Shown here piece by piece: positions 1-37,682 of a stretch of 37,682 nt of DNA; position 1 is the first letter of the stretch; every line of letters starts with the position of its first letter. Under the pieces are notes generated by a model. That model did no database searches. It was given only the letters and a program-made list of their open reading frames with translations, and had not been told where the DNA came from. The position numbers were made by a program, and so were the translations under genes. Origin of the DNA: a virus. Lineage: Duplodnaviria > Heunggongvirae > Uroviricota > Caudoviricetes. The DNA lies in IMG/VR virus record IMGVR_UViG_2778261545_000003; one strand, 5' to 3'.

Positions 1-1053
1 TTACGGGGTAATGCCAACCTCTGCCGCCACTTTGTCGCCACTTGGCAGCGTTGCCAGAGGATTGAAACGGAGCGCCGTTTCCAGATGATCCGGTGCCAGA
101 TGTGCGTAACGCATAGTCATTTTTATGTCGTGATGTCCGAGGATTTTTTGCAAAGCAAGGATATTTCCACCCGACATCATGAAATGCGCCGCAAACGTAT
201 GGCGCAGAACGTGTGTCAGTTGACCGCGAGGGAGCACGATAGACGTTTTTCCCATCACAGATAAAAATTGAAAATAGCAGTCTGTGAAGAAATTGAACCC
301 ATCAAGCGCCATGATCTCTTCGTAAAGTTCTTTACTGATAGGGATGCTTCTGTTTTTCTTCCCCTTCGTTCTTACAAAGGTAATTCGGTATTTGGTCACC
401 TGTGAGCGGGTAAGATTTACAGCTTCACGCCAGCGTGCGCCTGTGCTTAAGCATATCTTAACTACCAGTGCCAGAATTGGGTCCTGACGTTTGCAATCAG
501 CCAGTAATTCAACAATCTGCTCATGGGTAAGCCATGCCATCTCTTTTTCTGCGATGGTGAATTTTCGCATGTTCTCCAGTGGGTTCGGATACGACCATTC
601 GCCCAGGCGGGATAGTTCGCTAAAAACACTACTAAGATAGCTTTGCTCCAGGTTAATGGTGACCGGGCTTGCTCCTTTCTTCCATTTTTCGCTGAAGTAG
701 ATCTCTCCTGTCAGGCGTTTATCTCGATAGTGGGCAAACATTTTAGAGGTGAGATCGGTTGCAATGGGATTTCCCAGGGCGTCAACCATCAACAGCAATT
801 TGTCATAGACATGCTGCCCAGCTGTCAGAGATTTACCATGTAGTTTGAACCATAGTTCAACCACGTCTTTCAGTGTTCGACGATCCACTGATTCACCCAG
901 CCAGGGTTTTGCTTCGGTTTCTTCCATCGTGTGACGCTCAAAAGCCAGAGCTTCGCCTTTGGTGGCGAATTGTTTACGCACACGACGTCCACTACGTCCG
1001 GCAGGGTAACATTCGCAAAGCCATTTTCCTGTGGTGAGTTTTCGTACTGCCAT
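1..1053 (-). CDS. int: Tyrosine integrase (P2/186 family)
   Basis: 350-aa ORF with tyrosine-recombinase C-terminal signature (..HVLRHTFAAH..GHHDIKMTMRYAHL..); located at prophage end, downstream of repressor on the same strand. Confidence 0.9.
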   Translation of the reverse strand: MAVRKLTTGKWLCECYPAGRSGRRVRKQFATKGEALAFERHTMEETEAKPWLGESVDRRTLKDVVELWFKLHGKSLTAGQHVYDKLLLMVDALGNPIATDLTSKMFAHYRDKRLTGEIYFSEKWKKGASPVTINLEQSYLSSVFSELSRLGEWSYPNPLENMRKFTIAEKEMAWLTHEQIVELLADCKRQDPILALVVKICLSTGARWREAVNLTRSQVTKYRITFVRTKGKKNRSIPISKELYEEIMALDGFNFFTDCYFQFLSVMGKTSIVLPRGQLTHVLRHTFAAHFMMSGGNILALQKILGHHDIKMTMRYAHLAPDHLETALRFNPLATLPSGDKVAAEVGITP

Positions 1054-1078
1054 AAAAAAGCCCTCATATCAGAGGGCT
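1054..1078 (-). terminator. Intrinsic terminator-like hairpin directly abutting the int start codon
   Basis: On the minus strand AGCCCTC-tgatat-GAGGGCT followed by TTTTTT and then the int ATG; sits between the cargo ORF stop (1140) and int. Confidence 0.5.
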
Positions 1079-1139
1079 AAATTTAACTGTATATTTAAAC
1101 AGTTATCAATGTATGTTTAGGGTGAAATAAACATTGGCC

Positions 1140-2129
1140 TCACTCCTGTGCTTTTTCAGCGGTACTTGGCTTTAGTTTTTCTTTGGTTGAATCCCATAAA
1201 GATTGGATTCCCGGAGGGAGTTCTGTTTTGTCAGAAAATGCAGAGTTACCAGACATATTCCAGTCTTTAAAGACTAACACAGCATCTTCTTTTGTTGACG
1301 TGGAACCATAAATTTGCAGGAATACTTGCCCAAACATTAGTGCATGTCTTCTATCTTTTCTCAAAATTGATTCATGGGTATATTTTTTAGAGTTGCCAAG
1401 GCAAATATATGCTAGCCAAGAAAGAATGGAAATACCAATTAAACCACGTGTGAAAAAATAAAATAGCTCAAAGCCTTTAACATTGTTGAAGTCAATTGTG
1501 GCGTAGAGTGTATAAAATGATGCACATACAGCAAGTAGCCCAAAAATGCAGCCAGTAAAAGCCCATACTTGCGACATTTTAATGAAATATAAGTCATCTG
1601 AACTTAGTTCACTTTTAACGCTATCGACATATCCTGGTATTTTCTCATCAATCCTTTCTTGTTGTACTCGGCTTTGTAATTCGCTGTTAGATGCTTCAAG
1701 TTGCTTTATTCTAGATACGGCTTGCTCAATAATTGCTTCTTTTTCAGAATTTAGTTTTTCTAAATTCTCATTCCGAAGATGTAACGTAGCTTTGGACTCT
1801 TCAGCCTCCAATAAACGTTTGGTATATGATCGCATTATCTCTCGAAGATGTTTTTGTTCTTTTATTAATTCATCTATCTTATTGTTTTCATTAATAAAAA
1901 TATCTCCAGCTTTATCGCTGTAGTTCATTTTTTCTTGCTGGGCTAATTTCCAGTAGTATTCTCTGAATTTATCAAGTTCACCTTTTTTTAATAAGTCGAC
2001 TAAGTAGGCGCGTTCATTTTCATTAAATTTATGTAGATTTTCATTTAAAATATTATAAAGATCTTTCCATTCGCAATTAACTTTTTCAACATAATCGTTG
2101 TTTTCATTTTTTTTATTTTCAGAATTCAT
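1140..2129 (-). CDS. Cargo protein, N-terminal coiled coil plus two predicted transmembrane helices (candidate superinfection-exclusion/abortive-infection effector)
   Basis: ORF in the track is 1140..2207; the internal ATG at 2129 has an AAGGA Shine-Dalgarno and avoids overlap with cI. Product about 329 aa; N-terminal 200 aa rich in E/K/L/N heptad-like sequence, then hydrophobic stretches (VWAFTGCIFGLLAVCASFYTLYA and LFYFFTRGLIGISILSWLAYICLG). AT-rich relative to neighbours. Confidence 0.6.
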   Translation of the reverse strand: MNSENKKNENNDYVEKVNCEWKDLYNILNENLHKFNENERAYLVDLLKKGELDKFREYYWKLAQQEKMNYSDKAGDIFINENNKIDELIKEQKHLREIMRSYTKRLLEAEESKATLHLRNENLEKLNSEKEAIIEQAVSRIKQLEASNSELQSRVQQERIDEKIPGYVDSVKSELSSDDLYFIKMSQVWAFTGCIFGLLAVCASFYTLYATIDFNNVKGFELFYFFTRGLIGISILSWLAYICLGNSKKYTHESILRKDRRHALMFGQVFLQIYGSTSTKEDAVLVFKDWNMSGNSAFSDKTELPPGIQSLWDSTKEKLKPSTAEKAQE

Positions 2130-2139
2130 GTATGTTCCT

Positions 2140-3078
2140 TTAAATTTCCTTTGAAAAAACGCAACAACATTTTGCGATGGTTGTAATGTCTTCAAGCTTA
2201 CAAACAAAATCAGTTGTATCTGATGTGATTTTTACTTTTCCAACTGGAATTCTTGTTAATTTTCTTAAACTTACTTTACCTTCAATCTCAATCAACCAAC
2301 TACCATCTGAAACATCATCATATTCTGTATCTGCAATAAAGGTTTTTCCTTCTGCGGTAACTCCAATAGGTTTTTTCAATCCGGAAGGTATAAGCGTCTT
2401 GTCAAATGCTAAGTAGCCTTCATCATGTAATTTACCGTCAATGATTGTTTGGTGTTTAAGTTGGGCTACAGAGCTGGAATTATCGATAAATTTGGGGCCA
2501 TTGCCGTTTGTGAGCCAGAGTAATGAAGTTCCTGTTTCAAGAGCGCATTGAATGATCCAATCGCTAGGAAACGTGTCTCGTAAGTACCTGTTTGCTACAG
2601 TGCTTTTTGAAACCTGCAAATGGTTTGCTAGGGCTTGTCGGGTGCTAAAGCCGTAGGCTGCGACTAAGCGATCAATTGCCGCCTTCCCTCCTTTATTAGG
2701 ATTTATGCTGGTCTCGATTGGGAACTTTTGGGCTATTGAGTTAGTTCTATCCAGGTCATCAGATTTGGTATGGGCTAAACGTTCATCATTTAATAAAACT
2801 GAGGATGATTCACAGCTGATTCCCGATGCCAACCAGTCGATAGATGCGCCGGTCTCTATACTGCAAATTATCACCCAGTCAGCAGGAAATGTGTCACGAG
2901 CATACCTGTTAGCCATCGTGCTTTGTGAGATACCCAGATGATTGCAAAATGCTTGCCGCGAAGTAAAACCATACGCAGCAAGTATACGCTCAATTACTTT
3001 CTGTCCCCCACGGTTTTGCATTATTGAAGTTTTTAGACTCTCGCTAATATGGCGAAATGTGTTTTTTTGAGTTGACAT
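2140..3078 (-). CDS. cI: 186-type CI-like immunity repressor with tandemly duplicated N-terminal DNA-binding domain
   Basis: 312-aa ORF divergent from apl/cII. Two about 60-aa repeats (VIERILAAYGFTSRQAFCNHLGISQSTMANRYARDTFPADWVIICSIETGASIDWL and AIDRLVAAYGFSTRQALANHLQVSKSTVANRYLRDTFPSDWIIQCALETGTSLLWL), about 60 percent identical, matching the phage CI-repressor N-terminal HTH pattern. Confidence 0.7.
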   Translation of the reverse strand: MSTQKNTFRHISESLKTSIMQNRGGQKVIERILAAYGFTSRQAFCNHLGISQSTMANRYARDTFPADWVIICSIETGASIDWLASGISCESSSVLLNDERLAHTKSDDLDRTNSIAQKFPIETSINPNKGGKAAIDRLVAAYGFSTRQALANHLQVSKSTVANRYLRDTFPSDWIIQCALETGTSLLWLTNGNGPKFIDNSSSVAQLKHQTIIDGKLHDEGYLAFDKTLIPSGLKKPIGVTAEGKTFIADTEYDDVSDGSWLIEIEGKVSLRKLTRIPVGKVKITSDTTDFVCKLEDITTIAKCCCVFSKEI

Positions 3079-3087
3079 AACCGTTAT

Positions 3088-3125
3088 GAGATCCTAATCT
3101 CCGTTTTGTGAAGTTCTGGTCACAA
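3088..3125. promoter_or_regulatory. Candidate operator inverted repeats in the cI-apl switch region
   Basis: GAGAT-ccta-ATCTC (3088..3101) and TTGTGA-N8-TCACAA (3106..3125) lie in the 88-bp gap between divergent cI and apl. Confidence 0.3.
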
Positions 3126-3166
3126 TTCAAACCGGCTCACCACAAGCCAATAGGAGATGTTGCATC

Positions 3167-3388
3167 ATGACCCCTAACATTTCAATAACTCTGAATACGC
3201 CACATGTCACAATTGAGCGTTATAGCGAACTTACTGGTCTTTCAATCGATACAATTAACGATATGCTGGCTGACGGTCGCATCCCTCGGCATCGCCTTCG
3301 GAAAGACAAGAAAAGAGAAAAGGTGATGATCAACCTTGCTGCTCTTACCGTTGATGCACTTACTGATTGCAATGTTGTATTCAACTAG
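3167..3388 (+). CDS. apl: Apl/Cox-like excisionase and switch regulator (small HTH protein)
   Basis: 73-aa ORF with AGGAG RBS, first gene of the rightward operon divergent from cI; HTH-like segment [24 protein letters not shown]. Confidence 0.6.
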
Positions 3389-3420
3389 TTCCATTTTGGG
3401 ATACATCAGGGGTATCGACC

Positions 3421-3930
3421 ATGTTTGATTACCAAGTTTCCAAACATCCACATTTTGATGAAGCCTGTCGTGCATTCGCATTGCGCCACAACCTGGTGCA
3501 ACTGGCAGAACGTGCTGGCATGAATGTGCAGATTCTGCGGAACAAGCTGAACCCATCTCAACCTCATTTATTAACCGCACCAGAAATCTGGCTGCTTACC
3601 GATCTGACTGAAGATTCAACGCTGGTAGATGGTTTTCTGGCACAGATTCACTGCCTGCCATGTGTACCGATTAATGAGGTTGCAAAAGAGAAACTGCCGC
3701 ACTACGTCATGAGCGCAACTGCAGAGATCGGACGTGTTGCAGCAGGTGCGGTATCTGGTGATGTAAAAACTAGTGCCGGTCGTCGTGATGCTATCAGCAG
3801 CATTAACTCTGTAACACGACTGATGGCGCTGGCTGCTGTTTCATTGCAGGCCCGTTTACAGGCTAATCCTGCGATGGCGAGTGCAGTTGATACCGTGACT
3901 GGCCTCGGTGCTTCATTCGGTTTGCTGTGA
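3421..3930 (+). CDS. cII: CII-like lysogeny-establishment activator (186 CII family)
   Basis: About 170 aa from the ATG at 3421 (SD AGGGG); position after apl and size match 186 CII; resemblance to 186 CII is from memory. Confidence 0.6.
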
Positions 3931-3937
3931 GGTGCTT

Positions 3938-4138
3938 ATGCTGACGAAAGAACCATCATTTGCATCGCTGCTGGTAAAACAAAGCCCGGCAATGCACTAC
4001 GGTCACGGCTGGATCATGGGTGAGGATGGTAAACGCTGGCATCCGTGCCGTTCACAAGATGAATTGCTGGCAGAACTATCTACGAAAAAACGGGGGAACA
4101 AATGGCTATTGAAGGCGCTGCGGCGACTGTTCCATTAA
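3938..4138 (+). CDS. Hypothetical early protein
   Basis: ORF with GAGG RBS upstream of ATG 3938; early operon position (186 fil/dhr region); no recognisable motif. Confidence 0.4.
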   Translation: MLTKEPSFASLLVKQSPAMHYGHGWIMGEDGKRWHPCRSQDELLAELSTKKRGNKWLLKALRRLFH

Positions 4139-4443
4139 GCCCCGGTGAACGCCTGAATGGACTTAATCACATAGCGGAATTAAGGGCAAAAGTTTTTGGC
4201 CTGAATATTGAGTCAGAGCTTGAGCGGTTTATTAAAAATATGCGTGATCCACGGGATATCAATAACGAACAAAATAAACGAGCACTGGCAGCCATATTCT
4301 TTATGGCAAAAATTCCGGCTGAACGTCATAGCATCAGCATCAATGAGCTGACCACTGACGAAAAGCGGGAGTTGATTAAAGCAATGAATCATTTTCGTGC
4401 AGTGGTGAGCTTATTTCCCAGACGGCTAACCATGCCGAATTAA
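4102..4443 (+). CDS. Hypothetical early protein
   Basis: 113-aa ORF in the rightward early operon, overlapping the preceding ORF end. Confidence 0.45.
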   Translation: MAIEGAAATVPLSPGERLNGLNHIAELRAKVFGLNIESELERFIKNMRDPRDINNEQNKRALAAIFFMAKIPAERHSISINELTTDEKRELIKAMNHFRAVVSLFPRRLTMPN

Positions 4444-4510
4444 CCAACTAATGAAATTAATGGCGTAAACCCGCCGAGCATCCCTTTATCTAAATTCAGG
4501 AGAATTGATT

Positions 4511-4744
4511 ATGCGTAATATTGAGATCCTCACGACTAAAACCGGATCGGATGATGCAGGGCTTAATATTTTACTGACAGAGGCTCGTCTGGAAGAACGC
4601 CGGGCAAGGGCTGAAGCAATGGCAGCTCGCCTTGATAGCCTGGCGTGTCATATCTCATCCCGTCAGCTAAACCACGTGGAAGCGGCAGAACTGCTGCGTG
4701 TGACTGCTGAAGCAATCCAGAACGAAGCGCAGGAGATCCACTAA
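4511..4744 (+). CDS. Hypothetical early protein
   Basis: ATG at 4511 preceded by AGGAG; stop overlaps the next start (TAATG). Confidence 0.5.
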   Translation: MRNIEILTTKTGSDDAGLNILLTEARLEERRARAEAMAARLDSLACHISSRQLNHVEAAELLRVTAEAIQNEAQEIH

Positions 4745-4971
4745 TGGCTGATGCAATGGATCTCGTACAGCAGCGCGTTGAAGAAGAACGCCAGCGCCAT
4801 ATCCGTGCTGCCCGTGCCAAAACACCGGGCGTGTCTCGCGTGCTTTGCATTGAGTGTGAAGCGCCAATTCCGCCAGCACGCCGCCGTGCCATTCCGGGTG
4901 TGCAGCTTTGCATTACCTGCCAGGAAATTGCAGAGCTGAAAGGCAAACATTACAACGGAGGTGCTGTATGA
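4744..4971 (+). CDS. TraR/DksA-family C4 zinc-finger protein
   Basis: 75 aa with CxxC...CxxC (CIECEAP...CITCQE); stop overlaps the dam start (ATGA). Confidence 0.7.
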   Translation: MADAMDLVQQRVEEERQRHIRAARAKTPGVSRVLCIECEAPIPPARRRAIPGVQLCITCQEIAELKGKHYNGGAV

Positions 4972-5825
4972 GCACCATCCTGAAATGGGCGGGAAATAAA
5001 ACCGCCATTATGTCCGAACTGAAAAAACACCTTCCTGCTGGCCCGCGACTGGTTGAACCTTTCGCGGGTTCCTGTGCTGTGATGATGGAGACGGATTACC
5101 CCAGCTATCTTGTTGCGGATATTAATCCTGATTTAATCAACCTCTATAAAAAGGTTGCTGCTGATTGCGAGGCGTTTATATCTCGTGCCAGAGCTTTATT
5201 TGAGGAAGCAAACAGGGAGTTGGCTTATTACAACATAAGGCAGGAGTTTAATTACTCCACTGAAATTACTGATTTCATGAAAGCGGTATATTTCCTGTAT
5301 CTCAATCGTCATGGTTACCGTGGGTTATGTCGTTATAACAAGAGCGGGCATTTCAACATTCCATACGGTAATTATAAAAATCCGTATTTCCCTGAAAAAG
5401 AAATTCGCGCATTTGCAGAGAAAGCCCAGCAAGCAACGTTTATCTGCGCCAGCTTTGATGAAACGCTGGCGATGCTGCAGGTGGGGGATGTGGTGTATTG
5501 CGATCCGCCTTATGACGGTACGTTTTCCGGCTATCACACTAACGGCTTCACTGAAGATGACCAGTATCACCTGGCATCTGTTCTTGAATATCGATCATCA
5601 GAAGGTCATCCAGTCATTGTTTCTAACAGTGACACATCCCTGATCCGTTCGCTGTATCGAAATTTCACTCACCACTACATCAAGGCAAAACGCAGCATCG
5701 GCGTGTCGGCTGGCGAGAGTAAATCTGCAACAGAAATCATCGCTGTTTCTGGGGCGCGCTGCTGGGTGGGATTTGATCCTTCGCGTGGCGTGGATAGTTC
5801 TGCCGTGTACGGAGTGCGTGCATGA
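4968..5825 (+). CDS. dam: DNA adenine methyltransferase (Dam-like, N6-adenine)
   Basis: N-terminal SAM-binding region (ILKWAGNK...PFAGSCAV) and DPPY catalytic motif (VYCDPPYDG); GGAGG RBS before ATG 4968. Confidence 0.85.
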
Positions 5826-8236
5826 GCCATGCTGATATGAACAACTGCAGCGGCTTTAACGAGGCCGCCGCAGCATTCTCATGGAACAGCCCGAAAAAGG
5901 CTATTAACCCTTATCTGGACCTGGCGGAAGTTGCGCCGGTTTCTGCGCTTTCAAACCTGATCACTCTGTACGCTGCCGATAACGAGCAGGAACAACTGCG
6001 CCGCGAGGCACTGAGTGATCAGGTTTGGGAGCGTTATTTCTTTAATGAATCCCGTGATCCTGTCCAGCGCGAAATGGAGCAGGATAAGTTCATTAGCCGG
6101 GCAAAGTTGGCGCATGAGCAGCAGCGTTTTAACCCGGACATGGTCATTCTGGCAGACGTTAACGCCCAGCCTTCCCATATCAGCAGGCCGCTGATGCAAC
6201 GTATTGAATACTTCAGCAGCCTTGGCAGGCCAAAGGCTTATTCCCGCTATTTACGTGAGACGATTAAGCCATGTCTGGAACGGCTGGAGCATGTACGCGA
6301 CAGTCAGCTATCCACTTCTTTTCGCTTTATGGCAAGCCATGAAGGGCTGGACGGCCTGCTGATTCTGCCTGAAATGAGTCAGGATCAGGTGAAACGCCTG
6401 TCCACCCTTGTTGCTGCGCATATGAGCATGTGCCTTGATGCAGCTTGTGGCGATTTGTATGCCACCGATGACGTTAAGCCAGAAGAAATCCGCAAGACAT
6501 GGGAAAAGGTGGCAGCAGAAACCCTGCGACTGGATGTCATACCGCCTGCGTTTGAGCAACTCCGCCGGAAAAGAAACCGCCGTAAACCCGTGCCCTATGA
6601 ACTCATTCCGGGTTCGCTGGCGCGTATGTTGTGCGCCGATTGGTGGTACCGGAAATTATGGAAGATGCGTTGCGAATGGCGGGAAGAGCAGTTGCGTGCT
6701 GTTTGCCTGGTCAGCAAAAAAGCATCTCCCTATGTCAGCTATGAAGCCATGATGCATAAACGTGAGCAGCGCCGTAAGTCGCTGGAGTTTTTCCGTTCTC
6801 ATGAACTGGTGAACGAAGACGGCGACACGCTGGACATGGAGGATGTGGTAAACGCCAGCAGCAGCAACCCTGCGCATCGCCGCAATGAGATGATGGCCTG
6901 TGTTAAAGGTCTGGAGCTTATCGCGGAAATGCGCGGTGACTGCGCCGTTTTCTACACCATCACCTGTCCGTCACGTTTCCATTCCACGCTAAATAACGGC
7001 AGGCCCAACCCGACCTGGACAAATACGACGGTAAGACAAAGCAGTGATTATCTGGTCGGCATGTTTGCTGCATTTCGTAAGGCGATGCACAAAGCCGGAT
7101 TGCGCTGGTATGGCGTGCGGGTGGCTGAGCCGCATCATGACGGTACAGTTCACTGGCACCTGTTGTGTTTTATGCGCAAAAAAGATCGCCGCACCATTAC
7201 TGCTTTGTTGCGTAAGTTTGCCATTCGTGAAGACCGCGAGGAGCTGGGTAATAACACGGGACCACGCTTTAAGTCTGAGCTGATAAACCCGCGCAAAGGT
7301 ACGCCAACAAGCTACATCGCGAAATACATCAGTAAGAACATTGACGGGCGTGGTCTGGCTGGCGAGATCAGCAAGGAAACGGGTAAATCCCTGCGTGATA
7401 ACGCTGAATACGTTAATGCCTGGGCGTCTCTGCATCGTGTTCAGCAATTCCGCTTCTTTGGCATTCCGGGGCGTCAGGCTTACCGTGAACTGCGATTGCT
7501 GGCTGGTCAGGCGGCAAGGCAACAGGGGGACAAAAAAGCAGGTGCGCCGGTACTGGATAACCCGCGCCTTGATGCAATCCTGGCTGCTGCTGATGCTGGT
7601 TGTTTTGCCACCTACATCATGAAGCAGGGCGGCGTACTGGTTCCCCGCAAATATCACCTCATCAGAACTGCTTATGAAATCAACGAAGAACCGACCGCAT
7701 ATGGCGATCACGGTATTCGTATTTATGGCATCTGGTCACCCATTGCAGAGGGCAAGATCTGCACTCATGCGGTGAAGTGGAAAATGGTTCGTAAGGCCGT
7801 TGACGTTCAGGAGGCGGCAGCCGACCAGGGCGCTTGCGCCCCTTGGACTCGTGGCAATAACTGTCCCCTTGCTGAAAATTTGAACCAACAGGAGAAAGAT
7901 AAATCAGCTGATGGGGACACCAGAACGGACATTACCCGCATGGATGACAAGGAGTTGCACGATTACCTGCACAGTATGAGCAAAAAAGAGCGCCGGGAAC
8001 TGGCAGCAAGGTTACGCCTGGTTAAACCGAAACGGCGTAAAGACTACAAACAGCGAATTACAGACCATCAGCGACTGCAGCTCGTCTATGAGCTGAAGTC
8101 CAGAGGATTTGATGGTAGCGAGAAAGAGGTCGATGTACTCCTTCGCGGCGGCAGTATTCCGTCAGGAGCAGGCCTGCGTATCTTCTATCGGAACCAGCGT
8201 TTGCGGGAAGATGATAAGTGGCGGAACCTGTATTAA
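5822..8236 (+). CDS. A: Replication initiation protein A (rolling-circle HUH endonuclease)
   Basis: 804 aa with HUH motif ([10 protein letters not shown]) and paired-tyrosine motif (YIAKYISK) typical of P2 A / phiX174 A initiators; start overlaps dam stop. Confidence 0.9.
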
Positions 8237-8328
8237 TTCCGCGGGCTAACAATTCGTGCTCTTAATAATACCAGGCATATCATGCTGATGAATGTAAAAA
8301 AACGTTTTACATCAGTAAGATTATTATA

Positions 8329-8348
8329 TACTGTAAATATAAACAGTG
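8329..8348 (+). promoter_or_regulatory. LexA box (SOS operator) overlapping the promoter of the tum/dinI-like operon
   Basis: TACTGTAAATATAAACAGTG matches CTGT-N8-ACAG exactly; TTTACA -35-like hexamer at 8306..8311 just upstream. Confidence 0.8.
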
Positions 8349-8389
8349 GTTATGCATACAGTGTTGCTTGTGGTGTCATAGGAGGAAAA

Positions 8390-8578
8390 ATGCAGGACTA
8401 TTTTTTGGAGTCTTTGAAGCTCCAGCGCATTGATTTTTTTCTTAAGCTTGTAGCGGCTAGTGAGTGTAGTGATGAAGAGAAGGGGCTGGCTCTGCAGTGG
8501 GTTTCTGAATTGACTGATGAACTCATGGCAAAGATCAGAATCCACGAATACAGCCGCTCAATGGATGTCATCAGTTGA
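8390..8578 (+). CDS. Small protein in SOS operon (possible Tum-like antirepressor component)
   Basis: 62-aa ORF from the ATG at 8390 with GGAGG RBS, immediately downstream of the LexA box. Confidence 0.4.
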   Translation: MQDYFLESLKLQRIDFFLKLVAASECSDEEKGLALQWVSELTDELMAKIRIHEYSRSMDVIS

Positions 8579-8588
8579 GGTGACTTTT

Positions 8589-8822
8589 ATGCGCATTGAA
8601 ATAATGATCGATAAAGAGCAGAAAATTAGCCAGTCTACCCTGGACGCCCTTGAATCCGAGCTTTACCGCAATCTGCGCCCCCTGTATCCCAAAGCGGTAA
8701 TTCGTATCCGTAAAGGTAGCTCTAATGGTGTGGAACTGACCGGACTGCAACTGGACGAAGAAAGAAAACAAGTGATGAAAATTATGCAGAAGGTGTGGGA
8801 AGACGACAGCTGGCTGCATTAA
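8589..8822 (+). CDS. DinI-family protein
   Basis: 77 aa, MRIEIMIDKEQ...LDALESELYRNLRPLYP...VWEDDSWL resembles E. coli DinI; SD GAGGTGA before ATG 8589. Confidence 0.75.
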   Translation: MRIEIMIDKEQKISQSTLDALESELYRNLRPLYPKAVIRIRKGSSNGVELTGLQLDEERKQVMKIMQKVWEDDSWLH

Positions 8823-8825
8823 GAA

Positions 8826-8868
8826 ACGTTGCTGGCGTCTGAACTTGCTTCTGACGTCAGCAACGTTG
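8826..8868 (+). terminator. Imperfect 15-bp inverted repeat after the dinI-like gene (possible terminator or binding site)
   Basis: AACGTTGCTGGCGTC-N13-GACGTCAGCAACGTT with one mismatch; no strong U-tract. Confidence 0.3.
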
Positions 8869-9088
8869 AACAACTAGTTTAGTGGGGCATTAGTCATGGG
8901 GTAAAATACAGTAACCATTATTTTCACTTCCGCTCAGATTTAACCGAACGTTAGTTTTGCTACGTATGATGGGCTGCAAATTACCTTTTGGGATTTGTGA
9001 TAGATACGAAAATCCTATTAGATGCTTGTTAGACCGGAAGCGCCACTTCGAACGAAAAGTAATGGCCACTTATGCCGGTTTAAAAGCC

Positions 9089-9619
9089 TTAACCTTGTAT
9101 AGTTATTTGAATATTTTCTTCATTAACACCAAAGTATAGGGCTAGCCCTGCTTTTGCCTCCTGAAGTGTTAACGGCTTAACTACATTTTCTTCTTCTTCT
9201 TCGTACTCATCACCCGCTTGATCGACAATCGAATTAGTCGGGGTTAATTTGGGAAGAGCTTTAAATTCCAACTTGTCAGCCTCAATGCCAATGTCTTTGA
9301 GGTTGCGATAAGAAACGGGATTCCGATTGCCATCCCATTGTCCTGGGATGTCAATTTCAGCATAAGAATTGATGTTTATGATCCAGCGTTTAGGGTTTTC
9401 TGGAGCCCTGCTTACTCCCGAGATTCGACCGATCATAAAAGCATGATGATGTTTTGCTTCTTGTGATCCCCAGTCCTTTCTCGAATTTTGTACACAAACT
9501 AAATATTCGTGCTTAGCTGCATGGCTGGCGTCAAGTCTCCATGCTTGGCTTCCCCCTGTGTTCAAAATCTCTGTTAAACCACGAGCAGTAAGTACAGTAA
9601 TACAGTTGGTAGTAGCCAT
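9089..9619 (-). CDS. Hypothetical cargo protein (176 aa) in the variable region between the SOS operon and cos
   Basis: Clean ORF on the opposite strand with acidic stretch EYEEEEEN; AT-rich; no recognisable motif. Confidence 0.55.
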   Translation of the reverse strand: MATTNCITVLTARGLTEILNTGGSQAWRLDASHAAKHEYLVCVQNSRKDWGSQEAKHHHAFMIGRISGVSRAPENPKRWIININSYAEIDIPGQWDGNRNPVSYRNLKDIGIEADKLEFKALPKLTPTNSIVDQAGDEYEEEEENVVKPLTLQEAKAGLALYFGVNEENIQITIQG

Positions 9620-9936
9620 TGAATTGTGACCCCGTCTTTTTTAGAGAAATACTGTTGATGAATGTAGTTTACGTATTTTTTTATGGAGTAGTCAAGTTAG
9701 TATTATGCTCATTATTGGCTGTTTGTTGAGTGTTATGAGTTGGTACTTTGTGTAGTACCTCTTGATTTATGAGGATTAAATCTAAGTTATGACAAAGGGA
9801 GGCAGGGGGAACGCGCAGCGCAAGGTGGACAGGAGGCCATAAGGACTCACTTGAAGTAAGAAAAGATCGATAAAGCAACAATGCATGTCTATGCCGCATG
9901 AATTCGCATGATCGTTTGAGGATCGTTTTAGTTGAG

Positions 9937-9964
9937 GCCCGCCAGGAATGGCGGGCTTTTGTTT
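9937..9964 (+). terminator. Intrinsic terminator (GC hairpin plus T-tract) with no obvious upstream plus-strand gene
   Basis: GCCCGCC-aggaat-GGCGGGC followed by TTTTGTTT. Confidence 0.5.
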
Positions 9965-10005
9965 ATGTCATGCAAGTGCATGAAAACCACTACATAAAGC
10001 GGGCA

Positions 10006-10024
10006 GGCGTGGCGGGGATACGAG
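10006..10024. other. Candidate cos (cohesive end) site
   Basis: GGCGTGGCGGGGATACGAG resembles the 19-nt P2/186 cohesive ends as I recall them (P2 GGCGAGGCGGGGAAAGCAC), matching at 14 of 19 positions; lies in a GC-rich patch of an otherwise AT-rich intergenic region. Confidence 0.4.
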
Positions 10025-10176
10025 CGCGCGTTAAGCCATATAAGAGTTATATATTGATTTGATTGCTGGACATACATACAGTATCGCTCTATCATCTAAT
10101 AAATCTTAGGGTATTTGACAATGTTTGGATAAAATGGAACCTAACTTATTCATAATCCGCTAAACAGGGATGTCAG

Positions 10177-11091
10177 ATGCCATACCAATTGGTAGAGCTT
10201 AGCCCCGTAGCTAACGATCTTGAACAGTTAGGAACCAAAGAGAAGTTTTGGTTCTATTTCTCCGATGACACTGTAAATTTGCAGTTGTTTAAGTACTCTA
10301 GGCCAGGTACTGGCGAGCATTGGTCTGAAAAGTGTGCTGCTGAGTTATGTCATTTGCTTAACATTCCACATGCTAGCTATGATTTGGCGCGATACAATGG
10401 TCGATTCGGTGTGGTGACTCAGAATATCATTCCATCTGGTTTCCGGATGGTAATGGGAAATGAAGTGCTTCACAGTTCGACATTCGATTATCCTGGGCCT
10501 TTACAAGCCGGGGAAAAGCCGGTAAGGGTCAGAGAACACACTGTCACAAGGGTCTTGGGTTGTTTAGATAGGGAATCTATCAAGCCTCCTCCGAGTGTAT
10601 ATGATCTAACCGGGCTAAATGCAGCAGATGTATTTTGTGGATATTTGATGCTCGATGCACTTGTGAGTAATCAAGATCGCCACCATGAAAATTGGGCAAT
10701 CATGCTTAACAATGAAACTGGTGAGCAGTTTTTGTGTCCAACATACGATCATGCCGCTAGTTTAGGAAGGGAGATGTTAGATGATGAGCGTAACGAACGG
10801 CTTAATACTAAAGATAAAAATCGACAAATCCCATGTTTTGTAAGAAAAGCTCGCTCTGAGCTATTCAAAGCAAAAACTGATAAAAAGCCCTTGCTGACTG
10901 TTGAAGCATTTCAACATGCAGTTGAAGGGAGAGTTGCCGCTCGCGACCATTGGTTAGGTAAGTTGAGCGTTTTAACAGAAGATTCCATTACAGATGTGTT
11001 TAACCAAGTGCCTTCATCGTGTATATCCGACAGTGCACGTAGATTTGCAACGTTAATGGTAATGGAAAATCGCAGAAGGTTACTAGAATGA
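10177..11091 (+). CDS. HipA-like / PI3-4K-like small Ser/Thr kinase (cargo)
   Basis: 304 aa; catalytic-loop-like LVSNQDRHHENWAIM (DRH..N) and downstream YDHAASLG (metal-binding Asp), plus N-terminal LGTKEKFW; AGGGA RBS; stop overlaps the next gene by 4 nt. Confidence 0.55.
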   Translation: MPYQLVELSPVANDLEQLGTKEKFWFYFSDDTVNLQLFKYSRPGTGEHWSEKCAAELCHLLNIPHASYDLARYNGRFGVVTQNIIPSGFRMVMGNEVLHSSTFDYPGPLQAGEKPVRVREHTVTRVLGCLDRESIKPPPSVYDLTGLNAADVFCGYLMLDALVSNQDRHHENWAIMLNNETGEQFLCPTYDHAASLGREMLDDERNERLNTKDKNRQIPCFVRKARSELFKAKTDKKPLLTVEAFQHAVEGRVAARDHWLGKLSVLTEDSITDVFNQVPSSCISDSARRFATLMVMENRRRLLE

Positions 11092-11828
11092 CTAATACAA
11101 ACTCCGTTTACGTCGCATGGCAGGCACCAGATACCAGAGACTGGCATGTTGTTGGTAACTTGCAAGAGCGCAAATCGGGGTATGTTTTCAGGTATACCAA
11201 AGGTGCTCTTAAATCTTCTAAATTTACAAAGTTTAGCGGCATGAGTGATGTTCGTGAAACTTATGTATCGGAAGAATTGTTTCCTCTTTTTAAAAATCGC
11301 CTTTTATCACCGAGACGTCCAGAGTATCCGAGTTTCATTAAATGGCTTGGATTTGAAGAAGATAAGGTAAATCCTATCGATATTCTTGCTCGCTCGGGAG
11401 GCTTACGAAGCACTGATCAGCTGCAGATTTTCAAAAAAATTGATTTTGATTCTGATGGTAACTTTGAGCATTTTTTCTTCTTACATGGACTTGGTTACTT
11501 GAATAGCTTAGCTAATGCTCGTGTATCTGAATTGAAACCGGGGCAAATTTTGCGTCTTTGCTTGGATCTTCAAAATGAATACGATGGGGATGCTGTTGTC
11601 GTTCGTGCAGATAAACCAGCTGAAATCGTTGGTTACTGCCCTAGGTATTTAAGTAATGACATCAAGAAGATGTTATTGGATGATCCAAAATCAATCACTT
11701 TAACGGTCGAAAAGATTAGCGATGATGCTCCTCATAACTATCGGTTATTATGTAAATTATCAGGGGTACTAAGCCAAGCCTGTCAATCGACGCTGATTCC
11801 TCAAGATGAGTTTGAACCTATTGAGTAA
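11088..11828 (+). CDS. Protein with C-terminal HIRAN-like domain (cargo, partner of the kinase)
   Basis: 246 aa; C-terminal LQNEYDGDAVVVRADKPAEIVGYCPRYLSNDIKKMLLD fits the HIRAN pattern (N.YD.nAi.V...........lGY.PR..........L); translationally coupled to the upstream kinase gene. Confidence 0.5.
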   Translation: MTNTNSVYVAWQAPDTRDWHVVGNLQERKSGYVFRYTKGALKSSKFTKFSGMSDVRETYVSEELFPLFKNRLLSPRRPEYPSFIKWLGFEEDKVNPIDILARSGGLRSTDQLQIFKKIDFDSDGNFEHFFFLHGLGYLNSLANARVSELKPGQILRLCLDLQNEYDGDAVVVRADKPAEIVGYCPRYLSNDIKKMLLDDPKSITLTVEKISDDAPHNYRLLCKLSGVLSQACQSTLIPQDEFEPIE

Positions 11829-11835
11829 ATGAAGA

Positions 11836-11861
11836 AAAGCCACCAAACGGTGGCTTTTCTT
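11836..11861. terminator. Bidirectional intrinsic terminator between the HIRAN gene and Q
   Basis: AAAA-GCCACC-aaac-GGTGGC-TTTTCTT; A-tract and T-tract flank the hairpin. Confidence 0.6.
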
Positions 11862-11862
11862 A

Positions 11863-12903
11863 TTATGGGGCTATATCTAGCGAGTAGGTATCAAACCGTA
11901 TCGCCTCCTTGCCAAGCCAATCATTCATCTCCTGTAATCGCTTTTGTAGTGGCATTAGCTCATTTCGGACGAATACACGGCTTGCCTTCTCCACATCCCC
12001 AAACCCCCCAACATTATTCGGCATAATCCCCATCATTTGCGGTGGCACACGGTGCGCTGCCATCATGTCATCGCGGCTGACATTTTTGATATTCAGAAAC
12101 TCATCCTTCGCCGCGACTTCTGACAATGGGATGATCTGAAGTCCGTCCTTTTTGCCGTTAGGCGAGTACATAAACAGATTGCGGAAGTTACCTGGTCCTT
12201 TGGCGCTTTTCATCGCGTTACGGAGGTTGTTTACATCCTCCTGGTTCTGCGCGGCGTCGGTCATGTACATGATGAAGCCTGCATGACTGCCGTTAATGTA
12301 ATACTTTCGACGGAACAGCGTGGCGGACTCGTTGAGCAGGGCTGACGGAATGGCAGAAAGATAACCGGGCAGGCCGTAGATCTCCTGGTTGATATCCGGT
12401 TCCATCAGGTGAAAAATGCTGCCTTTCGTGAACTGATACGGTTGCGTTGTCATGCCGTATTGCACAAACCAGTAGGTATCCAGGTCTAATCCACGTCGGG
12501 TGTATTTTGCCAGGGCAGGCTCAAGGGCGATAACTTCACCGAATCGGTTCGTGCGTTTCTCCAGGTAGGCGTTACCAAATACCAGATAGTCCTGCACAAA
12601 ACGCGAAAGAGCCTGCTGGCTGAGCAGCGGATGAGGGATATAGGTACTGGTCAGAATGTTGCACTTTACTGCAATCGGGGAACTGTGATGCACGGCGGCG
12701 CGGAAGGTGCGCGCCAGTCCGTCAAAGCTGACGGGCGGCTCATACCAACGGTCCATCTGTACGCATTCCACATAGTCCAGCAGTTCACGGCGGTCCAGAA
12801 CAGGAACGGGATCGCCGAAGCTGAATGCTTCGGCTGTAGCTTGACTTTTAAGCTGGATCTGTTTCGTCGCCGCAGCTCGGTTCTTCTTACTCTTTCCCAT
12901 CAA
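11863..12903 (-). CDS. Q: Portal protein
   Basis: 346-aa ORF in the P2 Q position, in a leftward operon with the terminase gene. Confidence 0.85.
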   Translation of the reverse strand: MMGKSKKNRAAATKQIQLKSQATAEAFSFGDPVPVLDRRELLDYVECVQMDRWYEPPVSFDGLARTFRAAVHHSSPIAVKCNILTSTYIPHPLLSQQALSRFVQDYLVFGNAYLEKRTNRFGEVIALEPALAKYTRRGLDLDTYWFVQYGMTTQPYQFTKGSIFHLMEPDINQEIYGLPGYLSAIPSALLNESATLFRRKYYINGSHAGFIMYMTDAAQNQEDVNNLRNAMKSAKGPGNFRNLFMYSPNGKKDGLQIIPLSEVAAKDEFLNIKNVSRDDMMAAHRVPPQMMGIMPNNVGGFGDVEKASRVFVRNELMPLQKRLQEMNDWLGKEAIRFDTYSLDIAP

Positions 12904-14666
12904 AAAATCTCCACAATATTGCTGGTATTGGCGGATTCGCCCTGCAGCGGTTCGTTAAACAGTGCGTGCATCGTTGCCCATGCCAGATCGGCGTGGCTGG
13001 CTTCTTCGCTGCGGCTGGCTTCATAGGTCGGGCGGTTGCCACTGGCGGTGGTGGCGCGACGGATTGCCATAAATGACTGCGCAATGTCGGTATGTCCGGC
13101 GTCAAACTCCAGACGGCGGTGGCTGATAATGTCGTAGGCCTTGAGTACCAGGGCGTTTTTAACGTTGGGGTTGTAGACAAACTCCCGGACGGCAGGAAAG
13201 AACGCTTTCACGTTCTCGTAAACCCCGTGACCAACGCCGGTTGAGTCGATGCCGATGTAGGTCACGTTGTACTGCTCGGTCAGTTTTTTGATTGCGTCAG
13301 CCTGGGCGCGGAAGTCCATCCCGCGCCACTGGTGACGCTCAAGAATGCGAAACTTACCGCCCGGCACGGCTGGCGGTGCCACCACCACGCATCCGGCGCT
13401 GTCGCCGTTCTGCGTACCTTTTGCCGGGTCATAACCGATCCACACTTCGCGCCAGCCAAACGGGCGCAGGGCCAGAGCATGAAAGTCGGTCCAGACTTCC
13501 CAACTGTCCACCATGCACGCCTGCAGCTCGCTGAGCGGAAACACGGACGCGAGATCGTCCACAAACTCGCACATCAGCAGGTTCTGGTATTCGTCCGGGC
13601 TGTACTCCATGCGCAACTGGTCGAGGTCGAACAGGTTACAGCCGCCGCGCACCGCATCTTCCACAGTGACTATCTGGCGGTACTGCCCGTCTGCGCACAG
13701 CAGGCCGGGGGCCAGATTGCTGTGGGACAGGTCGATGTCCACCTTGTCGGCTTTGTTGCGCCCACGATTGAACAGCGCACCGGACCAGAACGGATAAGCA
13801 CTGTGAGTCAGGCTGGATGGCGTGGAAAAATAGGTTTGTCGCCATTTTTTGTGAATAGCCATACCGGAAGCCACTTTGCGCAGCTCCTGGAATTTCGGTA
13901 TCCAGAAATATTCATCCAGATACAGGTTGCCGTGATAACTCTGGGCAGTGCGGGCATTGGTGCCGAGGAAGTAAAGCGTGGCCCCGTTAGGAAGCACCAT
14001 CGGATCGCCTTTCAACTCCACCTCCACTTCTTTGGCGAAGTCGATGATGTACTGCTTAAAGACGTGGGCCTGTGCCTTGCTGGCGGAAAGGAAAATCTGG
14101 TTACGTCCGGTAAGCAGGGCGTCAATCAGGGCTTCACGGGCAAAGTAAAAGGTCGCGCCGATCTGGCGTGACTTCAGCAGGTTGCGGATGCGGTTGGCTT
14201 TTCCGGCTTCCCACCAGTGGCGCTGGTAGTTGAACATGGAGGAATGGAAGATTTCTTCCAGCTTCTCAATCTGCTCATCGGTGAAAACATTCTTTTCCGG
14301 CTGACGGCGCGGGCCTTTGTTGCGGTTGGCGACGTTAGGGTTTAAGTCGGCTTCGTTGCCGCCATTGTTAAACTTGCCGATCCGCGCGTGGCGCTCCGAC
14401 TGGCGCGCCAGCAGGTCAATCTCTTTGAAATCTTTCCCTTCTTTGTGCTCCTTCATAATGAGCTGGCAGTAGCGTGCGGCGGTGGTGAGCTGCATCTGAT
14501 CCAGCGGCCCATAGTCACCCCACTTGTCGCGTTTTTTCCAGCTGTGAACGGTTGCAACTTTCTCGCCCAGCATTTCAGCAATGCGGGCTACGCGGTATCC
14601 CTGAAAGTACAGCAGCATGGCCTGCCGACGGGGATCGAGATCTGCGGGTGTCAGTGTGGTGTTCAT
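12900..14666 (-). CDS. P: Terminase large (ATPase) subunit
   Basis: 588-aa ORF, P2 gpP-like; divergent from O across a late-promoter region. Confidence 0.85.
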   Translation of the reverse strand: MNTTLTPADLDPRRQAMLLYFQGYRVARIAEMLGEKVATVHSWKKRDKWGDYGPLDQMQLTTAARYCQLIMKEHKEGKDFKEIDLLARQSERHARIGKFNNGGNEADLNPNVANRNKGPRRQPEKNVFTDEQIEKLEEIFHSSMFNYQRHWWEAGKANRIRNLLKSRQIGATFYFAREALIDALLTGRNQIFLSASKAQAHVFKQYIIDFAKEVEVELKGDPMVLPNGATLYFLGTNARTAQSYHGNLYLDEYFWIPKFQELRKVASGMAIHKKWRQTYFSTPSSLTHSAYPFWSGALFNRGRNKADKVDIDLSHSNLAPGLLCADGQYRQIVTVEDAVRGGCNLFDLDQLRMEYSPDEYQNLLMCEFVDDLASVFPLSELQACMVDSWEVWTDFHALALRPFGWREVWIGYDPAKGTQNGDSAGCVVVAPPAVPGGKFRILERHQWRGMDFRAQADAIKKLTEQYNVTYIGIDSTGVGHGVYENVKAFFPAVREFVYNPNVKNALVLKAYDIISHRRLEFDAGHTDIAQSFMAIRRATTASGNRPTYEASRSEEASHADLAWATMHALFNEPLQGESANTSNIVEIF

Positions 14667-14712
14667 GGCACAAACCTACAGCCTTGAATGAAGGCTTTCC
14701 CCGCCTGCGGTT

Positions 14713-14730
14713 TGTGTGGTTGTCGGTACA
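14713..14730. promoter_or_regulatory. P2-type late promoter activator site (TGT-N12-ACA) in the divergent P/O promoter region
   Basis: TGTgtggttgtcggtACA between P (ends 14666) and O (starts 14809). Confidence 0.55.
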
Positions 14731-14808
14731 AATACCGCGCATTGTTTCACTGCCCCCATCACCGCAACCATAAGGCTCCAGTAAGTTTTTTCTAACGGAG
14801 CACGGCTC

Positions 14809-15642
14809 ATGACAGTGAAAGCAAAGCGTTTTCGCATCGGGGTGGAAGGTGCCACCACCGACGGACGCGAAATCCAGCGTGAATGGCTGGAACAGATGGC
14901 AGCCAGCTACAACCCGACGGTGTACACCGCGCTGATTAACCTTGAGCACATCAAGTCATATCTGCCGGACAGCACCTTTAACCGCTACGGCAAGGTGACG
15001 GCGCTGTTTGCTGAAGAAATCACGGAAGGTCCGCTGGCAGGCAAGATGGCGCTGTATGCCGACGTTGAGCCAACGGAATCACTGGTGGAACTGGTGAAAA
15101 AAGGCCAGAAATTATTCACCTCTATGGAAGTCAGCCCGAAGTTTGCTGATACGGGCAAAGCCTACCTGGTCGGCCTGGCTGCCACTGATGACCCTGCCAG
15201 TCTGGGCACTGAAATGCTGACATTCAGCGCCAGTGCAGCCCATAACCCGCTGGCAAACCGCAAGCAGAATCCCGCCAATCTTTTTACCGCTGCAGAGGAA
15301 ACGGTGATCGAACTGGAAGAAATCCAGGATGACAAACCGTCCCTGTTTGCCCGTGTCACGGCGCTGTTCACCAAAAAAGAGCAGTCCGATGACGCCCGGT
15401 TCTCTGATGTGCATAAGGCCGTGGAACTGGTCGCCACTGAGCAGCAGAACCTGAGTGCGCGCACCGAAAAATCCCTGTCTGAGCAGGAAGAACGCCTGTC
15501 TGAGCTGGAGACTGCCCTGCAGGCACAGCAGACCGCCTTTAACGAACTGGTGGACAAGCTGAGCCAAGAAGACAGCCGCCAGGACTACCGCCAGCGTGCA
15601 ACAGGCGGTAACGCCCCCGCTGACACTCTGACCAATTGCTGA
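14809..15642 (+). CDS. O: Capsid scaffolding protein
   Basis: 277-aa ORF, P2 gpO-like, first gene of the rightward late operon. Confidence 0.85.
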   Translation: MTVKAKRFRIGVEGATTDGREIQREWLEQMAASYNPTVYTALINLEHIKSYLPDSTFNRYGKVTALFAEEITEGPLAGKMALYADVEPTESLVELVKKGQKLFTSMEVSPKFADTGKAYLVGLAATDDPASLGTEMLTFSASAAHNPLANRKQNPANLFTAAEETVIELEEIQDDKPSLFARVTALFTKKEQSDDARFSDVHKAVELVATEQQNLSARTEKSLSEQEERLSELETALQAQQTAFNELVDKLSQEDSRQDYRQRATGGNAPADTLTNC

Positions 15643-15658
15643 TGGAGCACAAAACCTG

Positions 15659-16717
15659 ATGAAGAAGAATACCCGCTTTGCTTTTAACGCTTACCTGCAG
15701 CAACTGGCGCGTCTGAACGGTGTGGCAGTTGAAGAACTGTCCAGCAAATTCACCGTAGAGCCGTCTGTACAGCAGACTCTGGAAGACCAGATCCAGCAGT
15801 CCGCCGCTTTCCTGACGCTGATTAACGTCACGCCAGTGACTGAGCAATCCGGTCAGCTGCTGGGGTTGGGTGTTGGCAGCACCATTGCCGGAACCACTGA
15901 TACCACCGCGAAAGAGCGTGAGCCTGTCGATCCGACGCTGATGGTCGATGTGGAATATAAATGCGAGCAGACCAACTTTGACACGGTGCTGACCTACGCG
16001 AAGCTGGATCTGTGGGCGAAGTTTCAGGATTTCCAGGTGCGTATCCGTGACGCCATCGTGAAACGTCAGGCACTGGACCGCATCATGATCGGTTTTAACG
16101 GCGTGAAGCGTGCGAAAAACTCCAACCGTAGCGAAAACCCGCTGCTGCAGGATGTGAATAAAGGCTGGCTGCAGAAAATCCGTGAGGATGCACCGGATCA
16201 CGTCATGGGCAGCACCACCACGGGCGGTGAAACCACACCGGGCGCGGTGAAAGTCGGGAAAGGGGGCGAATATGCCAACCTGGACGCTGTGGTGATGGAT
16301 GCGGTCAATGAGCTTATCGACGTGGTCTGCCAGGACGATGACGATCTGGTGGTGATTTGCGGTCGTGAACTGCTGTCTGACAAGTATTTCCCGCTGGTCA
16401 ACAAAGAGCAGGAAAACAGTGAAAAACTGGCTGCCGATATGATCATCAGTCAGAAACGCATGGGTGGCCTGCAGGCGGTGCGTGCGCCGTTCTTCCCGCC
16501 GAATGCGCTGCTGATCACCCGTCTGGATAACCTGTCCATCTACTGGCAGGAAGATACCCGCCGCCGTTCAGTTATCGACAACCCGAAACGTGACCGGATT
16601 GAAAATTTTGAATCCGTTAACGAAGCCTATGTGGTTGAGGACTATCGCTGCGCTGCACTGGTGGAAAACATCCAGATTGGTGACTTCAGCGCCGCCGCAG
16701 CCGAAACCGGAGCGTAA
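15659..16717 (+). CDS. N: Major capsid protein
   Basis: 352-aa ORF following O; P2 gpN-like; GGAG RBS. Confidence 0.85.
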   Translation: MKKNTRFAFNAYLQQLARLNGVAVEELSSKFTVEPSVQQTLEDQIQQSAAFLTLINVTPVTEQSGQLLGLGVGSTIAGTTDTTAKEREPVDPTLMVDVEYKCEQTNFDTVLTYAKLDLWAKFQDFQVRIRDAIVKRQALDRIMIGFNGVKRAKNSNRSENPLLQDVNKGWLQKIREDAPDHVMGSTTTGGETTPGAVKVGKGGEYANLDAVVMDAVNELIDVVCQDDDDLVVICGRELLSDKYFPLVNKEQENSEKLAADMIISQKRMGGLQAVRAPFFPPNALLITRLDNLSIYWQEDTRRRSVIDNPKRDRIENFESVNEAYVVEDYRCAALVENIQIGDFSAAAAETGA

Positions 16718-16720
16718 TTC

Positions 16721-17371
16721 ATGAGCCTGAGTCCCGCACGGCAGCATCGCCTGCGCGTTCAGGCTGAACAGGCCGCTCGCGAGGGTGGCAGTGTTCGCCA
16801 CGCGTCGGGCTATGACCTGATGCTGCTGCAACTGGCGGAAGACCGCCGCCGTCTCAAGGGCGTTCAGTCCACGGTCAAAAAAGCGGAAATCAAGGTGGAG
16901 CTGCTGCCGAAGTACGCCGCCTGGGCGGAGGGCGTCCTGGCTGCCGGAGGCGCTCAACAGGATGACGTGCTGATGTACGTGATGCTGTGGCGCATTGATG
17001 CCGGAGATTATGCCGGGGCGCTGGAGATCGGGCGTCATGCCCTGCGTCATGGCTGGGTGATGCCGCTGGGTAACCGCAACGTGCAGACCGTGCTGGCAGA
17101 GGAAATGGCAGATGCAGCGCAGAGTGCAATGCTTGCCGCCACCGACTTTGATGCCGATCTGTTGCTGCAGACGCTGGAGCTGACAGACGGTCTGGATATG
17201 CCGGACCAGTCACGGGCGCGTCTGCATAAAGCGATTGGCGCTGTCCTGAGTGAAAGCAATCCGGCTTCCGCCCTTAATCATCTCAACCATGCGTTACAGC
17301 TCGATCCCCGCTGTGGCGTGAAAAAAGACAAACAGCAGCTGGAGCGCAGACTGCGCAATGACAGCCGCTGA
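16721..17371 (+). CDS. M: Terminase small (endonuclease) subunit
   Basis: 216-aa ORF in the P2 gpM position. Confidence 0.8.
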   Translation: MSLSPARQHRLRVQAEQAAREGGSVRHASGYDLMLLQLAEDRRRLKGVQSTVKKAEIKVELLPKYAAWAEGVLAAGGAQQDDVLMYVMLWRIDAGDYAGALEIGRHALRHGWVMPLGNRNVQTVLAEEMADAAQSAMLAATDFDADLLLQTLELTDGLDMPDQSRARLHKAIGAVLSESNPASALNHLNHALQLDPRCGVKKDKQQLERRLRNDSR

Positions 17372-17466
17372 CAGAACGTGCCCCCGCGCACGGGCGGCAC
17401 GGGGTGGCGAAAGGCACTGCCACATCAAAATCCCGTCCACCGCCCTCTATTTCAGGAGAAAGCAGC

Positions 17467-17931
17467 ATGAAGTTTGTTGCGCCAGAACAGGCACCGGAAC
17501 AGGCGGAAATCATCAGAAATACGCCGTTCTGGCCTGATGTGGACCTGTCGGAGTTTCGCTGTGTCATGCGCACTGACGGCACGGTGACGCAGCCGCGTTT
17601 AAAGCAGGTTGCGCTGTCGGCAATTTCGGAGGTCAACGCAGAGCTGTATGAGTTTCGCAGACGTCAGCAGATGCTGGGATATGCCTCGCTGGCAGAGGTT
17701 CCGGCGGAACAGCTGGACGGCAAAAGTGAGCGCATTCATCACTATTTCAACGCGGTTTACTGCTGGGCACGCGCCATGCTCAACGAGCGTTATCAGGACT
17801 ATGACGCCACGGCATCCGGTGTGAAGCGGGGCGAGGAACTGGCGGAAGCAAGCGGTGATTTGTGGCGTGACGCCCGCTGGGCCATCAGCCGGGTGCAGGA
17901 TGCGCCGCACTGCACAGTGGAGCTTATCTGA
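17467..17931 (+). CDS. L: Head completion/stabilisation protein
   Basis: ATG at 17467 with AGGAG RBS; P2 gpL position. Confidence 0.75.
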   Translation: MKFVAPEQAPEQAEIIRNTPFWPDVDLSEFRCVMRTDGTVTQPRLKQVALSAISEVNAELYEFRRRQQMLGYASLAEVPAEQLDGKSERIHHYFNAVYCWARAMLNERYQDYDATASGVKRGEELAEASGDLWRDARWAISRVQDAPHCTVELI

Positions 17932-18134
17932 TGAAAGTGCGTGCGCATCAGTATGACACGGTGGACGCGCTTTGCTGGCGTCATTACGGGCGCACGCAGG
18001 GTGTCACGGAGCAGGTACTGAAGGCAAATCCGGGGCTTGCCGAATACGGCCCCTTTTTACCTCACGGGCTGCAGGTGGAGCTGCCGGACATTCCGACAAC
18101 CACCACCGTGCAGACCGTCCAGCTATGGGACTGA
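17931..18134 (+). CDS. X: Tail protein X
   Basis: 67-aa ORF in the P2 X position before the lysis genes. Confidence 0.7.
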   Translation: MKVRAHQYDTVDALCWRHYGRTQGVTEQVLKANPGLAEYGPFLPHGLQVELPDIPTTTTVQTVQLWD

Positions 18135-18137
18135 ATT

Positions 18138-18353
18138 ATGACGCTTGAGCGAATCAGCGCCTTTATCACGTATTGCATCGCCGTCGTGCTGGCCTGGCTG
18201 GGCGATTTGTCCATCAAGGATGCCTCAACGCTGGGCGGCCTGATGATTGGTGTACTGATGCTGGCTATCAACTGGTACTACAAACACAAAGCCTACCAGC
18301 TTCTGCGCGACGGGCAGATCTCGCGGGAGGACTATGAATCCATCAATCGTTAA
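18138..18353 (+). CDS. Y: Holin (two-TMD, pinholin-like)
   Basis: 71 aa with two hydrophobic helices and a charged C-terminus; immediately precedes the endolysin. Confidence 0.65.
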   Translation: MTLERISAFITYCIAVVLAWLGDLSIKDASTLGGLMIGVLMLAINWYYKHKAYQLLRDGQISREDYESINR

Positions 18354-18846
18354 ACGCTGCCTTGTCGGGGCCGTGCTGGCTATTGCTGCCACGCTGCCGG
18401 GTTTTCAGCAGCTTCACACCTCCGTGGAGGGGCTGAAACTGATTGCTGATTACGAAGGCTGTCGTCTGCAGCCGTATCAGTGCAGCGCGGGTGTCTGGAC
18501 CGACGGCATTGGTAATACGTCGGGCGTCATTCCCGGCAAAACCATTACGGAGCGACAGGCAGCAGAAGGGCTGATCTCCAACGTGCTGCGTGTGGAGCGG
18601 GCGCTGGAAAGGTGTGTGAAGCAACAGCCGCCGCAGAAGGTGTATGACGCTGCGGTGTCGTTTGCCTTCAACGTGGGAACGGGCAATGCCTGCAGTTCCA
18701 CACTGGTGAAATTACTCAATCAGCGGCGCTGGGCGGATGCGTGCCGACAGTTGCCGCGCTGGGTTTATGTGAAAGGTGTTTTTAATCAGGGGCTGGATAA
18801 CCGCCGTGCGCGGGAGATGGCCTGGTGCTTACAGGGAGCAAACTGA
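18334..18846 (+). CDS. K: Endolysin (GH24-type lysozyme) with N-terminal SAR-like signal-anchor
   Basis: 170 aa; N-terminal hydrophobic KRCLVGAVLAIAATLPGF followed by a lysozyme-like domain; GGGAGG RBS. Confidence 0.8.
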   Translation: MNPSIVKRCLVGAVLAIAATLPGFQQLHTSVEGLKLIADYEGCRLQPYQCSAGVWTDGIGNTSGVIPGKTITERQAAEGLISNVLRVERALERCVKQQPPQKVYDAAVSFAFNVGTGNACSSTLVKLLNQRRWADACRQLPRWVYVKGVFNQGLDNRRAREMAWCLQGAN

Positions 18847-18847
18847 A

Positions 18848-19225
18848 ATGAAAAAGAAAGTAATCAGCGGGCTGTTTCTGATGTTATGGATGGCGCTGTT
18901 GATCGCAGCAATGGTGTATCCACAGGGGATTTTTCCGGTACTGGCAGCGTCCGGTGTCTGGGTAGCCTGTCTGCTGACATGGGCGGTAATTCCGGTAGCA
19001 CTGGCTGCGTTAATTAAGAACGGCCCGCTCTGGCAGGAGTTGAGGGCATCTTTGCTAAAGACCATTACCCGAAAAGAAAACGTATTTATCAGCTGGGTGA
19101 TGCGATTGCTGATTGTCGTAAGTTTCGCCTGGACGGGGTGGGCTATTACCCTGGTCTTTTATCTGCTGACCGTTATTGCCTTCTGGATGATCCGTAATCA
19201 GATTGCGCAACAGGTAGCAGCATGA
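18848..19225 (+). CDS. lysA: LysA-like membrane protein (lysis timing)
   Basis: About 125-aa polytopic membrane protein after the endolysin; GGGAG RBS before ATG 18848. Confidence 0.6.
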   Translation: MKKKVISGLFLMLWMALLIAAMVYPQGIFPVLAASGVWVACLLTWAVIPVALAALIKNGPLWQELRASLLKTITRKENVFISWVMRLLIVVSFAWTGWAITLVFYLLTVIAFWMIRNQIAQQVAA

Positions 19226-19650
19226 ACCGGTTGCTGCTGGTTGTGCTGGCGTTATTACTGGCGGCGCTGGGCTGGCAGACGTGGCGGCTGGCTGATGCCA
19301 GCCAGACCATCAGCACGCAGGCAGACGAGCTTCGGAGCAAAAGCCAGGCACTGGCAAAGAGCAACAGCCAGCTTATCAGCCTGTCCATTCTGACTGAAAC
19401 CAATAACCGGGAGCAGGCGCGGCTCTATGCCGAAGCAGAACAGACCAGTGTACTGCTGAGACAACGACAACACCGGATTGAGGAACTGAAACGTGAGAAC
19501 GAGGATTTACGCCGCTGGGCTGATACTCCTTTGCCTGCTGACATTATCCGGCTGCGGGAACGCCCCACACTCACCGGAGGTGCAGCTTACCGTCAGTGGT
19601 TGTCCGCGAGTGACGCCGTGTCGGCTGGGGCAGGCAGCGCCGCGCACTAA
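19222..19650 (+). CDS. lysB: LysB (Rz-like i-spanin)
   Basis: 142 aa with N-terminal TM anchor and coiled-coil periplasmic domain. Confidence 0.7.
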   Translation: MNRLLLVVLALLLAALGWQTWRLADASQTISTQADELRSKSQALAKSNSQLISLSILTETNNREQARLYAEAEQTSVLLRQRQHRIEELKRENEDLRRWADTPLPADIIRLRERPTLTGGAAYRQWLSASDAVSAGAGSAAH

Positions 19651-19783
19651 CGGTGACCTGAACGCGTTGCTGGATGAAACGGAGGCCGCCTGGGCGGTCT
19701 GTGCAGACAAAGTGGACATGATTATTGCGTGTCAGGAGCGAAACAGTGAACAAACCACAATCCCTGCGCCACGCCCTCAATAA
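19493..19783 (+). CDS. lysC: LysC (Rz1-like o-spanin lipoprotein), starting inside lysB in another frame
   Basis: Signal peptide with lipobox LTLSGC; overlaps the 3' part of lysB and extends beyond it, as in P2. Confidence 0.65.
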   Translation: MRTRIYAAGLILLCLLTLSGCGNAPHSPEVQLTVSGCPRVTPCRLGQAAPRTNGDLNALLDETEAAWAVCADKVDMIIACQERNSEQTTIPAPRPQ

Positions 19784-20177
19784 AGCGGTGCCTTATGTCC
19801 GCAATAACCCGGACAAACTGCATCTGTTTGTGGATAACGGTTCGCTGGTTGCCACGGGGGCCAGCTCCATGTCATGGGAGTACCGCTATACCCTGAACGT
19901 GGTGATAGAGGATTTCAGCGGCGACCAGAATCTGCTGATGGCCCCGGTTTTACTGTGGCTTCGGGATAACCAGCCCGATGCCATCAATAACCCGGCGTTA
20001 CGGGAAAAGCTATTCACCTTTGAGGTGGATATTTTGCGCAACGATGTCTGTGATATCAGCCTTAACCTGCAACTGACGGAACGTGTGCTGGTCAGTACTG
20101 ACGGCAGTGTGTCGAGCGTTGAAGCTGTAGCAGAACCCGATGAACCTGAAGAAATGTGGACGGTGAAACGTGGCTGA
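19745..20177 (+). CDS. R: Tail completion protein R
   Basis: P2 gpR-like ORF; likely GTG start at 19745 with AGGAG RBS (the track ORF starts at 19725). Confidence 0.7.
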
Positions 20178-20616
20178 ACTGCAGAAGGTGGACGACTGGC
20201 TGAGTGCCTTGCTGGCGAATCTGGAACCAGCCACGAGAAGCCGCATGATGCGCCAACTGGCGCAGGAACTGCGCCGGACACAGCAGCAGAATATCAGGAT
20301 GCAGCGCAATCCAGATGGCAGCAGTTATGAACCGCGCAGGGTAACAGCACGCAGCAAAAAAGGCCGCATCAAACGTCAGATGTTTGCAAAGCTGCGCACC
20401 ACAAAATACCTGAAAACTGCCGCCAGCGCCGACTCTGCCAGCGTACAGTTTGAAGGCAAGGTGCAGCGTATTGCCCGTGTTCACCATTACGGCCTGCGCG
20501 ATCGTGTCAGTCGCAAAGGACCGGAAGTGCGTTATGCAGAGCGGCGGTTGCTTGGTATCAATAACAAGATGCAGTCTGTCATTGGAGATATATTGCATCA
20601 GTGGCTGTTTAAATGA
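20170..20616 (+). CDS. S: Tail completion / virion morphogenesis protein S
   Basis: 148-aa ORF, P2 gpS position. Confidence 0.8.
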   Translation: MAELQKVDDWLSALLANLEPATRSRMMRQLAQELRRTQQQNIRMQRNPDGSSYEPRRVTARSKKGRIKRQMFAKLRTTKYLKTAASADSASVQFEGKVQRIARVHHYGLRDRVSRKGPEVRYAERRLLGINNKMQSVIGDILHQWLFK

Positions 20617-20660
20617 GTCAACTAATTTGGTTAATCTAATTTATTCGTTGTTAACGAATA

Positions 20661-21476
20661 TCATATTTTTAATTTTTTATGGATATGCTCCATCCCTAAA
20701 TTAGATATCTCTTTTTTTAGCTGGGTTTCACTTGCAGTTATCCAGTTTTTTCCACAGTTTGGTAGAAGCATCTCGCTACTTGACGGATTGATAAGTTTTA
20801 CTTTTTCATTCTTTATAATTTTGTTTTTCAAATAACTTTTACTTATTAAGGCTGATTTTTCAGTTATAACGAGATAAAAAAATATGCTTCCAAAAAATAT
20901 ACCTTTTAAAATAATACCGCTGCGTAACAGAACAGGGTCATTTTTGGTTATTCTCATTTTAAAGGGAGAGCAAAGGTTGTCTTCACTTGTAGGTATATTA
21001 AGTTCACTTTTTTGCTCGTCAGTAAGTTTAAGAGGCATGAGCAGTCCAGCGAAGAGCATGACATCTTTTTCTGAAGGCAAAGGTTCTCCGCGGAGAATAT
21101 AATCTTTATATGCGCCAAAAATATGTGTCGATGGATCATTGACCGCGCTTGCCGAGTTGTAAGAAATTTTCATTAACCAGCGTAGCAATAAATGATAATC
21201 ATAAGTTATAGTCGTTTGTGTCTTTAGATAAAGTTGGGTTAAGAAACCGTTTCTGGCTAAAAACTGACTTCCATAATCATCTAAAAAACTTAATGCTCCA
21301 CCATTGCATGTTTTACAAACATCGGCAATTGTTGCCTCACCACCAATTATATCATTTGCTCTCTCGTTCCAGCCTATAAAACGATCTCCAGATTCTTTTT
21401 GATATTTATATATAAATTTAGGGATAATATGTTCTCTTTCTATTATTCCATCTTGCTCGCAATATCTGCAGTGCAT
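20661..21476 (-). CDS. Cargo protein with N-terminal HNH-like (His-Me finger) nuclease motif
   Basis: 271 aa; CRYCEQ...EHIIPKF...GG...CKTCNGG arrangement typical of HNH endonucleases; strongly AT-rich, opposite strand, inserted between S and the V late promoter. Confidence 0.55.
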   Translation of the reverse strand: MHCRYCEQDGIIEREHIIPKFIYKYQKESGDRFIGWNERANDIIGGEATIADVCKTCNGGALSFLDDYGSQFLARNGFLTQLYLKTQTTITYDYHLLLRWLMKISYNSASAVNDPSTHIFGAYKDYILRGEPLPSEKDVMLFAGLLMPLKLTDEQKSELNIPTSEDNLCSPFKMRITKNDPVLLRSGIILKGIFFGSIFFYLVITEKSALISKSYLKNKIIKNEKVKLINPSSSEMLLPNCGKNWITASETQLKKEISNLGMEHIHKKLKI

Positions 21477-21520
21477 TATTTTCTCCGTTGATTTTATTTA
21501 TCGTTAATTTTCAGTTGTAA

Positions 21521-21538
21521 TGTGCCATCCATCATACA
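21521..21538 (+). promoter_or_regulatory. P2-type late promoter activator site (TGT-N12-ACA) upstream of V
   Basis: TGTgccatccatcatACA, 46 bp upstream of the V start codon. Confidence 0.55.
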
Positions 21539-21583
21539 ACGGTATGTTATCGACTGAAATTCCATTTAGTTTAACATTTTTAC

Positions 21584-22162
21584 ATGAACGCACAATTAAC
21601 CGAAATCATGCGCCTTATCACCAACCTGATCCGCACTGGGGTAGTCACCGAAGTGGACAGGGAAAACTGGCTTTGCCGGGTGAAAACGGGCGAGCTTGAA
21701 ACTAACTGGATCAGTTGGCTGACGCTGCGTGCAGGAAATGCCCGGACATGGTGGCGACCATCGGAAGGTGAGCAGGTGGTGCTGCTGAGTCTGGGCGGTA
21801 ATCTGGAAACCGCGTTTGCCCTGCCTGCGGTCTACTCAAACCAGTTTCCGCCACCTTCAGGCTCTGAGGACGGCAACGTGACGGAATACCCGGACGGCGG
21901 CTGGTTTGAATACGAACCCGCCACCGGGCGCTGGTATGTCAGGGGCATCAAATCAATGGTCATTGAGGCCGCTGACAATATCACCCTGAAAACCAGTGTG
22001 TTTGTGCTGGAGGCTGACCGCACGCGTATTAACAGCGAAGTGGTGATTAATGGTGGCGTTACCCAGGGCGGCGGAGCGATGAGCTCTAACGGGATTGTGG
22101 TTGATGCGCATCAGCATACTGGCGTCCTGAAAGGCGGCGATACAACCGGAGGCCCGGTATGA
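21584..22162 (+). CDS. V: Baseplate spike protein V
   Basis: 192-aa ORF, P2 gpV-like. Confidence 0.85.
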   Translation: MNAQLTEIMRLITNLIRTGVVTEVDRENWLCRVKTGELETNWISWLTLRAGNARTWWRPSEGEQVVLLSLGGNLETAFALPAVYSNQFPPPSGSEDGNVTEYPDGGWFEYEPATGRWYVRGIKSMVIEAADNITLKTSVFVLEADRTRINSEVVINGGVTQGGGAMSSNGIVVDAHQHTGVLKGGDTTGGPV

Positions 22163-22518
22163 CGCTTTATAGCGGGATGAACAATACCAGCGGCAAAGTC
22201 ATTACTGATATTGATCATCTGCGCCAGTCGGTGCGGGACATTCTGCTGACACCGCAGGGTAGCCGTATTGCCCGCCGTGAATATGGTTCCCTGCTGTCGG
22301 CACTGATAGACCAGCCACAAAATCCGGCGTTACGCCTGCAGGTCATGTCGGCAGTGTATGTGGCGCTGAGTCGCTGGGAGCCACGGCTGACGTTGGATTC
22401 CATCACCATCAACAGCTATTTTGACGGTTCAATGGTGGTGGAGCTGAGCGGGCGGCGTAATAACGGTGTGCCTGTTTCCCTTTCCGTATCAACAGGAGCA
22501 GAGAATGGCAGTGATTGA
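22159..22518 (+). CDS. W: Baseplate protein W
   Basis: 119-aa ORF overlapping V stop; P2 gpW position. Confidence 0.8.
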   Translation: MTLYSGMNNTSGKVITDIDHLRQSVRDILLTPQGSRIARREYGSLLSALIDQPQNPALRLQVMSAVYVALSRWEPRLTLDSITINSYFDGSMVVELSGRRNNGVPVSLSVSTGAENGSD

Positions 22519-23413
22519 CCTTTCGCAGTTGCCTGCGCCGCAGATTGTGGATGTGCCGGACTTTGAGATGCTGCTTGCCGAACGCAAGGCCGAATTTGTT
22601 GCGCTTCATCCGAAAGATGAGCAGGAAGCAGTGATCCGCACGCTGGAACTGGAATCTGAACCCGTCACCAAATTGCTGCAGGAGAACGCTTACCGTGAGT
22701 TGCTTCTGCGCCAGCGCATTAACGAAGCCGCGCAGGCTGTGATGGTGGCTTACGCGATGGGCAGCGATCTTGACCAGCTCGCTGCCAACTACAACGTGAA
22801 ACGCCTGACGGTGACGCCTGCTGATAATAACGCTGTGCCGCCCGTTGCAGCTGTGATGGAAAGCGATGAAGCGTTACGCCTGCGTGTGCCTGCAGCCTTT
22901 GAAGGGCTTTCAGTTGCGGGGCCAACTGCAGCTTATGAATTTCATGCCCGAAGCGCCGACGGTCGGGTGGCGGATGCCAGTGCAACCAGCCCGGCACCTG
23001 CAGAGGTGGTGCTGACTGTCCTTAGCCGCGAAGGCGATGGAACTGCAGAAAAAGACCTGCTGGACGTGGTGGAAAAAGCTCTGAACAGTGAGAACGTCCG
23101 CCCGGTGGCTGACCGTCTTACGGTTCGCAGCGCAGAAATCATCCCGTATCGCGTGGAAGCCACCATTTTTCTCTATCCGGGACCGGAAGCAGAGCCGGTA
23201 ATGGCAGCGGCAAAAGCCAGCCTGCAGAAGTACATCGCCAGTCAGACGCGTCTTGGTCGGGATATTCGCCGTAGCGCCATCTTTGCCGCCCTGCATGTTG
23301 AGGGTGTGCAGCGTGTGGAGCTGGCTTCTCCTCTGGCGGATGTGGTCCTGAACAAAACACAGGCGGCATCATGTACGCAGTGGAGCGTAACCAACGGAGG
23401 AACGGATGAATAG
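22505..23413 (+). CDS. J: Baseplate protein J
   Basis: ATG at 22505 with AGGAG RBS; P2 gpJ position. Confidence 0.8.
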   Translation: MAVIDLSQLPAPQIVDVPDFEMLLAERKAEFVALHPKDEQEAVIRTLELESEPVTKLLQENAYRELLLRQRINEAAQAVMVAYAMGSDLDQLAANYNVKRLTVTPADNNAVPPVAAVMESDEALRLRVPAAFEGLSVAGPTAAYEFHARSADGRVADASATSPAPAEVVLTVLSREGDGTAEKDLLDVVEKALNSENVRPVADRLTVRSAEIIPYRVEATIFLYPGPEAEPVMAAAKASLQKYIASQTRLGRDIRRSAIFAALHVEGVQRVELASPLADVVLNKTQAASCTQWSVTNGGTDE

Positions 23414-24011
23414 TCTGCTGCCACCGGGTTCAACACCACTGGAGCGCCGACTGGCGCAAACCTGCAGCGGGATTTCTGATCTGCAGGTGCCGCTTCGTGA
23501 CTTGTGGAATCCGGCAACCTGTCCGGTCAGTTTCCTGCCTTATCTCGCCTGGGCGTTCTCTGTGGATCGCTGGGACGAGGGCTGGACAGAAAGCGTCAAG
23601 CGCCAGGTGGTGAAGGATGCTTTTTATATTCATCAGCATAAAGGGACCACCAGTGCCGTGCGGCGGGTGGTGGAGCCGTTCGGCTTTCTGATCCGCATTA
23701 TTGAGTGGTGGCAGACCGGAGAGGCACCGGGCACGTTTCGCCTGGATATCGGCGTGCAGGACCAGGGCATCACTGAAGATACCTATCTGGAACTTGAGCG
23801 ACTGATAAGCGATGCCAAACCATGTAGCCGTCACATGATCGGCATGTCCATCAATCTGCAGACCAGCGGCCCGCATTGGGTGGGAGCCGCCAGCTATCTT
23901 GGCGAAGAAATCACGATCTATCCGTATATCAACGAAACGATTATTTCCGGTGGCACCGCGCATGAAGGCGGGGCGGTCCATGTTATTGACACAATGAGAG
24001 TGAATCCATGA
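23406..24011 (+). CDS. I: Baseplate/tail-fibre attachment protein I
   Basis: 201-aa ORF, P2 gpI position. Confidence 0.8.
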   Translation: MNSLLPPGSTPLERRLAQTCSGISDLQVPLRDLWNPATCPVSFLPYLAWAFSVDRWDEGWTESVKRQVVKDAFYIHQHKGTTSAVRRVVEPFGFLIRIIEWWQTGEAPGTFRLDIGVQDQGITEDTYLELERLISDAKPCSRHMIGMSINLQTSGPHWVGAASYLGEEITIYPYINETIISGGTAHEGGAVHVIDTMRVNP

Positions 24012-25405
24012 GCACAAAATTTTATACCCTGCTGACGGATATTGGCGCGGCGAAACTTGCCAGCGCCGCCGCGCTCGGTGTGCCGCTAAAAATTACCCAT
24101 ATGGCGGTGGGCGATGGCGGCGGAGTATTGCCAACGCCGGACGCAAAGCAGACGGCACTGGTAAATGAGAAACGCCGGGCTGCGCTGAATATGCTTTATA
24201 TCGACCCGCAGAATAGCAGCCAGATTATTGCTGAACAGGTGATCCCTGAAAACGAGGGCGGTTGGTGGATACGTGAAGTGGGCCTGTTTGATGAGTCCGG
24301 GGCATTGATTGCCGTGGGCAACTGCCCGGAAAGCTATAAGCCGCAACTGGCTGAAGGCAGCGGGCGCACCCAGACCGTGCGCATGGTGCTCATTACCAGC
24401 AGTACGGACAATATCACCCTGAAAATCGACCCTGCTGTAGTGCTGGCAACCCGTAAATACGTGGATGATGAAGTCCTGGAATTAAAGCTGTATGTGGATG
24501 ACCAGATGAGAAACCACATTGCCGCACAAGATCCTCATACCCAGTATGCGCAGAAACATAATCCGACATTTACCGGAGAACCAAAAGCGCCGACGCCTGC
24601 AGCAGGAAATAACACCACGCGGATTGCGACCACTGAGTTTGTTCAGGCCGCTATTACTGCTCTGATTAACGATGCGCCAGCCACGCTGGACACACTGAAA
24701 GAAATTGCCGCAGCCATTAACAATGACCCGAAATTCAGTACCACCATTAACAATGCGCTGGCACTAAAAGCACCGCTGTCGAGTCCGGCACTCACCGGAA
24801 CGCCAACAGCACCTACTGCGGCACAGTCGGTCAACAATACACAGATTGCCACTACAGCTTTTGTGAAATCAGCGATTGCAGCAATGGTGGGTTCTGCACC
24901 TGCGGCACTGGATACACTGAACGAACTGGCGGCGGCACTGGGGAATGATCCGAACTTTGCCACGACAATGCTTAATGCGCTGGCAGGTAAACAACCGCTG
25001 GACAATACGCTTACCAATTTGAGTGGAAAGGATGTAGCTGGTCTTCTCGCATACCTTGGTTTGGGAGAATTATCTCTGGCTGGCACTGCATCGGGTGTCA
25101 TTGGTCTGAATGGGTATGTAACGATTCCGTTAATTATTTCAGGTTCCCGGAGAACACTGATTATTCAGTGGGGGCAGGCGAGATTTGGTGGGTCTGGTGG
25201 TGAAGATGCCGGATATCTTAATGATTTTCCTTTTGCCTTTCCGTCAGCATGTTATGGAATGATAGTTAGTCATGTGGGGCATACACCTTCAGGCGCAGGA
25301 ATCCTGTCGGCTTCTGCAATTACATCAAATCAGTTCCGCGGTTTTTCAAGCATAGCGACTGCTGCAAACGCTGTATTAGGTCGTTATATCGCTATAGGGG
25401 TGTAA
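24008..25405 (+). CDS. H: Tail fibre protein H (constant N-terminus plus currently expressed variable C-terminus)
   Basis: 465 aa; N-terminal region resembles P2 gpH (MAVGDGGG, ESYKP.LAEGSGR, NELAAALGNDPNFATTM.NALAGKQP); C-terminal third lies inside the invertible segment. Confidence 0.85.
   Translation: MSTKFYTLLTDIGAAKLASAAALGVPLKITHMAVGDGGGVLPTPDAKQTALVNEKRRAALNMLYIDPQNSSQIIAEQVIPENEGGWWIREVGLFDESGALIAVGNCPESYKPQLAEGSGRTQTVRMVLITSSTDNITLKIDPAVVLATRKYVDDEVLELKLYVDDQMRNHIAAQDPHTQYAQKHNPTFTGEPKAPTPAAGNNTTRIATTEFVQAAITALINDAPATLDTLKEIAAAINNDPKFSTTINNALALKAPLSSPALTGTPTAPTAAQSVNNTQIATTAFVKSAIAAMVGSAPAALDTLNELAAALGNDPNFATTMLNALAGKQPLDNTLTNLSGKDVAGLLAYLGLGELSLAGTASGVIGLNGYVTIPLIISGSRRTLIIQWGQARFGGSGGEDAGYLNDFPFAFPSACYGMIVSHVGHTPSGAGILSASAITSNQFRGFSSIATAANAVLGRYIAIGV
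25044..25069. repeat. Left crossover site of invertible tail-fibre segment (gix/hix-like)
   Basis: TTCTCGCATACCTTGGTTTGGGAGAA; inverted copy at 26886..26911 (19 of 26 identical, TTGGTTT core conserved); both fall on a shared GLGE peptide junction. Confidence 0.6.
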
Positions 25406-25406
25406 T

Positions 25407-25844
25407 ATGTTTTATAGTCCATCTTTAAACATTTTTGTGAATCCTGCACTTAAGGATGATTACATTAATGCAAATTCATGGCCAGATGATGCTCTGGCTG
25501 TCAGTGATGATGTTTATAATGAATTTGCAGTCAATACGCCTCCAGATGACAAAATTCGTGTTGCAGGAAAAAATGGATTACCCACATGGGCACTAATACC
25601 TCCACCATCGCATGAAGAACTTATTCAACAGGCAGAATCAGAAAGGCAATTATTGCTTAATCAGGCCAACGAATACATGAACAGTAAGCAATGGCCTGGC
25701 AAAGCAGCTATTGGTCGTCTGAAAGGTGAGGAACTGGCGCAATATAATTTGTGGCTGGATTATCTGGACGCACTGGAACTGGTCGATACTTCCGGTGCGC
25801 CAGATATTGAATGGCCTACGCCTCCGGCAGTTCAGGCCAGATGA
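25407..25844 (+). CDS. G: Tail fibre assembly chaperone G (cognate to current H C-terminus)
   Basis: 145-aa ORF following H; tail-fibre-assembly-like C-terminus (DIEWPTPP). Confidence 0.75.
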   Translation: MFYSPSLNIFVNPALKDDYINANSWPDDALAVSDDVYNEFAVNTPPDDKIRVAGKNGLPTWALIPPPSHEELIQQAESERQLLLNQANEYMNSKQWPGKAAIGRLKGEELAQYNLWLDYLDALELVDTSGAPDIEWPTPPAVQAR

Positions 25845-26418
25845 CGTCCGGCGCTGTGCTGGTATCTGTTGCCGTCACCACGTCAATGTAATCCAGCACA
25901 GTGTTAAGGCGGGTTGTTTCTGCCTGCGTCAGCTTCCGTCCGGCCTGTAATTTCAGTTGAATCAGACTGATGGAGGCCATTGCAGTATCAATCAGCGACT
26001 GGCGCTGTGCTTCTGCTGCATCTACTGCTGCGCCGTGCTGTGCCTCAGTATCGGTCACCCATTTCTCACCATCCCATTTATCGTATGGCGTTAACGGGGC
26101 GATAGTGGTTGTATTTTCAGGGTAATCACCCGGAGTTGTGATTTCTTTGGCTTCTCCCGTTTCGGTGTTATAGACGATTTCACCGCGATGGTCTGGCACA
26201 TATTCCCATGAGTTAAAATCTGCAGAACGGCAGATAGCATAACCAGCCTTATATGTGCCTGGTGAATCTAAACAGGAATATGCCGGGATACCAACACCAA
26301 CGGCAAGATATTCATTTGAAGTGGAAATATATTCCCGTGTTTCACCATCATAGTTATAGACGGTAATATTCCCTGCCTTCGTGGCAATAATCTCGCTATT
26401 TAATACAGCGTTATCCAT
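25816..26418 (-). CDS. Alternative tail fibre assembly chaperone (G-prime, inverted orientation)
   Basis: 200-aa ORF on the opposite strand, tail-to-tail with G, shared C-terminal motif (DVIWPELPEA). Confidence 0.7.
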   Translation of the reverse strand: MDNAVLNSEIIATKAGNITVYNYDGETREYISTSNEYLAVGVGIPAYSCLDSPGTYKAGYAICRSADFNSWEYVPDHRGEIVYNTETGEAKEITTPGDYPENTTTIAPLTPYDKWDGEKWVTDTEAQHGAAVDAAEAQRQSLIDTAMASISLIQLKLQAGRKLTQAETTRLNTVLDYIDVVTATDTSTAPDVIWPELPEA

Positions 26419-26898
26419 TATGCAGCCCTCACAATATAATTAAAGGCAATGTTACGTGGGCGGTTCTCATTTGCGGTTGGGACAACGGCTGAAGCATTAA
26501 AATTCGCATACAGGGAGCGTTGATACCCGGATGCTGATGCACCACTTAATGCGGGAGCTTTTGACTCCGAAGCCGAAAAGGCCCCTGACACGTATCCTAA
26601 TAACCCTTGTGAATCGCCAATTGAACTGTAGCCAACCACCCCGGTAATGTTTCGGATAGCATCTCCTTGTGCTGAAAGCAGAGTTCGCCCACTATCCACT
26701 CCCTTTTCACCATCCCAGCCACGAATAAACTCACCGCGTAAATCAGGCAATTTTAACGTCGGGTAAGCCTTTGCCAGATTAGGGTAATCTTCAGCAGAAA
26801 AAGCCGCACCGTTGCATTTCAGCCAGCCTGTTGGCGGTGTGGCTGAAGGCCATGGAACAGGCACACCAACAGGCAGCGCAGAGCCTTCCCCTAAACCA
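26418..26898 (-). other. Silent alternative tail-fibre C-terminal cassette (H-prime variable region)
   Basis: Minus-strand reading frame with tail-fibre-tip-like sequence (LPDLRGEFIRGWDG); upstream junction GLGE coincides with the right crossover site; no promoter of its own. Confidence 0.65.
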
Positions 26899-26911
26899 AC
26901 GTTTAAGAAAA
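26886..26911. repeat. Right crossover site of invertible tail-fibre segment
   Basis: TTCCCCTAAACCAACGTTTAAGAAAA, similar to the Gin/Hin site consensus (AAACC-NN-GGTTT core). Confidence 0.6.
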
Positions 26912-26960
26912 TGCAGAGGTAACAGCTAACTGGCATCATCTCCGGTTTTTATTCAGGGGA

Positions 26961-27538
26961 ATGATCATGCTTATTGGCTATGTACGCGTGTCAACAAATG
27001 ACCAGAACACCGATTTGCAACGTAATGCACTGAACTGCGCGGGATGTGAGCGGATTTTTGAGGACAAAATCAGTGGTACTAAGTCCGACAGACCGGGGCT
27101 TAAAAAACTGCTCAGGACACTATCGGCAGGTGACACACTGGTTGTCTGGAAGCTGGACAGGTTGGGGCGCAGTATGCGGCATCTTGTTACTCTGATAGAA
27201 GAGTTGCGCCAGCGCGGCGTGAATTTCAGAAGTCTGACTGACAGTATTGATACCAGTACCCCAATGGGCCGTTTCTTTTTTCATGTCATGGGTGCCCTGG
27301 CTGAAATGGAACGCGAACTGATAGTTGAACGTACCAGGGCAGGGCAGGGCTGGCTGCAGCTCGTGCTAAAGGCAGAGTAGGTGGACGCCGTCCTAAGTTG
27401 ACTACCGAACAGTGGGCACAGATTGGACGTTTACTCGAGGCCGGAGAATCAAGACAGCGTATTGCACTGATTTTTGATGTGGGCGTTTCTACCATTTATA
27501 GAAAATTTCCGGCGAATGAGAACAATGAATCGCCCTGA
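26961..27538 (+). pseudogene. Gin/Hin/Pin-family serine DNA invertase, frameshifted
   Basis: N-terminal 130 aa match the serine-recombinase catalytic domain (MLIGYVRVSTNDQ...LVVWKLDRLGRS); three tandem AGGGC copies at 27336..27350 where two would give ...ERTRAGLAAARAKGRVGGRRPKLT...; as read the frame stops at 27380 and the HTH domain is in another frame to 27538. Confidence 0.75.
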
Positions 27539-27586
27539 GTCAGCATTATTTTGATTTTTCCTGTAAGCGGACAAATACCGTTATTT

Positions 27587-27604
27587 TGTGTGAATAACGA
27601 CACA
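27587..27604 (+). promoter_or_regulatory. P2-type late promoter activator site (TGT-N12-ACA) upstream of FI
   Basis: TGTgtgaataacgacACA, about 77 bp upstream of the FI start. Confidence 0.55.
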
Positions 27605-27680
27605 ACTGCGCTTAGCTGTTTGTCAGGCACAATCACTTCAACATAGGGCGAAGCCTAATCCAATCAGGAGGTTCGCCACT

Positions 27681-28853
27681 ATGGCTCAGGATTACCACCA
27701 CGGAGTGCGCGTTGTTGAAGTCAACGAAGGCACCCGATCCATTACCACGGTGAGCACCGCCATCGTGGGTATGGTCTGCACGGGCGATGATGCCGATGCA
27801 AAAATGTTTCCTCTTAATAAACCCGTGCTGATCACTGATGTGCTGACTGCCAGCGGTAAAGCGGGTGAGTCCGGCACGCTGGCCCGTTCGCTGGATGCCA
27901 TCGCTGACCAGGCAAAACCCGTGACCGTTGTTGTGCGTGTGCCGCAGGGGGAAACGGAAGAAGAAACCACGACCAATATCATCGGCGCAGTGACCGCTGA
28001 AGGTAAAAAAACAGGCATGAAAGCCCTGTTATCTGCCCAGTCACAGCTCGGCGTTAAACCGCGCATTCTCGGCGTGCCAGGTCACGACACGAAGACGGTA
28101 GCTACTGAGTTGCTGAGCGTGGCGCAAAGCCTGCGTGGATTTGCTTACCTGTCAGCGTATGGTTGCAAGACGGTGCAGGAAGCAATCACTTACCGTGAAA
28201 ACTTCAGTCAGCGTGAAGGAATGCTGATCTGGCCCGACTTTACTGGCTGGGACACGGTGCTGAATGCCGAAGCAACGGCTTATGCCACCGCCCGTGCGCT
28301 TGGTCTGCGCGCCAAAATTGACGAGCAGACCGGATGGCACAAAAGCCTGTCCAACGTGGGCGTTAACGGTGTCACCGGAATTTCTGCTGATGTGTTCTGG
28401 GATCTGCAGGACCCGGCAACCGATGCGGGACTGCTGAACCAGAACGACGTCACCACCCTTATCCGCAAAGACGGTTTTCGCTTCTGGGGTTCCCGCTGCC
28501 TGAGTGATGACCCGCTCTTTGCCTTCGAAAACTACACCCGCACGGCGCAGGTGCTGACGGACACGATGGCAGAAGCGCACATGTGGGCGGTGGATAAACC
28601 GCTGAATCCGTCGCTGGCCCGCGACATTATCGAGGGTATCCGCGCCAAAATGCGCAGCCTGGTCAGTCAGGGCTATCTCATTGGTGGTGATTGCTGGCTG
28701 GATGAGTCGGTGAACGACAAAGACACGCTGAAAGCCGGAAAACTCACCATCGACTACGACTACACGCCAGTGCCGCCACTTGAAAACCTGATGCTGCGTC
28801 AGCGCATCACCGATCAGTACCTGGTGAATTTCTCCAGCCAGGTCAGCGCGTAA
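27681..28853 (+). CDS. FI: Tail sheath protein
   Basis: 390-aa ORF, P2 gpFI-like. Confidence 0.85.
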
Positions 28854-28862
28854 GGGGACAAC

Positions 28863-29378
28863 ATGGCTTTACCACGCAAATTAAAACACCTGAACCTGTT
28901 TAATGACGGGAACAACTGGCAGGGGATCGTTGAGTCGCTGACGCTGCCGAAATTTACCCGCAAATATGAGAAGTATCGCGGCGGCGGAATGCCGGGTGCA
29001 GTGGATGTGGATCTGGGGCTGGATGACGGCGCACTGGATACGGAATTTTCCATTGGTGGTACTGAACTGCTGCTGTTTAAGCAGATGGGCAAAGCCACGG
29101 TGGATGGTATCCAGTTGCGCTTTACCGGCTCTATCCAGCGTGACGATACCGGGGAAGTGCAGGCCGTGGAGCTTGTGGTGCGTGGACGTCACAAAGAAGT
29201 GGATTCCGGCGAGTGGAAGACGGGCGAAAGCAACACCACCAAAGTGACCAGTACCAACAGCTACGCGAAGCTGACTATAAATGGTGAGGTGCTCTATGAA
29301 GTGGACCTTATCAACATGGTGGAAATTGTGGACGGTGTGGACCTGATGGAAGCGCACCGCAACGCCCTCGGCCTCTGA
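28863..29378 (+). CDS. FII: Tail tube protein
   Basis: 171-aa ORF after the sheath gene. Confidence 0.85.
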   Translation: MALPRKLKHLNLFNDGNNWQGIVESLTLPKFTRKYEKYRGGGMPGAVDVDLGLDDGALDTEFSIGGTELLLFKQMGKATVDGIQLRFTGSIQRDDTGEVQAVELVVRGRHKEVDSGEWKTGESNTTKVTSTNSYAKLTINGEVLYEVDLINMVEIVDGVDLMEAHRNALGL

Positions 29379-29432
29379 TGTATCTGAACGGCGCGGGATA
29401 CCGCGCCAGAACCCAATTTACAGGACAGCAAA

Positions 29433-29735
29433 ATGAGCGATAAGCAGACTGAAAAGACTATTCAACTGGATACCCCCATCAAGCGCGGTAAAACAGAAAT
29501 CACCGAAATTGTGCTGCGTAAACCGCAGTCCGGTGCGCTGCGCGGTACACGCCTGCAGGCCATTATGGATATGGATGTGAACGCGATGATGACCGTGATC
29601 CCCCGCATCTCCAGTCCGGCACTGACTGCACAGGAAATTGCAGAGATGGACCCGGCAGATCTCACTGCCATGTCGGTTGAGGTTGTCACTTTTTTGTTGA
29701 AGAAGTCGGTGCTTGCCGGTTTACCGACAGCCTGA
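29433..29735 (+). CDS. E: Tail assembly chaperone E (zero-frame product)
   Basis: 100-aa ORF before the tape measure gene containing a slippery heptamer. Confidence 0.8.
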   Translation: MSDKQTEKTIQLDTPIKRGKTEITEIVLRKPQSGALRGTRLQAIMDMDVNAMMTVIPRISSPALTAQEIAEMDPADLTAMSVEVVTFLLKKSVLAGLPTA

Positions 29736-29869
29736 CGGTTGACGATCTGGTGGCTGATATCGCCACCATCTTTCACTGGCCGCCATCCGTTACTGACGTT
29801 ATGCCGCTGACCGAAGTGCTGGAATGGCGGTATAAAGCGATTCAGAGAAGCGGGGCCAACGATGAGTGA
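29433..29869 (+). CDS. E': Tail assembly chaperone E+E' (programmed -1 frameshift product)
   Basis: Slippery T_TTT_TTG at 29708..29714 in the E frame; the -1 frame stays open to TGA at 29867..29869, overlapping the T start; extension reads ...FFVEEVGACRFTDSLTVDDLVADIATIFHWPPSVTDVMPLTEVLEWRYKAIQRSGANDE. Confidence 0.7.
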
Positions 29870-32800
29870 TAATAACCTGCGCCTGCAGGTCATTCTTAAT
29901 GCGGTTGACAAACTCACCCGCCCATTCCGTGCTGCACAGGCCAGTTCGAAAGAGCTGGCTGGCGCAATTCAGAATACCCGAAACAGCCTCAAAGAACTGA
30001 ATAAGCAGGCTGGCAGAATTGATGAATTTCGCAAGACGCGCTCGCAACTAGCCATAACAGCCAACAACCTGAACGCAGCCCGCGAAGAGGCGGCAAAACT
30101 CGCCACACAATTTGCTGCCACTAACAGGCCAACCGCCGCGCAGGCAAAGTTATTCAGTCAGGCCAAAACACGAGTACAGGAACTTCAGCAGACCTATAAC
30201 GGCTTGTTGGGGGCGGTCCAGAGACAACGTCAGGCACTTAAAGAATCAGGGATTGATACCAGACAACTCAGTAGTGCCCAGCGAGAACTTAAGAAAAATG
30301 CCGAAGAAACTCGTCAGGCACTGGAGGGCCAGCAAAAAGCACTTAAACGTCTGGGTGAACAACAGGCACGGATGAACGCTGCCAGAGAACAATACTCAAG
30401 ACGGCTTGAAGTGCGCGATCGCATCGCAGGAGCCGGAGCCACTACCACGGCTGCAGGGCTGGCAATGGGCGCGCCAGTGATGGCGGCGGTAAAAAGCTAT
30501 ACCAGCATGGAAGATGCCATGAAAGGTGTGGCAAAGCAGGTCAATGGTCTGCGTGACGATAATGGCAACCGCACTGCGCGTTTTTACGAAATGCAGGATG
30601 CCATCAAAGCTGCCAGTGAACAGCTGCCAATGGAAAACGGTGCTGTGGACTTCGCCGCACTGGTTGAAGGTGGTGCGCGCATGAATGTGGCAAACCCTGA
30701 CGACAGCTGGGAGGACCAGAAACGTGACCTGCTGGCCTTCGCCAGTACGGCAGCAAAGGCGGCAACAGCCTTTGAGCTGCCAGCGGATGAACTGTCAGAA
30801 AGTCTGGGGAAAATCGCCCAGCTCTACAAAATACCAACCCGCAATATTGAACAGCTCGGTGATGCGCTGAACTATCTGGATGATAACGCTATGTCGAAAG
30901 GGGCAGACATCATTGATGTCATGCAACGCCTGGGCGGTGTGGCTGATCGTCTGGATTATCGTAAAGCGGCGGCGCTGGGTTCCACCTTCCTGACACTGGG
31001 TGCTGCGCCGGAGGTCGCTGCCAGTGCTGCCAACGCGATGGTGCGTGAATTGTCCATTGCGACCATGCAAAGCAAGAGTTTCTTTGAAGGAATGAATCTG
31101 CTGAAACTCAATCCTGAAGTGATTGAAAAGCAGATGACGAAGGATGCGATGGGAACTATCCAGCGCGTACTGGAGAAGGTGAACGCACTGCCGCAGGATA
31201 AGCGCCTGTCTGCCATGACCATGTTGTTTGGTAAAGAGTTTGGCGATGATGCGGCGAAACTGGCAAACAACCTGCCGGAACTGCAGCGCCAGCTAAAACT
31301 GACAGCGGGCAATGATGCGCTCGGTTCGATGCAGAAAGAATCCGACATTAACAAGGACTCACTTTCTGCGCAGTGGTTGCTGGTCAAAACCGGAGCGCAG
31401 AACACCTTCAGCAGCCTGGGCGAAACGCTGCGCCAGCCGCTGATGGATATTCTGTACACGGTGAAAAGCATCACGGGGGCGTTGCGCCGCTGGGTGGAAG
31501 CTAACCCGGAACTGACAGGCACACTGATGAAAGTAGCCGCTGTGGTGGCTGCGGTTACCGTAGGCCTCGGCACCTTAGCGGTGGCGCTGGCTGCAGTGCT
31601 GGGGCCGCTGGCAGTGATCCGTCTGGGATTCTCTGTGCTGGGTATCAAAACGTTACCTTCCGTTACGGCAGCAGTAACTCGAACCAGCAGCGCGTTGTCC
31701 TGGCTGGCTGGCGCACCACTGGCACTGCTGCGACGCGGGCTTGCTTCATCGGGCAACGCCGCAGGTTTACTTACTGCGCCGTTGTCGTCTTTGCGCCGCA
31801 CGGCATCACTGACGGGAAATGTCCTGAAAACTGTAGCAGGTGCGCCGGTTGCACTTTTGCGGTCTGGATTATCCGGTTTACGTGCTGTTGCTGCGATGTT
31901 TATGAATCCTCTGGCGGTACTGCGCGGTGGACTGGTCGCCGCAGGCACGGTGCTGCGAGTACTGGCATCTGGTCCACTGGCGATGCTGCGCGTTGCGCTG
32001 TATGCCGTATCTGGTCTGTTAGGTGCTCTGCTCAGTCCGATAGGTCTTGTGGTTACTGCACTGACGGGTGTGGCGCTGGTTGTCTGGAAATACTGGCAAC
32101 CCATCACCGCATTTCTCGGTGGCGTGGTGGAAGGATTCAAAGCGTCGGCAGGTCCCATCAGTGCTGCATTCGAACCACTTAAGCCTGTGTTTCAGTGGAT
32201 TGGCGACAAAGTGCAGGCGTTGTGGGGTTGGTTTACTGATCTGCTGACGCCTGTTAAGTCGACCTCTGCTGAACTGCAGAGCGCAGCGGCAATGGGGCGC
32301 CGATTCGGGGAGGCTCTGGCGGAGGGGCTGAATATGGTCATGCATCCGCTGGACTCCCTGAAATCCGGTGTTTCCTGGTTGCTGGATAAACTCGGCATTG
32401 TCAGTAAAGAAGCTGCAAAGGCGAAACTGCCGGAAAGCGTGACGCGTCAGCAACCTGCGACGGTGAATGCAGACGGTAAAGTGATGATGCCATCGGGTGG
32501 TTTTCCATCATGGGGATATGGCTTTGCGGGGATGTATGACAGCGGCGGCTATATCCCGCGCGGGCAGTTTGGCATCGTCGGTGAAAACGGGCCGGAAATT
32601 GTTAACGGCCCGGCAAATGTGACCAGCCGGAGAAATACAGCTGCACTGGCTGCCATTGTTGCCGGAATGATGGGCGTTGCTGCCGCGCCTGCAGAGCTTC
32701 CACCGTTGCATCCTTTGGCGCTTCCCGCGAAAGGTGGTGAAGCGATGATGAGTCGCGCAGCCACTGTGCCGCCAGTTCAACGGATTGAGGCACCGACGCA

Positions 32801-32939
32801 GATCATCATCCAGACGCAGCCAGGACAAAGTGCTCAGGATATTGCGCGGGAGGTGGCACGCCAGCTTGATGAACGTGAACGCAGGCTGAAGGCAAAAGCC
32901 AGGAGTAACTACAGCGATCAGGGGGGATACGACGCATGA
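29862..32939 (+). CDS. T: Tail tape measure protein
   Basis: 1025-aa ORF, coiled-coil N-terminus, Ala/Gly-rich hydrophobic central region. Confidence 0.85.
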   Translation: MSDNNLRLQVILNAVDKLTRPFRAAQASSKELAGAIQNTRNSLKELNKQAGRIDEFRKTRSQLAITANNLNAAREEAAKLATQFAATNRPTAAQAKLFSQAKTRVQELQQTYNGLLGAVQRQRQALKESGIDTRQLSSAQRELKKNAEETRQALEGQQKALKRLGEQQARMNAAREQYSRRLEVRDRIAGAGATTTAAGLAMGAPVMAAVKSYTSMEDAMKGVAKQVNGLRDDNGNRTARFYEMQDAIKAASEQLPMENGAVDFAALVEGGARMNVANPDDSWEDQKRDLLAFASTAAKAATAFELPADELSESLGKIAQLYKIPTRNIEQLGDALNYLDDNAMSKGADIIDVMQRLGGVADRLDYRKAAALGSTFLTLGAAPEVAASAANAMVRELSIATMQSKSFFEGMNLLKLNPEVIEKQMTKDAMGTIQRVLEKVNALPQDKRLSAMTMLFGKEFGDDAAKLANNLPELQRQLKLTAGNDALGSMQKESDINKDSLSAQWLLVKTGAQNTFSSLGETLRQPLMDILYTVKSITGALRRWVEANPELTGTLMKVAAVVAAVTVGLGTLAVALAAVLGPLAVIRLGFSVLGIKTLPSVTAAVTRTSSALSWLAGAPLALLRRGLASSGNAAGLLTAPLSSLRRTASLTGNVLKTVAGAPVALLRSGLSGLRAVAAMFMNPLAVLRGGLVAAGTVLRVLASGPLAMLRVALYAVSGLLGALLSPIGLVVTALTGVALVVWKYWQPITAFLGGVVEGFKASAGPISAAFEPLKPVFQWIGDKVQALWGWFTDLLTPVKSTSAELQSAAAMGRRFGEALAEGLNMVMHPLDSLKSGVSWLLDKLGIVSKEAAKAKLPESVTRQQPATVNADGKVMMPSGGFPSWGYGFAGMYDSGGYIPRGQFGIVGENGPEIVNGPANVTSRRNTAALAAIVAGMMGVAAAPAELPPLHPLALPAKGGEAMMSRAATVPPVQRIEAPTQIIIQTQPGQSAQDIAREVARQLDERERRLKAKARSNYSDQGGYDA

Positions 32940-33421
32940 TGATGGTGCTGGGATTGTACGTGTTTATGCTGCGCACCGTTCCGTATCAGGAACTGCAGTA
33001 TCAACGCAGCTGGCGACATGCGGCAAACAGCCGGGTAAACCGACGTCCGTCCACGCAGTTTCTGGGACCGGACAACGACATGCTGACGCTTTCCGGTGTT
33101 CTTATGCCGGAGATAACAGGTGGCAGGCTGTCGTTGCTGGCACTGGAGCAGATGGCAGAACAGGGGAAAGCATGGCCTCTGATTGAAGGCAGCGGCACGA
33201 TTTACGGCATGTATGTGATTGAGGGACTGAATCAGACTAAAACGGAGTTTTTCCGCGACGGTATGCCGCGCCGGATTGAGTTCACCCTGTCGCTCAAACG
33301 GGTGGATGAATCCCTGTCCGATATGTTCGGTGATCTCAGTGCGCAGCTGAATAATCTGCAGGACACGGCAACATCTGCGTTAAGCGATATCAGTAAAACG
33401 GTGGGAGGGCTGCTGTCGTGA
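32936..33421 (+). CDS. U: Tail protein U
   Basis: 161-aa ORF, P2 gpU position. Confidence 0.8.
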   Translation: MMMVLGLYVFMLRTVPYQELQYQRSWRHAANSRVNRRPSTQFLGPDNDMLTLSGVLMPEITGGRLSLLALEQMAEQGKAWPLIEGSGTIYGMYVIEGLNQTKTEFFRDGMPRRIEFTLSLKRVDESLSDMFGDLSAQLNNLQDTATSALSDISKTVGGLLS

Positions 33422-34518
33422 ATTTCAGCTCTGAACTGCTTAACAAAGGCAACAAAACTCCGGCATTCAGCATCAGTATTGAAGGCAGGGATATCACCAC
33501 TGTGCTGGACAACTGCCTGATGGGGCTGACGCTGACGGATAACCGGGGCTTTGAAGCAGACCAGCTTGATCTGGAACTGGACGACGCCGACGGAAAAATC
33601 GTGCTGCCGCGTCGTGGTGCGGTTATTACGCTGGCGCTGGGCTGGAAAGGGCAGCCGCTTTTCCCGAAAGGGGCATTCACGGTGGACGAGATTGAACACA
33701 CTGGCGCACCGGATCGCCTGACTATCCGGGCGCGAAGTGCTGATTTTAGGGAAACGCTGAATACCCGCCGTGAAAAATCGTGGCATAACACCACTGTCGG
33801 GGAAGTGGTGAAGGAAATAGCCGCGCGTCACAAGCTGAAGATGGCACTGGGTAAAGACCTGTCGGATAAGCCCGTGGAACATATAGACCAGACTAATGAG
33901 AGTGACGGCAGTTTTCTGATGCGGCTGGCGCGCCAGTACGGTGCCATCGCGTCGGTTAAAAATGGCAATCTGTTATTCATCCGGCAGGGACAGGGTAAAA
34001 GCGCCAGCGGTAAACCACTACCGGTTATCACTATCACACGTAAGGACGGCGACAGTCACCGCTTTACCCTGGCAGATCGCGGAGCCTACACGGGCGTAAT
34101 TGCCAGCTGGTTGCATACCCGCGAACCCGCGAAGAAAGAAAGCACCACGGTGAAGCGTAAGCGCAGGACTAAGAAGCAGAAGAAAGAGCCGGAAGCGAAG
34201 CAGGGCGATTACCTGGTGGGTACGGATGAAAACGTGCTGGTACTTAATCGCACTTATGCCAACCGGAGCAACGCCGAACGAGCGGCGAAAATGCAGTGGG
34301 AACGCCTGCAACGCGGCGTTGCGTCATTTTCGCTACAACTGGCAGAAGGGCGGGCAGATCTCTACACGGAAATGCCTGTGAAGGTCAGTGGTTTTAAACA
34401 GCCGATAGATGATGCGGAATGGACCATTACGACTCTGACGCATACCGTCAGCCCGGATAACGGTTTTACGACCAGTCTGGAGCTTGAAGTGAGGATTGAT
34501 GATTTCGAAATGGAATGA
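33418..34518 (+). CDS. D: Tail protein D
   Basis: 366-aa ORF, P2 gpD position. Confidence 0.8.
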   Translation: MNFSSELLNKGNKTPAFSISIEGRDITTVLDNCLMGLTLTDNRGFEADQLDLELDDADGKIVLPRRGAVITLALGWKGQPLFPKGAFTVDEIEHTGAPDRLTIRARSADFRETLNTRREKSWHNTTVGEVVKEIAARHKLKMALGKDLSDKPVEHIDQTNESDGSFLMRLARQYGAIASVKNGNLLFIRQGQGKSASGKPLPVITITRKDGDSHRFTLADRGAYTGVIASWLHTREPAKKESTTVKRKRRTKKQKKEPEAKQGDYLVGTDENVLVLNRTYANRSNAERAAKMQWERLQRGVASFSLQLAEGRADLYTEMPVKVSGFKQPIDDAEWTITTLTHTVSPDNGFTTSLELEVRIDDFEME

Positions 34519-34608
34519 TTCTTCGCAATGGAGAACTTTTAAGTTTGCAAAATGGAATAATGCGGTATCATTATTGTGAATTTAGCAAAAATGGGGAGGA
34601 CTCGAAAA

Positions 34609-34827
34609 ATGATGATTTGCCCACTGTGTGGAAGTGCCGCCCATACTCGCAGCAGTTTTCAGGTATCTTCATTGACCAAAGAGCGTTACAACCAGTGCCA
34701 GAACATTAACTGCAGCCATACTTTTGTTACCCATGAAACTTTTGTTCGTTCGATTGCAACGCCAAAAGAGTCAAATCCGGTTCAGCCGCATCCAATGAAA
34801 TCAGGACAGGTGGCGCTCTCTCTTTGA
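34609..34827 (+). CDS. ogr: Late gene transcriptional activator Ogr (zinc finger)
   Basis: 72 aa from ATG 34609 (SD GGGGAGGA): MMICPLCGSAAHTRSS...KERYNQCQNINCSHTFVTHE, Cys4 pattern as in P2 Ogr; last prophage gene. Confidence 0.85.
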   Translation: MMICPLCGSAAHTRSSFQVSSLTKERYNQCQNINCSHTFVTHETFVRSIATPKESNPVQPHPMKSGQVALSL

Positions 34828-34912
34828 CGCTGCCGCCATTTTGTCGCCATCGTTAAAAAACAGTGCTTCTAACATCATGATTTTAAACAGCTTAAATTTC
34901 AGGCAACAAAAA

Positions 34913-34950
34913 ACCCATCAACCTTGAACCGAAATGGCGGGGTTGATGGG
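34913..34950 (-). terminator. Stem-loop with T-tract on minus strand, probably the ybjL terminator (host side of the junction)
   Basis: CCCATCAACC-N18-GGTTGATGGG with a T-run (TTTTTTGTTG) following on the minus strand, about 110 nt downstream of the ybjL stop. Confidence 0.45.
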
Positions 34951-35062
34951 CTCCACAAAATGGGGACATCAAAGAAAAGCAGTGGCATTAATTAAGACTG
35001 ATGCCCTGCGGAAAAGTTCTGCGGTTGTGCAAAAAAATTTCATTTTCAGGGCAACTTCAGTT

Positions 35063-36748
35063 TTATCCTAATCCTGGCCATACCATGACGATGATTGTCC
35101 CTGCCAGCGTCAGCAGGACGTTGGCGATTGCGTAGGTGCCCGCATAGCCCAGCGCAGGGATGTTACTGCGAGCTGTATCACTGATGATCTCCATTGCCGG
35201 CGCGCAGGTGCGTGCGCCCATCATTGCGCCGAACAACAGTGCGCGGTTCATTCGCAATACATAAGCACCGAACAAGAAACAGATAACCACGGGCACAAGA
35301 CTGACAATTAATCCGGCAATCAACATCTGACCGCCAATCGCGCCCAGGCCGTTATTAATACCGCTACCGGCGCTCAGACCAACGCCTGCCATAAACACCA
35401 TCAAGCCGAACTCTTTCACCATGCTTAATGCACCTTGCGGAATGTAACCGAAGGTCGGGTGGTTAGCACGCATAAAGCCCAGCATAATTCCGGCGAATAA
35501 CAACCCGGCAGCGTTCCCCATGCCGAAACTGAATGTGCTGAACTGGAAGGTGATCATCCCGATCATCAGCCCAATAACAAAGAAGGCGCAAAATGCCAGC
35601 AGGTCAGTGACCTGGCTGTGAATCGAGATAAAGCCGATGCGATCGGCGATGGTTTTTACGCGACGGGCATCACCGCTGACTTGTAAAACGTCACCTTTGT
35701 TAAGCACGACGTTGTCATCTATCGGCATCTCAATCTGGCTACGAATGACGCGGTTAAGGAAGCAACCGTGATCGGTCAACTTCAGTTGTGCGAGACGTTT
35801 ACCTACAGCGTTATGGTTTTTAACGACCACTTCTTCAGTGACGATACGCATGTCGAGAAGGTCACGATCGAAAACTTCTTTACCGTTACGGAAGCTGGGA
35901 TCGAGTCGGGCATGGGCGTCGGGATAGCCTACCAACGCTATTTCATCGCCCATTTGTAGCACGGCATCACCGTCTGGATTTGCCAGAATCCCGTTACGTC
36001 GAATACGTTCAATGTAGCAGCCGGTTTGTCGATAAATACCCAGTTCACGCAGATTTTTGCCGTCGGTCCAGGCCACCAGCTCCGGGCCGACGCGATAGGC
36101 GCGGATCACCGGTAAATAAACCTTACGGTTGGCATCAGTGTCCAGGCCACGTTCGCGGGCGATTTGCTGGGCGCTGGTCTGTAAGTCCTGATGCTGCAAT
36201 TTCGGCAAGTAACGCGCACCAACAATCAAACTCACCAGACCGATTAAATAGGTTAAGGCATACCCGAGGCTCAGATTATCCAGTGCCAGTGAGAGCTGCC
36301 TGCTTTCCATGCCGGAATGACGCAGTGTATCGCCAGCACCGACCAGAACCGGTGTCGACGTCATAGAGCCTGCTAACATACCGGCCGTCAGGCCAATATC
36401 CCAGCCAAACAGCTTACCTAACCCTAAGGCGATCACCAGCGCACTGCCAACCATCACCAGTGCTAACATTAGGTAATTTTTCCCATCGCGAAAAAAAATG
36501 GAAAAAAAGTTCGGTCCGGCTTCGACCCCGACGCAGAAAATAAACAGCATAAAGCCAAGATTAAGCGCATCGGTGTTAATGCTGAAATGTTGTTGGCCTA
36601 ATAACAGCGATACGACTAAAACGCCAATGGAATTACCCAGTTGGATCGAACCAAGTCGTAACTTTCCGAGACATAGCCCAAGCGCGAGGACCACAAATAA
36701 TAACAGAATGTAATTCCCATTTAACAATTCGGCGACGTTTATATTCAC
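35063..36748 (-). CDS. ybjL: Putative transport protein YbjL (host)
   Basis: 561-aa polytopic membrane protein recognised as E. coli YbjL. Confidence 0.85.
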
Positions 36749-37017
36749 GGAGGCTAACTTCTTGTTTACTAGTAAGCTGTTGAAAGAAATGGTAATTTAC
36801 GATAATGTTTTTTACCAGAATTCAGGGCGCAGATTCATTCAGCGCACCTAAACGATAGTAAAGTAACAATATATTTTACTAGTGTAATCACATTAGGTAT
36901 CAACGGCTATATGAATTGCGTTGGCCTATATTAGCATGGAATGCGAAGCGGCTTTATCTTACTGAACGCCACACTGGCGAAAAATGTGTTCGATAGACGC
37001 AGTGTCAGGAGGAACGA

Positions 37018-37395
37018 GTGAAACATAAACAACGTTGGGCGGGGGCAATCTGCTGTTTTGTCCTCTTCATTGTGGTGTGCCTTTTTCTGGCGACGCACAT
37101 GAAAGGCGCTTTTCGGGCTGCCGGGCATCCTGAAATCGGCTTGCTATTTTTCATTCTTCCTGGAGCAGTCGCCAGCTTCTTTTCACAGCGTAGAGAAGTC
37201 CTGAAACCTCTGTTTGGCGCAATGCTGGCGGCACCCTGTTCGATGCTCATTATGCGGCTGTTTTTTTCACCGACGCGCTCATTCTGGCAAGAGCTGGCAT
37301 GGTTACTAAGCGCGGTGTTCTGGTGTGCGCTGGGGGCACTGTGTTTCTTATTTATCAGTAGTTTGTTTAAACCACAGCACAGAAAAAATCAGTAA
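37018..37395 (+). CDS. ybjM: Inner membrane protein YbjM (host)
   Basis: 125-aa hydrophobic protein adjacent to ybjL and grxA, as in E. coli. Confidence 0.75.
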   Translation: MKHKQRWAGAICCFVLFIVVCLFLATHMKGAFRAAGHPEIGLLFFILPGAVASFFSQRREVLKPLFGAMLAAPCSMLIMRLFFSPTRSFWQELAWLLSAVFWCALGALCFLFISSLFKPQHRKNQ

Positions 37396-37424
37396 AGCCC
37401 TCAACGCGAGGGCTTGTCAGACGA

Positions 37425-37682
37425 TCAGGCGTCCAGATTTTCTTTCACCCATGCAGCAAAATCGGTATAGCCGCCGATATGTTGCTGATCGACAAAAATC
37501 TGCGGCACGGTTTCTACGGGTTTACCTGCCTTTTGTTGTAGATCTTCTTTAGTGATCCCTTCCGCACGAATATCTACATACTGATACTGAAAATCATCGC
37601 GTTCATTGCTCAATTTCTCAGCCAGATCTTTTGCACGCACACAGTAAGGGCAACCCGAACGACCAAAAATAACGGTTTGCAT
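37425..37682 (-). CDS. grxA: Glutaredoxin 1 (host)
   Basis: 85 aa with the CPYC active site (MQTVIFGRSGCPYCVRAK...); start codon is at the window end. Confidence 0.9.
   Translation of the reverse strand: MQTVIFGRSGCPYCVRAKDLAEKLSNERDDFQYQYVDIRAEGITKEDLQQKAGKPVETVPQIFVDQQHIGGYTDFAAWVKENLDA

What the first reader, a model, noticed from the sequence alone, without database searches (positions are those of the whole stretch)
27336..27350. DNA invertase disrupted by a 5-bp tandem repeat expansion (AGGGC x3)
The invertase reads normally through ...ERTRAG, then hits three tandem AGGGC copies. With two copies the frame would continue into a typical C-terminal HTH domain (...LAAARAKGRVGGRRPKLTTEQWAQIGRLL...IYRKF...). 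With three, the ORF ends at 27380 and the DNA-binding domain is out of frame. The tail-fibre segment is therefore probably locked unless complemented in trans. A short tandem repeat here could be a slippage-driven on/off switch, a fixed inactivating mutation, or a sequencing error.
Basis: seen in the sequence. Interest (0 to 1): 0.6.

Follow-up and report, generated by a model that had tools for sequence, protein, structure and literature searches.

The report
Frameshifted tail-fibre invertase in P2-like prophage
A prophage enzyme that normally flips a DNA segment to switch the phage's tail-fibre tip has been knocked out by a one-off 5-base duplication; this is an ordinary, recent loss-of-function mutation, not a new kind of genetic switch.

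Summary
AGGGC occurs three times in tandem at 27336-27350, inside a Gin/Pin/Fin-type serine DNA invertase gene (26967-27380) of a P2/186-like E. coli prophage. Every relative examined has two copies. The extra unit shifts the frame after Gly127, in helix E. The product ends at 27380 with only the catalytic domain. The DNA-binding part (GGRRPK arm plus HTH_7) lies intact but out of frame at 27350-27538.

The allele is in the NCBI draft GCA_002229775.1 and in an independent Logan assembly of SRR3989742, so an assembler artefact is unlikely.

It is private. I found no three-copy allele among 640 complete E. coli records, 62 viral contig stretches or 58 metagenome stretches that carry the two-copy tract. 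That argues against a hypermutable on/off tract.

The cis machinery is intact:
- Two 26-bp gix/pix-like crossover sites (25044-25069 and 26886-26911) share a TT core.
- In-silico inversion gives an in-frame 509-aa alternative fibre.
- Relatives with intact invertases carry the segment in either orientation.

Most likely this is a recent slippage-type duplication that made a pseudogene and locked the gp53-like fibre tip, unless another Din-family invertase in the cell acts in trans. Low interest.

The parts
27336..27350 (+). AGGGC x3 tandem array; the extra 5-bp unit relative to all relatives is the frameshifting lesion
26967..27380 (+). Truncated invertase ORF (137 aa from MLIGY; an upstream in-frame ATG at 26961 gives 139 aa). 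It holds the catalytic Ser9, the resolvase catalytic domain and helix E up to Gly127, followed by 10 junk residues and a stop.
   Evidence: this exact product is on record only for this isolate
27350..27538 (+). Out-of-frame remainder of the invertase gene: end of helix E, the GGRRPK minor-groove arm and the HTH_7 DNA-binding domain. It is undecayed and identical to the intact allele of E. coli G5.
25044..25069 (+). Left 26-bp crossover site, TTCTCGCATACC TT GGTTTGGGAGAA, inside tail-fibre gene H. Its right half (TTGGTTTGGGAGAA) equals the e14 P-segment inverted repeat quoted in PMC12529663.
26886..26911 (-). Right 26-bp crossover site (reverse complement TTTTCTTAAACG TT GGTTTAGGGGAA) with the same TT core, about 69 bp upstream of the invertase start, as in Mu (67 bp)
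25058..26897 (.). Invertible segment of about 1.84 kb. Collinear alignment to relatives stops at the two sites, and the interior is inverted in L042 and L041.
24008..25405 (+). Tail-fibre gene H in the current orientation (465 aa): constant part up to about 25057 fused to a gp53-like C-terminal tip
25407..25844 (+). Tail-fibre assembly chaperone that matches the expressed tip (145 aa)
25816..26418 (-). Silent alternative tail-fibre assembly chaperone (200 aa, tfaE-like)
26418..26897 (-). Silent alternative fibre tip (collar domain). After in-silico inversion it fuses in frame to the constant part of H and gives a 509-aa fibre.

Best explanation
The window holds a P2/186-like E. coli prophage with a Mu G-segment-type tail-fibre inversion module: constant H, then tip plus chaperone, then chaperone' and tip' on the other strand, then the invertase. 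Its Gin/Pin/Fin-family serine invertase gene has gained one extra copy of a pre-existing AGGGC AGGGC direct repeat. The likeliest cause is replication slippage (inferred).

The +5 frameshift falls after Gly127 in helix E. The product keeps the catalytic domain but loses the minor-groove arm and the helix-turn-helix domain, so it cannot bind the crossover sites (inferred from family knowledge).

The lesion is real, recent and private to this isolate. It is an ordinary pseudogenising mutation, not an evolved switch.

The crossover sites, and the 5' part of the gene where the enhancer lies in this family, are unchanged. The segment is therefore frozen in the gp53-like-tip orientation unless another Din-family invertase in the same cell inverts it in trans.
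For: Frameshift and domains:
- Repeat and frameshift.
- Domain loss and restoration.
- The repaired protein aligns end to end with Mu Gin (3UJ3/4M6F, E 2e-92), with Ser9 conserved. The E helix is about residues 102-137 and the DBD 138-183 (PMC3575834).
- The C-terminal 52 residues of Hin and its G139-R140 are essential for DNA binding (PMC4122451).

Recent:
- Only one substitution separates this gene from the intact allele of E. coli G5, and the out-of-frame 3' part is identical to it.

Real:
- The window is NCBI GCA_002229775.1 contig NLNU01000004.1.
- The Logan assembly of SRR3989742 is identical over 11,196 bp, including the three units.

Private:
- All 640 E. coli complete-genome records that cover the 80-bp query align at 95% identity or less, with the listed hits spanning 75 bases, so they lack the unit.
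- The listed full-length matches to the 701-bp query span 695-696 bases, as do most listed phage records.
- The 3-copy 25-mer has 0 hits in viral contigs and 0 in metagenome contigs. The 2-copy 20-mer has 62 and 58 stretches.
- The 1-copy form has 0 hits in viral contigs.
- The exact truncated product is found on this isolate's contigs only.

Cis parts intact:
- Crossover sites and shared TT core.
- In-frame 509-aa fibre after in-silico inversion.
- Both junction types occur in nature: 33 and 454 records.
- Relatives L042 (inverted) and L043 (same orientation) both have intact invertases.

Background:
- Slippage precedent: the lacI (CTGG)3 hotspot (PMC12606429).
Against: - No reads were inspected, so a 2-copy subpopulation or a culture-derived mutation cannot be excluded.
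- SRR3989742 may be the read set of the same isolate, so the two assemblies may not be independent biological samples.
- The slippage origin is inferred from the sequence pattern alone.
- Loss of DNA binding is inferred from Hin, Gin and gamma-delta resolvase, not measured.
- Whether the segment is really locked depends on other invertases in the genome, which I could not examine.
Confidence: 0.8

Rival explanations
1. Sequencing or assembly artefact: the isolate really has two AGGGC units and an intact invertase.
For: - The allele is known from one isolate only.
- The NCBI and Logan assemblies may derive from the same reads.
- Several Typhi draft assemblies break contigs exactly at ACCAGGGC in the homologous gene, joined by a single N. 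This spot can therefore be awkward for short-read assembly.
Against: - Two different assembly pipelines give the identical sequence over 11.2 kb, including the tract.
- A clean in-register 5-bp tandem insertion is not a typical Illumina or de Bruijn-graph error (my knowledge).
- The surrounding sequence shows no other anomalies.
Confidence: 0.07
2. Slipped-strand contingency switch: the AGGGC tract toggles between 2 and 3 units at elevated frequency. This would turn the invertase on or off and so add a second, slower layer of control over tail-fibre phase variation.
For: - The lesion is an exact unit gain in a direct repeat.
- Three units should revert or expand more readily than a random frameshift, as at the lacI (CTGG)3 hotspot (PMC12606429).
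- The tract uses the codons AGG and GGG, which by my knowledge are rare in E. coli, and it is kept in many relatives.
Against: - No copy-number polymorphism was found: 0 three-copy alleles among 640 E. coli records, 0 against 62 viral and 0 against 58 metagenome stretches, and 0 one-copy alleles in viral contigs.
- Two to three units is far below the tract lengths of known contingency loci (my knowledge).
- Mu gin encodes the same peptide without the repeat (ACG ATG GCT GGA CTT), so the repeat is not a family feature.
Confidence: 0.05
3. The truncated protein, consisting of the catalytic domain and most of helix E, has a function of its own. For example, it could form dead heterodimers with other Din invertases in the cell and so damp their inversion systems (dominant negative).
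For: - The ORF keeps its start, the catalytic domain (Pfam E 1e-49) and most of the dimerisation helix E.
- Din invertases from different prophages act on each other's segments (PMC12529663), so mixed oligomers are conceivable.
Against: - No second instance of such a truncated allele was found.
- The out-of-frame 3' part is undecayed, which fits a very recent accident better than a selected new gene.
- There is no experimental support.
Confidence: 0.03

Closest known systems
Phage Mu Gin / G segment
   Same: - Same gene order: constant fibre part, Sv, U, then U' and Sv' on the other strand, then the invertase.
- 26-bp crossover sites of the form TTnTCnnAAACC-nn-GGTTTnnnGnAA in inverted orientation, with the right site 67-69 bp upstream of the invertase start.
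- The repaired protein aligns over residues 1-183 with Gin structures 3UJ3/4M6F (E 2e-92).
   Different: - The host element here is a P2/186-like prophage, not Mu.
- The segment is 1.84 kb rather than 3 kb.
- The core dinucleotide is TT rather than TC.
- Mu gin has no AGGGC repeat at this codon.
- The gene here is frameshifted.
E. coli e14 PinE / P segment, and PinQ/PinR acting on it
   Same: - A Din-family invertase next to a roughly 1.8-kb tail-fibre segment.
- The window's left site contains TTGGTTTGGGAGAA, the e14 inverted-repeat sequence quoted in PMC12529663.
- The segment carries a tfaE-like chaperone.
- pinE mutants have the P segment locked (PMC12529663), which is the phenotype predicted here.
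   Different: e14 is a defective lambdoid element. Here the prophage looks complete and P2-like. The lock is due to a natural 5-bp duplication, not an engineered deletion.
Salmonella Fels-2 Fin (P2-like prophage invertase) and the invertible tail-fibre loci of P2-like prophages in EPEC E2348/69
   Same: - The cluster named 'serine-type DNA invertase Fin' is 91% identical to the window's first 126 residues (P0043).
- Fin acts in trans on the Hin H segment (PMC4122451, PMC12529663).
- P2-like prophage invertons were shown to be mixed-orientation in culture (PMC4272514).
   Different: Those invertases are intact and active. This one lacks its DNA-binding domain.
lacI (CTGG)3 slippage hotspot (Farabaugh et al. 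1978, as reviewed in PMC12606429)
   Same: Gain of exactly one unit of a short direct repeat inside a coding region, producing a frameshift. The proposed cause is replication slippage.
   Different: The ancestral tract here has only two units of 5 bp, so it is expected to be a weaker hotspot. No recurrence was seen in about 760 related sequences.

Membership tests
Fis/enhancer-dependent DNA invertases (Din family: Gin, Cin, Pin, Hin, Fin) | N-terminal resolvase-type catalytic domain with the nucleophilic serine (Ser9 in Gin) | tested here: met
   Pfam PF00239 E 1.1e-49. Alignment to Gin 3UJ3 from residue 1, with MLIGYVRVS and Ser9 conserved. Ser9 role from PMC3575834.
Fis/enhancer-dependent DNA invertases (Din family: Gin, Cin, Pin, Hin, Fin) | C-terminal minor-groove arm plus helix-turn-helix DNA-binding domain, in frame with the catalytic domain | tested here: not met
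   The product as it stands has no HTH. HTH_7 (PF02796, E 1.4e-15) appears only after one AGGGC unit is removed. The gene is therefore a pseudogene of a family member, not a functional member.
Fis/enhancer-dependent DNA invertases (Din family: Gin, Cin, Pin, Hin, Fin) | Two 26-bp crossover sites in inverted orientation with identical central dinucleotides, flanking the segment next to the invertase gene | tested here: met
   Sites at 25044-25069 and 26886-26911, both with a TT core. They share the Mu gix pattern. Alignment breakpoints to relatives with the inverted segment fall within these sites.
Fis/enhancer-dependent DNA invertases (Din family: Gin, Cin, Pin, Hin, Fin) | Invertase-specific residues that contact Fis or the enhancer: basic residues at Hin 47, 48, 51 in helix B, and Gln151/Arg154/Leu155 in DBD helix 1 (PMC3798978) | tested here: met
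   By inspection of the translation, allowing for Hin's one extra N-terminal residue: K46, K47 and R50 are present. The out-of-frame DBD reads ...EQWAQIGRLL..., with Q, R and L at the positions corresponding to Hin's Gln151, Arg154 and Leu155. Feature list.
Fis/enhancer-dependent DNA invertases (Din family: Gin, Cin, Pin, Hin, Fin) | Recombinational enhancer with two Fis sites in cis, within the 5' part of the invertase gene | tested here: inconclusive
   No Fis-site model was applied. The first 374 nt of the gene are identical to the intact allele of E. coli G5. This 5' stretch is 70-77% identical to Mu gin (42-46 of 60 per block), no more conserved than the rest of the gene. Whatever enhancer the relatives have is unchanged here.
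Fis/enhancer-dependent DNA invertases (Din family: Gin, Cin, Pin, Hin, Fin) | Demonstrated inversion of the segment | not testable with these tools
   Indirect evidence only. The same segment occurs in both orientations in relatives with intact invertases. For this isolate, both assemblies show one orientation at the right junction.
Mu G-segment-type tail-fibre inversion module | Constant 5' fibre part outside the segment, two alternative 3' tips with their own assembly chaperones on opposite strands inside it, and both fusions in frame | tested here: met
   ORFs and families. The 465-aa fibre as found and the 509-aa fibre after in-silico inversion are both open. Same layout as Mu.
Simple-sequence contingency locus (slipped-strand phase variation) | Repeat tract long enough to be hypermutable (many units) | tested here: not met
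   Three units here and two in all relatives.
Simple-sequence contingency locus (slipped-strand phase variation) | Unit-number polymorphism among related strains or elements | tested here: not met
   0 three-copy alleles among 640 E. coli records. 0 against 62 viral and 0 against 58 metagenome stretches. 0 one-copy alleles in viral contigs.
Simple-sequence contingency locus (slipped-strand phase variation) | Mixed unit numbers within a clonal population | not testable with these tools
   This needs the reads of SRR3989742 or amplicon sequencing.

The most novel reading that the evidence does not exclude
The AGGGC tract works as a low-copy slippage toggle. Occasional 2<->3 unit changes switch the invertase off and on, so that lineages of lysogens are committed for a time to one tail-fibre type. 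This would be a slow mutational lock layered over fast site-specific inversion. Nothing measured here supports elevated rates. The evidence only fails to exclude rare reversible toggling.
Probability: 0.05. Interest if true: 0.5.

Novelty: new member of a known kind. Interest (0 to 1): 0.1.

Why it matters
It matters little beyond annotation.
- The gene should be marked as a frameshifted pseudogene of a Gin/Pin/Fin-type invertase.
- Phage particles from this lysogen are predicted to carry only the gp53-like fibre tip, and so have a narrower host range, unless another invertase in the cell compensates.
- The case is a tidy natural example of a unit-gain slippage mutation.
- It also gives a natural 'locked' control for studying P2-like tail-fibre invertons.

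Tried and rejected
1. 40-base megablast queries centred on the 3-copy and 1-copy tracts found nothing in the E. coli genomes. I count these as uninformative. The 28-base word requirement and the low-complexity filter could suppress true hits, and I ran no positive control. The 80-bp query and the exact-pattern scans carry the argument instead.

2. The exact 19-mer scan of species-representative genomes returned only unrelated GC-rich loci. One is a decayed Arthrobacter resolvase pseudogene (L028). It has AGGGC x3 at the homologous codon, but as an in-frame +6 within a gene that has other frameshifts. I treat it as coincidence.

3. Six Salmonella Typhi protein entries break off right after ...ERTRA, and for a moment this looked like a recombination breakpoint at the same codon. 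The two I checked at DNA level (P0006, P0012) have a single N after ACCAGGGC, so they are scaffold joins in draft assemblies.

4. An IMG/VR hit to the 19-mer (L167) is an unrelated GC-rich repeat with no invertase.

5. Programmed ribosomal frameshifting or restart at the TTG ORF 27398..27538 was considered and dropped. There is no slippery motif in A GGG CAG GGC AGG GCT, and no relative uses such an arrangement.

6. The generic inverted-repeat finder missed the crossover sites because the arms are too diverged. I found them by comparing the peptide and DNA of the two fibre tips.

7. Searching papers for the assembly and run accessions found nothing.

Full report
**1. The observation**

The + strand at 27330-27359 reads cgtacc-AGGGC-AGGGC-AGGGC-tggctgcag, so the three units occupy exactly 27336-27350. 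Tandem Repeats Finder reports period 5, 3.2 copies and 100% matches. This is the only 5-mer x3 array in the window, and only 10 of 300 Markov shuffles of the window contain any such array.

The ORF 26961/26967..27380 ends ...IVERTRAGQGWLQLVLKAE*. Removing one unit gives a 188-aa protein that continues ...RAGLAAARAKGRVGGRRPKLTTEQWAQIGRLLEAGESRQRIALIFDVGVSTIYRKFPANENNESP*. Pfam finds only the Resolvase catalytic domain in the product as it stands. It finds Resolvase plus HTH_7 in the repaired product.

**2. What the gene is**

The repaired protein aligns over residues 1-183 with the crystallised Mu Gin invertase (3UJ3, 4M6F; E about 1e-92), including the catalytic Ser9. A cluster named 'serine-type DNA invertase Fin' (Fels-2) is 91% identical to its catalytic part.

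In the numbering used for gamma-delta resolvase and Gin, the catalytic domain is about residues 1-101, helix E is 102-137 and the DNA-binding domain is 138-183 (PMC3575834). The frameshift falls after Gly127, inside helix E. Everything needed for site recognition is lost. In Hin, the C-terminal 52 residues and G139-R140 are essential for DNA binding (PMC4122451).

The invertase-specific Fis/enhancer contact residues listed in PMC3798978 are present. The basic helix-B residues are K46, K47 and R50. The Q, R and L of DBD helix 1 also survive, but in the part that is now out of frame.

**3. The surroundings**

The window is a P2/186-like prophage lying next to ybjL/ybjM. It carries:
- an integrase;
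- a 186-type CI and CII;
- a Dam methylase;
- gpA;
- portal, terminase, capsid, lysis, baseplate and tail genes;
- ogr.

No other late gene looks disrupted: all called genes have the expected sizes and families.

Upstream of the invertase lies a module with the same layout as the Mu G segment:
- H (24008-25405, + strand);
- a tail-fibre assembly gene (25407-25844, + strand);
- a second assembly gene (25816-26418, - strand);
- a promoterless collar-type fibre tip (26418-26939, - strand).

The generic repeat finder missed the crossover sites. Comparing the two fibre tips located them at 25044-25069 (TTCTCGCATACC TT GGTTTGGGAGAA) and 26886-26911 (reverse complement TTTTCTTAAACG TT GGTTTAGGGGAA). 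They share the Mu gix pattern, and the right site lies 69 bp upstream of the invertase start, against 67 bp in Mu. The right half of the left site equals the e14 P-segment repeat quoted in PMC12529663.

In-silico inversion between the TT cores gives an open 509-aa fibre. Both junctions exist in complete E. coli genomes. The junction as found occurs in 33 records and the predicted inverted junction in 454, each covering at least 80% of the query. These counts also reflect how widespread each tip is, so they do not measure an orientation bias. Strain HCM-26C-1 carries the module inverted and strain ST95-32 carries it as here, both with intact invertases. Collinearity with the window ends exactly at the two sites. 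The cis machinery is therefore intact and of a type known to work.

**4. Real or artefact**

The exact 137-aa product is on record from two sources: NCBI GCA_002229775.1 (contig NLNU01000004.1, which contains the window) and a Logan assembly of run SRR3989742. The Logan contig is identical to the window over 11,196 bp, including the tract.

Two pipelines agreeing makes an assembler artefact unlikely. I could not establish whether the run belongs to the same isolate, and no reads were seen. NCBI gives the product no protein accession. This may mean the gene was annotated as a pseudogene; I could not check.

**5. Private or recurrent**

- With an 80-bp query spanning the tract, 640 E. coli complete-genome records match over at least 80% of it. 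All align at 95% identity or less, and the listed hits span 75 bases. None carries the third unit.
- Listed full-length matches to a 701-bp query span 695-696 bases in E. coli, and most listed phage records do too.
- The three-copy 25-mer is absent from IMG/VR and from the metagenome contigs. The two-copy 20-mer occurs in 62 and 58 stretches there.
- A one-copy form is absent from IMG/VR.
- None of the 27 atypical homologues retrieved from the 120 best cluster representatives carries the junk tail expected from 3 or 1 units. This check is weak, because truncated variants can hide inside 90% clusters, as this one does.
- Among the relatives fetched, about 96 of 109 scorable copies have full-length ORFs and the rest are broken at other places. 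Decayed invertases are therefore not rare, but this particular lesion is unique.

**6. Age**

Over 621 aligned columns, the gene differs from the intact allele of E. coli G5 by one synonymous-type substitution and the 5-bp gap. The out-of-frame 3' part is identical. The lesion is recent.

**7. Mechanism**

*Shown:* there is a +5 unit gain in a pre-existing direct repeat, a frameshift and loss of the DNA-binding domain, while the crossover sites and both fibre tips remain intact.

*Inferred:*
- The gain arose by replication slippage, as at the lacI (CTGG)3 hotspot (PMC12606429).
- The truncated protein cannot bind or recombine the sites.
- The segment is locked with the gp53-like tip expressed.

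*Open:* Din invertases act on one another's segments. PinR, PinE and PinQ all act on e14; Fin acts on the Salmonella H segment; PinE acts on H and on Mu G (PMC12529663). Another invertase in this genome could therefore still flip the segment. The Logan contig runs unbranched through the right junction. That is weakly consistent with a single orientation, but minor variants would have been filtered out.

**8. The switch hypothesis**

Known contingency loci rely on long tracts and show unit-number polymorphism among strains (my knowledge). Here the tract has 2 units, or 3 in this isolate, and is invariant in about 760 related sequences. Mu gin encodes the same peptide without the repeat. Three units should revert somewhat more easily than a random frameshift, so rare reversal is possible. 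Nothing indicates an evolved switch.

**9. Verdict**

This is a correctly observed, real and recent pseudogenising duplication in a well-known type of phage inversion system. It is useful for annotation and as a natural 'locked' variant. It is not surprising to a specialist.

Noticed in passing
window 10177-11828 (+): A two-gene cassette: a 304-aa protein with a weak HipA_C match and a 246-aa protein with a HIRAN domain. It matches the PADLOC candidate defence system PDC-M03, proteins A (E 2e-122) and B (E 7e-93). It sits between the replication gene gpA and the portal gene, which is the cargo hotspot of P2-like phages.
   Followed up: partly
window 20661-21476 (-): An orphan 271-aa ORF on the opposite strand between tail-completion gene S and baseplate gene V. 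It has no convincing family in Pfam, PADLOC or PHROGs (only a weak HNH_5 match at E 5e-4 and a weak PHROG of unknown function at E 1e-4). It is probably a moron.
   Followed up: partly
window 1140-2207 (-) and 9089-9619 (-): Two further cargo-like ORFs of unknown function: a 355-aa protein between the integrase and CI (phrog_2628), and a 176-aa protein (phrog_37247). Neither has a PADLOC hit.
   Followed up: partly
L044 about 3200-3215 and L045 about 2165-2175 (Salmonella Typhi draft assemblies): In the homologous invertase of two Typhi drafts, the sequence runs ...GTACCAGGGC, then a single N, then unrelated parts of the invertible segment. Contigs therefore end exactly at this motif and were scaffold-joined. 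This produced a family of bogus 'site-specific recombinase' proteins with different tails (P0005-P0009, P0012; P0006 has 119 members). Why contigs end there is not explained.
   Followed up: partly
L028 7154-7200 (-), Arthrobacter sp. NPDC089319: A decayed resolvase/invertase pseudogene carries AGGGC x3 at the homologous codon (ERTKGRAGLAAA). Here it is an in-frame +6 relative to the usual ERTxAGLAAA, and the gene has other frameshifts. Probably coincidence.
   Followed up: partly
window 27585-27605 (+): A dyad, tgtgtgaataacgacaca (TGT-N12-ACA type), lies between the invertase stop and the tail sheath gene FI. It looks like an Ogr-dependent P2 late promoter element, which would make sheath expression independent of the broken invertase. 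This rests on reading the sequence and on memory of P2 late promoters; it was not tested.
   Followed up: no
L041 4284-4981 (E. coli G5, closest relative): In the closest relative, the invertible segment is inverted relative to the window, has partly different content, and carries an IS1A insertion that splits one tail-fibre assembly gene. Its invertase is intact.
   Followed up: partly
window 31700-31712 (+): A CTGG x3 array, the same unit and copy number as the classic lacI hotspot, lies inside the tape-measure gene (29862-32939), which is open. Not examined further.
   Followed up: no
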